DNA from: Leptonemataceae bacterium
GTDB taxonomy: Bacteria; Spirochaetota; Leptospiria; Leptospirales; Leptonemataceae
DNA: 64,000 nucleotides
Assembly (NCBI GenBank): GCA_965227295.1
Contig: OZ245742.1
Location: 864,001-928,000 of the forward strand
Direction: 5' to 3'
Shown here: one piece after another, positions 1 through 64,000 of the stretch
Position numbering within the stretch: the first letter of the stretch is position 1
Layout: every line of letters starts with the position of its first letter
Made by a program: the position numbers and the translations under genes
The notes under the pieces: generated by a model
Seen by the model: the letters and a program-made list of their open reading frames with translations, nothing else
What the model was told of the DNA's origin: nothing
Database searches by the model: none

Positions 1-919
1 ATACAAAAATGTAGTCGCCCTCATCGTCCAGCCAGCCGTCCGAGCGACCGAAGCGCAGATCCTGAAATACGACGGCATCCTCCGCGTTCCGCCGGGCCTG
101 GAACCAGCCCCGGGAAAACCAGAGTAGCCGACTCACTGCACGCTGCGTCTCGGTACCGGCAATCAGGACGGAGTTCTTCTCCACGGACTGAAACTCGATC
201 GCTCCTCCGTCCAGGTCATCAAAGAACGAATACAGCCCGACCCATATGCGATCCGCGTTACGATCCTCGGCCATGCCCATCCACAGCAACGTCGTCAACG
301 GCCCCGGGGCGACGAAGATGCGTTCGTACTCGATGCCCCGCTGCTCCAGAGAATGTGCAAACTGTTGCTGCGCCGTAAACTTCGCTCCCACGGAAAACGC
401 AAGGTACAGCGTACTGAATGTTAAGCCGGCATAATTCCAGAAGCGCCGCTTAGAACTCGCGCGATCATAGCGGAGCGCGACGATCAACGCGCCGGCCAGG
501 GGCAGCGTATACAGCGGATCGATGATGAAGATCGAGCCCAGGGCCGCCGGATAATCGCTGAAAGGCATGAACAACTGCGTGCCGTAGATGGTGAAGTAGT
601 CCAGGATCGGATGCGTAACGATGGCGGCGAAGAACACGAGCCACCAGTCGCGGAACGTCGCGTCCCCGCGCCGGTGAAAGAAACGATGCACGAGCCAGCC
701 GAGAATCGGTGCTGCAATGATCGCAAACAAAAACGAATGACTGATGCCCCGGTGCATGGCGAGTTGCTGCACCGGGCCCAGAAAGGGATTCAACAGAATG
801 TCCAGATCGGGGATGGTACCACCGACGGCGCCCCAGGCCGCGGCCCGCCCCCCCGCTTTCTTTCCGGCGACGGCTTCGCCCACCGCGGCGCCGAGGGCGA
901 TCTGAGTTACGGAATCCAT
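1..919 (-). CDS. Inner-membrane metal-dependent hydrolase (YdjM/DUF457-like), 3' end beyond the window edge
   Basis: Not in the ORF track. Manual translation from ATG at 919 gives MDSVTQIALGAAVGEAV...GTIPDLD...HRGISHS...THPILDYFTIYGTQLF...SIFIIDPLYT, the typical family motifs; the frame stays open to position 1. Confidence 0.85.
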   Translation of the reverse strand, partial: MDSVTQIALGAAVGEAVAGKKAGGRAAAWGAVGGTIPDLDILLNPFLGPVQQLAMHRGISHSFLFAIIAAPILGWLVHRFFHRRGDATFRDWWLVFFAAIVTHPILDYFTIYGTQLFMPFSDYPAALGSIFIIDPLYTLPLAGALIVALRYDRASSKRRFWNYAGLTFSTLYLAFSVGAKFTAQQQFAHSLEQRGIEYERIFVAPGPLTTLLWMGMAEDRNADRIWVGLYSFFDDLDGGAIEFQSVEKNSVLIAGTETQRAVSRLLWFSRGWFQARRNAEDAVVFQDLRFGRSDGWLDDEGDYIFV

Positions 920-986
920 CGCGACAAAAAAATCAACGCGGGAAATTTCGGCGACCCTTTTGGCGCGCGGAGTTCGTAAAGCGAGG

Positions 987-1889
987 CTACAAGCCCTGTG
1001 CGTGCCTGTCCCATCCCCGCCCCGCGATCAAAACGCGATCGATGCCGGCGTAGTCTTTGCGAATGCGAGCGTACTCGTACACCTCACCCGCAAAATCCAG
1101 CAGCTCCGCGGCCCAACGCGATCCCAATTCCAGAACAACGGCACCACCGAACACTAACCTCTTGTAAGATTCGATTAAGATTTCGCGGTACAACGCCGGA
1201 GGATCGTCATGAAACAGCGCCAGAGCGGGATCGAAGTTCGCCACGCCCGGACCCAGCCCCGCGCGTTCGTCGGGATGAATATACGGCGGATTACAGGCGA
1301 TCGCGTCGAATTGCGTATCCGGCAAATTCGCGTAGAGATCGCTCTCAAGGAAACGGCAGCGAGATTGCTGTTCCCCGGAAGCGAAGAGCGCCTGCAAATT
1401 TTCCCGCGCGACGGCCAGGGCGGCCGGAGAAACATCGCTGAGCGAAAGATCGAGATCGGGCCGCTCGGCGAGCAGGGACAGGCCGATACAACCGGAGCCG
1501 CAGCAAAGATCCAGTACCCGCGCCCCGATCGGTAACGGTTCGCGCGCATCGGAAGGATTGAGCAGCTCGTCGACGAGTAACTCGGTTTCGGGACGGGGAA
1601 CCAGGACGTCGGCATTCACCCGGAACACGCGCCCGTAAAATTCTTTGCGGCCGGTGATATGAGCGAGCGGCTCTCCGGTTGCCCGGCGTCGCACGCGTTC
1701 CGCAAAGTTCGCCGCCGTCGCCGCGGCCAGGCCAGTGTCCGCAAGACGTTCCTCAATCGAACGACCGCGTAACATCAAACGATCGACACCTAAGAGATCG
1801 GCGAGTAAAAGCTCCGCCTCGAAACGCGGAGACGGAATGCCGGCCCGCCGCAATTGCTCCACGGCGGGACCGAGCAGTCCTTCGATCAA
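987..1889 (-). CDS. prmC: Release factor glutamine methyltransferase PrmC/HemK
   Basis: GEPLAHITG, VLVPRPETE, LDLCCGSGCIG and NPPY motifs; the TTG start overlaps the upstream stop. Confidence 0.93.
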   Translation of the reverse strand: MIEGLLGPAVEQLRRAGIPSPRFEAELLLADLLGVDRLMLRGRSIEERLADTGLAAATAANFAERVRRRATGEPLAHITGRKEFYGRVFRVNADVLVPRPETELLVDELLNPSDAREPLPIGARVLDLCCGSGCIGLSLLAERPDLDLSLSDVSPAALAVARENLQALFASGEQQSRCRFLESDLYANLPDTQFDAIACNPPYIHPDERAGLGPGVANFDPALALFHDDPPALYREILIESYKRLVFGGAVVLELGSRWAAELLDFAGEVYEYARIRKDYAGIDRVLIAGRGWDRHAQGL

Positions 1890-2194
1890 GACGTGCCGGA
1901 AGACGACGGCGGGGTGGACGAACCGCCGCCGCCGACCTGGGAAAGGACGTTGCGGGTAAGTTCACCGGCGGAACGGTTTGTGTTGCGCACGAGATCGTAA
2001 AAACCCGTGATCATCCCATCCTGGAAGTCCTTGATCTGCTGACCGGCGTCCCCCAGGGGCACGTACTGGCCGACTGTTTCCAGGGCGGTGTTCGCAAACT
2101 CGCGATGATACTGTTCCACGGTGCTGGCGCCGTTATCGATGGCGGTTTCCACATCCTGCTGAACCTTTTTGATTTCGGAAAGATCTCCAAACAT
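1886..2194 (-). CDS. Small hypothetical helical protein
   Basis: ORF between co-oriented genes; GAGAGG RBS before ATG at 2194; stop overlaps the prmC start. Confidence 0.7.
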   Translation of the reverse strand: MFGDLSEIKKVQQDVETAIDNGASTVEQYHREFANTALETVGQYVPLGDAGQQIKDFQDGMITGFYDLVRNTNRSAGELTRNVLSQVGGGGSSTPPSSSGTS

Positions 2195-2259
2195 AGCGTT
2201 ACCTCTCTTCAACAAGTGCTGCCATGCTTCCGTCCCGAACGCAACCATTAATTGCGCGC

Positions 2260-3138
2260 TCATTCATAGCGGCGCACGCACTGCTCCAGTTGACCCACAT
2301 AAGAATCACCAAAGATATTCACGTGCACCAGGAGCGGATAGATCTGCCAGAAGGCCGTGCGTTCGGCGTAGCCGTCGGCCAGGCCTGAGCGACTCACAAT
2401 CTCCTGCAGGGAATCCGCACTCAGCGGGCAGCCGAAGAGTTCCAGCATGCCGAGGTCCTGCTCCGGATTGCCGTAGGCGATCGACGGGTCGATGAGATAG
2501 AAGCGGCCGCCGGGACCGCGCAGCAGATTGCCGGACCAGAGGTCTCCGTGGATCAACCGCGGCCGAACTCGATTGAGGGACCAGTCCTCGATGCGGGAGC
2601 GCACCACCGCTTCGATGCGCCCTGCGAACGCCCGGTCCAGGCGACGGCTCGCTTCCCTGGCGCGACGGATCTGCGCCTCGATGCGATCCTCCCACCAGAA
2701 TTCCGCGAAGGAATCGTGCTGGCGATTGGGTTGGGGCAGAGTGCCGATGAAGTTGTCCTCATGCCAGCCGTAGTGATTCGCCTCACCCGTGTACAAACGC
2801 ACCAGGTCCTCGACCAGGTTCCGCGCCGGATCCATGCCGGAACCGTGCTCCGGTTCGAGGAAGTCCATGAGGATCAACGCCGCCCGCGACGAAGCGGCCG
2901 TGTGGTAACCGTAACAATGCGGCGCCGGTGCACCCGCGCGCGTGAGGGCCTGTAGAGCATCGGACTCGGTGCGTGCCATGCGCGGGGACTTCACCGTCTT
3001 CGCGGCCAGAAGGCGACCATCGGCCAATTCCACCCGATACAACGGAAAGAGACTCCGCGAATGAAACTGAATCGAGACCGGCTCCGCCTCCGGCAGAAGT
3101 TCCCGCAGGCTGTCCCGGATCAGGGCCTCGTCGCTCAT
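2260..3138 (-). CDS. Fructosamine kinase family protein
   Basis: YGWHEDNFIG..PQPN, LIHGDLWSGN, IDPS..YG..EQDL and YPLLVHVNIFG motifs; ATG at 3138 overlaps the egtB stop (ATGA). Confidence 0.9.
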   Translation of the reverse strand: MSDEALIRDSLRELLPEAEPVSIQFHSRSLFPLYRVELADGRLLAAKTVKSPRMARTESDALQALTRAGAPAPHCYGYHTAASSRAALILMDFLEPEHGSGMDPARNLVEDLVRLYTGEANHYGWHEDNFIGTLPQPNRQHDSFAEFWWEDRIEAQIRRAREASRRLDRAFAGRIEAVVRSRIEDWSLNRVRPRLIHGDLWSGNLLRGPGGRFYLIDPSIAYGNPEQDLGMLELFGCPLSADSLQEIVSRSGLADGYAERTAFWQIYPLLVHVNIFGDSYVGQLEQCVRRYE

Positions 3139-4427
3139 TCGGCCAGACGCAGCCCGCTGAACTGCCAGCGCTGGTACGATTGAAAAAAGTTCCGGTACGA
3201 AGCGCGAGCATGGCCGCGAGGCGTGGCGCAGGATCCGCCGCGCAGTACCATCTGGTCGCTCATGAACTTTCCGTTGTACTCGCCGAGGGCGCCGTCCAGA
3301 GGACGATACCCGGGATACGGAAGATAGGCGCTCCCGGTCCACTCCCAAACATCGCCGAACATTTGCAGGAGCGCGCTATAGTCGGATGAATGCCCGAGGT
3401 CCGGAGGCTCTGGATGACAGCGACTGCCGTCCGCAAAGTTGCCGGCGTGGGGATCGAGATTCTGCCGGCGCGCGGCGACCTCCCATTCCGCTTCGGTCGG
3501 CAGGCGCCTGCCCGCCCAGGTCGCGTACGCGTTCGCCTCGTAAAAGCTTACGTGACAGACCGGTTCGTTCGGATCCACCTCGCGAAAACCGCCCAGGGTA
3601 AACGCAAACCACTTGCCGTCGCGTTCTTCCCAGTACAGCGGCGCCCGCCAGCCTTCGTTCTGCACTTTCGCCCATCCATCGGACAACCACAGACGAAAGT
3701 CATGATAACCGCCGTCGCGAATGAACTCAATGTACTCACCGCAACTGACCGGACGGTTCGCCAGACGAAAATCTTCTAAGTAAGTACGATGCCGCGGACC
3801 TTCGTTGTCATAGTGAAACGGACCGTCGTCTTCCGTTGCATAACCGATCTCGTGGACCCCGCCTTCGAACTCGACGAAACGCAGGTCCGCAGCACTTCGA
3901 CCACTCACCCAGGCACCGTCTTCGCGGTAGACCGGATGCAACGGACTTTGCGCCAGGATGTGCTTGAGGTCCGTAAACAACAACTCCTGATGCTGCTGTT
4001 CGTGGTGCAGACCAATCTCCACAACATCGCAAAATTCGGCGGCACGCTCCGCCGGCAATCGCTCGACCAGTCGGCGAAAATGTTCATCTACATAATGACG
4101 ATACTCGTAAACCTGCTCTACCGTAGGCCGGGAAAGATGACCGCGGCGCGGCCGGGCCCAGCGCTCACCGACGCTTTCGTAGTAAGAATTGAAAAGATAA
4201 CCGAATTGCGGATGAAACTCGGAGTACGAGGCATCGAATTTTTTTAACACGAAGGTTTCAAAGAACCAGGTGACGTGTGCTATGTGCCACTTCGGCGGGC
4301 TGACGTCGTCCATGGTCTGCACGACGTAGTCTTCGACGACGAGGGGACCGCAGAGATTCTCGGTGAAGGCGCGCACCCCGTCAAACCGGCGGGCAATTTC
4401 AGCGGTGCGATCGGTGATGGTGAGCAT
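3135..4427 (-). CDS. egtB: Ergothioneine biosynthesis sulfoxide synthase EgtB
   Basis: DinB-like N-terminus with KWHIAH and HHEQQHQELL iron ligands; FGE-like C-terminus with GDVWEW, GEYNGKFM, LRGGS and YRNFF. Confidence 0.92.
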   Translation of the reverse strand: MLTITDRTAEIARRFDGVRAFTENLCGPLVVEDYVVQTMDDVSPPKWHIAHVTWFFETFVLKKFDASYSEFHPQFGYLFNSYYESVGERWARPRRGHLSRPTVEQVYEYRHYVDEHFRRLVERLPAERAAEFCDVVEIGLHHEQQHQELLFTDLKHILAQSPLHPVYREDGAWVSGRSAADLRFVEFEGGVHEIGYATEDDGPFHYDNEGPRHRTYLEDFRLANRPVSCGEYIEFIRDGGYHDFRLWLSDGWAKVQNEGWRAPLYWEERDGKWFAFTLGGFREVDPNEPVCHVSFYEANAYATWAGRRLPTEAEWEVAARRQNLDPHAGNFADGSRCHPEPPDLGHSSDYSALLQMFGDVWEWTGSAYLPYPGYRPLDGALGEYNGKFMSDQMVLRGGSCATPRGHARASYRNFFQSYQRWQFSGLRLAE

Positions 4428-4432
4428 ACTAC

Positions 4433-4461
4433 AGAATGGATGCAGTTTTGCGAAGGGTCAA
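4433..4461 (-). promoter_or_regulatory. Putative sigma70 promoter of egtB (likely leaderless mRNA)
   Basis: TTGACC-17 nt-CATTCT ending 5 nt before the egtB ATG; no SD sequence. Confidence 0.55.
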
Positions 4462-4473
4462 GAACGGTCCGAT

Positions 4474-4575
4474 CAAAAAGAAGAGCGCGGGTCGCCGGGA
4501 TTCAATGAACAGGTGTAAAGCCTAAAGCCCTGGCGATGATCAGAAGGGGATCGAAACAGGGCCGGCGACCCGCGC
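4474..4575 (-). ncRNA. Candidate small structured RNA (unassigned)
   Basis: Perfect 14-bp inverted repeat (4485-4498/4562-4575) enclosing sub-hairpins; on the minus strand a TATGAT lies 7 nt upstream and a T-rich tail follows. Confidence 0.4.
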
Positions 4576-4688
4576 AATGACCATCATAAACAACTATACA
4601 AAAAGATAGGAATTAGAAAATTTCTCCGGCCTGGATTTTTTATCCACACTTTATTCGTGTGCGAGCGCGAGGTGCTCATTTCGACCGC

Positions 4689-4707
4689 GTGTACAATTCA
4701 TGTGCAC
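4689..4707. promoter_or_regulatory. Imperfect palindrome, candidate enhancer-binding protein site
   Basis: GTGTACA-attca-TGTGCAC about 155 bp upstream of a sigma54 promoter. Confidence 0.35.
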
Positions 4708-4862
4708 AGGCACTGCCCTCATTTTGAGCATATTTTTTGAAGATTGGACGGGAATCCCGATTTCCTCCCGCAGAATCATGCATTCGTGTTCAAATTCCGT
4801 TAAACTTTCGCTAAAAACTGGTAAAAATACAACGCAGACTGGTGCGGCGCACAAAAAAAGAG

Positions 4863-4878
4863 TGGCACAATAATTGCT
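4863..4878 (+). promoter_or_regulatory. Sigma54 (RpoN) -24/-12 promoter
   Basis: TGGCAC-aataa-TTGCT matches TGGCAC-N5-TTGC exactly and lies upstream of an amtB-containing operon. Confidence 0.85.
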
Positions 4879-4961
4879 TTGTATGCATTGCACTATAATC
4901 ATGTAGCAGTGCTTCAGTCCTCTTCTATACTGTGGAGCAGACTGAATGGAGGCGTAAGGCC

Positions 4962-6755
4962 ATGATCGAGATAAAATTCGGCAAACGCAAAGTCGTAAGT
5001 TACCGCGGCAACCGCATGGTGGTGGGCGGTCTCACGGCCAAGAACAAGATCGACATCCTCTTGTACATCAGCAAGGAGCTGGCGAACACGAACAGCCAGG
5101 ACGAGCTGTACGACCGGGTCCTCGGACTCTGCGAGGAGATCTTCGAGGTCGACAACGTTACCCTGCGTCTCTGGGACGGTGAGTCCCTGCATCCCCATCG
5201 ATTCCTGAAAGAAACGGATCCGCCGCGCCGGGACCTGGAAGAAGGCGAAGGCTATTCCGGCCAGGTTCTCGCCACGCGCACGTCGCTTCTCGTCCCGGAC
5301 CTCGCCCGGCACCCGGAACTCATCGACGAGGGCGAGACCACGCTCTGCGTCGTCTGCGTACCCGTCATGTACAAGGACACGGTGCTCGGAACGATCTCTG
5401 TAGAAAAAGACATCCAGTACTTCTACAAGCAGGACGACCTGGAAATTCTCGAGGCTCTGGCTTCGCAGCTCGGTCTCGCTCTAAACGAGGTTCGCCTCAT
5501 CGAAGGTCTCATCGATGCGCAGAAACGTATCAACGACGACCTGAAGATGGGCCGCATCGTGCAGGGGCAGATCGTGCGCACGGACATTCAACCGTGGAAC
5601 AGCGTACACTTCGGCTGCCACTACGAACCCATGGTGGAAGTCTCCGGGGACTACTTCGACGTCATTCGCAAAGGCAACTCACTCTCCGTCCTCGCGGCGG
5701 ACGTATCCGGCCACGGTGTTTCCGCGGCCCTCGTTACCGTCACGATTCACCATGAATTCCAGCGCTGCGTGGATGCCGGCATGGGCCTGCCCGAAATCAT
5801 GGAAGCCCTGGGCGAGTCCATTCGGCCCAAGCTGCCGGACGAAACGTACTTCACCGCTCAGATCTTTCGCATCTACGCGGATCAGAGCTATTCGTTCGTA
5901 AATGCCGGTCACAATAAGTTAATCCACTACGTGCGTCAGTCGAATTCGTTTGATCAGATCGACGCTCCCGGCATTCCGCTCGGAATCGTACAGGCCCACC
6001 GGAACGACTACCAGGAAATCTTCGGCAAACTCGAACCCGGGGACATCCTCATCTCTTACTCCGACGGCTTCATTGAACAACGCAACGAGCAGGGCGAAGA
6101 GACCGGCCTCGAACGTCTGCTCTACTGGCTGCACGACGAGAACTCAAAGCTCATGGAACTGGAACCGGGCTTTACCGTTTCCAGGCTGGCGGATCAGGTG
6201 GTGGAACGCTGGAAAGAGCACGTGGGCAACGTCCCGCGGCAGGACGACGTCAGCATGGTTATGGCCATGGCGAACCCGAAACTTCCGGAAGCGCAGGATC
6301 TGTACAAAAAAGCCCGCAAGGCTCTCAGTGACGGCCAGTCCTCACGAGCGCTGAGCTACGGCACCTCGGCCTACCAGTTGGAGCCGTCTTTGCACGATAA
6401 CCTCTTGCTGATCGCGAAGCTCTACTACCGGGACGGCGACTACGAGACGGCAGCGAAGTACTTAGAAGAATACGTAGAAACCAGCGGGGAGCGTAGCGCC
6501 CAGACGTTCTTCATGCTCGGCAACATCTATTACAAAGGCGGCGAATTCCTGAAGGCGAAGCGTGAGTTCAAGCAGTCGCTTTCGGTCGATCACGCCTTCA
6601 GCGACTCCAGCCTCATGCTGGCCCGCTGCTACTTGAAAGAAAAACAAAGTCCCAAGGCGGTCAAAACTCTGCGCCAGGCGATCAAGAGTTCGCCGGGCAA
6701 CGATCAACTGCGCCAGGCGCTGGCAAAGATTGAACAACAGCAGACGGGAGCATAA
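4962..6755 (+). CDS. GAF + SpoIIE/PP2C phosphatase + TPR protein
   Basis: GGAGG RBS then ATG at 4962; GAF domain; PP2C motifs VSGDYFD, ADVSGHG, YSDG and DDVS; C-terminal TPR repeats. Confidence 0.9.
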   Translation: MIEIKFGKRKVVSYRGNRMVVGGLTAKNKIDILLYISKELANTNSQDELYDRVLGLCEEIFEVDNVTLRLWDGESLHPHRFLKETDPPRRDLEEGEGYSGQVLATRTSLLVPDLARHPELIDEGETTLCVVCVPVMYKDTVLGTISVEKDIQYFYKQDDLEILEALASQLGLALNEVRLIEGLIDAQKRINDDLKMGRIVQGQIVRTDIQPWNSVHFGCHYEPMVEVSGDYFDVIRKGNSLSVLAADVSGHGVSAALVTVTIHHEFQRCVDAGMGLPEIMEALGESIRPKLPDETYFTAQIFRIYADQSYSFVNAGHNKLIHYVRQSNSFDQIDAPGIPLGIVQAHRNDYQEIFGKLEPGDILISYSDGFIEQRNEQGEETGLERLLYWLHDENSKLMELEPGFTVSRLADQVVERWKEHVGNVPRQDDVSMVMAMANPKLPEAQDLYKKARKALSDGQSSRALSYGTSAYQLEPSLHDNLLLIAKLYYRDGDYETAAKYLEEYVETSGERSAQTFFMLGNIYYKGGEFLKAKREFKQSLSVDHAFSDSSLMLARCYLKEKQSPKAVKTLRQAIKSSPGNDQLRQALAKIEQQQTGA

Positions 6756-6759
6756 TCGT

Positions 6760-8178
6760 ATGCGCAAAAACTTCCACATCGTTCTCATTACCCTGACACT
6801 TCTCTGTGCGGGGAGCGGCGTCGTGTTCGCACAGGATGCCGAGGCCGACGGCACGGAAAACACGCCGTCCATAGAATCCCTGCAAGAGGAAAATCGCAAG
6901 TTAAGCGAAAGCCTCGAAACCTTCAAAGGCGACGTGGACATCCTCTGGATTTGTCTCGCGGCCTTTCTGGTATTCGCCATGCAGCCCGGCTTTGCCTTTG
7001 TCGAAGCCGGCTTCATTCGCACCAAGAACGTCGTGAACCTGCTCATGAAGAACCTGGTGGATTTCAGCGCGGGTTCGTTGTTCTTCTGGCTCTCCGGGTT
7101 TTCGCTGATGTTCGGTCCGTTGCTGATCTCCGGCATCGGCCTGGGAGACCCTGGTCTCGCGCATCCGCTGTTGAACGACTCCGACGGCAATCCGGTGAAA
7201 TGGAACTACGCGTTCTTCATTTTCCAGCTCGTGTTCTGCGCCACGGCCGCCACGATCGTTTCCGGCGCCATTGCGGAACGCACGAAGTTCCACGCCTACA
7301 TCGTCAGTACCATCATCATCTCCGGGTTCATTTATCCGATCTTCGGCAGCCTGGCGTGGTCGAATCTGTTCGTCGGCGACAACGTCGGCTACCTGGCGGA
7401 GATCGGCTTCATCGACTTCGCGGGCTCTACCGTGGTCCACAGCGTCGGTGGTTGGCTCGGACTCGCCGGCGCCATCATCGTCGGACCGCGCATCGGTAAG
7501 TATCAAAGCGACGGCGCCATCTTGCCGATATTCGGACACAACATGTCCATGGCCACCCTCGGCGCCTTTCTGTTATGGTTCGGCTGGTTCGGCTTTAACC
7601 CGGGCAGTACCACCGCTGTCGGCGGCGGCGACCTGGCGGTCATTGCGGTCACGACGAATATTGCCGCGGCCTGTGGCGGTCTCGGAGCCATGATTACGTC
7701 CTGGCTTCTGTTTCGCCGCCCGGACATCAGCATGATGATCAACGGCGTGCTCTCCGGTCTCGTGGCGATCACGGCGCCGTGCGCGAACGTCAGCATCCCG
7801 GGCGCCGCGGCCATCGGCGTCATAGCCGGCATCATCTGCGTTTTCTCGGTTATCTTCTTCGATAAGATTCGCGTCGACGATCCCGTCGGTGCGATTTCCG
7901 TACACGGCGTCGGCGGAGCCTGGGGCACACTGGCCGTGGGCATCTTCGCGCATCCGCAGTTCGGCGGAACCGCCGGCCTCATCCACGGCGGCGGCTTCGA
8001 ACTCCTGGGCATTCAGGCCATCGGCGTCGGACTCGGTTTCGCCTGGGCCTTCGGTTGCGGACTGATTCTGTTCGGCTTGATTCGACTGACGATGGGCATG
8101 CGCGTGAGCGAAGAAGAAGAACTGGAAGGACTCGATATCATCGAACACGGCAACCAGGCGTATCCGGAATCCGCGTGA
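6760..8178 (+). CDS. amtB: Ammonium transporter
   Basis: MQPGFAFVEAG, FQLVF, SGAIAER, DFAGSTVVH, WFGWFGFN and DDPVGAISVHG; N-terminal signal peptide. Confidence 0.95.
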   Translation: MRKNFHIVLITLTLLCAGSGVVFAQDAEADGTENTPSIESLQEENRKLSESLETFKGDVDILWICLAAFLVFAMQPGFAFVEAGFIRTKNVVNLLMKNLVDFSAGSLFFWLSGFSLMFGPLLISGIGLGDPGLAHPLLNDSDGNPVKWNYAFFIFQLVFCATAATIVSGAIAERTKFHAYIVSTIIISGFIYPIFGSLAWSNLFVGDNVGYLAEIGFIDFAGSTVVHSVGGWLGLAGAIIVGPRIGKYQSDGAILPIFGHNMSMATLGAFLLWFGWFGFNPGSTTAVGGGDLAVIAVTTNIAAACGGLGAMITSWLLFRRPDISMMINGVLSGLVAITAPCANVSIPGAAAIGVIAGIICVFSVIFFDKIRVDDPVGAISVHGVGGAWGTLAVGIFAHPQFGGTAGLIHGGGFELLGIQAIGVGLGFAWAFGCGLILFGLIRLTMGMRVSEEEELEGLDIIEHGNQAYPESA

Positions 8179-8208
8179 GAGCCCGCGCAGTAGTGCACGG
8201 CGTTAGTT

Positions 8209-8880
8209 TTAGAAAATTTCGCGAAAGGGATCGCCGCCGCTGAGGTGGGCGGTGTCGTTCCAGGCCATCAATCGAAAGTAGCCGCCGTGATCGCGGGCAA
8301 AGACGCGACTTACGGCGGTGTTTGCTTTCAGGGCCCGCAGTGCAAAGTGCGGGCCGGTTTCCATTAAGACGGCGCCGAGGCATCGCAACAGGTTCCCGTG
8401 AGCCACGATAAACGTGCGGTGCACGTCTTTTTCCGCAACGGCGTCGACGGGCGCCAACGCCCGGCTCCAATCCGTACGGAAGTTGCGGCAACGATTCATG
8501 ACGTCCAGCAGGCTCTCGCCGTTCGGATAACGAACGTCCACGGAACGGCGGATGTTCTTCAGTAATTCCGCATCCACCTCATCGTTGCGGCGACCTTCCC
8601 AGTCCCCGCAGCGAATTTCGCGCAGATCATCGTGCAGGCCTTCGTCCGGCAGCGCACGGCTCACCGCTCCTCGAATGAGTTGCGACGTCTGACGGGCCCG
8701 TCCCTGAGGCGAACAGTACCAACGATCGATGTGGATGCCGGAACGCTCCAGGGCCTCGCCGAGCAGCACGGCCTCGTTGCGCCCGCGCTCGGTAAGGGGC
8801 GAGTCGAGACCGCCCTGCATACGGCCCTCGCGATTGTACTCGGTTTCTCCGTGACGGACTAAGATGATTTCTGTATACAT
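8209..8880 (-). CDS. Histidine phosphatase (phosphoglycerate mutase) family protein
   Basis: LVRHGET, RARQT, LREI..GDWEG and VAHG motifs. Confidence 0.9.
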   Translation of the reverse strand: MYTEIILVRHGETEYNREGRMQGGLDSPLTERGRNEAVLLGEALERSGIHIDRWYCSPQGRARQTSQLIRGAVSRALPDEGLHDDLREIRCGDWEGRRNDEVDAELLKNIRRSVDVRYPNGESLLDVMNRCRNFRTDWSRALAPVDAVAEKDVHRTFIVAHGNLLRCLGAVLMETGPHFALRALKANTAVSRVFARDHGGYFRLMAWNDTAHLSGGDPFREIF

Positions 8881-8893
8881 TAAGCGGTTGATA

Positions 8894-9568
8894 TCACCAA
8901 TCGTAGAAGCGAATCTCCGAGATGCAGGTATCCGGGGCCTTCGCGCCCTCGGAATCCACGGCAAGGATTTTCACTTCCAGGCCCTGGTAATCCATGGCGG
9001 TCATGTCCTGGGTGAACATGGGGCGGAAGTCCAGGTACTGCTTCTTGGGGAATGCGTTGCGGCCGGAGATCAGTTCACCGACAACGTAGGCCTCGTACGA
9101 ATCCTCGGCCTTCGCTTCGGCCGTTTTGCGAAACTGAACACGTATCCTTTTCACGCGATGATTGTTGCGCCACACGGCCGGATTCCTCGCGTAGCCGGGA
9201 ACGATCATCATGGCGGCGGGCACGTGGGTTTCGGTAAACACGTAGTTTACCTGTTCGTATCTACCGGGCCCGTCCGCGCCTTCGCACCACGCCGTCGACC
9301 GATCGTCGTCGCTCAGGTTGGCAACACCGTAGCGGCTGTCGGGAGCCAGCGTGCTCGACGCTTCCACGGAAGCCACGGCCTTCACCCGGCTAATGTCCAG
9401 CGGTTCGCCGACGGGGGTGCCGTCGTACCACAACAAACGCTTCGGTTGAAAGACGGCCTTCGAAACGGGCTCGTCCTCGGCTCCAGCCGGAGTACACGCC
9501 GTAAGCGCCGTAAATGTGAGCATCGTAAGAAGGGCGAAACTGTATCTGATGATTCCCATTGACCTCAT
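8894..9568 (-). CDS. Putative lipoprotein with discoidin/glycan-binding-like domain
   Basis: Hydrophobic N-terminus with LTAC lipobox; D...TAWCEG..G.G and CISEIRF pattern. Confidence 0.7.
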   Translation of the reverse strand: MRSMGIIRYSFALLTMLTFTALTACTPAGAEDEPVSKAVFQPKRLLWYDGTPVGEPLDISRVKAVASVEASSTLAPDSRYGVANLSDDDRSTAWCEGADGPGRYEQVNYVFTETHVPAAMMIVPGYARNPAVWRNNHRVKRIRVQFRKTAEAKAEDSYEAYVVGELISGRNAFPKKQYLDFRPMFTQDMTAMDYQGLEVKILAVDSEGAKAPDTCISEIRFYDW

Positions 9569-9610
9569 ACCAACCTGTAGCTTTGTAGACGCAACGTAAA
9601 CTTGAATTCT

Positions 9611-10444
9611 ATGACCGCATCCTCTCGCAACCAGGAACTCCGGCGCAGACTGGACGCCATCGAAAAAATCTTACCGGAAGTCGAAGACGTCCTCCGGCGC
9701 ATTCAAACCGACGAAAGCGAAGACCTGGGCGTTCGCACAAAAACAAACGATATGGACCTGGTAACCCGCGCCGACCTGGAAAGCGAACGCATGATCAAGG
9801 CGGCTATTACCGACAACTTTCCGGACGACGCCATACTGGCCGAAGAGAGCGGGCACAGCGGCGACGAACAGGCGGAGTTCCTGTGGGCCATCGATCCCGT
9901 GGACGGAACCATCAACTACGCCCACGGCCTCCCGCTCTACTGCGTGTCCATCGGCATCCTGTGCCGGAATCGCCCGGTGGCGGGCATCGTTGCCATGCCG
10001 GCGCTCCGAGACCGGTATCGATCCATCGAAGGCGAAGGCGCTTTTAAGAACGGTCATGCGATTCGAGTCAGCGCAACGGACGATTTCTCGCGATCGTTGA
10101 CGGTTACAGGCTTCCCCTATGATCGCGAACGAGTCATGGACGATCTCTTAACCGGTGTTCGTCGCGTGTTAGAGCGGGCCCGGGGCGTACGGCGCACCGG
10201 CAGCGCGGCCCTGGATCTCTGCTGGCTTGCCGAGGGCCGCTTCGATGCCTACTACGAAACAAACCTCAATCCCTGGGACACCTGTGCCGGCACGGTCATC
10301 CTGCGCGAAGCCGGCGGGCGCATCAGTGACTTCAGCGGCACCGACCACGTCCCGGGGGACTACCAGATCGCCGCGTCTAACGGCATCGTGCACGACGCTC
10401 TAATCAAAGCGGTGCAGTCCATCGCTCATATGCAGCGCGGCTGA
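9611..10444 (+). CDS. suhB: Inositol monophosphatase family protein
   Basis: DLVTRAD, AEES, IDPVDGT, GSAALDL and WDTCAG motifs. Confidence 0.9.
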   Translation: MTASSRNQELRRRLDAIEKILPEVEDVLRRIQTDESEDLGVRTKTNDMDLVTRADLESERMIKAAITDNFPDDAILAEESGHSGDEQAEFLWAIDPVDGTINYAHGLPLYCVSIGILCRNRPVAGIVAMPALRDRYRSIEGEGAFKNGHAIRVSATDDFSRSLTVTGFPYDRERVMDDLLTGVRRVLERARGVRRTGSAALDLCWLAEGRFDAYYETNLNPWDTCAGTVILREAGGRISDFSGTDHVPGDYQIAASNGIVHDALIKAVQSIAHMQRG

Positions 10445-10445
10445 G

Positions 10446-10949
10446 ATGGAAACAACGCCGAACGCTCCGCTCGATGTTCGCCGCGTGGAAGCTGCGGCCT
10501 TTGACGAGTTAACCGCGAAACTTGCGCACTTGCTGCTGGAAGCCGATCCGTCCCGCGACAGAGTCGCCGCTTATGTTAAGACCGGTGAATGTTACGCAGC
10601 CTACGCGGGCGACCGGTTGGTCGGCGTCTACGTCCTGGTTCCCCCGGATCGCCCGGAAGATGCCGACGCCCTGGAACTGATCAACATTGCGGTCGCCGAA
10701 GAACGTCGCGGCACCGGCCTCGGCCGCCGACTGATCGAAGACGCCGTCGAACGGGCACGCCGTGCCGGCGTATCCCGCCTGGTCCTCGGCACGGGGAACT
10801 CAAGCATCGATCAAATTGCGTTTTATCAGAAGCGCGGCTTTTGTATTACGGGTGTGGACCGGGACTTCTTTGTACGCAACTACGACGAACCGATCTACGA
10901 AAACGGGATTCAGTGCCGGGACATGATTCGTTTTGAGTTGCTGTTGTAA
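10446..10949 (+). CDS. GNAT acetyltransferase
   Basis: NIAV...RGTGLGR motif A; GTGNSS, FYQKRGF and ENGIQCRDM. Confidence 0.9.
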   Translation: METTPNAPLDVRRVEAAAFDELTAKLAHLLLEADPSRDRVAAYVKTGECYAAYAGDRLVGVYVLVPPDRPEDADALELINIAVAEERRGTGLGRRLIEDAVERARRAGVSRLVLGTGNSSIDQIAFYQKRGFCITGVDRDFFVRNYDEPIYENGIQCRDMIRFELLL

Positions 10950-10979
10950 CCTGAACGCTCCGGAGAATGCACTGCCCTC

Positions 10980-11666
10980 TCAGTCAGAGCCTTTACGAAT
11001 CACATCGCTGCTCGGACAAATATCGTTCAACACACACTCATCACACAGCCGCTTCTTTGCCGTACACCATTTGCGACCGAGAAAGATGAGATACAACGAC
11101 CACTCACGCCAGGCCTTCTTCGGTACAATTTCCACGAGATCCCGCTCAACCTTCACGGCGTCCTTGTGCTGCGTGAGACCGAGCAACCGGGAGATGCGGC
11201 CGACGTGGGTGTCCACGACGACGCCCTGGTTCGCACCGTAAAGTTCCTGTGAGATAACATTAGCCGTCTTCCGACCGATGCCGGGAAGCCCGACCAGTTC
11301 TTTCAAATCCCGCGGGATCACTCCGTCGTAGCGTTCGTTCAGGAGGCGGGCGAACTCGCGGATGTTCTTCGCTTTGTTCTTATAGAAGCCCGTGGAATAG
11401 ATGAGCTTTTCGAGACGCGCGAGCGGCTTCGTGTAAAAATCGCGGACGGTGGAGAACTCGGCGAAGAGGGCCGGCGTGACCTTGTTGACCATCTCGTCCG
11501 TGCACTGGGCCGAGAGAATCACCGCGATGGCCAGTTCGTGAGGGTGCCGGTAATGGAGCGGGGTTTCGGCGGCGCCGAAGACCTTCTTCAGGCGCCGGAG
11601 GACCTCTTTCGCCAGGGCAGGCGGGTCGAGGCCCGGTTGCGACGGCTTACGGGGGGACTTTGCCAA
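10980..11666 (-). CDS. nth: Endonuclease III
   Basis: ILSAQCTD, HhH motif LPGIGRKTAN, VVDTHV and C-terminal C-x6-C-x2-C-x5-C. Confidence 0.95.
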   Translation of the reverse strand: MAKSPRKPSQPGLDPPALAKEVLRRLKKVFGAAETPLHYRHPHELAIAVILSAQCTDEMVNKVTPALFAEFSTVRDFYTKPLARLEKLIYSTGFYKNKAKNIREFARLLNERYDGVIPRDLKELVGLPGIGRKTANVISQELYGANQGVVVDTHVGRISRLLGLTQHKDAVKVERDLVEIVPKKAWREWSLYLIFLGRKWCTAKKRLCDECVLNDICPSSDVIRKGSD

Positions 11667-11909
11667 TCAGGCTTTCAGGACAGAGAGGTCCTGGCCGTAC
11701 TTCTTCATGAGGCTCTTGACCCCGCGATTGTTCAGGGTTTTGAGCATGCGTGCGGACAGCTTGAGGCGGACCCAACGGTTCTCGTCGGCCAGATAGACCT
11801 TCTTCGTAACCAGGTTTACCTTGAACTTGCGCCGGGTCTTGCGGTGCGAGTGAGAGACATTGTTCCCGGAAGCGGTCTGTTTCCCGGAGATTTGACAGCG
11901 TCTGGCCAT
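11667..11909 (-). CDS. rpmB: 50S ribosomal protein L28
   Basis: MARRCQISGK...GNNVSHSHRKTRRKFKVNL; start at ATG 11909. Confidence 0.96.
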   Translation of the reverse strand: MARRCQISGKQTASGNNVSHSHRKTRRKFKVNLVTKKVYLADENRWVRLKLSARMLKTLNNRGVKSLMKKYGQDLSVLKA

Positions 11910-12010
11910 AGTGCCGACCAGATCCCCCGGCTGGCCTCCCCGGTCAAGCAAGACCCCGCATTTTAGAAGAAACATTTGCAAGATTCACCCGGCCCACCAT
12001 GCTCTCCGAT

Positions 12011-12247
12011 ATGGGCGTGATACGCGACATCGACAAGGGCGGCGGTGAGATCATCCGGGTGGAAGTCTCCGAGTTCCGGGGCCAACAATATCTGAACCTC
12101 CGGGTCTGGTATACAGACAAAAACAGCGGGGAGTACAAGCCTACCCAGAAGGGCGTCGCCGTGCGGCTGGATCTCTACGATCAGCTCAAGCAGGCCGTCC
12201 TGGACGCGGAAACGGAAATCCGTGCGGCCGGCTCCGGCGATGCCTGA
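12011..12247 (+). CDS. PC4/YdbC family ssDNA-binding protein
   Basis: [18 protein letters not shown]...YKPTQKGV signature. Confidence 0.88.
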
Positions 12248-12319
12248 GCGGACCGTTTTCAAATTTAGCCGATAATAGAAGGGCGGTCCTGTTCTCGAAT
12301 CCGGGCCGTCTTTCGACCT

Positions 12320-15118
12320 ATGAACCAGACTCCGGTGGAATCCCAACCGACACGTTTTTCGCATAGCTGCCGGGACTGCGGCGGGCGCTTCAACGTCCTG
12401 ATCCAGACCGGGGTCCACCGGGTGCATCAGGCGGCGTGCCCGCACTGCGGCCGAAAGAATTTCTTCGACAACCGCCGAGGCCAATTGGAACGCGCGGCGC
12501 AACCCGTACGACCGCCGGAATCCCGGGCGGAACGTGTGCCGGATCGATCGCGTCCGCGCTCGCCGGAGCCCTCGCGCGCCGGTTCGAGTCCGCAGACCAC
12601 GCCCCGAAAACCCGCCGCCCCCCGACCGACGAGCTTCCGCACGGAAACGAATCGCGATTATGCCGGACAGCGCTCGCCCGGATCCTCGCAACCCGCGGCG
12701 CGGCGCGGCAACGGCCGCCCCACTTCGCAGACCGAGCGCGGTCTGAAAATCCTCACCCGACCACCCGGGAGCCCGAAGGGCTGGCGCGATCGCCTGGACC
12801 GCGGCCTGCAAAGCCTGCCGGACTTCGGCGACTGGCGCGGCACCGTCGACTACGCCGGCGACTTACTGCGGCAACGCGGGTTGCTGTTGCTCATCCCCGC
12901 CGCGGCGCTGGGCTTCGGCATGATCCTGCTGGTCTTTCTATCGCTGCAACTACCGGGACTATATCTCGCCCACGACACGGATTTCTACATGGACCGCCTG
13001 GAAGTGGTTCGACCGAACCGCGTCCTGGATCGCAACGGTGAGCTCCTCGCCGAATTGTTCTCACGCCGCACGGGTAACCTGGACGAAACCACCATCCCGG
13101 AAACCCTGGCGACGGCCCTGGTGTTTACCGAGGATCAGAACTTCTATTCTCACGGCGGCGTCCACTGGCCGTCAATCTTTCGCGCGTTCCTTGCAAACAT
13201 CTTTAGCGGCGGATATTCCCAGGGCGGTTCAACCATCACCCAACAGCTCGCGCGCATCCTGCTCGACGACCGCGAGAAGAGCATCTTCCGCAAGTTAAAA
13301 GAAACCAGCCTGGCCTATCACCTGGAAGCGAGCCTCACGAAAAAGCAAATCCTGGCCGGGTACATGAACCACGTTTATCTCGGCCACGGCGCCCGGGGCT
13401 TCGAGACCGCGGCGGACTTCTACTTCGACAAAAAGGTCGGCGACCTCACGTTCGAAGAACGCCTGGCGTTGGTCTGCCTGCCGTCGGCACCGGCACGCTA
13501 TTCACCGCTCCGCAATCCCGATCGCCTGCGTGCGAAGATGGACGCCGTCTACGAACGCATGATCGCCGCCGGGTTGCCCGGTGTGCCCGAACCGACGGCC
13601 TACGCAAAAGACGCGGACGATATGCTGCGCTCCCTGTCCGGCAGCCCGGGCGGCAGTGTCTTCGGCGATCGCGTCAATGAAGCCCCGTACGTGGCAGAGT
13701 ACGTCCGCCAGGAAATCAAAAAGCTGCTCGGCGATGAATACGAGTTCGGCGCCGGCCTGAACGTGCGCACCACCATCGACCGCAAGCTGCAACTGGCCGC
13801 CGTCGAAGAATCCCGCAAGTGGATTCGCACCAAAGCGCCGGCGTTCCCCGCCACGCGCATGAAAGACGGCAAACGCCTGCCCGTAAGTACCGAAGAAAAG
13901 ATGTTAAGAGACTACGGCGACATGGCCCTCGGCCCGGCGCTCTTCGGCATCCCGGCCCCGCCGGAATCCAGGCCGCGGTTGCAGACGGCGTCCGTGGGCA
14001 TCGAAAATAAAACCGGCGGCATCCTCTTTCTCCAGGGCGGCGCCGAATTCGCGAGCGGCAATCAACTCAACCGCGCCATCCAGATGCGCCGGCAAACCGG
14101 CAGCGCGGTCAAACCCTTCGTCTACAGCGCGGGCATCGAGTCCGGGGCGGTTACCGCGGGCACATTGCTCGACGACCGGCCCATCTTCGTCTCACTGAAA
14201 AACATCGCCCACAATCAAAAGAAAGACTACTGGCTCCCGGGCAATTACAGCGGCGTCTTCGAAGGGGAGATCCTCGTGCGCCGGGCCCTGGAAAAATCTC
14301 AGAACATCCCCGCCATTCGCGTCGCCGATCGCACCGGGCTCGATCGCCTCGGCGAACAGTTTCGTAAGTTTTTCTTTTACAAAGACGCCGAGTACGAACG
14401 ACGCTTTCGCAAAGACGCAACCGTGGCCATCGGCTCCCTGGAAATGTCCCCGTTGGAAATTGCGACGGCCTTCACCGGCTTCGCGAACAACGGCGTGATC
14501 CGTCGGCCGTTTTTGATCCAGCGCATCGAAGACGCCGACGGCAAGACGCTCTGGTCGCCGTCGCAAAATCACGACGAGTTCAGTCTCGGCGTTCCCGTGG
14601 AACGCACGGTCCTGCCCGGTGATGTTTCCGAAATTATGGTGAGCCTGCTGCGCAGTTCCGCGAAGTACGGCGGAGTCGGCGGCCTGGGTGGCGTGGATTA
14701 CATCGGCAAAACCGGTACTTCCAACGAGTACCGTGACGCCTGGTTCGTCGGCGCGACGCCGGGCGTCACGGCCGCGGTGTGGTTGGGTTTCGACGAACCC
14801 GCGTACTCCATGCCCGGCGGAACCGGGGCGGGCCTGGCCGGACCGCTGTGGGGGCGCATCATGAGCAAGGCGCCGCGCCTGGAGTCCTCGTTTCGATTTT
14901 CGCCGAACGCGGTGTCCATGAAGATCTGCAAGACCACGGGACGCAAACCGGGCCCGAACTGTCCGACCGTCGTCACCGAACTGTTCCGGCCGAACTTTCC
15001 GCCGGAGGATCCGGAACCGGCAACGAACGCATCGGACGATCCCGAAACAAAACCTTCGAACCAGGACAAACCGGACCCGGCCGACTGGAGTATCAACAGT
15101 GATTCGGATTTTGAATGA
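12320..15118 (+). CDS. Class A penicillin-binding protein (PBP1A-like) with N-terminal Zn-ribbon and disordered region
   Basis: Transglycosylase motifs EDQNFYSHGG, GGSTITQQL and RKLKE; transpeptidase SAVK, SQN and KTG; one TM helix. Confidence 0.92.
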   Translation: MNQTPVESQPTRFSHSCRDCGGRFNVLIQTGVHRVHQAACPHCGRKNFFDNRRGQLERAAQPVRPPESRAERVPDRSRPRSPEPSRAGSSPQTTPRKPAAPRPTSFRTETNRDYAGQRSPGSSQPAARRGNGRPTSQTERGLKILTRPPGSPKGWRDRLDRGLQSLPDFGDWRGTVDYAGDLLRQRGLLLLIPAAALGFGMILLVFLSLQLPGLYLAHDTDFYMDRLEVVRPNRVLDRNGELLAELFSRRTGNLDETTIPETLATALVFTEDQNFYSHGGVHWPSIFRAFLANIFSGGYSQGGSTITQQLARILLDDREKSIFRKLKETSLAYHLEASLTKKQILAGYMNHVYLGHGARGFETAADFYFDKKVGDLTFEERLALVCLPSAPARYSPLRNPDRLRAKMDAVYERMIAAGLPGVPEPTAYAKDADDMLRSLSGSPGGSVFGDRVNEAPYVAEYVRQEIKKLLGDEYEFGAGLNVRTTIDRKLQLAAVEESRKWIRTKAPAFPATRMKDGKRLPVSTEEKMLRDYGDMALGPALFGIPAPPESRPRLQTASVGIENKTGGILFLQGGAEFASGNQLNRAIQMRRQTGSAVKPFVYSAGIESGAVTAGTLLDDRPIFVSLKNIAHNQKKDYWLPGNYSGVFEGEILVRRALEKSQNIPAIRVADRTGLDRLGEQFRKFFFYKDAEYERRFRKDATVAIGSLEMSPLEIATAFTGFANNGVIRRPFLIQRIEDADGKTLWSPSQNHDEFSLGVPVERTVLPGDVSEIMVSLLRSSAKYGGVGGLGGVDYIGKTGTSNEYRDAWFVGATPGVTAAVWLGFDEPAYSMPGGTGAGLAGPLWGRIMSKAPRLESSFRFSPNAVSMKICKTTGRKPGPNCPTVVTELFRPNFPPEDPEPATNASDDPETKPSNQDKPDPADWSINSDSDFE

Positions 15119-16205
15119 TCGGCGCCGGGCGCTGATGCTTGTGCCGGCCCTCGTTTGCTGCGTCTTGCTGGCGGGTTCGCTGCACGCCCGCGGTGCCCGC
15201 GCGACCTTTGAACAGGCCTATGCCCTGGAGAAAGAAGATCCCGCGGGCGCGATTGAACTCTACGAAGAAGCCTTGCGCGCGGGGCTCGGCACCGAACTCG
15301 CGAAGGCCGCGCGCTGGCGCTTGTTTTATCTGCACCGCGATCAAAAAAACTACGGGCGCGCGTTGAACATCAGCTCTTCTTTGGGTTCGGACAAAAAGCT
15401 TAAGAACGTTTTAGGTGATCTTTACGATGAGATTGCCGTGCACTGGAAGATCTCTCGTTTCGCGGCCGAGCAGTACGCCGCCGGACTGCGCCTGCTCGAC
15501 GCGGGTAAGTCCGCGGAAGCGGTCAAGTATTTCGGTAAGGCCCTGAAGAACAACGTGCGCAACGAGGCCTTTCGACGGGACATCACCGAACGCCTGCTGC
15601 GGGAACGGCGTTTCTCGGACGCACTGGCTCTCTTTGAGAGCCTGGATCATCCGGCGGCACGTCTGGCCCGGGCCGACGTCCTCGTAAAACTCAAGCGCCG
15701 GGAAGAAGCGCGTGTACTGCTGCTCGCCCTTGCCCGGGAAAACACGAGCGACCCTGAAAAAGTCTCCGAGAATCCCGGGCAGAAACCACAGCCTGCTCCG
15801 GTATCGCAACTCAGCGACGCCGATCGCGCGCACATCCTGTACCTGCTCGCGCGGATTCACCGCGACGGCGGGGATCGCGTTTCGGCGGTACGTTATTTTC
15901 GCCTGGCCGCCCGGTACTCCGACGACGTCGGCGCGGTCCGCATGAACGGTCTCGCCGCTTTTAGTCTGTACCGCGACGATCACAAACCACAGGCCCTGGA
16001 AATCCTGCGCAACCTGCCCGGTGTCGAAAGCGACGCTAACGTAAGATTGTTGTACTTGATCTTACGCGTGGAAATCGATCGCGACGGCCCGGCCTTTCAG
16101 TCGCTCCGCAACATGCAGGGCGATCTGATCGAACAACAACGTACCGGCAGTGCTTCGTACCTGACCGATCGCGCGTTGAAGCTCCTGGCCCGGGGAGCGC
16201 CCTGA
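15099..16205 (+). CDS. Exported TPR-like helical repeat protein
   Basis: Signal-peptide-like N-terminus and TPR-like A/L/Y helices; exact start uncertain. Confidence 0.7.
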   Translation: MIRILNDRRRALMLVPALVCCVLLAGSLHARGARATFEQAYALEKEDPAGAIELYEEALRAGLGTELAKAARWRLFYLHRDQKNYGRALNISSSLGSDKKLKNVLGDLYDEIAVHWKISRFAAEQYAAGLRLLDAGKSAEAVKYFGKALKNNVRNEAFRRDITERLLRERRFSDALALFESLDHPAARLARADVLVKLKRREEARVLLLALARENTSDPEKVSENPGQKPQPAPVSQLSDADRAHILYLLARIHRDGGDRVSAVRYFRLAARYSDDVGAVRMNGLAAFSLYRDDHKPQALEILRNLPGVESDANVRLLYLILRVEIDRDGPAFQSLRNMQGDLIEQQRTGSASYLTDRALKLLARGAP

Positions 16206-16208
16206 AGC

Positions 16209-16796
16209 ATGCGCCGCAAGCTTACAGTGTTTTTCGTCTTGCTGGGTCTGGCCACGGCTTCCGCGGCCGAGCCCGTCGAAACGACGTTCTGGGGCCGCGA
16301 TTTCCGCAAGCAGTTCGGTGAGTTCCTGGAAGTTCCGGTCCCCGCGGGACGCATCGCCGTTCTTTTCCCGAACGAGGACGTGATGCAGTTGCACGGTCAC
16401 AGTGCGCGCCTCGGCCGCAGCATCAGCGGGCGCCGCTTCGGCAAAGGCCGCAAGATCGAAAATGTGGGGCTACGCTCGGAACTCGGATCGAGCCAGGGCA
16501 ACTTTATGATTCTGCTGCTTCCCGCTCCCCGAGAACAGAGCGCGGACGAGGAATCGGAAGAAACCGCAGGCAAATCCGAAGGGGAAGCAACGCAAGAACC
16601 CCGCTACGATCCGGAACGGGGACAGCCGGCCCTGCTCCGCAAGAAGAACAGGACCTTCCTCCTGCTCAACGTGCACGCAAGCGAGGAAGGGCTCAGCGTA
16701 GAATTAGAAGAACGCCTCGAAAACCGGGCCGGACCGTATCACGCGGGACCGGTGCACGACATCGTCTTTGTGTACGAGGCCGCACCCGATCCCTGA
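16209..16796 (+). CDS. Hypothetical exported protein
   Basis: Starts 3 nt after the previous stop; signal peptide ending ASA. Confidence 0.65.
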   Translation: MRRKLTVFFVLLGLATASAAEPVETTFWGRDFRKQFGEFLEVPVPAGRIAVLFPNEDVMQLHGHSARLGRSISGRRFGKGRKIENVGLRSELGSSQGNFMILLLPAPREQSADEESEETAGKSEGEATQEPRYDPERGQPALLRKKNRTFLLLNVHASEEGLSVELEERLENRAGPYHAGPVHDIVFVYEAAPDP

Positions 16797-16829
16797 AAGC
16801 CCCGGGAGCGACTTCCGCTTAACATTTAC

Positions 16830-18773
16830 TCAGGAGCCCTTAAAGAAACTCGTGATTCGCGAGAGCAGACCGCCGCTCTTTTTGGGCTTCGCCGTTTCTT
16901 CCCGGCGCCCACGGTGATCCCCGCGCTTGTCTCCACGTTTATCGCCGCGTTCTTCACGATCACGACCGCCGCGGCCACGTCCGCCCCGGCGACGACGCCC
17001 GCCGCCGCTGCCACTACCGCTGCCGCCACGTCCGGATTTACCGTCGTCGTTCTGCTCGTTGCTGCGCTCTTCGTCGCGGTTCCGGTTGCGACCACGGCCG
17101 CCCCGGCGACGACGACGGCGACCGCCTCCGCCCTCGGAGCCGCCGCGCTCGGAACGTCCGCCGTTTCCGCGCCCGTCGTTTTCAAGGCTGCCCTCGGCAG
17201 CAGCGACGGCTTTGGCACCATAGAGCACCGACAGGCGATCCCGCTCGCGGATGGACATATCCTCGGTAATGATCGGTCCGTCAGGAAGCGACGGGGCTGT
17301 CGTGGTTTCCTGTTTTTCTCCGCCCCGACGTCCCCGGCCGCCCCGGCGACGACGACGGCGACGCCCGCCGCGCTCTCCGTCTCCGGATTCTTCACCGCCG
17401 GAATCCCGGCGATTGCCGCGGTCGTCGTCTTGAGCTTCGTTTGCTTCGCTACCGCTGTCGTTGTCGTTGTCGTTGTCGTTCTCGCGGTCTTCGCCGCCGC
17501 GACCGCCCCGGTCTCGTCGGCGTCCGCCGCGGGAGCGACCGCCGGAACGTTCGCTGCGTTCTGGACGCTCGCCGTCGCGATCCGCGGATTCGCTTCCGTC
17601 ACGGAAGGGTGTAAAATCGTCTCTGTTCGGCATGGTTAGTTTATCCGTATCCACGTCGACGCTCGGGATCTTCTGGCCGATGTAGCGATGAATGCGCGGC
17701 AGACTTTCGTAGTCGTCCTCGGAACAGTACGAGATACTCGTTCCGGTTTTACCCGCGCGTGCCGTGCGGCCGATGCGGTGCACATAGCTGTCACCGTCCT
17801 GGGGAAGATCGTAGTTGAATACGTGTGTGATATCGTCGACATCGAGGCCCCGGCTCGCCACGTCCGTGGCAACCAGGACCGAGTATTTTCCCTGCTTGAA
17901 GTCTTTCAGCAGGCGGATGCGCTTCTTCTGGTCCAACAGCGATGAAATACCCGTTGCCGCCACGCCGTAGCGTCGCAGTAATCGCTGGAGATGCTCTACC
18001 TTGTGCCGGAAGTTCGTGAACACGATGGACCGGGCGGCATCGCCTTCGGCTTCGCTGTTTGCGGTAAGGATCTGGTTTACCAGATAGGGATCCTTTTCCG
18101 CGCGCCCCAGGTGAACGAGTTGCTGATCGATCTTGTCGACAGCGACGGTGTTCGCCTCGATGCGCACTTCCACCGGATCGTGCATGAAGTCCGAGGCCAG
18201 CCGCAGCACGTAGTACGAAAGCGTGGCCGAGAACAACTGGGTCTGCGCTTCCGACGGGCACTGCCGCATGATGTAACGCACGTCGCGGATGAAGCCCATG
18301 TCAAACATGCGATCGGCTTCGTCCAGGACGAGGTGTTTGATGGCGGAGAGATCGATCTTCTTCTGCTTGATGTAGTCGATAAGCCGCCCCGGAGTCGCGG
18401 CGATGATCTGCGCGCCCCGGGCGAGGCCGGCTTCCTGTTCACGGTACTCCGCGCCGCCGTAGATCGGCAGGACTTCCACCGGGCGATACTTGCACAGCTT
18501 CGCGGCCTCTTCGGCAATCTGGAGACAGAGTTCCCGGGTGGGCGTGACGATCAGCGCGGCGGGACCGGGCGGATCGTTCTCGAAGATGTCCTGAAGGATC
18601 GGCAGGAGAAAGGCGACCGTCTTGCCGGTTCCCGTCTGGGAAATGCCGGCGATGTCTTTGCCTTCCAGGCCCGGCCCGATGCACTGCTCCTGGATCGGCG
18701 TCATGGTCTCGAAGCCGGCATCGGCGATGCCTTTGAGCAGGTCGGGGTGGAGTTGAACCTCTGTGAATTGCAC
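16830..18773 (-). CDS. DEAD-box RNA helicase with long R/G/D/E-rich C-terminal tail
   Basis: Q motif, TGTGKT, PTREL, TPGRL, DEAD, SAT, RGLD and HRIGRTAR. Confidence 0.95.
   Translation of the reverse strand: MQFTEVQLHPDLLKGIADAGFETMTPIQEQCIGPGLEGKDIAGISQTGTGKTVAFLLPILQDIFENDPPGPAALIVTPTRELCLQIAEEAAKLCKYRPVEVLPIYGGAEYREQEAGLARGAQIIAATPGRLIDYIKQKKIDLSAIKHLVLDEADRMFDMGFIRDVRYIMRQCPSEAQTQLFSATLSYYVLRLASDFMHDPVEVRIEANTVAVDKIDQQLVHLGRAEKDPYLVNQILTANSEAEGDAARSIVFTNFRHKVEHLQRLLRRYGVAATGISSLLDQKKRIRLLKDFKQGKYSVLVATDVASRGLDVDDITHVFNYDLPQDGDSYVHRIGRTARAGKTGTSISYCSEDDYESLPRIHRYIGQKIPSVDVDTDKLTMPNRDDFTPFRDGSESADRDGERPERSERSGGRSRGGRRRDRGGRGGEDRENDNDNDNDSGSEANEAQDDDRGNRRDSGGEESGDGERGGRRRRRRRGGRGRRGGEKQETTTAPSLPDGPIITEDMSIRERDRLSVLYGAKAVAAAEGSLENDGRGNGGRSERGGSEGGGGRRRRRRGGRGRNRNRDEERSNEQNDDGKSGRGGSGSGSGGGRRRRGGRGRGGRDREERGDKRGDKRGDHRGRREETAKPKKSGGLLSRITSFFKGS
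17095..17362. repeat. Exact 28-bp direct repeat within the helicase tail (17095-17122, 17335-17362; partial copy near 16981)
   Basis: cggccgccccggcgacgacgacggcgac occurs twice and encodes RRRRRRGGR on the minus strand. Confidence 0.8.
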
Positions 18774-18941
18774 CTGATCGGCTAGCCTTTGGGTGAGGAC
18801 TCCCCTGTCAATTTATATCCGGGTTCTCTCTATAATCTATGCGTGCCTCGTTCGCATCGTTGGACCACGAACCGTTCCCTGAACCCCTGTGCTGAAAATA
18901 TTGGTTGCGTACGGCATTACACAGTATGAAATTCCGCCACT

Positions 18942-20843
18942 ATGACAGACACACTTCCTCGTTATTTCTACGATGTTCTTGCGAATGCCGCCCAACGCTG
19001 GCCGGATCAGGAGTCCTTCCGGCGCCGGGTCGGAGACAAACTCGTCGGCCGCACCTACAAGGAGATGAAACGTTGCTCCGACGAACTCGCCGCCGGCCTC
19101 ATTGACCTGGGCGTTCAAGTCGGAGACCGGGTTACCTTTTTGTGCGATGCATCGCATAACTGGTTTCTCACCGACGTGGCCATCGTTGCGTCCGGCGGAG
19201 TCAGTACGCCGCGGGGAACGGACGTTACCGACGACGACATCATCTACATTGTCTCACACTCCGAGAGTAAATATGCCCTCGTGCAGCGCGAAAAAGATCG
19301 CAAGCGTCTGGAAGGACTGCGCTCCAATTTTCCGGCGTTACAGCAGATCTTCGTCATCGAAACCGAGGAAGGCGAACTCGCCACGGGACCGGCAACCGTG
19401 GGCGAACTCATGGAAAAAGGACGCGCGGCTTTGCAAAACGACGCCGAAATCGTACGCAAGCGCGTGAATCAAACCGATCCCAAAGCCATGGCCACGTTGA
19501 TTTATACTTCCGGAACCACCGGCGCGCCCAAAGGCGTGATGCTGAACCAGCACGGTCTGTTGAGCGGCATCCAGCGTGTGCTGGAACGTTTGAACTTTCA
19601 GCAATCCGATCGCGTGGTTTCGTTGCTGCCGCCCTGGCACATCTTCGAACGCGCCAACGAATACGGCGTAGCCTGGACCGGTATCGACTTTCTGATTTCG
19701 AACATCAATGTACTCAAGAAAGACCTGGCCGAATTCAAGCCGACCATCCTGCCGTCCGTCCCGCGCATCTGGGAGTCCGTCTACAACGGCATCATCGGTA
19801 ACGTAAAGAAGGCCAGCCCGGCCCAGCAAAAGATCTTCAATTTCTTTCTGAACGCAGGCACCGCCTGGGCACGCCACCGGTCGATCCTGGGCGGCTACGA
19901 TCTCCAGGTAGAGAAGCCCTTTTTCCTGGTTTCGTTCGTGCGGCGACTGTGGTCGCTGATCGTGCTGATCTTAATGTCACCTCTGAAAGGATTAAGCAAA
20001 GTCATCTTTAAGAAGATCCACCAGGCGGTGGGCGGCGAGCTGCGCATCTCCGTTTCCGGCGGCTCGGCCCTGCCCGCGGTGGTGGATCGTTTTCTCCAGG
20101 CCATCGGAATTCCGGTGATGGAAGGCTACGGCATGACGGAAACCTCGGCCATCATTTCCGTGCGCGAGTTTTCGCGTCCCACCAGCGGCACCGTGGGCCG
20201 GCCGATCCCGGGCTACAGCATCAAGCTCAAGGACGAAACCGGCAAAGACGTTAAGGACGTGCCGGGTCAGAAGGGCACGCTCTGGGTAAAGTCGGATCAG
20301 ATCCTCATGGGATATTACAAACGCCCCGAGCTGAACGACGTTGTCTTCGATGAGGACGGCCACTTCGATACCGGGGACATCATGAAACTGAGCTGGCGCG
20401 GGGAACTCATGTTCGCCGGCCGGGCGAAAGATACGATCGCCCTTGGTGGCGGTGAAAACGTGGAGCCGGTACCGATCGAGGATAAGTTGCTGGAGTCCGA
20501 GTTTATCGATCAGGTGATGGTGGTCGGTGACGATAAAAAGACCCTGGGTGCCATCATCGTACCGAACTTCGAGCGAGTGCAGTCCGAGGTCTCCGGATTG
20601 TCCGAGGACGCGAAGTCCTGGAACGGCAATAAGGACGTGCGCGCACTGTACAAAAAGGAAATCACCCGCCTCATTTCCAAAGATACCGGCTTCAAGACCT
20701 TCGAGGTCGTGCCGGGCAACTGCTTTTACATTTCCGGACGTCCGTTCGAGGCCAACATCGAGATGACCCAAACGCTAAAGATGAAGCGCCCGGTCATAAA
20801 GGAAAACTTCGCGAGCGAAATCGACGCGATGTACGAGAAGTAA
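18942..20843 (+). CDS. Long-chain fatty acid-CoA ligase (AMP-binding)
   Basis: YTSGTTGAPKG, EGYGMTET, DTGD and GENVEP motifs. Confidence 0.92.
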   Translation: MTDTLPRYFYDVLANAAQRWPDQESFRRRVGDKLVGRTYKEMKRCSDELAAGLIDLGVQVGDRVTFLCDASHNWFLTDVAIVASGGVSTPRGTDVTDDDIIYIVSHSESKYALVQREKDRKRLEGLRSNFPALQQIFVIETEEGELATGPATVGELMEKGRAALQNDAEIVRKRVNQTDPKAMATLIYTSGTTGAPKGVMLNQHGLLSGIQRVLERLNFQQSDRVVSLLPPWHIFERANEYGVAWTGIDFLISNINVLKKDLAEFKPTILPSVPRIWESVYNGIIGNVKKASPAQQKIFNFFLNAGTAWARHRSILGGYDLQVEKPFFLVSFVRRLWSLIVLILMSPLKGLSKVIFKKIHQAVGGELRISVSGGSALPAVVDRFLQAIGIPVMEGYGMTETSAIISVREFSRPTSGTVGRPIPGYSIKLKDETGKDVKDVPGQKGTLWVKSDQILMGYYKRPELNDVVFDEDGHFDTGDIMKLSWRGELMFAGRAKDTIALGGGENVEPVPIEDKLLESEFIDQVMVVGDDKKTLGAIIVPNFERVQSEVSGLSEDAKSWNGNKDVRALYKKEITRLISKDTGFKTFEVVPGNCFYISGRPFEANIEMTQTLKMKRPVIKENFASEIDAMYEK

Positions 20844-20849
20844 GATCCC

Positions 20850-20872
20850 GCGGCCCCGCTCACCGGGGCCGC
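20850..20872 (+). terminator. GC hairpin after the acyl-CoA ligase
   Basis: gcggccccg-ctcac-cggggccgc; no clear U tract. Confidence 0.35.
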
Positions 20873-21081
20873 CTCCGCCCTCCGCAAAAACTCCTCGCCG
20901 ATCGGGCAATCCGTGCCTATTTTTTGAAGCTTCAGAACGGTCGTTCCGGCCGTCGCTGGAAAAACGGCGCATATGTTTGAAAAGAACTTGACGCAGGAGT
21001 GCTTCGTCTGATCAGACGCTTAGTCTGGGGAAAAATATCCCCGCGCCGATCATCGCTCACGCTCTACGGGAATCCACGGAA

Positions 21082-22797
21082 ATGCCTGACATCAGCCAAC
21101 CGCTCATTGTTCAAAACGATAAGACCATGCTCCTGGAAGTTCAAAACGAGAGCTTCGAGGACTGTCGCAGCATCGTAACTCGCTTTGCCGAACTCGAAAA
21201 GAGCCCGGAATACCTTCATACGTACCGAATCACCCCATTGTCGCTCTGGAACGCGGCATCTTCGAAGCTCAGCGCCGAAGACATTATCGAAGCGCTGGAG
21301 AAATACAGCAAGTACCCGGTGCCGAAGAACGTCATCAGCGAGGTGCAAGAGCAAATTTCCCGCTACGGCAAGGTTAAGCTGGTTAAGGAAGACGACGGTA
21401 CTCTCTACATCGTCTCCGACGAGCGCGCGTTCCTGAACGAAATCGCCAACCATCGCACGGTGCAGCCCTACATCGAAGACCGCCAGGGCGATCGCATTAT
21501 CGTAAAAGGCAACTATCGCGGCCACATCAAGCAGGCACTCATTCGCATCGGCTATCCCGTGGAGGACCTGGCCGGCTACGATGACGGCGCCGAATTCGGT
21601 TTCAACTTCCGGCACAAGACCCTGAGCGGCCGTGAGTTCGGTATGCGTGACTACCAGCGCCGCTCCGTCGAAGTCTTTCACGCCAACGGTTCCCGCGAGG
21701 GCGGTTCCGGTGTGATCGTGCTGCCCTGCGGCGCCGGTAAGACCATCGTGGGCATCGGCGTCATGCAGATCGTCGGCGCACAAACGCTCATCCTGGTAAC
21801 GAACACGCTGTCCATCCGCCAGTGGAAGAACGAGATCCTGGACAAGACGGACATCACCGAAGAGGACATCGGTGAGTACAGCGGCGAGAAAAAAGAAATC
21901 AAGCCCATCACCATCGCGACTTACAACATCATCACGCACCGCAAGAAGAAAGGCGGGGAGTTCACGCACTTCAACATCTTCTCCGCTAACAACTGGGGAC
22001 TGATCATTTACGATGAGGTGCACCTGTTGCCGGCGCCGGTATTTCGGATGACCTCCGAACTCCAGGCGAAGCGCCGCCTCGGCCTCACGGCGACCCTCGT
22101 GCGCGAGGACGGCCTGGAAGAGGACGTGTTCTCGCTGATCGGTCCGAAGAAGTACGACGTGCCCTGGAAGGAACTCGAGAAACAGGACTGGATCGCCAAC
22201 GCTCGTTGCATCGAGATTCGCGTGGACATGGAAGAAGAACTGCGCATGCAGTACAGCCTGGCCGACGACCGCGAGAAGTATCGCCTGGCGTCGGAGAATC
22301 CTTCCAAAATGGAAGCCATTCACACCATCATCGAAGAACACGGCCGCGAGAACGTGCTCATCATCGGCCAGTACATCGATCAGCTCGAAAAGATCGCGGC
22401 GCACTTTAACTTTCCTTTAATTACAGGTAAGACGCCGCTCATGGAACGCGAGCGTCTCTACCAGGGCTTCCGCTCCGGTGAGATCCCGTGCCTCATCGTT
22501 TCCCGCGTGGCGAACTTCTCCATCGACCTGCCCGACGCCTCGGTGGCCATTCAGGTTTCGGGGACGTTCGGCTCGCGCCAGGAAGAGGCGCAGCGCCTCG
22601 GCCGCGTGCTGCGTCCGAAGAGCGGCGACAACACTGCGTTCTTTTATTCTCTCGTAAGCCGCGACACCACCGAAGAACGCTTCGGTCAGAACCGGCAGTT
22701 GTTTCTTACGGAACAGGGCTACGAGTACCAGATCTACACTTACGATCAGTTCGAAGAGATGAAGGGCCGCATCCGCGAACACATTCTCCAGGGCTGA
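21082..22797 (+). CDS. XPB/Rad25/Ssl2-like DNA repair helicase
   Basis: N-terminal ELEKSPEYLHTYRITPLSLWNA; LPCGAGKT, DEVH, GLTAT and QRLGRVLR. Confidence 0.93.
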   Translation: MPDISQPLIVQNDKTMLLEVQNESFEDCRSIVTRFAELEKSPEYLHTYRITPLSLWNAASSKLSAEDIIEALEKYSKYPVPKNVISEVQEQISRYGKVKLVKEDDGTLYIVSDERAFLNEIANHRTVQPYIEDRQGDRIIVKGNYRGHIKQALIRIGYPVEDLAGYDDGAEFGFNFRHKTLSGREFGMRDYQRRSVEVFHANGSREGGSGVIVLPCGAGKTIVGIGVMQIVGAQTLILVTNTLSIRQWKNEILDKTDITEEDIGEYSGEKKEIKPITIATYNIITHRKKKGGEFTHFNIFSANNWGLIIYDEVHLLPAPVFRMTSELQAKRRLGLTATLVREDGLEEDVFSLIGPKKYDVPWKELEKQDWIANARCIEIRVDMEEELRMQYSLADDREKYRLASENPSKMEAIHTIIEEHGRENVLIIGQYIDQLEKIAAHFNFPLITGKTPLMERERLYQGFRSGEIPCLIVSRVANFSIDLPDASVAIQVSGTFGSRQEEAQRLGRVLRPKSGDNTAFFYSLVSRDTTEERFGQNRQLFLTEQGYEYQIYTYDQFEEMKGRIREHILQG

Positions 22798-22803
22798 TCG
22801 CGG

Positions 22804-25017
22804 GTGTTGCGCTACGCTTTGTTCCTGCTTCGATCGATCGTATTCGTGACCGCGGCGTCCTGTCTCGTTTCCTGCGGCCAGGACGTCCTCGCGGAGGTCG
22901 ACAGCCACCACGACAACGTCAGCAATGAGCAGCGCTGGCTGGAACAATACCGTCTCCCGGAAAAACTCGGTGCGCCCCTGGCCGGCTTTCCGAACGTCCG
23001 CCGGGACACCGCCGGCACCCCCCGGGGCGAACTGGCAGCCCGCTTGCGCCAGGCCGGTTTCTTAGCTTACGACGGCCGCAAGTTACTGCTGCACGAAGAA
23101 AGCGACGACGATGATCACGAGTCCTTCGATCCCTCCGAGGGTTCCGGCACTTTCTGGACCGGCCGCTTCCGCCCCATCTTTGCAAGACCAATAAAGCTCC
23201 CGAGCGGCAAAGACGGCGTCGCCGTCTCGCTGCGTTTTCGCGGAGTGTTGATCACGGACGACGGCGGCGAGTCGTACCGGTCCATGCCGGGTCTGCCGGA
23301 GCGCGCCGTATCCGTGGACCCCGGCAACACCGGCTTCGGTCCGAAGCTATATCGCGACGTCCTCGATCTCTGGCAAAACCAGCGGCGGCCGAATCAAATG
23401 GTCGCGCTGAACAAACACCACGTCCTGTTCACGGACGACGGCGGCGTTACGTTTCGTAAGATCAGTCTCGGCGGTGAATTCGATAAGGCCACCCTGAACA
23501 CGCTGACCGGCCGCACAAACGACGACGGCGAGATCAGCGAAATCTTTGTAGGCACCTACATTCGCGGCGTCGCGCGCTGCACGCCTGTGCGAGATTTCAC
23601 GGCCCTGCGCTGTCGCCAGCTCGCGAAAGGCATGCCCTTTCTGAAACACGAGCAGGGTTCGTACTTCATCGAAGAGGTCAGCGGCCTCGCCCTGGATCCT
23701 TCACGCGATCGGCTCTACGCCCTGTCTCGATTTCAGGCGGCGATCAACGTCCTTGACTTGAGCAACCGCGGTGAACGCTTTGAGAGTTTCCCGCTACCCG
23801 GCTTCGGCGGTGCCGATCATGCCGAGAGCCTGTGGTTCGACGCCGCCGGCGAAACGGCCTACATCGCGACAAACCGCGGCATCTACGTTTTTACGGCAGG
23901 CGACGGGAGCTTCCGCCACGTTCCCCATGATCGCATCTTTCCCGGTTACGACGAGGACCGTCCGGCGGAATTCCTGGCCACGACGGCCCGGGGCGAAGGA
24001 CGTCTCCTGCTGTCCCGCTATCTTTCGGAAACTCAGCACCGCACGCCCTCTAACTTACGAGCGTTGTATGTTAGCCCCACGTCCGTGCGCCGCAAACGCC
24101 GCACCGTCTTCGATCTCATCGACAACTACGGCTTCAATGCAGCCGTCATCGACGTCAAAGACGACTTCGGCCGACTGACATACGGCAGCGAACTGAAACT
24201 CGCGAAAGAGATGAACAACGCCCGGCGCCGCGTGGATGTACGCGGGCTGCTCAAACAACTGAAAGAACGCGGCGTGTATACCATTGCGCGGCAGGTGGTC
24301 TTCAAAGATCCGGTGCTCTTTCGTTACAAGAACAACGCCTACGCCATTCGGGACCGGCATCACGGCCGGCCCTGGGTCGGCAACGAGAAGGAACGCTGGG
24401 TGGACACCTACTCCAGCGAAGTCCACGATTACAACGTCAGTGTGGCTCAGGAGCTGGCGGAGATCGGCTTCGACGAAATCCAGTTCGACTACATCCGTTT
24501 TCCTTCGGACGGCCCCATCGGCCGTTGCCGCTGGTCGCACCGCCCGGGAGACGCTTACAAATCCGAGGCTCTGGAGAGTTTTCTCATGAAGGCGCGACGG
24601 GCCGTAACAAAGCCCATCTCCGTCGATATATACGGTTACCACGGCATCTATCGCGCGGGCACGGTGATCGGCCAGGACCTGATCGACGTCGGCGAGTTCG
24701 TGGACGTGGTCTCCCCCATGCATTACTCATCGCACTTCGGCAATCGTTACCTGGATCATTTCCCCAAAGACGTGCGCGCGTACGAACTTCTCAAGCTGGG
24801 CAGCGAACGCCCGCTGCGGATGACCCAGGGTCGCGTGCAGATTCGTCCCTGGGTCCAGGCCTTTCGCATGAAGATTTCCATTTGGGGCTACGGTGAACCG
24901 TACATGCGCAACCAGATTCTTGGCTCCGTGCGCGGCGGCGCCGACGGCTTTCTGTGGTGGGGCCCGATCAAAGAGTTTTATATTCCCGGCCGCGTCCACA
25001 TTGAACTACAAAAGTAA
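22804..25017 (+). CDS. Putative lipoprotein: BNR/Asp-box beta-propeller + putative glycoside hydrolase (DUF4015-like)
   Basis: LVSC lipobox; Asp-boxes ITDDGGESY and FTDDGGVTF; C-terminal VIDVKDD, VFKDP, GFDEIQFDYIRFP and RPWVQAF. Confidence 0.75.
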   Translation: MLRYALFLLRSIVFVTAASCLVSCGQDVLAEVDSHHDNVSNEQRWLEQYRLPEKLGAPLAGFPNVRRDTAGTPRGELAARLRQAGFLAYDGRKLLLHEESDDDDHESFDPSEGSGTFWTGRFRPIFARPIKLPSGKDGVAVSLRFRGVLITDDGGESYRSMPGLPERAVSVDPGNTGFGPKLYRDVLDLWQNQRRPNQMVALNKHHVLFTDDGGVTFRKISLGGEFDKATLNTLTGRTNDDGEISEIFVGTYIRGVARCTPVRDFTALRCRQLAKGMPFLKHEQGSYFIEEVSGLALDPSRDRLYALSRFQAAINVLDLSNRGERFESFPLPGFGGADHAESLWFDAAGETAYIATNRGIYVFTAGDGSFRHVPHDRIFPGYDEDRPAEFLATTARGEGRLLLSRYLSETQHRTPSNLRALYVSPTSVRRKRRTVFDLIDNYGFNAAVIDVKDDFGRLTYGSELKLAKEMNNARRRVDVRGLLKQLKERGVYTIARQVVFKDPVLFRYKNNAYAIRDRHHGRPWVGNEKERWVDTYSSEVHDYNVSVAQELAEIGFDEIQFDYIRFPSDGPIGRCRWSHRPGDAYKSEALESFLMKARRAVTKPISVDIYGYHGIYRAGTVIGQDLIDVGEFVDVVSPMHYSSHFGNRYLDHFPKDVRAYELLKLGSERPLRMTQGRVQIRPWVQAFRMKISIWGYGEPYMRNQILGSVRGGADGFLWWGPIKEFYIPGRVHIELQK

Positions 25018-25072
25018 CTTGCGGATTCCTCCCGCCCGGATCTCCATGGATCTACAAATATTAACACACTGA

Positions 25073-25101
25073 AACATTTTACGAATCATCCGTAAAATGT
25101 T
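25073..25101. promoter_or_regulatory. AT-rich inverted repeat, candidate operator
   Basis: aacattttacg-7 nt-cgtaaaatgtt upstream of the desaturase gene. Confidence 0.5.
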
Positions 25102-25167
25102 CGCGCCTCATCCTTTGGGACTATTGTGATGTAGCGCCATCCAACTACATCTCTCCGGAGTTGAGAG

Positions 25168-26079
25168 ATGTTCAGCAGGCAAACGGTATACTACACCGGC
25201 TACCTCGGCGGAGCCCTGTGGCCGCTCGCGGTGGCTCTTTATGCGTGTTTTTACATGTCCGTGATCGACGACAACGCCGGGCCGGCCGCGGTGCGAGACG
25301 GGATCGAGCCGGCCCTTCTCACGCTGATCTTTCTTCTTTTAACGTTAGCGTGGGAGCGCGCCATGCCTTACCGGCGACGCTGGAATCGCCTGGGACGTCG
25401 TGAGTTCCAGGACTGGTTACACTATTTCACGGCGGTCCTGCCGGCGGAAAGCCTCGGCCGTCATCTGGCCTATGCGGTTGTTCCTGTAATTCTCTGGCAG
25501 GTCCTCCCGGACCACGGCGGAGTCTGGCCGCGCGAATGGCCTGTGGCCGTTCAGGTAGTGCTCGGTATCCTGTTGTTCGACCTGGTTTACTACTGGTATC
25601 ACCGGTTGACGCATACGAAGCTATGGCTGTGGCCGCTGCATCACCTGCATCATACGCCGCGCTATCTCATTGTCACCAGGGGCTTTCGCCACACATTCCC
25701 GGAGTGGGGCCTGGATGTCCTGCTGCACACGTCCGCCTTCCTGCTCGTGGGCATGCCGGATCGGATTGCCCTGTGGGTTACAGCCGTCACGCTGCCCATC
25801 GGCATCCTGTCCCATGCGAACGTACGCTTGCCCGTACCGGCGATTATTCCCCGCATCTTCAATTTGCCGCAGACCCATCGCGTGCATCACGATCGCTCGC
25901 TCCACGGCGGCCTGTCGAATTATTCTGGTTTTTTTATGATCTGGGACCACGTCTTCGGAACGTTCGTGGACCCGGGGCGGTACCGGCCCAAACGTTTGGG
26001 CATCACCGGTTACCGGACGCCGCGCAGTTTCTGGAAGCAGTACTGGTCGTTCGTCTACGGTGTGAACCGCAGCTCTTGA
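25168..26079 (+). CDS. Sterol desaturase / fatty acid hydroxylase family protein
   Basis: His boxes YWYHRLTH, HHLHH, H.N and HRVHH, plus NYS...WDHVFGT; TM segments. Confidence 0.9.
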   Translation: MFSRQTVYYTGYLGGALWPLAVALYACFYMSVIDDNAGPAAVRDGIEPALLTLIFLLLTLAWERAMPYRRRWNRLGRREFQDWLHYFTAVLPAESLGRHLAYAVVPVILWQVLPDHGGVWPREWPVAVQVVLGILLFDLVYYWYHRLTHTKLWLWPLHHLHHTPRYLIVTRGFRHTFPEWGLDVLLHTSAFLLVGMPDRIALWVTAVTLPIGILSHANVRLPVPAIIPRIFNLPQTHRVHHDRSLHGGLSNYSGFFMIWDHVFGTFVDPGRYRPKRLGITGYRTPRSFWKQYWSFVYGVNRSS

Positions 26080-26400
26080 ATTACCGGAAACGTTCGGGTA
26101 AGTCGCGCACGCCCCGAATCGTGGTGTAAGTGACGGCCAGTGTATATTAAGACTTTTATGGGCACGGCTGGTTCCAGGCGACCACGGAGGTTATGCCGGG
26201 GAATGTGGTAAAGCGCACCGGCAGAATTCTCGCTTCAGCGAGATTTCTGAACCGCCGGCTTTCCGCATCGGCGGAAAGCATAAGTCCCCGGCGTCTTCGT
26301 TGCAAGAAACGCTGCGGTAGCCGAGTCGCAAACCGACGTCCGGGTCGAACGCAGCATTCTTAACAAAACGAAAACCCACAACTCCCGCTTCGCCGTAGCC
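26067..26400 (+). ncRNA. Candidate structured RNA, unit 1 (unassigned family)
   Basis: Nested stems with G-U pairs on the + strand; compensatory change relative to unit 2; a 67-nt two-hairpin insertion. Confidence 0.5.
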
Positions 26401-26457
26401 CAAAAAAAGACTGAACGATGCGGCTACACACTTAATCTTTCTCAAGATCCGCCACGA

Positions 26458-26730
26458 ACCGCAGTTCTTGAACTACCGGAAACGCTCAAGTAGTTCGCGC
26501 ACGCCCCGGATCGTGGTGTAAGTGACGGCCAGTGTACATTAAGCCTTTTATGGGCACGGCTGGTTCCAGGCGACCACGGAGGTTATGCCGGGGAATGTGG
26601 TAAAGCGCACCGGAACGGCGTCTTCGTTGCAAGAAACGCTGCGGTAGCTGAGTCGCACAACCAGCGTCCGGGTCGAGCGCTGCATTCTTAACAAAACAAA
26701 AAACCACAACTCCCGCTCAGCTGTAGCAAA
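26458..26730 (+). ncRNA. Candidate structured RNA, unit 2 (unassigned family)
   Basis: Same fold as unit 1 without the insertion. Confidence 0.5.
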
Positions 26731-26835
26731 AAAAGTCCTTTTACGACTACGCAACTTGTTTCATGTTTCTCGCGGCGACGGTTACGAACCGCGGCTCTTG
26801 AATTACCGGAAACATTTTTGTTTGATGGTGTACGT

Positions 26836-27384
26836 TTACACGGCCACGCGTTCCGTAGCGGCCGTGTCGAGTTCCTCGTTGAATCCGAAGAGACGCGGAT
26901 CCTTAAGACGATCGATATAAAGAACACCCTCCAGGTGATCGCATTCGTGCTGATAGACGACGGCATCGAAGCCCTCGATGATTTCGTCGTGGAACTCTTC
27001 GTCTTCGTCGTACCACTTCAGCCGGATGCGGCGCGGACGCTCCACGTAACCGCGCATTCCGGGAACGGACAGGCAGCCTTCCCAGAATCCCTCGCCGGCT
27101 TCTTCAAGTTGTTCGATCTCGGGGTTGATCAGAATCTTGTGCTCGATGCCGTTGCCGTTCAGCTCCGGGTAACGATCGCTGCGGTCGAAGCCGACCACCA
27201 CAACGCGCTTGAGCACGCCGATCTGAGGAGCCGCCAGGCCGAGGCCGTGAGCATCCTCCATGGTATCGAACATGTCACGGATGAGCTTTTTGATCTCTTT
27301 GCTGCGAATCTCCGTCACCGGAACCGGTTCGGATTTCTTGCGGAGCAGCGGATCGCCTGCGCGCAGAATCTTACGGACTGCCAT
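26836..27384 (-). CDS. def: Peptide deformylase
   Basis: [17 protein letters not shown] and QHECDHLEG motifs. Confidence 0.96.
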
Positions 27385-27396
27385 AATATAGATGAT

Positions 27397-28197
27397 CTAA
27401 TCCGACGTCCCATCGCCGACGATCAATTTTTTTATGGATTTGAGCCAGCGCGCGACCGTGTGCAGCGGCCCGGCCGAACGATGGGCGGCCAGGAACTGTT
27501 CCATGGCCGCGTTCACGAGTTCCGGTTCCTCGCCGTGAGGGCTGTGGCCGAGATGTCCGTAGCGAAGCAGGCGACTCCCGCGCAGATTCTCGCTGAGATA
27601 CTCCCCGGACGCCGACGTGCGCCACGGATCTTCGTCTCCGGCGATCAGAAAGATCGGCACCGGCGCATCCGTCGGTTGCGGCGCTCCGGCGTGACGCAGC
27701 GCCCGCAAATAGGCCAGGGCGGCCTGGCCGCGCAGGTTGGCCCGGGCCTCCCGGAGACGGGGTATCCAGGGTTCGCCCCGACCCGCGGGGTCGGCCAGCA
27801 TCGGGAACAACCAGTTCAGGAACGGCAGGGCGGTGGCGAACGCGGCGAGGCGACGAAACCGTTCCAGGCGATAGATCGGGCAGATGAGGATCAAGGCTGA
27901 GACATGCTGCGGATTCAAGGCCGCGTAGCGCAGGGCCAGCAGGGCGCCGACACCGTGAGCGACAATCGGCATGGGCAGTTCATGGCCGGCGAGAAACCTT
28001 CCCAGTTCGGTCAGGTTTAAGTCGACAGCGGGTTGACCGAACGGCAACTCAGGTCCGCCGGGATGCCCGGCCAGCCGATAATAAAGGCAATGATAGTGTC
28101 GCTCAAAGTAGGTAGCCTGGGTGGCCCAGTCTTCTTCCGGATTCGTATACCAATCGTGAACGAAAAGGAGCGGGCGGTCCGGCGGCGACTGGGTCAT
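27397..28197 (-). CDS. Alpha/beta hydrolase fold protein (nucleophile Ser replaced)
   Basis: Family pattern (LIAGDEDP, GHSPH), but the nucleophile elbow reads AHGVG. Confidence 0.75.
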   Translation of the reverse strand: MTQSPPDRPLLFVHDWYTNPEEDWATQATYFERHYHCLYYRLAGHPGGPELPFGQPAVDLNLTELGRFLAGHELPMPIVAHGVGALLALRYAALNPQHVSALILICPIYRLERFRRLAAFATALPFLNWLFPMLADPAGRGEPWIPRLREARANLRGQAALAYLRALRHAGAPQPTDAPVPIFLIAGDEDPWRTSASGEYLSENLRGSRLLRYGHLGHSPHGEEPELVNAAMEQFLAAHRSAGPLHTVARWLKSIKKLIVGDGTSD

Positions 28198-28271
28198 GGG
28201 CCTGGGCTTTCATGTACTCGAAGCGGTACGTGGATGCGATCATCAGGATGGATGACGCAAGTGAGCGACTG

Positions 28272-28344
<73 letters not shown>

Positions 28345-28356
28345 GGTCGTCCGGGT

Positions 28357-28384
28357 AGAATTTTTGGAGGCCCCGGTTTGTCAA
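28357..28384 (-). promoter_or_regulatory. Putative sigma70 promoter for tRNA-Ala
   Basis: Perfect TTGACA, 16-nt spacer, then AATTCT just upstream of the tRNA. Confidence 0.5.
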
Positions 28385-28496
28385 TTGAATTGCGTATGAT
28401 GCAGACCGGTGTGCCGGAATCTACATTCGCCGGCTAACGACTGTCCCTGTAAAACTGCTTGAACCGGGTAGGTTCAGGTCTAAAAAAGTAACTAAT

Positions 28497-29855
28497 TTGG
28501 ATCTTACGGTACTTATCGCGGTCGCCTTCCTGGTGCTGCTCCTCGCGGCGGCCGGGTACTATGTGTACCTGTCCATGGCCGGCCCCCGCAAGATTGAAGA
28601 GATCGAGCGGCTCATCAAACAGAACCGCATTCGCGAAGCCCTCTTCGAACTGGAGAAGGTACTGGAGCGCGACGACCGCAACATGCGGGCGCACTTTCTC
28701 GCGGCACGCTGTCACCTGCGCAACAACGCCGCCGGTAAAGCCATCCTCTCGCTCCGCCAGTGCCTTAAGATTGCGAAGTACTCGCCCGAGGTCAGCGAAG
28801 CCGCCGTGCGCCGCCTCCTCGCCCAGTGTCTGGTGGCCATGGGCAATCATTCCGAGGCCAAGAACGAGTACCTCATCCTCACGCAATTAGAGCCGACCGT
28901 CTACGAGCACTTCTATCACGTCGGTGAGATCTTCTTTCGCGCCGGCGTCCACGTGAAGGCGTTGCAGTTCTTAAAAAAAGCAGTGTCGCTCAACCCGAAG
29001 CATGCGGACTCGCTGGCCCTGGTCGGCCAGTGCGAGTACCATCAAAATGCGTATCAGGAAGCGAAGCAGGCCCTGGCCCAGGCCGTGCAGCTCAAGCCCG
29101 ATCACACGGTAGCGCACTACTTCCTCGGACTCACGTTGCGCTACCTCGGTGACGCCGAGTGGGCGGTCAAAGAATTTGAAAAGGCCGAGAAAGACGACGG
29201 CCTCAAAGAAAAAGCCATCCTCGCCAAGGGCATGGCACTCATCGATCTCGAAGCGTATCCGCGCGCGATTATGGAACTACAGCGCGGGCTGAAGCTAACG
29301 AAAGTCGGCTCCGAAACGATGATCAACATGAACTATCTGCTGGCGCTGGCGGCGGAGCGCACCCGGGATCTGGGCACGGCCATTCAACACTGGGAAATCA
29401 TCGAAAAACTGCGGCCTGGTTACCGCGACGTACGGGATAAGCTCAAGCAGTACTCGGAGTTTCGAACCGACGACGTCATCAAAGACTTCATGATCGCCAA
29501 CCGCGAGCAGTTCGAAGAGACGGGACGTTCCATGCTGGAAGGCCTGGGCTACAGCATCAGCGCGTGCAGCGTACTCAACGACACTTCCATGGAAGCGCTG
29601 GTCTACGACAACGACGGCAACAAACGCAATCTTCGTAAGTTCTACACGCTGATCCATATCCAGCGAGACATGACGCCGCTCAACGAACGCAGCGTGCGCG
29701 ACTTTCACGAAAGCATGCGCGAAAAGAACGCGTCCCGGGGCATCATCATGACTACCGGCGACGTCATGCCCCAGGCCTCCAACTTTGCGTCTTCACGGCC
29801 CATCGATATTTACGACGCCGCCAAAACGGCGGAGGCGCTGAAAGCCGGGAGCTAG
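28497..29855 (+). CDS. Membrane-anchored TPR protein with C-terminal Mrr-like (restriction endonuclease fold) domain
   Basis: N-terminal TM; multiple TPRs; C-terminal FEE...L..LGY...VRDF...ASRGIIMTTG...A...PIDIYD pattern. Confidence 0.8.
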   Translation: MDLTVLIAVAFLVLLLAAAGYYVYLSMAGPRKIEEIERLIKQNRIREALFELEKVLERDDRNMRAHFLAARCHLRNNAAGKAILSLRQCLKIAKYSPEVSEAAVRRLLAQCLVAMGNHSEAKNEYLILTQLEPTVYEHFYHVGEIFFRAGVHVKALQFLKKAVSLNPKHADSLALVGQCEYHQNAYQEAKQALAQAVQLKPDHTVAHYFLGLTLRYLGDAEWAVKEFEKAEKDDGLKEKAILAKGMALIDLEAYPRAIMELQRGLKLTKVGSETMINMNYLLALAAERTRDLGTAIQHWEIIEKLRPGYRDVRDKLKQYSEFRTDDVIKDFMIANREQFEETGRSMLEGLGYSISACSVLNDTSMEALVYDNDGNKRNLRKFYTLIHIQRDMTPLNERSVRDFHESMREKNASRGIIMTTGDVMPQASNFASSRPIDIYDAAKTAEALKAGS

Positions 29856-29860
29856 GCACG

Positions 29861-32686
29861 ATGGCGGACACGGCATCCAACGAACCCCTGTTTCGCACCG
29901 CCGGCGGACGTCTGGTCCTGGGCCGCAACGAGGAGCTGAACTACATCCTCGAGATGGCCTTGGACGAAATCAAGAGTATGATCAAGGCGCGCCGCGCCGA
30001 TTTCTACTTCTTCCAGGATGAGAACACCCTCGTGCCGTTCAAGAGCGACGGCAGTCATCCCGGCCTGCGGAATCTCTGCAATTACTGCATTCGCGAACGC
30101 ACGTCGTATAACTTCCGCAAGCGCAAGGACGGCGGCCCCGGCGCGGTGGCCAGTTACCCCGAGGAAATTCAGGACCTCGACGAACCGGCCCTCTGCGTCT
30201 ACCTGGGCCTGCAAGAAGGCGAACTGGGCGCCATCGTACTCAGCGAACCGATCTTCTTCGAACACTTCTTCGAAGCCGACCTGAACCTGGTGAAAAACTT
30301 CGCCGCCACTTTTTCGATTCTGCTCCGCAACGGCTGGACCGATCAGCGCACGTCCGAAATTTATCTGAACTTTCGTTCGTCACTGTTGTTGCTCCTGGAC
30401 AACGCGCATCTCAATCAAAAGATCAAGAACGCCGATTACCGGCTGAACACGGTCCTCGAAGTCTCGAACTTAATCAACTCCTCGCGCGAACTGAACGAGA
30501 TGATTCAGGCCGTGCTCTACAGTTGTCGCCGCGTACTGCGCGCGCAATCCGCTTCGATGTTCCTGGTGGATGAAGAAACGGGCGAGCTTTACTTCGACAT
30601 CGTCACCGGCAAAGAAGGCGAGACCCTCAAGGGCTTTCGCATCCCGCCGGGCCAGGGCATCGTCGGCCTGTGCGCCAGAGAAAAACGATCCATCGTCGTC
30701 AACGACGCCCAGAACGATCCGCGCATCTATCGCGTGGTCGACGAGTTCGCGCACAACATCACGCGCAACCTCATGGCCGCCCCGCTCATGGTCAACGACC
30801 GCTGCATCGGCGTACTCGAAGTCATCAACACCATCGACCGTTCGTACTTTAACGAGAGCGACCTGGAACTCTTTGAAAGTCTTTCGGATTCCGTGGCCAT
30901 CGCCATCCAGCGCCGCATGCTGCTCGACGCGGTCGAAGGACAGAACCTCGAACTGGAACGCAAACTGCGTGAGACCACCACGCTGCACGCCGTAACGCGC
31001 GCCCTGGTCGAAGTCAGCTCCGCTCACGATCTCTTTCAACGCGTCCTGGAAACGATCTACGAGAACATGCACATCCAGCGTTTGTCGGTGATGCTCTTTG
31101 ATCCGCGCAACGATGCGCTGTCCGTGGAAGCCATCGTCGGCCGGCGCTCCGGCAAAGAAGAACCCGGCGTACCCGAACGCGACGGTCGGCCGGCCGACGC
31201 CGAGCGCAGCCTGGCGCGTTACGTTTTTGATCGCAACGAGCCGTTGTTCATCAAGGACCTGTCGCAGCACAAGGAACTGCTGGAGTACTGCACGCCGGGT
31301 CGCTATGCCACGAACACGTTCATTCTCATTCCCCTCACCGGTTCACGGAACGAGAATCCTTACGGTGTCCTCTGCGCCACGGATCCGAGCCTCGACGTCT
31401 TTCTCGAAGAAGATTTTCCGTTGCTTTCGACGATCGCTTCGCAGGTGGTCCGGGGCTACGAGAACTGGCTGTTGAACCAGGAATCCATGGCGAAGAAAGC
31501 CATGGAAAAGGAAGTGGAGATCACTTCGCGCATCCAGAAGAACATTCTACCGTCTTCGATTCCGGAACACATGCACGTCGAACTGGGCGCCCGCTCGGTC
31601 ATGGCCCGGACCACCGGCGGCGACTTCTACGATTACCACGTGCACTCGGACAACGGCCCTATTACCCTGCTCGTCGCCGACGTCTCCGGCAAGTCACTGC
31701 CCGCCGCGATCTTCATGGCCATGTCGTCCTCGATTCTCCGTACCATCATTCGTACGGAAACGGATCCGGTGCAGATCTTAACGAAAGCGAACGATCTTAT
31801 CTACGAAGAATCCCAGTCCGGTATGTTCGTGACCGTCTTTCTGGCGCGCTTCGATCCGCATACCGGACTCTTGCGCTACGCGTCCGCCGGCCACAACGAG
31901 ATGCTGCTCCTGCACAGCGACAGCAGCTACGAGATGCTTTCCGGCCGCGGTCATCCCCTGGGCGTGCTGCCGTCCCACCGACAGAAGTACATGGGCGGCG
32001 AACGCAAAATCCAGGGAGACGATCTGCTGGTTCTCTACACTGACGGCGTCTCCGAGGCCATGAATTCCCGCAACGAACAGTTCGGACTGGAGCCCTTCAT
32101 TAATCTGGTCCGTCACAACAAAGAGCGCAAGCCCGGTGAGATCATCCAGACGGTCTATCGGGAAGTCCTCCAGTTCAGCGGCTCGGACCTGCAGACCGAC
32201 GACTTCACCATGCTCGTCTCGCGCTTTCAGGGCACGCTGGAGGGCAGCCGGCGCTATCACATCGAACTCCCGGCGCACAAAGCGAGCATTCCGGCGCTCC
32301 GCGATCAGCTCATGCAAATTTGCATTCGCCACGGGCTTTTCGGCGACGAACTGGACGATATCCTGCTCGTGTCGGACGAGGCCGCCACGAATATCGTGGT
32401 CCACGCCTACGCGGACAGCGAGCTTCCGGACCCCCGGTTCGAATGTGATTTACAAATAGAATCGCACAATTATGTTCGCATAAATTTCCGGGATCGGGGT
32501 CGCCCCTTCCGCATGGACCAGGTCCAGCAGCCGGATGTCAGGCAGAATCTCGCGGGAAAACGCAAAGGCGGATTCGGTGTGTATCTCATTAAGTCACTCA
32601 TGACTCGCGTGGAGTATCGCCGGGAAGACGGCGTCAATTATCTGAGCGCCGAAAAGGACTTACAGCGAACCCATCAGTACCGGTAA
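29861..32686 (+). CDS. Multi-GAF + SpoIIE/PP2C phosphatase + RsbW-like HATPase fusion
   Basis: GAF domains; GGDFYD, ADVSGK, YTDG and DDFT; C-terminal EAATNIVVHAY, DRG and GGFGVYLI. Confidence 0.9.
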   Translation: MADTASNEPLFRTAGGRLVLGRNEELNYILEMALDEIKSMIKARRADFYFFQDENTLVPFKSDGSHPGLRNLCNYCIRERTSYNFRKRKDGGPGAVASYPEEIQDLDEPALCVYLGLQEGELGAIVLSEPIFFEHFFEADLNLVKNFAATFSILLRNGWTDQRTSEIYLNFRSSLLLLLDNAHLNQKIKNADYRLNTVLEVSNLINSSRELNEMIQAVLYSCRRVLRAQSASMFLVDEETGELYFDIVTGKEGETLKGFRIPPGQGIVGLCAREKRSIVVNDAQNDPRIYRVVDEFAHNITRNLMAAPLMVNDRCIGVLEVINTIDRSYFNESDLELFESLSDSVAIAIQRRMLLDAVEGQNLELERKLRETTTLHAVTRALVEVSSAHDLFQRVLETIYENMHIQRLSVMLFDPRNDALSVEAIVGRRSGKEEPGVPERDGRPADAERSLARYVFDRNEPLFIKDLSQHKELLEYCTPGRYATNTFILIPLTGSRNENPYGVLCATDPSLDVFLEEDFPLLSTIASQVVRGYENWLLNQESMAKKAMEKEVEITSRIQKNILPSSIPEHMHVELGARSVMARTTGGDFYDYHVHSDNGPITLLVADVSGKSLPAAIFMAMSSSILRTIIRTETDPVQILTKANDLIYEESQSGMFVTVFLARFDPHTGLLRYASAGHNEMLLLHSDSSYEMLSGRGHPLGVLPSHRQKYMGGERKIQGDDLLVLYTDGVSEAMNSRNEQFGLEPFINLVRHNKERKPGEIIQTVYREVLQFSGSDLQTDDFTMLVSRFQGTLEGSRRYHIELPAHKASIPALRDQLMQICIRHGLFGDELDDILLVSDEAATNIVVHAYADSELPDPRFECDLQIESHNYVRINFRDRGRPFRMDQVQQPDVRQNLAGKRKGGFGVYLIKSLMTRVEYRREDGVNYLSAEKDLQRTHQYR

Positions 32687-32748
32687 GAAATTTATCCTAA
32701 TTACGTTAGCAATTTTTAAGCAAGCAGCAATTACGAGGAAGAAGGCAC

Positions 32749-33081
32749 ATGAGTCTGAATGTCAAAGAAACGGACAAATACCTGGTAGTCGGTCTGTCCG
32801 GACGCATGGACGTACACCTCGCTTCCGACACCGAAAACAAACTGAACGATCTCATCAAAAAGAATGCCGACAAGAACGTCATTCTGAACCTCGAAGACGT
32901 CGAGTACATGTCGTCCTCGGGCCTGCGGGTCTTCGTGTCCCTTATGCGAAACCTGAAGGAGTCCAATCGCGAGCTGAAGCTCTCCAACCTCTCGGTGGCG
33001 GTTCGTAAGGTTTTCGAAGTTGTCGAGCTGATGGATATGTTCGATATCTACGAGTCGGAAGAAGAGGCCCTCGCGTCCTGA
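32749..33081 (+). CDS. STAS-domain anti-sigma factor antagonist (RsbV/SpoIIAA-like)
   Basis: LSGRMD, LNLEDVEYMSSSGLR and VRKVFE motifs. Confidence 0.92.
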   Translation: MSLNVKETDKYLVVGLSGRMDVHLASDTENKLNDLIKKNADKNVILNLEDVEYMSSSGLRVFVSLMRNLKESNRELKLSNLSVAVRKVFEVVELMDMFDIYESEEEALAS

Positions 33082-33100
33082 ACCGGTAGCAGCACCATCA

Positions 33101-35620
33101 ATGGTACCATCCCTCCGGAGGCGGATCATAAGCCGGATCGGTCGCCTCTTCGGGCTGCACCCCGATGTCAGCGGTCTAATTTCCGGCGCGTTCCGGCTCG
33201 TAAATCCCAAGAACTCCGCGCTGCCGACGGAAAACCTGCCGTTGGTTTCGCGCGTCATCGCTTCGGGTCTCTGGAACTACAGCTTCTTCCAGTTCTATCC
33301 CAACTTTTCCCGGCCGTTCTGGGCGGAGCGTCAGTACGACGTCGGCGATCCGGCGTACCTGCCGCGAGCCGGCTCGCCCATCTCCGTAAATCTTACGCAT
33401 CGAACCTGGATGGGACTCCGCTCGCCTTCAGGAACGTCCTTCGGCCTCGTCGATCCGGCGGGCAGTCTTTCCCCGGTGATCGGATACTACAGCATCGAGA
33501 TGGGCCTCCTGGAACGCCGACCGGACGGCGATCACCTCAGCCTGGCCGTTAAGAAGAACGATTTTGAAGTTAAGCAGGAACTCGTGCGTCATCTTCCGGT
33601 ACCGCGCACGATCTATCGCAGTGAGAACCTGCGTGTAAGGTGGACCGTCGCCGGCAGCTCGGACAATCCGAATGTTTTGCTCTCGTCGTTGCAGTATCGC
33701 TACGAGGGCAAACACCAGGCCTGGCTCGTTCTCGGCATTCGCCCGTTCAATCCCGAGGGACCGGCGTCGCTGGCACGCATTCGTTATACTCCGGGCGACG
33801 CCGCCCTGGGCGGCGGCATCGTCGAACTGAACGGTCTGCGCGAACTCAAGCTCCTCACGACACCGGATCGCGTGTTGCTTTCGAACCTCGCACAGGGCGA
33901 TGCATATTACCACGGCTCGGAACTGCGCCACATCGACTGCGACATGGGTGTGGCAACGGCGGCTCTGCTCTTTCCGCTCGACCGCAATACGAAAGGCGAG
34001 GTCGCGTTCATTGCACGATCCTACGAACGCGAGATACTGTCCAGCACCGACGAGCAACTCATCCGCACGCTCTTACAGGACAGCGGCACCGTAAAAAGAA
34101 AACGCGCGGCAAAACTTCGCGAAAACCTGAAGTACATGAGCGAGTATCGAGTGCGCCGAAAAACCAAGCGCCTCAAGAACCTGGATACGGCGGCGGTCTT
34201 CGATCCGCACGGCAGCGTAATCTTAAAAACGGCGACGGTTTCCTCGGGCATCGGGCGCACGGTGCGCCGCTGGGAAGGCCTGCTGGATCGCGGGGCCGCT
34301 TTTCAGTGCGCGCGCAATTCCTGGACCGAGGCGGCGCAGGTTTTTTCCGGTCATTTACTGTCGTTGCAAACCGGCACGAGCATAACGCCCGGTGTCTTTA
34401 CGTATCGCCTGTTCTGGTTTCGCGACGCCGCCTTTATGCTGTCTTCGTTGCTGGCCTGGAACTTCGTCGAAGAAACGGACCGCGTCATTCATACGTACTC
34501 CAACCGCATCGACCGGCGCGGTTTCTTTCGTTCGCAGGAAGGCGAATGGGATTCCAACGGCCAGGCCCTGTGGACGCTCGCGGAGTACGCCCGGCACACC
34601 GGCGCGCATAAGTTTCTGCGTAAGATCTTCCCGCTGATGGTTAAGGGCTCAGACTGGATCCTGCGCAAGCGCCGCGAAGGTTACGAGCACCGCCTTATGC
34701 CTTCGGGTTTTTCCGCCGAACACCTGGGCCCGGCGGACTTCTATTATTGGGACAACCTCTGGTCCATCGGCGGCCTGGAACGCACGGTGGAAATCGCGCG
34801 GCGTTTCGGCGAAACGAAGACCGCGTCCCGGCTCGCCGAGGGCCTGGAGTACTATCGCAAAGACATACTGGAACTTTCCGCCGAAGACCGGCGCCGCCTC
34901 GGAATCCTGCCGGCGGCTCCCGGTCGCGGCATCGACGGCGGCATCATCGGCAGCGTGTGTTTGCTGTATCCTCTGGAACTCAAGCTCTTTCCGGAAGATG
35001 AGGTGCGTCGGACCATCGAAACAATCTACACGCATTTTTTTCCGGAAGGGCTGTTCTATCAGCCCGTCATTCACTCGGGCTACAACATCTATCTTTCGAT
35101 CCAGGTGGCGCAGTGTTTCTTTCGCCTGGGCAACATCGATCGCGCGCGAGAAATTCTAAAAACCGTGCTGCGGCGCCGCACGGACCTGTGGACGTATCCG
35201 GAAGCCGTGCATCCGCGCACCGGCGGCGGCGTAATGGGCGACGGCTACCACGGCTGGGCCTTCGCCGAAATACTCATGCTGCTGCGCGTGTTCGCCGCCT
35301 ACCGTCGCGACACCACGCTGGAGATTTTTTCCGGCCTGCGCAAGCGCGAACTCTTCGGCGGGCCACTCAAGTTCGGCCCGTTCCCCATGGACGGCAGCAA
35401 ACTGTCTATGAGTGGAAGTTTGTCCGAGAAAAGCGGCGAACTCATGATCGAGTATCCGGACGTATCCGCGACCGGCGCCGAACGCCTCCATGTGCACCTG
35501 CCGCTGGAACCCCGGGTTCTGGGCAGCATCCGTGTGGAAGGCGCCCGGGTGATCGGCGGCGAAGATCGCTTGCTGAAACTCGGCGATCTCAGTGACCGCA
35601 TTCGGCTTAAGTACGGCTGA
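33101..35620 (+). CDS. Six-hairpin (alpha/alpha)6 glycoside hydrolase-like protein
   Basis: FWFRDAAF, GEWDSNGQALW, SAEHLG, YWDN and GDGYHGWA patterns of GH15/GH63-like barrels; family not resolved. Confidence 0.65.
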   Translation: MVPSLRRRIISRIGRLFGLHPDVSGLISGAFRLVNPKNSALPTENLPLVSRVIASGLWNYSFFQFYPNFSRPFWAERQYDVGDPAYLPRAGSPISVNLTHRTWMGLRSPSGTSFGLVDPAGSLSPVIGYYSIEMGLLERRPDGDHLSLAVKKNDFEVKQELVRHLPVPRTIYRSENLRVRWTVAGSSDNPNVLLSSLQYRYEGKHQAWLVLGIRPFNPEGPASLARIRYTPGDAALGGGIVELNGLRELKLLTTPDRVLLSNLAQGDAYYHGSELRHIDCDMGVATAALLFPLDRNTKGEVAFIARSYEREILSSTDEQLIRTLLQDSGTVKRKRAAKLRENLKYMSEYRVRRKTKRLKNLDTAAVFDPHGSVILKTATVSSGIGRTVRRWEGLLDRGAAFQCARNSWTEAAQVFSGHLLSLQTGTSITPGVFTYRLFWFRDAAFMLSSLLAWNFVEETDRVIHTYSNRIDRRGFFRSQEGEWDSNGQALWTLAEYARHTGAHKFLRKIFPLMVKGSDWILRKRREGYEHRLMPSGFSAEHLGPADFYYWDNLWSIGGLERTVEIARRFGETKTASRLAEGLEYYRKDILELSAEDRRRLGILPAAPGRGIDGGIIGSVCLLYPLELKLFPEDEVRRTIETIYTHFFPEGLFYQPVIHSGYNIYLSIQVAQCFFRLGNIDRAREILKTVLRRRTDLWTYPEAVHPRTGGGVMGDGYHGWAFAEILMLLRVFAAYRRDTTLEIFSGLRKRELFGGPLKFGPFPMDGSKLSMSGSLSEKSGELMIEYPDVSATGAERLHVHLPLEPRVLGSIRVEGARVIGGEDRLLKLGDLSDRIRLKYG

Positions 35621-35643
35621 CTGTACTTTAACCGGAAACAGAC

Positions 35644-35865
35644 ATGCGCGAATACATCGTCGCCTACAACTTCAAGAATGCCCGCGGCCAGGCCGGTCTG
35701 GGTTACGTGGAATGGACCGCATCCCACGGCCTCCGCGATCAGGCCGAACACGCCGGCTTTGATTCGATCACGCGCTACGTCGTAAACTTGATCGAACAGA
35801 AGGCCGAGGACTTTGCACCCGGAAGCATTGTGCCGATCAACATCCAGCGACTGGATGAGCTATAG
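35644..35865 (+). CDS. Small hypothetical protein
   Basis: 73-aa ORF that fills the gap, with host-like codon usage. Confidence 0.6.
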   Translation: MREYIVAYNFKNARGQAGLGYVEWTASHGLRDQAEHAGFDSITRYVVNLIEQKAEDFAPGSIVPINIQRLDEL

Positions 35866-35879
35866 GCGCGAAGCCGCAC

Positions 35880-36878
35880 CTACCGAACAAAACCTTCCAG
35901 TTCGCGGCTCAGTTTCTCTTCCAGGTCGCGAATGCGCTTGTAAAGCAACACCCGTTGATTGCGGATGTCAAAGCGCAGCGAGGCCTCGTCGTTCGCCAAC
36001 AGGATCGTCGGTTTACCCCGACCCCAGGCATAGCCCACTTCCAGGTAGACGTTCGGACTGGCGTCACTGACGTCCGCGATCACCACCCGCGCCGAATCGA
36101 TGGACGCCTTGATGCGATCAAGAATGTCCCCGGTAAATGCGCTCTGATCCACGCGTTCGCACAACAGCCCGCTGCGATGCACCGGCGGTTCGATGCCGTA
36201 ATGAAATACGTCGTCGTACTCTTCGCGAAAAGGCATGGCAACAAAGGCGTGCGGCTTCGGTTCCTCCGCCGTGGAACCAAGCAGTTGCGCAAAGGAATCG
36301 CGGCCGGCGTCGCTGCGTGGGATCTCGTAGGTCCAGGGCGATTCGTTTCGCGAAAACTTGCTGTCTTTCAGATAAGCGTCGATGTGATCCTGCAATCGCT
36401 GAGCACGCTTGCGCTGGAACTCGACGATCGTAATTTCTTCGAGGGAAGGCGCGACGCGATGTTCGCGCACGGCGTCGACGATACCTTTGAACTGAGCCAC
36501 GGCGGACTCGCCTTCATCGAGGCCGTACCCCGCCCCGTGCAACGTCATGATCACACGTTTCGCTTTCGGGAGTTCGTCGCGCAGGATTTCCAGAGCGCGA
36601 ACGGTAAACGCGCGAATCTCGGAGTACCGAAACTGACCCAGGCGCGGCGTGCCGATATAAAGAGCATGCTCTGCACGGATGGCGCCGCGTGTGTCCACCA
36701 CGGCATGGCGATCCACCGGGACCGTGAGCGTTTCTTCAGAGATACCGCGAGCGGTGAGCGCGTCCTTGACCTGCTTATCCGCACCGTGAAAAGTGCGGGC
36801 GAACTTGAGCACCGCCGCATCCGCCTGGGCCTCGAGAATGTTTGCGAATTCAATACGAAAGCGAATGCTCACGGACAT
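35880..36878 (-). CDS. Macro-like domain fused to nucleoside 2-deoxyribosyltransferase-like domain
   Basis: N-terminal macro pattern (ANILEAQADAAV, HALYIGTP, TLHGAGYG, LEEITIVE); C-terminal FVAMPF...IADVS..SPNVYLEVGYAWGRGKP...FDI. Confidence 0.7.
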   Translation of the reverse strand: MSVSIRFRIEFANILEAQADAAVLKFARTFHGADKQVKDALTARGISEETLTVPVDRHAVVDTRGAIRAEHALYIGTPRLGQFRYSEIRAFTVRALEILRDELPKAKRVIMTLHGAGYGLDEGESAVAQFKGIVDAVREHRVAPSLEEITIVEFQRKRAQRLQDHIDAYLKDSKFSRNESPWTYEIPRSDAGRDSFAQLLGSTAEEPKPHAFVAMPFREEYDDVFHYGIEPPVHRSGLLCERVDQSAFTGDILDRIKASIDSARVVIADVSDASPNVYLEVGYAWGRGKPTILLANDEASLRFDIRNQRVLLYKRIRDLEEKLSRELEGFVR

Positions 36879-37201
36879 TAGAGGCGCTTGTGTGCGGTGA
36901 TATGTTTCTTGAACTCGGCGCTACCAAAGCTCGCGTCCACCCGAATGATTTCCGGCGCCCGATACGGATGGTTTTCCATAATGAACTTTTCGATGTCTTC
37001 GTAGTAACCGTCGCGGGCCTTCATCATGAGCTTGAACTCTTCATCCAGGTGGATCTCACCTTCCCAGAGAAAGACCGTTTTCACCGGATAATACGTGCCG
37101 CTTAATATCAAGCCTTCGTGCAGAAGATTTACGAGCATCTCCTGGGCGAGGTCTTCTTCGTTTACGGCGGTGAATAGTATAAGTTCGTCGGTGGCGGCCA
37201 T
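36878..37201 (-). CDS. cutA: Divalent-cation tolerance protein CutA
   Basis: V.TVFLWEGEI..DEE and HPYRAPEII motifs. Confidence 0.85.
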   Translation of the reverse strand: MAATDELILFTAVNEEDLAQEMLVNLLHEGLILSGTYYPVKTVFLWEGEIHLDEEFKLMMKARDGYYEDIEKFIMENHPYRAPEIIRVDASFGSAEFKKHITAHKRL

Positions 37202-37286
37202 GCAGACATCCTCTGGAAACGCGCGGGATCGCTAACGTTTTCCTAACATTGCCGTGCGCGCGACCGGCGGGCGTCAATGACTTTTA

Positions 37287-38255
37287 CTATTGCGAGTACG
37301 AGCGCAAGAACTCCAGCAACGTCGGATGCACGGCGTCGGCCCGTTCCCATTGCACAATGTGACCGGCGTCCGCCACGGATAGAAACGTTGATCGCGGCAG
37401 CGCCGCCCGTAGCTCCAGGCCCGTCTCATACGATATGATTTGATCCTCTTTCCCCCACACGATCAAGAGCGGGATGCCGGAAGCGCCCAGGCGTTCGTAC
37501 GCCGGTCGCATGCCGGCCAGGGGCATGTGTCGCAGCGAGGACAACAACGCCCCCTTCGTTCCATACACGTACATCTGCGGTTCAAAACGGCGGCGGTACT
37601 CTTCAAAAAGTTTCTGATTATGGAGATTCGTATGCAGTCGATTCAGGAAGATCGAATGACCGAAGACCTTCACAAAGTAATCGCCGATGATCGGAAGTTT
37701 CGCCACGTAGGCCGGCGCGGGCAAACTCACATCAAAACCGGCCGGGGCAATCAAGGTCAACGTACGCAGACGTTCCGGTGAACGATCAACGAAGTCCACG
37801 GCGATCACGCCGCCCATGGACAGAGCAACCACGTGGATGCGCCGGCCTTGGCGAAATTCGGGGCCGGCAAAAGCGAGCAGCTCCTGCAACTGACGACGAT
37901 AGAGTGCGGGCGTATGATCCGCATGCGGGCGATCCGAGTAGCCACGACCGTAGATGTCGTAACGCAGTACGCGATAACCCGCGGCGGTCAACGTACGAAA
38001 GGCATGCTCCCAGACGAACATGGGCGTGGCCATGCCGCTTACGAACACGACACCCTGGGCTCCCGGCGGTCCGGCAAGATCGTAATGCGTGACGCCGTCC
38101 GACAGACGCACAAGTTTCTGCACGGCCCCGGGCGGCGCTTCGTTCCGATGTTGGACCGCCGTGCGATGCTCCGGATCGCAGACGTGAAAGGGAATCAGCA
38201 CGGCGAGAATCAAAATCTCCAGCGTGAGAAGCTTTCGAAACAGGGCGTTACTCAT
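37287..38255 (-). CDS. Alpha/beta hydrolase
   Basis: RYDIYGRGYSD, LSMGG, WGKED and AGH motifs; N-terminal TM. Confidence 0.88.
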   Translation of the reverse strand: MSNALFRKLLTLEILILAVLIPFHVCDPEHRTAVQHRNEAPPGAVQKLVRLSDGVTHYDLAGPPGAQGVVFVSGMATPMFVWEHAFRTLTAAGYRVLRYDIYGRGYSDRPHADHTPALYRRQLQELLAFAGPEFRQGRRIHVVALSMGGVIAVDFVDRSPERLRTLTLIAPAGFDVSLPAPAYVAKLPIIGDYFVKVFGHSIFLNRLHTNLHNQKLFEEYRRRFEPQMYVYGTKGALLSSLRHMPLAGMRPAYERLGASGIPLLIVWGKEDQIISYETGLELRAALPRSTFLSVADAGHIVQWERADAVHPTLLEFLRSYSQ

Positions 38256-38275
38256 GGCAGGTGACTCGCGCAAAG

Positions 38276-38308
38276 AAAAAGCCCCGGGACGTTCATCGCC
38301 GGGGCTTT
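38276..38308 (-). terminator. Rho-independent terminator
   Basis: aaagccccgg/ccggggcttt stem followed by a T run on the minus strand, after the acyl-CoA ligase. Confidence 0.75.
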
Positions 38309-38332
38309 GCTGCGTTGTGCATGTTGCAAGGA

Positions 38333-40216
38333 TCAGTCGTACATCGACTCGATGAGATCGGTGTACTTGTCCGTAACAATGTGGCGCTTGATTTTGAAAA
38401 TGTTGGTGAGTTCATCACCAACCTCGAACGGCTTCGGCAACAGACGCACATCCGTAACACGCTCGAAGGACTTGAAGCCGTTGTTGCCGCTGATGAGGGT
38501 CTTCACCTCCTCGCGAATCATTTGCTCGGCTTCTTTGTTTTTCGCGATCTCTTCAAGAGTCTCGCCGTAGTCCTTCATCATGTCCGGGTTAACGACAATG
38601 AGCGCCGCGAGGGTTTTCTTGTCCTGGCCGACGACCATGCACTGATCCACGAGCGCGGACTGCACGATCTTGTTTTCGATTGGTACCGGCTCCACGTTCT
38701 CGCCGCCGAGCAGGACCACCGTCTCTTTCGAGCGACCGACGATCTTCAGCGTGTTGTTGTACGTGATGATGCCGAGGTCCCCGGTGTTCATCCAGCCGTC
38801 GTTGAGCACCTTCTCGGTGGCCTCGGGGTTCTTGTAATAACCCTTCATGACCTGCGGACCCTTCGCATGGATCTCGCCCTTCACGCCTTTTTTCGGCGGG
38901 TAGATGACGTTGCCCGAGGACGGGTCCACCAGGCGAATGTCGGTGTTCGGGAAGATGGGGCCCACGGAACCGATGACGAGTTTCGGGAACGTGCGCACCG
39001 CGAGGACCGGCGAGGTTTCGGTCATGCCGTAGCCTTCCAGAACCGGAATGCCGATGTTATTGAAGAACTCGTCCACGTGCAACGGCAGAGCGCCGCCGCC
39101 GGAAACGGAACCGCGCAGTTGACCGCCCGTGGCCGCCCGAATCTTCGAGAGCACAATGGCATTGAGCGCCGCGTACGGTAGAGCGAAGATGATGATCCGG
39201 AAGATGTGACCGATGGCCTTAACCAGCGAGACAATCGGATTGCGCCCCGTTAAGTCCAGTTGCTTAAAACTTAAGAAGCGAATGGACCCTTTCACCATGC
39301 GCGCGCAGAAGTAGGCGGCGTTGAACAGCTTCTGCCGGACGGCCGGAGCGCTGTCGATGTTCCGGCGAATTCCCAGGTATACGTTTTCCCAGAGACGCGG
39401 CGCCGAAGCCATGAACGTCGGCTTCACGGAGGCCATGTCCTCGCGGATGTTCCGGATGTTCGTGTAGTACGTCGGCGCGCCCTTGGAGATGGCGATCATT
39501 TCGAACACGAGTTCGAAGACGTGCCATACCGGAAGAATCGAAAGGATGCGGTCGTTCTGCTGCACCGGAACCGGGATGACCCGCACCTGCGAGATCATGT
39601 TCTTGTGCATGAGCTGCACGCCCTTCGGAGCACCGGTGGTGCCGGAGGTGTAGATGAGGGTAAAAAGATCGTCGGGCTGAATTTGCTCGATGCGTTTCTC
39701 GATCTCCTTGTTGCCGTCGGCCTGCATCTTCTTGCCTTTCTCAATGAGATCGTAGAGATGCAGCACGTCCCCGCCCGGCTTCGTGTCTTTGTCCATCATG
39801 ATGATGGTCTTCACGTTCGGAAGCTGACCGAGATTGTTCTGTACTTTCTTGAGGGTCGCGGCATCCTCGACGAACACGACCTTCGCGTCGGAGTGCGGGA
39901 TGATGTACTGGATGTCTTGATCGGTAACGTCCGTTCCCCGGGGGACGCTGGCAGCACCGGCCATGTGAATGCCGTAGGTGCAAACGATCCATTCCAGTCG
40001 GTTATCGGCCAAAAGGGAGACGTGATCCCGGGACTGAACTCCCAGGTCTGTGAGGGCCGTGGCCAGGGCGGCACCCATCTCATATATTTCTTTGTAGGTC
40101 GTCGGGTTAAAGTTCTTATTCGCGTCGCGTGTGAAAAACGCGGGCGAGTCGCCGTAAGTTTCGGCTGCCCGGCGATACATATCGGCCAGGTTCTCGGCTT
40201 GCAATACTGGATTCAC
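38333..40216 (-). CDS. Long-chain fatty acid-CoA ligase
   Basis: YTSGTTGAPKG, EGYGMTET and NTGD; GGAGG RBS before GTG at 40216. Confidence 0.92.
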   Translation of the reverse strand: MNPVLQAENLADMYRRAAETYGDSPAFFTRDANKNFNPTTYKEIYEMGAALATALTDLGVQSRDHVSLLADNRLEWIVCTYGIHMAGAASVPRGTDVTDQDIQYIIPHSDAKVVFVEDAATLKKVQNNLGQLPNVKTIIMMDKDTKPGGDVLHLYDLIEKGKKMQADGNKEIEKRIEQIQPDDLFTLIYTSGTTGAPKGVQLMHKNMISQVRVIPVPVQQNDRILSILPVWHVFELVFEMIAISKGAPTYYTNIRNIREDMASVKPTFMASAPRLWENVYLGIRRNIDSAPAVRQKLFNAAYFCARMVKGSIRFLSFKQLDLTGRNPIVSLVKAIGHIFRIIIFALPYAALNAIVLSKIRAATGGQLRGSVSGGGALPLHVDEFFNNIGIPVLEGYGMTETSPVLAVRTFPKLVIGSVGPIFPNTDIRLVDPSSGNVIYPPKKGVKGEIHAKGPQVMKGYYKNPEATEKVLNDGWMNTGDLGIITYNNTLKIVGRSKETVVLLGGENVEPVPIENKIVQSALVDQCMVVGQDKKTLAALIVVNPDMMKDYGETLEEIAKNKEAEQMIREEVKTLISGNNGFKSFERVTDVRLLPKPFEVGDELTNIFKIKRHIVTDKYTDLIESMYD

Positions 40217-40313
40217 TACTACCTCCGCATGTCCGGATCGTTTGTTTTGATGTTGTTTAAACGGAAAAAAGATTTGATCAAGAGAGGGGCAAGTCGAACA
40301 AACAAGCACGCGA

Positions 40314-41150
40314 ATGTCAAGTTTTTATGAGAGATACGATGCCGTGCGCCGGGACCGCGAATCGCTGTTGTGCGTCGGCCTTGACCCGGACCCCGACAAA
40401 CTTCCCCCCGGCTATGATTCAGGCGACATAATCGAAAATCTAAGGGCCTTTCTCGGAGACATCATCAGCTCCACTGCGCCCTACGCCGTAGCCTACAAAC
40501 CCAACCTCGCCTTCTACGAAGTTCTCGGCTCCCGGGGCATGGCCCTCTTCGAAGACGTCATCACCATGATCCGCGAGGCCGCATCCCATGCGTTAATCAT
40601 CGCCGATGCCAAGCGCGGTGACATCGGCAACACCGCATCCTTTTACGCAAAAGCCTTCTTCGAAACCTACAACTGCGACGCGATCACCCTGAGCCCCTAC
40701 ATGGGTCTCGACAGCCTGGCCCCCTTTCTTGCGGACGCGTATGCCGATCGGGCGGTCGTGGTGCTCTGCCACACGTCGAATCCCGGCGCGCCGGAACTCC
40801 AGGACGCCGGTGAACCGCCGTTGTATCTACGCATTGCCACGAAGGCACAAGAACGCTTCCGGACGACCGGCCGCCGCGATTTCTGGCTGGTTGTGGGCGC
40901 CACCCGCGATGCCGGCTCCATCGCGACCATCCGCAAGACGGCCCCGAACGTGCCCTTTCTCGTTCCGGGTGTCGGAGCCCAGGGCGGCAATCCCCACGCC
41001 GTCCTCCGTGCCGCCGGCCGCGACGTGCTGATCAATGCCGGACGGGCCCTGTTGTACGCCGCTCCGCACCGCCAGGACGTGCCGGCTTCCGCCGAACGGG
41101 AAGCCCGTAGTATGTTAGAGTATATGCGTGAATACGCGCACGGTTCCTGA
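40314..41150 (+). CDS. pyrF: Orotidine-5'-phosphate decarboxylase
   Basis: LCVGLDP, YKPNLAFY, DAKRGDIGNT and PGVGAQGG motifs. Confidence 0.95.
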   Translation: MSSFYERYDAVRRDRESLLCVGLDPDPDKLPPGYDSGDIIENLRAFLGDIISSTAPYAVAYKPNLAFYEVLGSRGMALFEDVITMIREAASHALIIADAKRGDIGNTASFYAKAFFETYNCDAITLSPYMGLDSLAPFLADAYADRAVVVLCHTSNPGAPELQDAGEPPLYLRIATKAQERFRTTGRRDFWLVVGATRDAGSIATIRKTAPNVPFLVPGVGAQGGNPHAVLRAAGRDVLINAGRALLYAAPHRQDVPASAEREARSMLEYMREYAHGS

Positions 41151-41243
41151 ACGAGCACTGTGTAAAGAAACGGATTTTTCCTTTACTAAAGAGGAGCCGG
41201 GAAATCTGAATAAACTCGCACATCGTAAGGAGCATTCTCACGT

Positions 41244-41927
41244 ATGATTCTTCCCAAGAAGATCTTCGGATCGTCCATCGGCCGTAAGGCTGCCATGGCC
41301 GTTACCGGAGCCGGACTCATCGTCTTTCTCATTGGTCACCTTGCCGGCAACCTGTTGATGTTCGCCGGCCAGGACGCCATGAACAGCTACGCCTACGCAC
41401 TCAAGTCCAACCCCGGACTCCTCTGGGGTGCCCGCAGCGGATTGATCGTCATTTTTCTGTTGCACCTCTATCTGGGCATCACGCTGAAAATGGAAAACAG
41501 CCGCGCGCGTCCCACGCGCTACGCTTACAACAATACCATCCAGGCAAGCCTCGCATCGCGCACCATGATCTGGTCGGGTCTTTTGATCCTCGCCTTTCTC
41601 CTCATGCACCTGGGCCACTTTACGCTCGGTTACATCTACCCGGACTACTTTCACATGAAGGACGCCCAGGGCCGCCACGATGCCTACAACATGGTCGTCC
41701 TGGGTTTCCAGGTATGGCCGCTGTCGCTGACTTACATCATCGCCATGTTCATTCTGGCCGCACACTTGAGCCACGGCCTGCCGTCCATGTTTCAGTCCGT
41801 CGGCTGGAACGGCCCGCGCTTTGACGCCATGTTCAAGACCATCGGTCGCGTGCTGGCTCTGCTGCTGCTCGTCGGCTTCAGTTCCATTCCACTCGCGGTG
41901 CTCGCGGGTATCATCAAGCTGCAATAA
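41244..41927 (+). CDS. sdhC: Succinate dehydrogenase cytochrome b subunit
   Basis: SSIGRK.AMAVTG and HLAGNL; five TM helices with His ligands; precedes sdhAB. Confidence 0.92.
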   Translation: MILPKKIFGSSIGRKAAMAVTGAGLIVFLIGHLAGNLLMFAGQDAMNSYAYALKSNPGLLWGARSGLIVIFLLHLYLGITLKMENSRARPTRYAYNNTIQASLASRTMIWSGLLILAFLLMHLGHFTLGYIYPDYFHMKDAQGRHDAYNMVVLGFQVWPLSLTYIIAMFILAAHLSHGLPSMFQSVGWNGPRFDAMFKTIGRVLALLLLVGFSSIPLAVLAGIIKLQ

Positions 41928-41943
41928 TAACAGGGAGTAAGCA

Positions 41944-43859
<1,916 letters not shown>

Positions 43860-43860
<1 letters not shown>

Positions 43861-44636
43861 TGGCGGGATCCAACGGCAAAAGCATGCGCCTGAAACTGAA
43901 GATCTGGCGGCAAAACGGACCAACCGACGCCGGTCGCATGGCGGACTACGATGTCGAGGCCTCGCCGGACATGTCGTTCCTGGAGATGATCGACGTACTC
44001 AACGAGTCGCTGATCGAAAAAGGCGAAGCGCCTATCGCTTTCGAACACGATTGCCGCGAGGGCATCTGCGGCAGCTGTAACATGGTCATCAACGGAACGC
44101 CCCACGGACCGGAGCGGGCCACGACGACGTGCCAGTTGCATATGCGTAAGTTTTCGGACGGCGACACCATCTTCGTAGAGCCCTGGCGCGCGAAGGCGTT
44201 CCCGGTCATCAAAGACCTGGTCGTCGACCGTAGCGCGTTTGATCGCATTATCCAGAAGGCCGGCTTCGTTACGGTGAACACGGGTAACGCTCCGGACGCG
44301 AACGAGATCCCGATTCCGAAAGACGTCGCCGACGACGCCTTCGACGCGGCGGCCTGCATCGGCTGCGGCGCATGCGTTGCGGCATGCAAGAACGCCTCGG
44401 CCATGCTCTTCGTAGCGGCCAAGGTTTCGCATCTGGGCCTGCTGCCCCAGGGCAAGGCCGAGTCGCATCGTCGCGCCCAGGCCATGGTCGCCCAGATGGA
44501 CGAGGAGGGCTTCGGCAACTGCACGAACTACTACGAGTGCGAGGCGGCGTGCCCGAAGGAAATCTCCGTGAAGTACATCGCGAAGATGAACCGCGACTAT
44601 CTTTCCCACTCCATCACGGAGCCCGTGGAAGTTTGA
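43860..44636 (+). CDS. sdhB: Succinate dehydrogenase Fe-S subunit
   Basis: [16 protein letters not shown]...C and C....EC...CP; ATG overlaps the sdhA stop. Confidence 0.95.
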
Positions 44637-44681
44637 TCGACAGCGAATCATAAAGAACCGTAAGTATCGCGAAGAACTCGC

Positions 44682-44719
44682 AAAAAAGGTCGGGCCTTTT
44701 CAGGGCCCGGCCTTTTTTT
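44682..44719 (+). terminator. Rho-independent terminator (possibly bidirectional)
   Basis: A6-ggtcgggcc...ggcccggcc-T7. Confidence 0.85.
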
Positions 44720-44732
44720 GTCTCTATTCCTC

Positions 44733-45716
44733 ATGAGAACTCTTCCCGAATACCGCGTGGATCTTTCCAGGGATCCCGAGGATCGCTGGGCCTTTCTGCA
44801 CGATTGCGTCCCGGACATCCAGGCGCTGTTCGACGCCCATCGGCTGGATGTCTCCGGCCTGGATCAGGATCTCGCCGCGGCACTGCCGCAAACGGCGGCC
44901 ACCGTCCTTCCGGAAGATACGATCGCCGAGATCGAAGCCGTTGTCCGCATCTCGGATCGACCACGGGATACGGTCTACCTCCTGAATTTCTACTACGATG
45001 TCTTTAAGATGATCATGGGTTGCTCGGCATTCGGTGCCGCGCGGCCGGGCGGTCCGGTACACGGTCGCAACCTGGACTGGTTCAGCATGGGCAACGTGAT
45101 GCGCAGATTCAGTGCCGTGTTTCATTTTCACACGGACGCATCTTCGGCTCCACCGCTCTACAGCACCGTGGGCTGGCCGGGCTTCACGGGCGCCCTCTCC
45201 GGTGTCGCGCCCGGACGCTTCGCCGTAACTCTGAATGCCGTCTTGAGCGAAGAGCCGGCCCGAATCGCCCGACCGATCAGCTTTTTGATTCGCGAAGCCC
45301 TGGCCCAGGCACCGGACTTCGCCACGGCCGTCGATCTACTTTCGCAAACGGAAATCGTCGCGGATTGTTTGTTGCTGGTGACCGGGGTGAAGGACGATGA
45401 GATTGTCGTGATCGAGCGGACGCCGGGTCGACATGCCCTCCGCTATGTGGAGCCGGGCAGCCGGCACATCGTTGTAACGAATGATTACAAGAAGTTAGGA
45501 AAATTAAATGAACCCGAAGGACTCGACGATCAGCTTGCGCAGACGTCCTGTGATCGCTACGATCGTCTGTATGCACTGCTTGCAGAACGGACAGCGCCCC
45601 TGGATGCCGGCACGGCTCTGCGGCTGCTCTCCGATCCCGGCGTACGCATGGACTCCACCATGCAGCAAATGTACTTCCAGGCGTCCACCGGCCTGCTCTT
45701 CGCGCCGCAGCTCTGA
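44733..45716 (+). CDS. Acid ceramidase/NAAA-like Ntn cysteine hydrolase
   Basis: N-terminal PEYRVDL...PEDRW; autoproteolysis site G|CSAF; HGRNLDW; TN motif. Confidence 0.8.
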   Translation: MRTLPEYRVDLSRDPEDRWAFLHDCVPDIQALFDAHRLDVSGLDQDLAAALPQTAATVLPEDTIAEIEAVVRISDRPRDTVYLLNFYYDVFKMIMGCSAFGAARPGGPVHGRNLDWFSMGNVMRRFSAVFHFHTDASSAPPLYSTVGWPGFTGALSGVAPGRFAVTLNAVLSEEPARIARPISFLIREALAQAPDFATAVDLLSQTEIVADCLLLVTGVKDDEIVVIERTPGRHALRYVEPGSRHIVVTNDYKKLGKLNEPEGLDDQLAQTSCDRYDRLYALLAERTAPLDAGTALRLLSDPGVRMDSTMQQMYFQASTGLLFAPQL

Positions 45717-45725
45717 ACGCACAAC

Positions 45726-47309
45726 TCAAACAGCAATGGGCTCTCGACTGCCCTGCGTCGACGCCCGCGCCAGATCCGTAGCCTGTTCCTCAATCGTTTC
45801 AATGTCGCTCTGAAGCTTGCGGGACATATCGACGAGCTGCATAACCCCGCGATCCAACTCGCCCAGCGAATGAATCACCGCCCGGCCGCCGGAGCGTTGT
45901 TCGCCGGCAATCTGGTTCAGATCCCGGGACAATCGGCCGAGTTCCTCGAGAGCCGCCTGCACCTTTTCCATAGCCGACCGCTGGTGCTCCACCTCTCCGC
46001 GCAGTTGATCGAAGCCGTCGCGGATCTGAATCAAATCATCCTGCTGACGATCGGCCATTTCCGTAGAACGGCGCGCCGCTTCGAAACCGCGGTCCACCTG
46101 CGTATTACTCCGCAAGATGAGGTCGTTCACCATCCCGGCGTTTTCCGTGCTGTTCTCGGCCAGCTTGCCGACTTCCTGGGCCACCACCGCGAATCCCCGG
46201 CCGGACTCCCCGGCCCTGGCCGCCTCAATCGCGGCGTTCAGTGCCAGGAGGTTCGTACGATCGGCAATGTCCGCCATGATGGAGTTCACGTTCCGTACCT
46301 CACGAAAAGAACTGCTGATCTCATCGATGCACTCGTGAACATCGGCGGCGGCGGTGGAGACTCGCCGCCCGGATTCCCCGGCCTCGTGCAGGCGATGGTT
46401 CAATCCCGCGGTAGTCTCACTGATCCTCTGCAAGAGCTCCCCGAGGCGCGCGTTCTCGCCGGCGATCTCATCGAAGCGGTTGTTTTGAATCTGCACGGAA
46501 TCCGCGGATCGTTCGGTGCCCGTCGAAAATTCCTCCAGCGCCGCGGACATCTCCTCGAAGGTGCTCGCCTGGGTGTGCAACTCCGAGTTGAAGCGATCCA
46601 TGAACTGGCGCACGGCGGACACGGAATTCCGCAACGCCTCGGAGGAACGCTGCATGATTCCGCGATTGGCCTGGATTTCTTCATAGGAGCGTTGGACCTG
46701 GCGGTGTTGATCCGCAGCCTCATCCCGCAGCCGGGTCAGCACGCCGATCACCGCACGCACGATGAATGCCGCTCCCATCAAGAAGGCGATCTTCAACACC
46801 TGATCCGTAATCGAGGCAAACCCCAGGGCCCGGCGCTCCGGAGATTCCGTCAGGACGACGCCGTTCTCCACGGCCACGAAGATCATCACCAACTGGCCGA
46901 GCACGCCGAGCAGCCCGATCACCAGTACGAAGTTGCGAGAGAACAAGAAGGCCGAGTAAAGGACAAAGAAGAAGTACAGGGCGTAGAGCGGCTGCGAACG
47001 CAGATTGCCCGAGGCCACCTCGACCCCGCCGGCGGTGCCTGCGGCCAGCACCACGGTGGCGAGGACCACGTCCATCATCGCCATACCAAAGACCAGCCTG
47101 CGTCCCAGACTGCCCGCGGCGGCCCACCGCACATGCAGCAGGGCATACGCGAACATGATCGTCGTGCCTGCCAGATAGAGAAAGTTTTGAAACGGCGTGT
47201 TGATTCCGAAACTGAGAAACGCGCTCAAATAGAACAGAGCAACCAGACCGAGGCGCACACGATTCGCCAGGATCGGCCCGGCCAGGTCGGAAGCGGCCGA
47301 TTGGGACAT
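45726..47309 (-). CDS. Methyl-accepting chemotaxis protein with multi-TM sensor
   Basis: [33 protein letters not shown] hairpin; about six TM helices. Confidence 0.93.
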
Positions 47310-47390
47310 GGTCTCAATGCCGCGAACCTGCGCCGGGAATCAAGGAATAATCATTCCGTTTGTTAAAAAAATGTTAGCATTTCGCCGGTC

Positions 47391-48371
47391 TCAGTTCGTA
47401 ACCGGCACCCATTCTTTTCCGAACAACCGTTTCTGCACCGTCTCGTTCTCGTAAATCTCGTGGTCGGTCTTGCCGATTTTGCGGAAGAACATCGTCGCGA
47501 AGCTGGACGTGATCACGATGAAGAACGAGTAGAGGATCGGCAGCCACAGCACTTCGTTGATGATCGACGGGTAGTTCGCGAAGGCCAGGAGCACGATGGC
47601 GAAGGCCAGCGGGCCGTTCTGAATGCCGGTCTCCAATGCCACCGTGCGGCAGTAGCGCGGCGGTAGCATGGCAAGGCGCGAGACGAGATATCCGAAGCAG
47701 AAGCCGGCGATGCCTACCAGGATGGCTCCGAGATAGACATTGGCGCCGGTATCCCACATGAGCTGCCGACGCAGCGGCGACGAGAGAAAGCTCACCGCCA
47801 GGAAAATGATGACGATGATGCCGAAGAAACCCGCCGTATCCTCGGCGGCCTTAGCCCAGCCCTCGTTGAATTTGCGCAAAAGCATGCCGCAGGCAACTGG
47901 GAACAGAACGAGAAACAGCGAGACGACGATGTCCTTGATCGGAATGGCGAATTCCGTGCCGTCGGCGATATCGATCTGCGCGGCGAAACCGGCGCCGTAG
48001 AAGCTGAGTAAGACCGGCAGCATGAACAACGCCGCGATCGTCGAACACGTCGTCATGGAAATACTGAGCGCCACGTCACCGCGCGAGAAGTAGGCGAAGA
48101 GGTTCGAGGTCGTGCCGGCCGGCAGACAACCCACCAGAACCAGGGACAGAGCCACGGGCGCCGGAAATTCCAGATATGTGGCGAGAAACCAGGCCAGGGC
48201 CGGCATTACGCCGAACTGCGAGGCGAAACCGATGAGCACGCCCAGGGGATTGCGGGCCACGTACTTAAAGTTTTCGCCGGTCAGCGAGGCACCCATGCCG
48301 AACATGATGATCAAGATCATCAGGGCCAGGAGGCCTTTCTCGGCGGTGGTCATCAGTTCTACTTCGGGCAT
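47391..48371 (-). CDS. Bile acid:sodium symporter (BASS) family transporter
   Basis: MFGMG, QFGVMP, PAGTTSN, GDVALS and ETGIQN motifs. Confidence 0.92.
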   Translation of the reverse strand: MPEVELMTTAEKGLLALMILIIMFGMGASLTGENFKYVARNPLGVLIGFASQFGVMPALAWFLATYLEFPAPVALSLVLVGCLPAGTTSNLFAYFSRGDVALSISMTTCSTIAALFMLPVLLSFYGAGFAAQIDIADGTEFAIPIKDIVVSLFLVLFPVACGMLLRKFNEGWAKAAEDTAGFFGIIVIIFLAVSFLSSPLRRQLMWDTGANVYLGAILVGIAGFCFGYLVSRLAMLPPRYCRTVALETGIQNGPLAFAIVLLAFANYPSIINEVLWLPILYSFFIVITSSFATMFFRKIGKTDHEIYENETVQKRLFGKEWVPVTN

Positions 48372-48440
48372 GTCTTCTCTCCGAACGGCGGCACGAGACC
48401 GCGTTAAGGTATTCCTGTATTGTGTTAGCGGCCGGGGCCG

Positions 48441-50456
48441 TTACTTGTCTTTGTAGATCTCGTCGATGAGATTTTGGTACTTTTCCGTAATTATGTTGCG
48501 TTTGAGTTTGAACAGGTTCGTGAGTTCCTCGCCCACCTCGAAGGCTTTGCCGAGAATTCGAAAATCCTGGACGCGCTCGAAGCTCTTGAAGCCGAACTCC
48601 GCCGAAATCTCGCGGCGAATCTCCTCGCCGATCAAACGGCGCGCGTTCTCGTTGCCTACGGCTTCTTCGATGCTGTCGATCTTCACGCCGTGCTCTTGCA
48701 GACCTTCCAGGTCCGGCACAATCAGGGCCGCCAGGAAGCGCTGGTCCTGGCCCACGAGCATAACGTTGTCGACCAGCTTCGATTGCAGCAGGCGGTTTTC
48801 GATCGGTACCGGTTCCACGTTCTCGCCGTTCGCCAGGACGATGGTATCCTTCGAACGTCCCATGATCTTTACGCTGCCGGTGAAAGTCACCATGCCGACG
48901 TCGCCGGTGTTCAGGAAGCGGGCGTCGTCGAAGACCTTCGCGGTGGCCTCGGGATTGTTGTAGTATCCCATCATAATCTGCGAGCCGCGGACATGGATCT
49001 CGCCCTTGAGGCCCATGCCGTTGTACGGCTTTTGCGGATTCGGATACAGGATCTCACCGCTGTTTAGATCAATGATGCGCAGTTCCGTGCCTTCCGCCGG
49101 GGGACCGACGGTGCCGAGCACCAGATCGTCCGGTCGCCGCGCGCACAGCACGGCGGCCGTCTCCGTCATGCCGTAGCCTTCCAGAACCGGGATGCCGATG
49201 TTGTTAAAGAACTCGTCCACGTGCTTCGGCAACGCCCCGCCGCCTGAGACAGTACCCTTGAGCGAAGCACCCAGGCCCTGACGCAAACGTTCGAGCACGG
49301 CCACGTTAAAGAAGCCGTAAAACGGCACCACGAGCAGCCAGCGTACGAAATGCAGGATCCAGCCGACGAAGTATACGAAGGGATTCATTTTCGTGAGCTG
49401 GAGTTTGTGACCGAGCATCCAGTTCAAAGAACCACGGTACAGCGAAGACAGAAAGTAGGCCGTGTGAAACAGGAAACGCCGCATGGGATGCGCTTTGGCA
49501 ATGCCGTCCCGAATGCGAATGTAGAGGCTCTCCCACAGACGCGGCGCCGATCCCATGAACGTCGGCTGGACGATGCGAAAGTCCTCGGCCAGATGGCGGA
49601 CGCTGGAGTAGTAAGTGCAGATGCCGCGACTGATGGACACATTCTCGAACACACGCTCAAAGATGTGCCAGATCGGCAGCAGGGAGAGAATGCGATCGTT
49701 CGGCGTCAGCTCCACCGGTACACGATCGATGGCGTAGAGTAAGTTCTTGTGGCTGAGCATTACTCCCTTGGGTTGACCGGTGGTACCGGAGGTATAGATG
49801 AGCGTCGCCAGGTCCTCCGGCTGCACTGCGTCGGTGCGTTCCTCGGCGCGGCGATCCCCGGCTTCGCGCAACGAATGACCCTTTGCAATGAGATCGTTCA
49901 TGTGCAGGACGCCGTCCGGGGCTTTGCCTTTGGGATCCATGAGAATCCAGTGACGCACGCCGGTTAACTTCGACTTCAGCGGCTGGATGAGATCCCAGAG
50001 TTTCACCGTTTCGATGAAGCAGGCCGTGGCGCCGGAGTGCGGCAGAATGTGCAGGACGTCGTTCTCGGTAACGTCCGCTCCCCGCGGGACGTCCGGACAG
50101 CCGGTCAGCTGGATGCCGAAATTCGCGATCATCCATTCGATGCGGTTGTCCGCGAAAAGGCCGATGCGATCTCCACCCTGAACGCCGAGGTCAATGAGCG
50201 CGGTGGCGAGGGCGGCCCCGTCTTTGTAAAGTTGTTCGTAGGTCGTCGGTTCCCAGAGCGGGTCCTTGTTCTCGGTGACCTTGCCTTTTACGCGATGCGC
50301 GAAGGCCGGGCGACGCCCCCAGACTGCGGCCGCCTCGCGGTACATATGCGGGACCGTGGCCGCTCGCACGCCGTCGTTGATGTGCTCTCTGGATACGGAC
50401 TTCTTTTCCGGCGCAACTCCGGCAGTGCTTCGTTCAATAGTTTCGGTCGCAGACAT
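48441..50456 (-). CDS. Long-chain fatty acid-CoA ligase
   Basis: YTSGTTGQPKG, EGYGMTET and NTGD; GGGGAG RBS before ATG at 50456. Confidence 0.92.
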   Translation of the reverse strand: MSATETIERSTAGVAPEKKSVSREHINDGVRAATVPHMYREAAAVWGRRPAFAHRVKGKVTENKDPLWEPTTYEQLYKDGAALATALIDLGVQGGDRIGLFADNRIEWMIANFGIQLTGCPDVPRGADVTENDVLHILPHSGATACFIETVKLWDLIQPLKSKLTGVRHWILMDPKGKAPDGVLHMNDLIAKGHSLREAGDRRAEERTDAVQPEDLATLIYTSGTTGQPKGVMLSHKNLLYAIDRVPVELTPNDRILSLLPIWHIFERVFENVSISRGICTYYSSVRHLAEDFRIVQPTFMGSAPRLWESLYIRIRDGIAKAHPMRRFLFHTAYFLSSLYRGSLNWMLGHKLQLTKMNPFVYFVGWILHFVRWLLVVPFYGFFNVAVLERLRQGLGASLKGTVSGGGALPKHVDEFFNNIGIPVLEGYGMTETAAVLCARRPDDLVLGTVGPPAEGTELRIIDLNSGEILYPNPQKPYNGMGLKGEIHVRGSQIMMGYYNNPEATAKVFDDARFLNTGDVGMVTFTGSVKIMGRSKDTIVLANGENVEPVPIENRLLQSKLVDNVMLVGQDQRFLAALIVPDLEGLQEHGVKIDSIEEAVGNENARRLIGEEIRREISAEFGFKSFERVQDFRILGKAFEVGEELTNLFKLKRNIITEKYQNLIDEIYKDK

Positions 50457-50591
50457 GACTCCCCCTGGGCTCCGCACGAAGAAACAGTTCTTGTGCGGCG
50501 TTCGTCAACTGAGTACGATAAAAATTTTAACAGAAATACAGAAAAGTCGCGATGCAGCGCACAAGTACGCGAAATCTTCTATAATTAACCG

Positions 50592-51695
50592 CTACACGAT
50601 CCGCCAGGCGACTTCACCGCCGGCGCGCAACGGAACGAGAACATCCGTACCGAACGGTATCGATTCCGGGACCGGCATGGACTTCTTTTCGAGCGTGATA
50701 CTGCCTTCGTTCACCGGCAATCCGTAAAACGCCGGCCCACGACGCGACGCAAAGTCTTCCAGGCGATCCAGTGCCCCGGCCTCGTCGAAGACCTCCGCAT
50801 AAAACTCAATCCCCGCGTGAGCACTGTAGATGCCGGCGCAGCCACACGCGGTTTCTTTGGCCTCCCGGCCGTGGGGCGCGCTGTCGGTTCCGAGAAAAAA
50901 ATCCGGGGCATCGGCGGTGGCGGCGGCCACGAGGGCCTGGCGATGTTCCTCGCGTTTCAGGACAGGCAAACAGAAGTGATGGGGGCGCAGGCCGCCGGTG
51001 AACAAGGCGTTGCGATTCATTAACAGGTGCTGCGGCGTTACGGTACCTGCGACGTTGGCCCCGCTCTGCTGCACAAAGGCCGCCCCTTCTTTGGTGGTGA
51101 CGTGTTCCAGGACAAGCTTGAGTCCGGGAAACTTCTTCACGATGGGGGCGAGATTCTGCTCCACAAAAACCTTCTCGCGATCAAAGACGTCCACGCTGGC
51201 GTCGGTCACCTCACCGTGGACCTGAAGGACCAGGCCCTCTTTTTCCATGGCCTCGAAAATCGGATACAGGGATTCCAAAGACGAGACGCCGGCCTCGGAG
51301 TTCGTCGTCGCGCCCGCCGGATACAACTTTACGCCGTGCACAAAGTCGCTCTTCGCGGCCCGTTTTATCTCCGCCGCCGTGATTTCGTTCGTAAGGTACA
51401 GTGTCATCAACGGTTCAAAGCCCGGGACTGTGTCGCTGCTCTGGCCCTTGCCGGACTTTTTTTTGGGCGGCGGCGCGGCCGTGGCTTCCAGGGCCTCGAA
51501 GATACGCGCCCGATAGGCTTCGGCTTCGGCGACGGTACGCACCGGCGGTTTGAGGTTCGGCATGATGATGGCCCGGCCGAAGCGCCGCGCGGTATCCGGA
51601 ATCACGGCGCGCAACGCATCGCCGTCACGGAGATGCAAATGCCAGTCGTCGGGTTGTATGATGGTAATGCGTTGTGGTTTTTCGGAAGATGCCAT
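50592..51695 (-). CDS. pyrC: Dihydroorotase (E. coli-type, class II)
   Basis: [27 protein letters not shown] and GTDSAPH motifs. Confidence 0.95.
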
Positions 51696-51723
51696 AACCT
51701 GCTCCGGCGACAACTCAGCCGCC

Positions 51724-52395
51724 TCAGTAATTTGAAAGGTACGCCCCCGGCTGCAGGCCCAGGGCCAGCACGGCGGTCTTCACCGCCTCACCGTAGGGTT
51801 TTGAGCCGATCCAGTACGCCGTGCAGCGACTGAGATCCGGCTTATGTTTTGCAAGTTGGTCGACGACATTGCCGGTACTTGCGTCCCCCGCGTCATCCAG
51901 GCACTCGTAGATCCGCACGCCGTCTTCTCGCCACGCGGGATACTCGCCGGCGAACGGCAGGCCCTCCCGACGGAAGGAACTCTGCCAGAGCGTAACCGTA
52001 CTGCCGGACCAATCGCCGTCGAGATGCGTCTGGATCAACGCGCGGAGCGGTGCAATGCCCGATCCCATGGCGAAGAGATGCAGCGGCGTCTGCGCGTCCG
52101 CGGGCCGGGGGAAGCCCTTGCCCTGAGCCACCCCGCAGGAAAACTGCGCCCCGGGTTGCGCCGCGCAGAGCTTCGCCGCCAGGTCTCCCCCATTCTTAAT
52201 GAGCAGTTCGATGCCGTCCTGCCCCGGGCGATTGGCAATGGCGAAAAAACCCTCGGCACCGCCTTCATCGGTAATCACCAGGAACTGGCCCGGAGTATGA
52301 TAGCTTTCGAGTAACTCCGGTTCCGCGGCGCACACCAGATGGAACAGGTTTTCCCCGGACTCACGGACGCTCCGAACTTCCAGGCTAAGGCTCAT
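51724..52395 (-). CDS. FNR-like FAD/NAD(P)-binding oxidoreductase
   Basis: [23 protein letters not shown] and C-terminal NY. Confidence 0.8.
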
Positions 52396-53300
52396 TTCTT
52401 ACGGTCTCCGGCTCCCCTGGTCTTAGCTTTCGTGGAAGGTTTCTTAGCGCTGCGCCGGGTCGGCGGCCTGGCCGCCCTGCGGGGCGCCGGCTTCAACGAC
52501 GGCGCGGGATTTTGTGGACTGCCGTAGTAGGGCGTTTCCAGGAAGTTGTCGTCGCCGGAGAGGCAGTCCAGGAAGGATCCGTCCGCGCGCTCCGTACGCC
52601 GCAACTGATAAAACGACCCCCAGGCCAGCGTGGGGAAGAGTCGCGCCAGGGGGCGTGCCAGTCCCTCGGGAAACGGATAAAAGTTCGAGCCGCCGAATCT
52701 TTCTAAACGAAAAAAGCCGCCGGTTTCCGCGAACCGGCGCATGTCCGGCTTCGTAAAGCCGCGCACGTGCGCGCTCATGCTCTGGATCGGCGTGGGCTGT
52801 TGGCCGAACAGCAAAAGCAAACGATTGTGCAGACTGGCCAGGTTCGGCACACCCGCCAGAAAGACCCCGCCAGGCTTGAGGATGCGCGCAACCTCGGCGA
52901 AGATCCAGAAGAGTTCTTTGGTGTGTTCCAGGATTTGATTGGCAATGACTACATCGAAGCGCGCCTCGCCGCCGGGGTAACGATCGCGTTCGATGTCCAG
53001 AGCATACGTGCGAATGCCGGCCTTGCGACAATCGGCCACGTACGGCGGGTAGCTTTCCACACCGTGTAGTTCTACCGGTAGAATGGAACCGGGCCGACGA
53101 TCATCGATTTCGCTGCGCACGTTTTTGAGATCGGTGCCGTGGCCGCAGCCGAGGTCCAGGATCCGGAACGCTCCGGAAGGCACGGTTTGCCGGGACAGTG
53201 CCTCGCCGTGTAAATCGGCACCCCAGTCGCGGATGATCTCCCGGCCGTAATTCAGGTGTTCCGTGCCGGACTTAAGCTTCGTGAAAAAGCTGCGGAGCAT
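52392..53300 (-). CDS. Class I SAM-dependent methyltransferase
   Basis: ILDLGCGHG, FDVV, LEH and RILKPGG motifs. Confidence 0.88.
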   Translation of the reverse strand: MLRSFFTKLKSGTEHLNYGREIIRDWGADLHGEALSRQTVPSGAFRILDLGCGHGTDLKNVRSEIDDRRPGSILPVELHGVESYPPYVADCRKAGIRTYALDIERDRYPGGEARFDVVIANQILEHTKELFWIFAEVARILKPGGVFLAGVPNLASLHNRLLLLFGQQPTPIQSMSAHVRGFTKPDMRRFAETGGFFRLERFGGSNFYPFPEGLARPLARLFPTLAWGSFYQLRRTERADGSFLDCLSGDDNFLETPYYGSPQNPAPSLKPAPRRAARPPTRRSAKKPSTKAKTRGAGDRKK

Positions 53301-53383
53301 GTCCGACGGTGGACCGGCGCGGCAGTACACGACAAGTGATATTTTCCGGTTGTGCTATCGGTAGCGGCGATTCAGTCCGCTGT

Positions 53384-54199
53384 ATGCAGCTACGCGAGAA
53401 GACCGTTCTGATTACCGGGGCATCGGGAGGGATCGGAGAAGCGGCGGCGCACGAACTCGCCCGCGTCGGGGCCCGTCCGGTACTCGTCGCCCGGCGTGCC
53501 GAAGAACTTCGGCGCGTCGCCGCGGCCTTGCAGGAGAGCTACGACATTACGGCGCCCATTTGCGCGGCTGACATTACGCGGGCCGCGGACCGCGAACGCC
53601 TGCGCGACTTCGTCGAAAACGAGGTCGGCCGACTCGACGTACTCGTAAACAATGCCGGCATCACCGCCCACGGCCGTTTCGACGAAAGCGAGCCGGATGT
53701 GCTACGCAGGGCCATGGAGCTGAACTTTTTCGCCGCGGTCGAGTTGACCCGACTGCTTCTGCCGGAACTGAAACGCGCCCCAGGGGATAAGGCGGTCCTG
53801 CTCGTCTCCACTCCCTCCGGACTCTACGGCGTCCCCGGACGCTTTGCGTACTCGGCCAGTAAGGCCGCGGGCCACGTGTGGATGGAAACGCTACGCCTGG
53901 AACTCGCGGACGATCACATACAGTGCAACATCTTTTGTCCCGGGTATACGGCCACCGCTTTGCGCACATCAGGTCTCGCAGCGGACGGAAGCATACTTAA
54001 AGAAGAACAGTCCAAACATGCGAAGAGCCCGGAGCACGCGGCGGTGAAACTCCGGGAAGCATTAGAGAAAAATCGCCGCATTACCCTGACCAATTTACAG
54101 GGGCGGGTCGTCTACTGGCTCCGGACCCTGGCGCCGGGGCTGCTCGAAGGCCTGATGCGAAAAAAATTAAAAAAAGACTTTGAGAAAAAGCGAGTTTAG
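53384..54199 (+). CDS. Short-chain dehydrogenase/reductase
   Basis: TGASGGIG, NNAG and YSASK motifs. Confidence 0.92.
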   Translation: MQLREKTVLITGASGGIGEAAAHELARVGARPVLVARRAEELRRVAAALQESYDITAPICAADITRAADRERLRDFVENEVGRLDVLVNNAGITAHGRFDESEPDVLRRAMELNFFAAVELTRLLLPELKRAPGDKAVLLVSTPSGLYGVPGRFAYSASKAAGHVWMETLRLELADDHIQCNIFCPGYTATALRTSGLAADGSILKEEQSKHAKSPEHAAVKLREALEKNRRITLTNLQGRVVYWLRTLAPGLLEGLMRKKLKKDFEKKRV

Positions 54200-54225
54200 G
54201 TCAAGCTCATAGACCGCTACTGCCT

Positions 54226-55494
54226 ATGAGTTCGGACCCCTCTGCGTTCATACCGCCCGGTTTTAATCTTCCCGTCGCCTGGCTACTGGACGCGTCGTTC
54301 CCGCTGCTGCTCAAGCAGATCATGAACATTGACGAAGTCGTCCTGAAGCAGGCCGACATCGAAATGCTGCGCCGACTTTCCGAAGAACGGCTGTTGTACA
54401 CCTCGAACCACCCGTCGACGGCCGAGCCGCCGGTGGCATACTACGTGGCCATGAAGATGGGCGGGCGCTTTAACTTTATGGCGTCGCGCCAGGTCTTCGA
54501 ATGGGGCTACGGTCTCGTCGGCAAGTTGATACAAAACATCGGTGCTTACTCGGTGGTGCCGGGCACGTCGGATCGTGAGTCGGTAAAGATGTCGCGCAAA
54601 ATTCTGACCAAACCCCGCGGCAAGCTTGTGTTGTATCCGGAAGGCGAACCCACCAGCGGCGAGAACGACAATCTCATGCCGTTCCAGGCCGGCGTCGCCC
54701 AGCTCGGCTACTGGGCCCTGGAAGATCTGCGCAAGGCCGAACCGGAGGCGGACATCAAAATCCTGTGTTCGTTCGTAAAGTACGTCATGAGCGGGACCGA
54801 CGCGAGCATCAAAGCGGAGCTGCACGCTTCGTTAAAAAAAATCGAGCGCCGCTTTCGCATCGACCCGGGCAACAAGAATCTGCTGCGTCGTTTTTTAACC
54901 GTCGGCCGGGTCATCTTAGAGGAAGCCGAGGCGAAGTACCGCGTGCCCATGGCTTCGAAAGATGACTTCGATTATCGTGTGGGCCGCGTGCGCCACGCCA
55001 TCCTGGACCAGGTGGCCGAACGATTGAGCGTGCACAACTACAACATTCGCGACGACGCCATCTTTAAACTGCGACAGTTGCTCTCGGTCCTGGAAATGGT
55101 CGCCCTGGGAATGAAGGACCCGCGCGTCCCCGACATCGATCAAAAGACCTACGACTGGGCCATGACCGAGTGCATGAAGGCTTACGGTTTCATAGCGATC
55201 AGCACCGGCTACCTGGTGAGCCGGCCCACACCGGAGCGTTTCTTCGAGTGGCTGTATCGTTACGAGACCTACGCCTTCGGCAGCAGCAAGCCGCGAGCCC
55301 GGAAGGCCCACGTCTTTTTCGCCGAGCCGTTCTCGCTCGCGGATACGTACGCCGACTACAAGAGCAACAAACGCCGCGGAGTGGAAAAACTCACGACGCG
55401 CATCAAGGATCTCACGCAGGATCTCCTCGACAAAAGCCTGGAACTGAGCCAGCCGTTAGTGCGACCGGGGGACATCGATTCTTCGGATATCTGA
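54226..55494 (+). CDS. Phospholipid/glycerol acyltransferase (PlsC-like)
   Basis: NHPSTAEP (HX4E variant), FMASR, LYPEG and PFQAG motifs. Confidence 0.8.
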   Translation: MSSDPSAFIPPGFNLPVAWLLDASFPLLLKQIMNIDEVVLKQADIEMLRRLSEERLLYTSNHPSTAEPPVAYYVAMKMGGRFNFMASRQVFEWGYGLVGKLIQNIGAYSVVPGTSDRESVKMSRKILTKPRGKLVLYPEGEPTSGENDNLMPFQAGVAQLGYWALEDLRKAEPEADIKILCSFVKYVMSGTDASIKAELHASLKKIERRFRIDPGNKNLLRRFLTVGRVILEEAEAKYRVPMASKDDFDYRVGRVRHAILDQVAERLSVHNYNIRDDAIFKLRQLLSVLEMVALGMKDPRVPDIDQKTYDWAMTECMKAYGFIAISTGYLVSRPTPERFFEWLYRYETYAFGSSKPRARKAHVFFAEPFSLADTYADYKSNKRRGVEKLTTRIKDLTQDLLDKSLELSQPLVRPGDIDSSDI

Positions 55495-55526
55495 GGCCAA
55501 CACGGGACCGGCGCACCTGATCACAC

Positions 55527-55565
55527 AAAAAACCCGGGACGCTCACGCGAACCCGGGTTCTTCTT
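55527..55565. terminator. Terminator between convergent genes
   Basis: A6-cccggg...cccgggtt-cttctt; U tract on the minus strand after flaA1. Confidence 0.7.
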
Positions 55566-55584
55566 AATCGATGCGGAACGGAAC

Positions 55585-56685
55585 TTAGTTGCCGCCGCCG
55601 CCACCACCGCCGTTCACGGGCTGGTCGGTGATGTTGTTTTCCTGGTTGAAGCCCTGGGCCTCTTGCGGAGCTTCCTTCGGAGAGCCCGAGCAATCCACAA
55701 GTTCCGGCCAGTGTTCCGGATAACGCGCGTTCTTACGAATGAGTTCGAACAGACGGTTCTTGCGGTTGCAGTCCGCGAAGTCGAAGTCAATCTGCGCACC
55801 GTCGAAGTAAACCTCAAAGATGTCGGTCAGAACGCGGAGCTCGTCAAAGAAGACGTAGACCGTTTCCAGGCTCGTGTTCGGACGCGAACGAATCTTGAAC
55901 TGGCGGAATACCAGGGTTTTCGTCTGCGGGAACGAGGAGATATCCTGAGGAATGTTCGCCGGTACGTCCACGGTCAGCGGACGCCAGCCCACAAAGTCGA
56001 TGGAGCCGTATTTCAGAATGTGCGTATCGCCGCGCCAGTCTTCAACCCAGGCTTCGAGATCGTATTCGTTGCCGCGGCCCATAACCCACACGGAAATCTT
56101 CTTCACGGTGCCGGGCATGTCGATGCCGTTGACGCAGTCGATCATCACCGGACGTGAGGTGTCCGCGTATTCAGAGCGGGTTTGATCGTCGTAGCACTGA
56201 ATGGTCGTGCCGCCGCGCAATGCCACCTCGTTGAGGTGCGGGCGCGGACGTTCTACCGTGTAGTGATCCACGGGCGGCGGACGCAGGGTCACAACGTTGT
56301 ATCCCGGAAACGTAAAGGAGAACTTCACGCCGAGGATGCGGGCGCGGGGATAGTTCTGGTTATAGACGATATCTCGCGGTGAGCCGGCGATGAGTTTCAC
56401 CTCACGTTCGGCCTGGAGCGAAGACGCCTTGTACTGATACTCCCCCTGAACCTTGTTGTCCTTGTCGGTGAGTACCTGCCAGCCGTATCCGCCGCCGGAA
56501 TAGTCGCGGTCCCAACTTTCGATGGTAATCGCGCGCAGTTCCTCGGAAGCGACGTCGCTGCCGATGGCCGTTTCCACCTGGGCGCGGATCGTTTCGCTCT
56601 GACCGAGCATCACGAACGCCGCCGCGGCGACTCCGGCGAGAGCCGGAGTAAGCTTGTGATAGATGTTTGCAATCATGGGTTTCAT
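55585..56685 (-). CDS. flaA1: Endoflagellar filament sheath protein FlaA1
   Basis: Signal peptide; [24 protein letters not shown] and FFDELRV FlaA motifs; second and longer gene of the pair, as in Leptospira. Confidence 0.85.
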
Positions 56686-56708
56686 CCTGTGTTCCCTCTC
56701 TTCTGGGC

Positions 56709-57479
56709 TTACCAGTTATCCCGAATTTCGGAGCCCGGATACTGCTGCTCGCTGCGGTCGATGAGCGCCTTCAGGCCGTCCACGTAAAAGTAGAACGTTC
56801 CGCCGACTTCATGGACGTCGCTCTGCACGAAGAGCGAGACGAAGTGCAGGTTCTTATCGAGGAGCGAGTAACGCGTGCTCTGGGGGAGCCAGCCGGGCAC
56901 GGTTACGGTCAGCTTGCGCCAGCCGAAGAAATCCAGTCGGCCCATGCGGAGCTTGTGCACGCGTCCGCGATAGTCGCGCAGCTTAATGTACAGCGTATGC
57001 CGAAACTTGCGTCCCAGGACCCACACCGAAAACTGGCGAGCCTTGCCCTTGATGACGTACTCGTGCGGCGGAGAAATCTCCACCCGGTCGAAACCGCGAT
57101 CGCCGAAGTAGGTCTTCACCCCGAGAATGTGGTTTGGATTGTCCGGCTGCTGGTTGACGGAGTAGGCCTCGCCTTCCGGCGGACGGGCGTTCTCATCGTC
57201 CGTAGCCCGGATTTCACCGCGCTGCACGATCTTGAGGGTTTTGGTATCCCCCAGCGGGCTCGTGGCATCGGCGATCCAGTCTTCGGACTCTTCAAAGTCG
57301 TCCAGCGTCTCCAGATACAGCGCCTGTCCGCCGATTTCCAGCGTCGGCTGTTCCTGGGCGCCGTTGGCCGACGGATCGGCCTGGCCTCCCTGGCCACCCT
57401 GATCTCCACCGGGCTGCTGTGCCAGCAGCGGCGCCGCAAATAATACCAGAACCATTATGGCGATTCGTTTGAGGTTCAT
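56709..57479 (-). CDS. flaA2: Endoflagellar filament sheath protein FlaA2
   Basis: Signal peptide; [27 protein letters not shown] and YFYVD motifs. Confidence 0.87.
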
Positions 57480-57575
57480 CTTCCCTGCTCCCAAGGGTAC
57501 TTTGTACATCATCCCTGATTTTCTTGCAAGAGATCCCCTGATCTCCGGCCGGCCCGGCATCCCGGGTCTTTGAAT

Positions 57576-57603
57576 ATATCGGCCGTACGCAGGACGATCT
57601 TTG
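57576..57603 (-). promoter_or_regulatory. Putative sigma28 (FliA) promoter for flaA2-flaA1
   Basis: CAAA-N16-GCCGATAT about 97 nt upstream of the flaA2 ATG. Confidence 0.6.
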
Positions 57604-57713
57604 CCCCTTATGTTGAGAAATTACGGCATTTTCTGTGCCGGTACTGAGCGGTTATCTGGTTTTTTTCCATCCTGACCGCCCCGGATCAAGGGGTAGGGGA
57701 TCAGGGGATCTTT

Positions 57714-57881
57714 TTTTGGGCGCCCCCGCCGCGGGTCCGCTCTCGGCATCCATACCTCCGCGGACACTTCCAACGTCCTGTTGGTCGCGCGGCGGTCGGG
57801 CTGCTCCGGGCTCGCGCATTCGCGCTCGTTCCTCGCTTCGCTCGGAATTGCGCTTCGCGCAACCCTCCGCATCCCTGGCGC
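57714..57881 (+). repeat. REP/MITE-like multi-hairpin repeat, copy 1
   Basis: Conserved blocks tttgggcgc...gctgctccgggctc...accctccgc.tccctggcgc. Confidence 0.8.
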
Positions 57882-57891
57882 TTGTGATTCA

Positions 57892-58010
57892 CAACTCTTC
57901 GCGCCAGGGACGTGCAGGGTGGCCGAAGGCCAGTCTCGGCCGCAGGCCGAGACCGCAGCGATAGCGGAGCCCGGAGCAGCGCGGTCGCCGCAGGCGACGC
58001 GCCCACAAAA
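57892..58010 (-). repeat. REP/MITE-like multi-hairpin repeat, copy 2 (inverted to copy 1)
   Basis: The reverse complement carries the same blocks plus gcgcgaagagttg shared with copy 3. Confidence 0.8.
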
Positions 58011-58046
58011 GAATCACCTGCCACACCACCCTTAGATTCGGGGCGG

Positions 58047-58952
58047 CTACGATTTCTCCATGCGCTCCACGGTCTCCTTGACCAACGCCGTGAAGTCCTT
58101 CTTCGCTTCGGCCAGGCGTTCGTTTGTACTATTGTAGACATTCTCCCGCGTGCCGAGCAGTTCCGCCACGCCGATGCGGTCCACGACGAACGAATCGAAC
58201 AACAGGTCCTCGTAATTCAGAGCGAGCTTTTTGGACTGCTCCTCGTGCTCGTTCACCATGTGCCCGCCGGCCTGGCGGACGCGGTTGCGCACAATGCCCA
58301 GAAACTTCGGATTCGCCCGGCCGCCGTGTTCTTTGACCTCGGCCTGCATGTTCTGAATGTGCTGGAGAATGAAAGGAATACCGTAGCACGAAATGAAGTC
58401 CGGAATCGTGGGCACCAGGTAGAAGTCGCTCGCGATAATGGCGTTGCCTGAAACGAGATAGATGTTCGGCGGGCAGTCGAAAAGAATGTAATCGTACTTA
58501 CGACGCAGGGTCGTCAACGCGTCGCGGAGAACCAGATAGCGCTGCAACTGGAAGTCCTCGGCCTTCATGGCCCGCGGCTTTTTAGACATAAGCCGCATTT
58601 CGTATTCGGGCAGATCGAGATGCGACGGCAAAAGATCCAGGCCCGGCGTATTGCCCGGCATGGTGTCCCAGCTTCGGTCCAGAGCGTTTTCGATGATCCA
58701 CTCCGGATCCACCGAACTTTCTCCGGAATCGTACCAGGCGCGCACGACGTTGATCACGGAACCCTTGCGTTCCAGCCAGTCGGCCCAGTAGTGCTCGTCG
58801 ACGGTGGAGAGTGACAGCGAACACTGCGGGTCCAGGTCCACCATAAGAACTTTTTTACCGTACAGCGACGCCAGGCCCGCGCCGAGTTGGAGGGTCACCG
58901 TGGTTTTACCCACACCACCCTTATAATTAATGATTGAAATTATCTTCGCCAT
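58047..58952 (-). CDS. Orphan ParA/Soj family ATPase
   Basis: NYKGGVGKTT, DLDPQ and YILFDCPP; real start is ATG 58952 (the track ORF is extended antisense into rfaD). Confidence 0.9.
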   Translation of the reverse strand: MAKIISIINYKGGVGKTTVTLQLGAGLASLYGKKVLMVDLDPQCSLSLSTVDEHYWADWLERKGSVINVVRAWYDSGESSVDPEWIIENALDRSWDTMPGNTPGLDLLPSHLDLPEYEMRLMSKKPRAMKAEDFQLQRYLVLRDALTTLRRKYDYILFDCPPNIYLVSGNAIIASDFYLVPTIPDFISCYGIPFILQHIQNMQAEVKEHGGRANPKFLGIVRNRVRQAGGHMVNEHEEQSKKLALNYEDLLFDSFVVDRIGVAELLGTRENVYNSTNERLAEAKKDFTALVKETVERMEKS

Positions 58953-59048
58953 AGAAAGCCTGAAACCGGCCGCAATTGTTACAGTCTTCTCGCGTGAATA
59001 TCGACGCAAAGTGATTTTTTCGCGACCCGCGGCCGGGAGCTTTTCAGT

Positions 59049-60038
59049 ATGATCATTCTCACCGGAGCAGCCGGTCTCATCGGCAGCGCCGTCGCCCGCG
59101 AACTCAACCGCCGCGGTCGAGACGACCTGGTCCTGGTAGATCACCTGGGCCTGAGCGATAAGTGGATGAACCTCCGCTCGCTCTCCTACCTCGATTACTT
59201 CGAGAAAGACGCGTTTCTGCGCATCGCCCACGACGGCCGCCTTCCCGGCGACCTCGGCAACCGCGGCATTGACGCCATCATTCATCTGGGCGCGAACTCC
59301 GCCACTACCGAACGCGACGCCACGTATCTCGTCGAAAACAACTATCGCTACTCGGTCGCCCTGGCCGAACTCGCGGCCGCGCGACGCATTCGTTTTGTGT
59401 ACGCCTCGTCCGCGGCGACCTACGGCGACGGCGACAACGGCTTCGACGACGACCCGGAAAAAATGTACGAACTGCGTCCGCTGAACATGTACGGCTACTC
59501 CAAGCAGATGTTCGATCTCTGGTTGCGCCGTCGGAACTTCATGCCCCTCTGCGCGGGCCTGAAGTACTTCAACGTCTACGGTCCCAACGAGTACCACAAG
59601 GGCGAGATGCGGTCCCTTGTGCACAAGGCCTTCGGACAAATCGTCGAGACGGGCAAGTTAAAGCTGTTTAAGTCTCACCGCCCCGACTACGAAGACGGCA
59701 AACAGATGCGCGACTTTCTCTACGTCGAAGACGCCGCCAGGATGACCGCGCACTTCGCCCTCGACAACACCACGGCCGTCGGCGTCTTCAACTGCGGCTC
59801 CGGTGAAGCGAATACCTGGCTGACGTTGGCCGAGGCCATCTTCAAAGCCATGGATCGCGAGCCGAACGTCGAGTTCATCGACATGCCGGATCATCTCCGC
59901 GACCGCTACCAGTACTACACCTGTGCGCCCATTGATCGTTTGCGAAACACCGGCTACAGCGAACCGATCACCCCGCTGGCCGACGCCGTGGGTGATTACG
60001 TGAAGAACTACCTGCTGCAGGATGAACGCCGGGCTTAA
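59049..60038 (+). CDS. rfaD: ADP-L-glycero-D-manno-heptose-6-epimerase
   Basis: TGAAGLIGS, YASSAATYG, PLNMYGYSK, YFNVYGPNEYHKG and YQYYT motifs. Confidence 0.93.
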   Translation: MIILTGAAGLIGSAVARELNRRGRDDLVLVDHLGLSDKWMNLRSLSYLDYFEKDAFLRIAHDGRLPGDLGNRGIDAIIHLGANSATTERDATYLVENNYRYSVALAELAAARRIRFVYASSAATYGDGDNGFDDDPEKMYELRPLNMYGYSKQMFDLWLRRRNFMPLCAGLKYFNVYGPNEYHKGEMRSLVHKAFGQIVETGKLKLFKSHRPDYEDGKQMRDFLYVEDAARMTAHFALDNTTAVGVFNCGSGEANTWLTLAEAIFKAMDREPNVEFIDMPDHLRDRYQYYTCAPIDRLRNTGYSEPITPLADAVGDYVKNYLLQDERRA

Positions 60039-60096
60039 CTTGTGATTCGCGGCACTTAGCAGATTGAGTTTGCCGTGAGAAGAATGAGGCAGTACC

Positions 60097-60217
60097 TTTT
60101 TGGGCGCCCCCGCCGCCTTCGGCGTCGGTCGGGCTGCTCCGGGCTCCGCTACCGCTTCGGTCTCGCCTTCGGCGAGACTCGCTTCGCGACCCTCCGCGTC
60201 CCTGGCGCGAAGAGTTG
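60097..60217 (+). repeat. REP/MITE-like multi-hairpin repeat, copy 3
   Basis: Same conserved blocks as copies 1 and 2 with different hairpin arms. Confidence 0.8.
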
Positions 60218-60300
60218 CATCCGATCATAGCCGGCCTGCTGACCAGATACGGCCACCCTCCCCATCTTCTCTCGGTACCTCGGTCCTCGGAGTCTATCCC

Positions 60301-60912
60301 CTACCCGACATCGTCGTCATACAACTCGGGGAAGTAATGCGCGAGCACCGCGTCTTCGCGATCCCTTAACTGCTCGTCGGCGCGTTCTACGCCTTCCAGG
60401 AAATCCGCCTGGATGAACTCGACGGCGGCCTGGGCTTCTTCTACGAGTTCGTCCACCTGGTCTTCGTAGGTCTCGTCCGACTGCCGCTCGATCCACTCGA
60501 TGACGATCTGCAATGTGTACCGGCGCTTGAGGTCCATGAGGTCCGGATGCTGATCCGGCAAAAAGTCCAGGACCTTGAGGTTCACACCTTCATCCTCGTA
60601 GAGTCCGAAGATTTCTTCTTCGAGCGCCCAGAGGTCCTCGAGGATGTCGTCCAGGTCCCGTTCGAGTTGCTCTTCTTCTTCGCCGTGACGTTCGGACTGC
60701 GCCGGGGCGATCTCGTCCAGATTGCGGTGGCGCACGGAGAGCGCGTCCAGGCGGTCGCCGATCTCGTCGAGACGGCGCAGGCGATCCTCATCCTCCCGCG
60801 TCGAGAGGATCAGCGCGTAGAGGTGGAACAGACGCTCCAGCAAATCCGGAAGATCGCCGTCGTCGAAGTGATAGGCCGGGCCGTGCCCGCTGTCGCCGAT
60901 ATCGTCCTGCAT
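60301..60912 (-). CDS. Highly acidic hypothetical protein
   Basis: 203 aa from ATG 60912, 1 nt after the upstream stop; about 30% Asp+Glu by manual count. Confidence 0.75.
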   Translation of the reverse strand: MQDDIGDSGHGPAYHFDDGDLPDLLERLFHLYALILSTREDEDRLRRLDEIGDRLDALSVRHRNLDEIAPAQSERHGEEEEQLERDLDDILEDLWALEEEIFGLYEDEGVNLKVLDFLPDQHPDLMDLKRRYTLQIVIEWIERQSDETYEDQVDELVEEAQAAVEFIQADFLEGVERADEQLRDREDAVLAHYFPELYDDDVG

Positions 60913-60913
60913 G

Positions 60914-61855
60914 TTAGTCTCTGCGTCGGGAGCCCTGGCGGCGCATCTGCTTCGAAATACCACCACGGCCGCGTCGGCGGCGAGCCGGCGGACGATCCGC
61001 GTTTTCGAAGAAGGCCGCCAGCAATTCTTCGGTCCGGTCCAGGTGCAGCGCATGTCCGGCACCGGAAATCACCGCCAATCGCACGCCGGGCGAGGCCCGC
61101 ACAATCCGCCGGGCCAGTTCGATGCCGGTAATGCGATCTTCATCGCCCCAGTAGAGCAACACCGGCACACCCAGCGCGCCGACGTCGGCCGGACGAAAAA
61201 AGATCTCGTCCTCGTCTTCGATCGTATTCTCCGCCAGATAATGATACCCTGGCTGCGACCACTCCTCCAGTAAACCGAGAATCACCGGCATACCGAGTTC
61301 CGGCAGATTGGCCGCGTAGAGACGGCGCAGGAGTTCCCGTACCTCCGCCGGCGTCCGCGGGAACAGCGTCCTCCGCCGCTCGTCACGTTCCTTTGGAGGC
61401 AGCTTCACGAATCCCGGCGCGATCAGATGCAGCTCTTTCACCGGTTCCGCCCCGGGTCGGCCGCGGCGGAGCAGAGGCAACTGCCGCAGCAGATGCGCGG
61501 CGATCATGCCGCCCATACTGTGCGAGAGGATCGTCGCGCCCTGGAGATTCAGACCGCTTTCATCAAAAAGGAAGCGACCCAGATTTCGTGCAAAGGCCTG
61601 GATGCGCCACAGCTCGCGAACGGGTGGCAGCACGGTGCCGCCGAAGCCGGGCACGTCCACGGCGTAGATGTCGTAACGATCGGCCAGGGCCGCGAAGAGG
61701 CGCCGCCACGTGTGCGCGGAATCGAGAAAGCCGTGCAGGAGGACCAGGGGCGGGCGCCCGCTCTGCCGGTAGTAGTAGTTCCAGCGCAGTCCGGTACCGG
61801 GATGTTCGACGCAAGCGTGTTGCATGCCGCTGCGGACGATGCGGCGGTGAACCAT
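60914..61855 (-). CDS. Alpha/beta hydrolase
   Basis: LLHGF, DVPGFG, HSMGG, WGDED and AGH motifs. Confidence 0.88.
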   Translation of the reverse strand: MVHRRIVRSGMQHACVEHPGTGLRWNYYYRQSGRPPLVLLHGFLDSAHTWRRLFAALADRYDIYAVDVPGFGGTVLPPVRELWRIQAFARNLGRFLFDESGLNLQGATILSHSMGGMIAAHLLRQLPLLRRGRPGAEPVKELHLIAPGFVKLPPKERDERRRTLFPRTPAEVRELLRRLYAANLPELGMPVILGLLEEWSQPGYHYLAENTIEDEDEIFFRPADVGALGVPVLLYWGDEDRITGIELARRIVRASPGVRLAVISGAGHALHLDRTEELLAAFFENADRPPARRRRGRGGISKQMRRQGSRRRD

Positions 61856-61947
61856 AAAACGCCGGTAGGCCAGGGCCAGCCGGCCGAGCCATCGAAAGAT
61901 TCTATCGCGAATGAAAGCGAGCAGGTGGTTCTCCGTATTGTACCGGT

Positions 61948-62889
61948 CTATTCCGCGACCATCACCGCGGCGTGGGCGTCCACACTCTCCGCCAGGGCGT
62001 CAAGGTCGTAGCCGCCTTCGAGGAACGAGATGACCCGACCGTCACAGTGTTCGTCGGCGAAACCGAGCAGCCGCCGGCTCATCCACTCGTACGAAGACGA
62101 TTTCAACTGCAAACCGGCAAGGGGGTCCGCGCGATGGGCATCGAATCCGGCGGAAATGAGCAGGGCCCGGGGCTGGAATTCTTCGAGGGCCGGGATGATT
62201 TGCTGATCAAAGGCCGTGCGAAACTCGGCATCGCCGGCGCCGTGGGCCATGGGCACGTTCAGCGTGGCCCCGACTCCCCCGCCACGGCCGGTGTCACTCG
62301 CGGCCCCGGTGCCGGGATAGAAGGGATACTGATGCGTGCTGATGAACAAAACGTTCGGGTCCTCGTAGAACATGGCCTCGGTGCCGTTGCCGTGGTGCAC
62401 GTCCCAGTCCAGGATCGCAACTCGCTCCAGGCCGTGCTGTTTCCGTAGATACTGCGCGCAGACGGCCACGTTGTTGAACAGGCAAAAGCCCATGGCCCGG
62501 TTCGGCAGACTGTGATGCCCCGGCGGACGCAGCATCAGCACGGATCGTTTCAATTCGCCGCTCATCAAACGATCCGCCGCTTCGAGGCCGGCACCGGCGG
62601 AGATGGCCGCGGCGGCGTAGGATTTTTCGCTGACCTTCGTGTCGGGATCGAGATAACCGCTGCCAGTTTCACTGCAAAACCGATCGACGCGACGCACATA
62701 GTCGGCATCGTGGACGAGAGCGATTTCGTCCACCGTGGCCTGGCGCCGCGGGAGCTGTTGTAACTTTCCATAGTAGGACTGTTTCTCCAGGCGCTCGCGC
62801 ACGGAAACCAGGCGACGATAGTTTTCCGGATGGCCCGCACCCGTGTCGTGTTCGAGAAAGATGTCGTCCGTAAAATATCCGGTGCCCAT
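61948..62889 (-). CDS. Histone deacetylase family (AcuC/AphA-like) protein
   Basis: HPE..RL, RPPGHH, GFCLFNN, DWDVHHGNGT, SAGFD and EGGY; AGGAGG RBS before ATG 62889. Confidence 0.93.
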   Translation of the reverse strand: MGTGYFTDDIFLEHDTGAGHPENYRRLVSVRERLEKQSYYGKLQQLPRRQATVDEIALVHDADYVRRVDRFCSETGSGYLDPDTKVSEKSYAAAAISAGAGLEAADRLMSGELKRSVLMLRPPGHHSLPNRAMGFCLFNNVAVCAQYLRKQHGLERVAILDWDVHHGNGTEAMFYEDPNVLFISTHQYPFYPGTGAASDTGRGGGVGATLNVPMAHGAGDAEFRTAFDQQIIPALEEFQPRALLISAGFDAHRADPLAGLQLKSSSYEWMSRRLLGFADEHCDGRVISFLEGGYDLDALAESVDAHAAVMVAE

Positions 62890-62940
62890 GATCACGCTCC
62901 TCCTACACCATACGCAAACGGCGCAAAATTGCAAACCAGA

Positions 62941-64000
62941 ATGAATCAGCTCCAGGCCTGGCTCGACTCGCTCCGCAAGAGCCGCAGCGACTTAGCAGAG
63001 CGCTCGCTCCTGCGAGAGTTACGCCTCCACGAGGGTCGCCTGGATTTTTCTTCGAACGACTACCTCTCCCTGAATTCCGACGGCACGCTCGCGGCCCTGC
63101 TAATGGAGATCACCCGGGAACATGGCGACGGGTCATTCGTCGGTTCCACGGCTTCGCGGTTGATCCGCGGTCACTACGAAATATTCGACCGCGCCGAAGC
63201 AGAGTTCGCGCGTTTTGCCGGAGCACCGGCGGCGTTGCTATTCACCAGCGGCTACGCCGCGAACGCCGGTACGATCCCCGCCGTAATCTCGCAGCGCGAC
63301 CTGGTGTTTTGTGATCGTCTGTGCCACGCTTCACTGCTCGACGGCGTGCGTTTGTCCGGGGCCCGGCGTTTTTACTTTGCGCACAACGACTTAGATGATC
63401 TTGAGCGACAGTTAAAGAAACACCCGGCCAGGTCTCGATCCCGGCGCTGGATCGTGACCGAGTCCGTGTTCAGCATGGACGGCGACTCTCCGAAGCTGCC
63501 CGAACTCTGCGATCTCGCCGAACGTCATGACGCCCTGGTCTACCTGGACGAGGCCCACGCCGTCGGCGTGCGCGGTCCGGGCGGTGCCGGCCTGGCCGCG
63601 GAAACAAGGACCGGCGAACGCATCGCGGTGAACGTCTTTCCCTGCGGCAAAGCGCCGGGTCTCATGGGCGCCTTCGTCTGCGGCGCGCCGGAACTCAAAT
63701 CGCTGTTGATCAACAAGGCCCGTTCGTTCGTTTTCTCCACGGCGCAACCGCCGTTGCTCGCGGAGTTGCTGCGTCGCGTGACGGCGCATCTGCCGCAGCT
63801 CGACGATGCCCGCGCGCGCCTCGCCGAAAACGCGGAGTATTTGCGCAAACATCTACGCGCCGGCGGTTACGACACGGGCGCGTCGGATGCGCAAATCGTT
63901 CCGGTGATTGTGGGCGATGAAGACTCCGCACTGGATCTCGCCGCGCGCTGCCGGGAACGCGGTCTGGACATCCGCGCGATCCGGCCGCCGACGGTGCCGA
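62941..64000 (+). CDS. bioF: 8-amino-7-oxononanoate synthase, 3' end beyond the window edge
   Basis: Not in the ORF track. Manual translation gives MNQLQAW...DFSSNDYLSL...GSTASRLIRG...FTSGYAAN...HASLLDG...HND...ESVFSMDGD...DEAH...AIRPPTVP. Confidence 0.9.
   Translation, partial: MNQLQAWLDSLRKSRSDLAERSLLRELRLHEGRLDFSSNDYLSLNSDGTLAALLMEITREHGDGSFVGSTASRLIRGHYEIFDRAEAEFARFAGAPAALLFTSGYAANAGTIPAVISQRDLVFCDRLCHASLLDGVRLSGARRFYFAHNDLDDLERQLKKHPARSRSRRWIVTESVFSMDGDSPKLPELCDLAERHDALVYLDEAHAVGVRGPGGAGLAAETRTGERIAVNVFPCGKAPGLMGAFVCGAPELKSLLINKARSFVFSTAQPPLLAELLRRVTAHLPQLDDARARLAENAEYLRKHLRAGGYDTGASDAQIVPVIVGDEDSALDLAARCRERGLDIRAIRPPTVP

What the first reader, a model, noticed from the sequence alone, without database searches (positions are those of the whole stretch)
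26064..26813. Orphan tandem array of a large structured non-coding element bounded by three 28-bp direct repeats
Seen: between the desaturase and def lies R-unit1-R-unit2-R, with R = gaaccgcRgYtcttgaaYtaccggaaac at 26064, 26456 and 26786. A core of about 117 nt differs at only 3 positions, while the last ~50 nt of each unit have diverged strongly. The core folds by eye into one long hairpin with internal loops (ccccg/cgggg, tcgtggt/accacgg, ggccagt/gctggtt, gtgt/gcac). Its G-U pairs work only on the + strand. There is one compensatory change (gaaTtac/gtaAgtc in unit 1, gaaCtac/gtaGttc in unit 2) and one U-G to C-G consistent change. No reading frame is conserved. I could not match it to tRNA, tmRNA, SRP, RNase P, cobalamin/TPP/T-box riboswitches or CRISPR. 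Inference: selection acts on structure, so this is a duplicated, possibly undescribed ncRNA or a tandemly accreting non-autonomous element.
Basis: partly seen in the sequence, partly recalled or inferred. Interest (0 to 1): 0.85.

Follow-up and report, generated by a model that had tools for sequence, protein, structure and literature searches.

The report
Genome-wide modular intergenic repeat family
This is not a lone RNA gene but one of about 116 clusters of a 330-base non-coding repeat that has spread through the gaps behind genes in one bacterial species, an unusually large relative of the known bacterial mosaic repeats.

Summary
The R-unit1-R-unit2-R layout at 26064-26813 is real. It is not an orphan. 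A profile built from unit 2 finds 316 copies or pieces (73.5 kb, 1.24% of the 5.94 Mb genome) in 119 groups of hits, about 116 loci. Arrays reach 2.5 kb.

Optional hairpin inserts are I1 (present in window unit 1), I2 and Z.

Arrays are non-coding. They are enriched 2.5-fold between convergent genes and depleted between divergent ones.

The structured-RNA reading fails its tests:
- Folding energy is no better than shuffled sequence (z -0.54 and +0.45).
- The proposed hairpin shows no covariation (91.2% of cells paired against 91.1% in shuffles).
- No Rfam family matches.
- Orientation relative to flanking transcription is random.

X and Y-T are diverged arms of an old long palindrome. Rare copies still fold as about 120-bp-arm hairpins (z -8.3). 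A 60-70-nt Y core occurs 4-11 times in the two congeners. X was found only in this genome.

Best reading: a species-specific MITE/BIME/NIME-like mosaic repeat. How it spreads is unresolved.

The parts
25168..26079 (+). Upstream flanking gene (fatty acid hydroxylase / sterol desaturase family, 303 aa). Its last 5 codons and stop lie inside R1.
   Evidence: ORF list. Pfam FA_hydroxylase, E 8.5e-23. Orthologues in both congeners align to residue 296-300 of 303, so the array abuts the native stop.
26064..26091 (+). R1, the linker module (profile positions 1-28).
   Evidence: family D3. The R motif has 165 hits in the genome at up to 5 substitutions, none outside arrays.
26107..26221 (+).
   Evidence: The X profile R1 hits only this genome.
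26222..26288 (+). I1, an optional 67-nt insert made of two perfect hairpins. Unit 2 lacks it.
   Evidence: strand folding gives -31.5 kcal/mol and z -5.68. There are 23 BLAST hits at 91-100% identity, all inside or beside arrays. It shares the TCTCGC-N4-GCGAGA hairpin with insert I2.
26289..26406 (+). Unit 1, Y module including the Y core (CGTCCGGG...CTCCCGC...GCCGTAGC at 26337-26399).
   Evidence: Pattern match at G000:C1:890337-890399. The Y core is shared with both congeners.
26407..26455 (+). Unit 1 tail, a variant that does not match the family's usual T module.
   Evidence: No match to the unit 2 tail. The profile hit for unit 1 stops at position 317.
26456..26483 (+). R2, linker.
   Evidence: family D3.
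26499..26623 (+). Unit 2, X module (profile positions 44-168).
   Evidence: first row of alignment A1.
26624..26732 (+). Unit 2, Y module.
   Evidence: (D2, D4).
26733..26785 (+). Unit 2, T tail of the family's usual type, a degenerate inverted copy of the 5' part of X.
   Evidence: Consensus. Self reverse-complement alignment.
26786..26832 (+). R3 plus the first bases of a further unit (profile positions 1-46); end of the array.
   Evidence: nhmmer hit covering profile positions 1-46.
26836..27384 (-). Downstream flanking gene def (peptide deformylase), convergent with the hydroxylase gene.
   Evidence: ORF list. Pfam Pep_deformylase, E 1.2e-53.

Best explanation
The window holds one ordinary locus of a species-specific family of non-coding, modular interspersed repeats. 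In kind it belongs with bacterial mosaic and MITE-like repeats (NIME, BIME/REP, BOX, ERIC). Its unit is unusually large at about 330 nt.

Shown:
- There are 316 copies or pieces in about 116 intergenic loci.
- Units lie head to tail in arrays of up to 7.5 units.
- The modules are R, X, Y and T. Optional hairpin inserts I1, I2 and Z sit at fixed positions.
- Arrays are strongly enriched between convergent genes, and they abut stop codons.
- X was found only in this genome.
- A 60-70-nt Y core is shared at low copy number with the two congeners.
- X and Y-T are diverged arms of a long palindrome that a few copies still retain.

Inferred: a small 3'-intergenic element of the genus (the Y core) was duplicated in inverted form into a roughly 280-nt foldback element in this lineage. 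That element then multiplied. Arrays grow locally by unequal recombination or slippage between units. Units and short blocks are also exchanged between loci by recombination or gene conversion. Copies persist where they do least harm, in the short gaps behind genes.

How new loci are seeded is not shown. I find mobilisation in trans by an unidentified enzyme acting on the hairpin or foldback form more likely than pure recombination. The element most likely acts, if at all, as DNA or as a passive 3'-UTR passenger. It is probably not a dedicated structured RNA.
For: Copy number and arrays: 126 BLAST matches; 316 profile hits covering 73,515 nt in 119 groups; 26 loci of 1000 nt or more, the longest 2478 nt.

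Independent read sets: k-mer depth inside the repeat is 25-250 times that of the flanks, and contigs break at the R edges.

Non-coding.

Context: 52 of 114 placed arrays lie in convergent gaps, against 18.3% of all gaps; 10 lie in divergent gaps (chi-square p 3e-13). The median gap to a same-sense upstream stop codon is 7.5 nt, and 53 of 80 lie within 20 nt.

Modules: I1 has 23 hits, all in or beside arrays. Z has 51 of 51 hits in or beside arrays. By my comparison of the places with the array list, 28 of the 30 TCTCGC-N4-GCGAGA hairpin sites lie in arrays.

Local growth: identity is 84% within arrays and 77% between them, and 70 of 185 units have their nearest relative in the same array.

Palindromic origin: the consensus aligns to its own reverse complement over positions 62-304. 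The copies at G000:C1:776294 and 1378564 fold as giant hairpins (z -8.3 and -5.0) equally on both strands. By my reading of the hit list, about 4-5 such copies exist.

Lineage: the Y-core pattern at up to 1 mismatch gives 121 matches in G000, 7 in G002, 4 in G001 and none in the other 153 genomes of the order. The X profile hits 0 of the 41 other genomes of the family. BLAST against 40 relatives gives one weak Y hit. In the congeners the Y core is intergenic in 18 of 18 copies, 9 of them between convergent genes.

Literature: a MITE census reports Leptospirales as especially MITE-rich, with a median of 154 per genome (PMC11602168, passages read).
Against: - No transposase partner was found. 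There is no RAYT and no TnpB. Only one IS110 is present, and by coordinates it lies about 8.6 kb from the nearest array.
- The terminal motifs of X, T and R have only 3, 1 and 0 hits outside arrays, and none frames an ORF.
- No target-site duplication could be read, and no empty site is available. The congeners are only about 52% identical in the flanking protein.
- Mainstream units have lost the palindrome (z about 0). A MITE-type mechanism would therefore have to have worked in the past or on a few master copies.
- Some blocks are nearly invariant across about 200 copies, for example GCTGG-TT-CCAGC. This could mean that each copy is under selection for a host function, which a purely selfish reading does not predict.
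- Arrays lean slightly towards the leading strand (72 against 47). This is unexplained.
- No RNA data exist, so expression is unknown.
Confidence: 0.72

Rival explanations
1. A multi-copy, undescribed structured non-coding RNA. Each unit would be transcribed from the + strand and fold into a long hairpin kept by selection.
For: - The drawn hairpin is 91.2% canonical in 55 distinct cores, against 31-47% when the partner columns are slid.
- Several pairs are G-U on the + strand only.
- The + strand of X has the lower MFE in 183 of 185 copies.
- One local compensatory change is present in the window.
Against: - Shuffled controls reach the same pairing and covariation (185 and 187 of 500 shuffles). 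Only 3 pairs have double changes, against 4.3 expected.
- RNAalifold prefers another structure: -15.2 kcal/mol, covariation term -0.22, 0 compensatory pairs.
- z-scores are about 0 on both strands, so the + advantage is compositional.
- Mutual information is dominated by neighbouring columns that mark subfamily blocks. The best long-range pair, 218:251, is a subfamily marker.
- No sigma-70-like promoter was found.
- In co-directional gaps the element is sense 24 times and antisense 30 times.
- The most invariant block, GCTGG-TT-CCAGC, is an inverted repeat with a 2-nt spacer, which suits duplex DNA better than an RNA hairpin (inference).
- No Rfam match.
Confidence: 0.08
2. Domesticated DNA-level or 3'-end elements. 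The arrays would serve the host as protein-binding sites (nucleoid, topoisomerase or recombination sites, as proposed for BIME and NIME). Alternatively they would act as 3'-UTR or termination buffers between convergent genes, with the Z, I1 and I2 hairpins as the working parts. This is compatible with a selfish origin.
For: - Arrays are enriched 2.5-fold in convergent gaps and abut stop codons.
- Nearly invariant blocks with dyad symmetry persist across about 200 copies.
- The long GC-rich Z hairpin closes 19 of 119 arrays.
- I1 folds with z -5.7.
- The Y core sits behind genes in the congeners too.
- REPs are reported as context-dependent 3'-UTR regulators in E. coli (bioRxiv 10.64898/2026.03.23.713779; start of abstract seen in the search listing).
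Against: - No T-run follows Z or the X hairpin. The terminator-like scan gives 3 sites against 1.8 expected.
- The family is found in one species only. Any role would therefore be recent and dispensable for relatives.
- Array length varies from a fragment to 7.5 units with no visible rule.
- The same context bias is expected from counter-selection of insertions in promoter regions.
Confidence: 0.2
3. A neutral local duplication or an assembly artefact at this one locus.
For: Units 1 and 2 are closer to each other (94% over 158 nt) than to most other copies, so the last step here was a local duplication. Short-read contigs do not bridge the array.
Against: The same unit occurs at about 116 loci in a one-contig genome. 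Two read sets from one study show 25-250-fold depth over it. The two units differ by a 67-nt module and by their tails, which a collapse or expansion error would not produce.
Confidence: 0.02

Closest known systems
Neisserial intergenic mosaic elements (NIME: dRS3 repeats flanking RS elements)
   Same: Both are non-coding arrays in which a short conserved repeat alternates with longer repeat blocks. Both are dispersed at many intergenic loci, vary in length, accept nested insertions of other small repeats, and are thought to be shaped by recombination (PMC1797815, passages read).
   Different: dRS3 is a 20-bp inverted repeat, and the RS blocks of 19-214 bp fall into more than 100 families. Here one 330-nt unit is repeated head to tail. 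R (28 nt) is not visibly palindromic to my eye. No phage or IS110-type recombinase could be linked to the arrays.
REP / BIME of enterobacteria and pseudomonads, with RAYT transposases
   Same: Both are extragenic, favour gene 3' ends, are built from hairpin modules combined in mosaics, number in the hundreds, and are species-specific (abstracts of PMC3333891 and PMC2817692 seen in the search listing).
   Different: REPs are 20-40 nt and alternate in orientation within BIMEs. Here the units are about ten times longer and all in one orientation. No Y1 transposase was found in the genome.
MITEs and imperfect-palindrome repeats (ERIC/RU-1, Correia, RUP), and the pneumococcal BOX element
   Same: All are non-coding, under 600 bp, and have dyad symmetry over the whole element. 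Variants carry internal insertions at fixed sites, composition is modular (BOX A-Bn-C), and location is intergenic. Leptospirales are reported as MITE-rich (PMC11602168, passages; PMC3049150 and PMC2759123, starts of abstracts only). ERIC's internal-insertion variants and the BOX module formula are recalled, not read here.
   Different: Mainstream copies have lost most of the inverted symmetry. Units stand in long tandem arrays. No autonomous parent element and no target duplication were found.
Mycobacterial interspersed repetitive units (MIRU), dispersed minisatellite-like tandem repeats (recalled, no paper read)
   Same: Both are tandem repeats of one unit family scattered over tens of intergenic loci, with a variable number of copies.
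   Different: MIRU units are about 40-100 bp, lie within operons and are oriented with transcription. Here units are 330 nt, lie mostly between convergent genes, and show no orientation rule.

Membership tests
Any Rfam RNA family (6S, tmRNA, RNase P, SRP, riboswitches, self-cleaving ribozymes, group II intron domains) | Covariance-model score at or above the family's gathering threshold | tested here: not met
   Window 25000-28000 at E up to 10 gives only istR at 16.3 bits (threshold 45) and snaR-A at 15.9 bits (threshold 98), the latter outside the array. Three other loci, covering the longest array, an array with Z and I2, and a palindromic copy, give one chance miRNA hit at E 0.44.
Structured ncRNA (generic) | Base pairs supported by covariation above a null model | tested here: not met
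   The count of structure pairs on 55 distinct cores gives a covariation score of 0.115 against 0.113 in shuffles (187 of 500 reach it) and 3 pairs with double changes against 4.3. RNAalifold finds 0 compensatory pairs.
Structured ncRNA (generic) | Folding energy below that of composition-matched shuffles | tested here: not met
   z is -0.54 and +0.45 on the + strand and +0.70 and +0.93 on the - strand for the two window cores. The family mean is +0.65 on both strands.
CRISPR array | Short identical repeats separated by unique spacers of similar short length | tested here: not met
   The stretches between R copies are 300-365 nt long and homologous to each other. The same 'spacers' recur at about 116 loci.
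REP/BIME | 20-40-nt GC-rich palindromic units in alternating orientation | tested here: not met
   The unit is 330 nt, and all units of an array lie in one orientation. Small hairpin modules (I1, I2, Z) do exist inside it.
REP/BIME | A REP-associated tyrosine (Y1) transposase in the genome | tested here: not met
   PF01797 has 0 matches in the genome. The control search rings in 6 of 14 genomes.
REP/BIME, NIME, MITE (shared) | Extragenic location, favouring gene 3' ends | tested here: met
   52 of 114 placed arrays lie in convergent gaps, 10 in divergent gaps, p 3e-13. Gene calls come from my own codon-usage caller.
MITE | Terminal inverted repeats | tested here: inconclusive
   The consensus aligns to its own reverse complement over positions 62-304 with a weak score of 64. 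The symmetry is strong in two rare copies: scores 164 and 126, hairpin z -8.3 and -5.0. Mainstream units have z about 0.
MITE | Target-site duplication and an autonomous element with the same ends | tested here: not met
   End motifs occur outside arrays only 3 (X), 1 (T) and 0 (R) times, and none is paired around an ORF. No duplication could be read from the flanks. No empty site is available.
NIME | Arrays of a 20-bp inverted repeat flanking many unrelated RS families | tested here: not met
   One unit family is repeated here. The definition is taken from PMC1797815.
Satellite or retrozyme-type tandem repeats with self-cleaving ribozymes | A hammerhead, twister, HDV-like or other ribozyme in each unit | tested here: not met
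   No such Rfam hit at E up to 10 or up to 1.

The most novel reading that the evidence does not exclude
The family may be a new kind of non-autonomous element. It would multiply through a foldback or hairpin (or small circular) intermediate, using an enzyme that none of the usual transposase families explains. Its nearly invariant dyad blocks, such as GCTGG-TT-CCAGC, would be the recognition sites. Alternatively the host may have recruited these arrays as protein-binding buffers between convergent genes. Either way, one species would record the birth of a 1.2%-of-genome repeat from a 60-70-nt genus-wide 3'-intergenic element.
Probability: 0.15. Interest if true: 0.7.

Novelty: new variant of a known kind. 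Interest (0 to 1): 0.42.

Why it matters
What looked like a unique structured RNA is a member of a large repeat family. Genome scans should check copy number before inferring selection on structure from two tandem paralogues.

The family itself is a clean case of a recent repeat explosion in a bacterium. It has about 316 copies and makes up 1.2% of the genome. A low-copy precursor is still visible in the congeners, and so are the palindromic intermediates. Because the family is modular and found in only one of the genomes searched, it could serve three purposes:
- strain typing by array length;
- studying how bacterial mosaic repeats arise without a recognisable transposase;
- testing what such arrays do between convergent genes.

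Tried and rejected
- Tandem Repeats Finder lists nothing at this locus, only 2 unrelated rows in the window. The two units differ by a 67-nt indel.
- RNAalifold on 106 full-length units gave untidy, equally weak structures on both strands (-88.2 and -93.3).
- A pairing-fraction scan over all column pairs was useless, because any two conserved complementary 4-mers pass (which failed with a script error, and 21).
- The share of singleton variants (0.2% of cells) is uninformative with 316 copies, because recurrent changes look shared.
- RNA evidence: no RNA holder is listed for this stretch, so expression could not be addressed.
- Short-read contigs of two runs do not bridge the array, so they neither confirm nor refute two units at this locus.
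- An X pattern (22 fixed bases) was scanned over genome contigs and metagenome contigs. Each gave one hit, the same unrelated sequence, scoring 1.4 bits against the profile, so it is chance. Records of the window's own genome may be left out of those scans.
- BLAST of one unit against plasmids and phages found no match.
- Earlier notes of this scan held nothing on this genome or sequence.
- A 54-nt X fragment at G000:C1:777845 was checked as a possible end of an autonomous element. It lies upstream of an ORF whose first residues I read as a dinucleotide-binding motif (by eye, not tested against Pfam), and I saw nothing transposase-like there.
- Ten reverse-transcriptase ORFs exist. By coordinates none lies within about 6 kb of an array, so I did not pursue a retro-element link.
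- Consensus folding of the Y core in the congeners gave equal, weak energies on both strands (-21.1 and -21.4).
- Print search: four full-text searches turned up no description of a 330-nt tandem mosaic repeat in Leptospirales. Supplementary tables of the MITE census (PMC11602168) could not be seen and might list it.
Full report
1. The observation.

The sequence at 26064-26813 is as described. A 28-31-nt repeat R stands at 26064, 26456 and 26786 (100/90/94% identity; spacing 392 and 330). The first 158 nt of the two units are 94% identical. Two further blocks of 42 and 76 nt match at 98% and 86%. The last ~50 nt of the units do not match.

Unit 1 is longer because of a 67-nt insert at 26222-26288.

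The array fills the gap between a fatty-acid-hydroxylase-family gene (25168-26079, +) and def (26836-27384, -), which converge on it. The first gene's last five codons and stop lie in R1. Its orthologues in two congeners align to within 3-7 residues of that end.

No tRNA or tmRNA lies in the array.

2. Not an orphan.

The genome is one contig of 5.94 Mb with 59.8% G+C; the window is 864001-928000. It holds 126 BLAST matches to the 750-nt stretch.

A profile built from unit 2 and iterated once finds 316 hits covering 73,515 nt, which is 1.24% of the genome. The hits fall into 119 groups. That is 116 loci once hits on both strands of the same place are merged. 58 groups are 600 nt or longer and 26 are 1000 nt or longer. 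The longest is 2478 nt, about 7.5 units.

Two public read sets from one study show k-mer depth inside the repeat at 25-250 times that of the flanks. Their contigs break at the R edges. The repeat is therefore truly multi-copy, although those contigs cannot confirm the unit number at this locus.

3. Anatomy.

The 330-nt unit is conserved along its whole length. Nearly invariant blocks alternate with short hypervariable blocks. I distinguish these modules:
- R, profile positions 1-28.
- A short variable linker.
- Y, about 169-277, containing a core CGTCCGGG...CTCCCGC...GCCGTAGC.
- T, about 278-327.

Three optional modules sit at fixed places:
- I1 is 67 nt after position ~160 and forms two perfect hairpins (z -5.7). 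It has 23 hits, all in or beside arrays, at 91-100% identity.
- I2 is about 60 nt at position 255.
- Z is about 87 nt, a long GC-rich hairpin. All 51 of its hits lie in or beside arrays.

I1 and I2 share a TCTCGC-N4-GCGAGA hairpin in opposite orientations. There are 30 such sites in the genome, and 28 of them lie in arrays by my comparison with the array list.

R is not a special boundary. Arrays start with X (50), Y (31), R (22) or elsewhere (16). They end after X (29), after X plus Z (19), with R (14) or elsewhere (57). Only 2 of 119 are R-to-R like the window's.

All frames carry stops.

4. Context.

I called genes with a codon-usage caller of my own (4773 genes, 88% coding). By those calls, 52 of 114 placed arrays lie between convergent genes, although such gaps are only 18.3% of all gaps. 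10 lie between divergent genes (also 18.3% of gaps) and 52 between co-directional genes (63.3% of gaps). The chi-square p is 3e-13.

Where the upstream gene has the element's orientation (80 arrays), the median distance from its stop codon is 7.5 nt, and 53 lie within 20 nt. Gaps without arrays are short anyway, with a median of 30-34 nt. This closeness therefore needs no special targeting.

In the only informative class, co-directional gaps, the element is sense 24 times and antisense 30 times. There is no rule of orientation relative to transcription.

Arrays are spread evenly round the chromosome. They lean slightly towards the leading strand, 72 against 47, compared with 2557 against 2216 for genes.

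5. Is it a structured RNA?

Rfam gives nothing.

The two window cores fold with z -0.54 and +0.45 on the + strand and +0.70 and +0.93 on the - strand. Over the family, X has mean z +0.65 on both strands (40 copies shuffled). The + strand has the lower MFE in 183 of 185 copies, but that follows from its composition, because the shuffles show the same shift.

185 copies span X at near-full length, and I used only those that lay in stored loci. 91.2% of cells pair, against 91.1% in shuffles (185 of 500 at least as high). The covariation score is 0.115 against 0.113 (187 of 500). 3 pairs have double changes against 4.3 expected. The slid controls are much lower (31-47%), as expected for a structure read off these very sequences.

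RNAalifold picks a different, weak structure with no compensatory pair.

Counts over all copies show that changes at paired columns are independent. For example, 61:119 reads GC 101, GT 45, AC 42, AT 14, and 77:105 reads GC 186, AC 29.

Mutual information is dominated by neighbouring columns, that is, by block variants inherited together.

The window's 'compensatory' pair reads CG 114, TG 25, CA 20, TA 8 across the family.

No promoter-like site is present, and terminator-like sites are at chance level.

The structured-RNA inference rested on two recently duplicated paralogues. It does not survive the family.

6. Origin.

The consensus aligns with its own reverse complement over positions 62-304. 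X matches the inverse of Y-T: for example, TATGGGTACGGCTGG in X faces CAGCCGTAGCCAAAA in Y.

A few copies keep the symmetry. Those at G000:C1:776294 and 1378564 fold into hairpins with about 120-bp arms, z -8.3 and -5.0, equally on both strands. Window unit 2 has z +0.5. By my reading of the hit list, about 4-5 such copies exist.

The unit is thus a decayed long palindrome, a foldback-type element, with R as the linker between successive copies.

7. Distribution.

BLAST against 40 relatives gave one weak hit, to Y, in a congener.

The Y-core pattern at up to 1 mismatch occurs 121 times in G000, 7 times in G002, 4 times in G001 and in none of the other 153 genomes of the order. At up to 2 mismatches the counts are 11 in G002 and 9 in G001, with 0 and 2 control hits.

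There it is a solitary element of about 60-80 nt. It is intergenic in 18 of 18 copies examined, and 9 of those lie between convergent genes.

A sequence profile of X hits only G000: 80 scored matches, all below E 1e-32, and 0 of the 41 other genomes of the family.

Scans of 185,579 species genomes and of JGI metagenomes with a 22-base X pattern gave one chance hit each. Plasmid and phage collections gave none.

The congeners are distant, at about 52% identity for the flanking enzyme. 'Species-specific' therefore means 'not found in those searched'.

8. Spread.

Units within an array are more alike (mean 84%) than units of different arrays (77%). 70 of 185 units have their nearest relative in the same array. 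Arrays therefore grow locally.

The other 115 units have their nearest relative elsewhere. Block variants are also shuffled among copies. Sequence therefore moves between loci as well.

I found no enzyme for this:
- no Y1 transposase and no TnpB;
- one IS110, which by coordinates lies about 8.6 kb from the nearest array;
- ten reverse-transcriptase ORFs, none within about 6 kb of an array by coordinates;
- no X, T or R end motifs framing an ORF outside arrays.

The seeding mechanism is therefore inferred, not shown.

9. Comparison and verdict.

In kind this belongs with bacterial interspersed mosaic and MITE-like repeats. NIME arrays are the closest in architecture (PMC1797815, passages). REP/BIME, BOX and ERIC share its hairpin modules and 3'-intergenic habit (abstracts only; some traits recalled).

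It fails the defining tests of each. The unit is ten times the size of a REP, and all units lie in one orientation. There is no RAYT. It is one unit family rather than many RS families. It has no clear terminal repeats, target duplication or parent element.

Leptospirales are reported as MITE-rich (PMC11602168, passages).

I file it as a new variant of a known kind. It is ordinary as a class and unusual in unit size, tandem habit and traceable origin. The window locus is a typical small member.

Noticed in passing
window 28271-28344 (-): tRNA-Ala (anticodon GGC), the only tRNA in the 64-kb window. It lies about 1.4 kb from the array and is unrelated to it.
   Followed up: no
window 28497-29855 (+): A 452-aa protein that combines TPR repeats with a C-terminal Mrr_cat restriction-endonuclease domain (Pfam E 5.4e-12). 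This is an unusual fusion and a possible defence gene.
   Followed up: no
G000:C1, ten places (e.g. 40883, 765390, 32821, 3743265, 4553832, 5028782): Ten intact RVT_1 reverse-transcriptase ORFs, in sets with identical scores: 2 of 624 aa, 2 of 472 aa and 4 of 456 aa, plus single ORFs of 561 and 341 aa. This suggests several recently active group II intron-like retroelements.
   Followed up: partly
window 26826-26855: By eye, a 7-bp stem (CACGGCC...GGCCGTG) spans the stop codon of def, just past the end of the array. It may be def's own 3' hairpin.
   Followed up: no
G000:C1:1915905 and 3020880: By my comparison with the array list, two copies of the TCTCGC-N4-GCGAGA hairpin lie outside any array. 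The small hairpin module may therefore also exist on its own.
   Followed up: no
G000:C1:777845-777898 (L078:2346-2399): An isolated 54-nt fragment of the 5' part of X sits about 1.25 kb from a palindromic copy. It lies in the leader region of an ORF whose first residues I read as a dinucleotide-binding motif (by eye).
   Followed up: yes
window 26087-26482 and 26123-26518 (joints in read contigs): Contigs in runs X1 and X2 join unit 1 to unit 2 in register, skipping 394 nt. They may come from other loci or from cells with a one-unit array. Short contigs cannot tell which.
   Followed up: no
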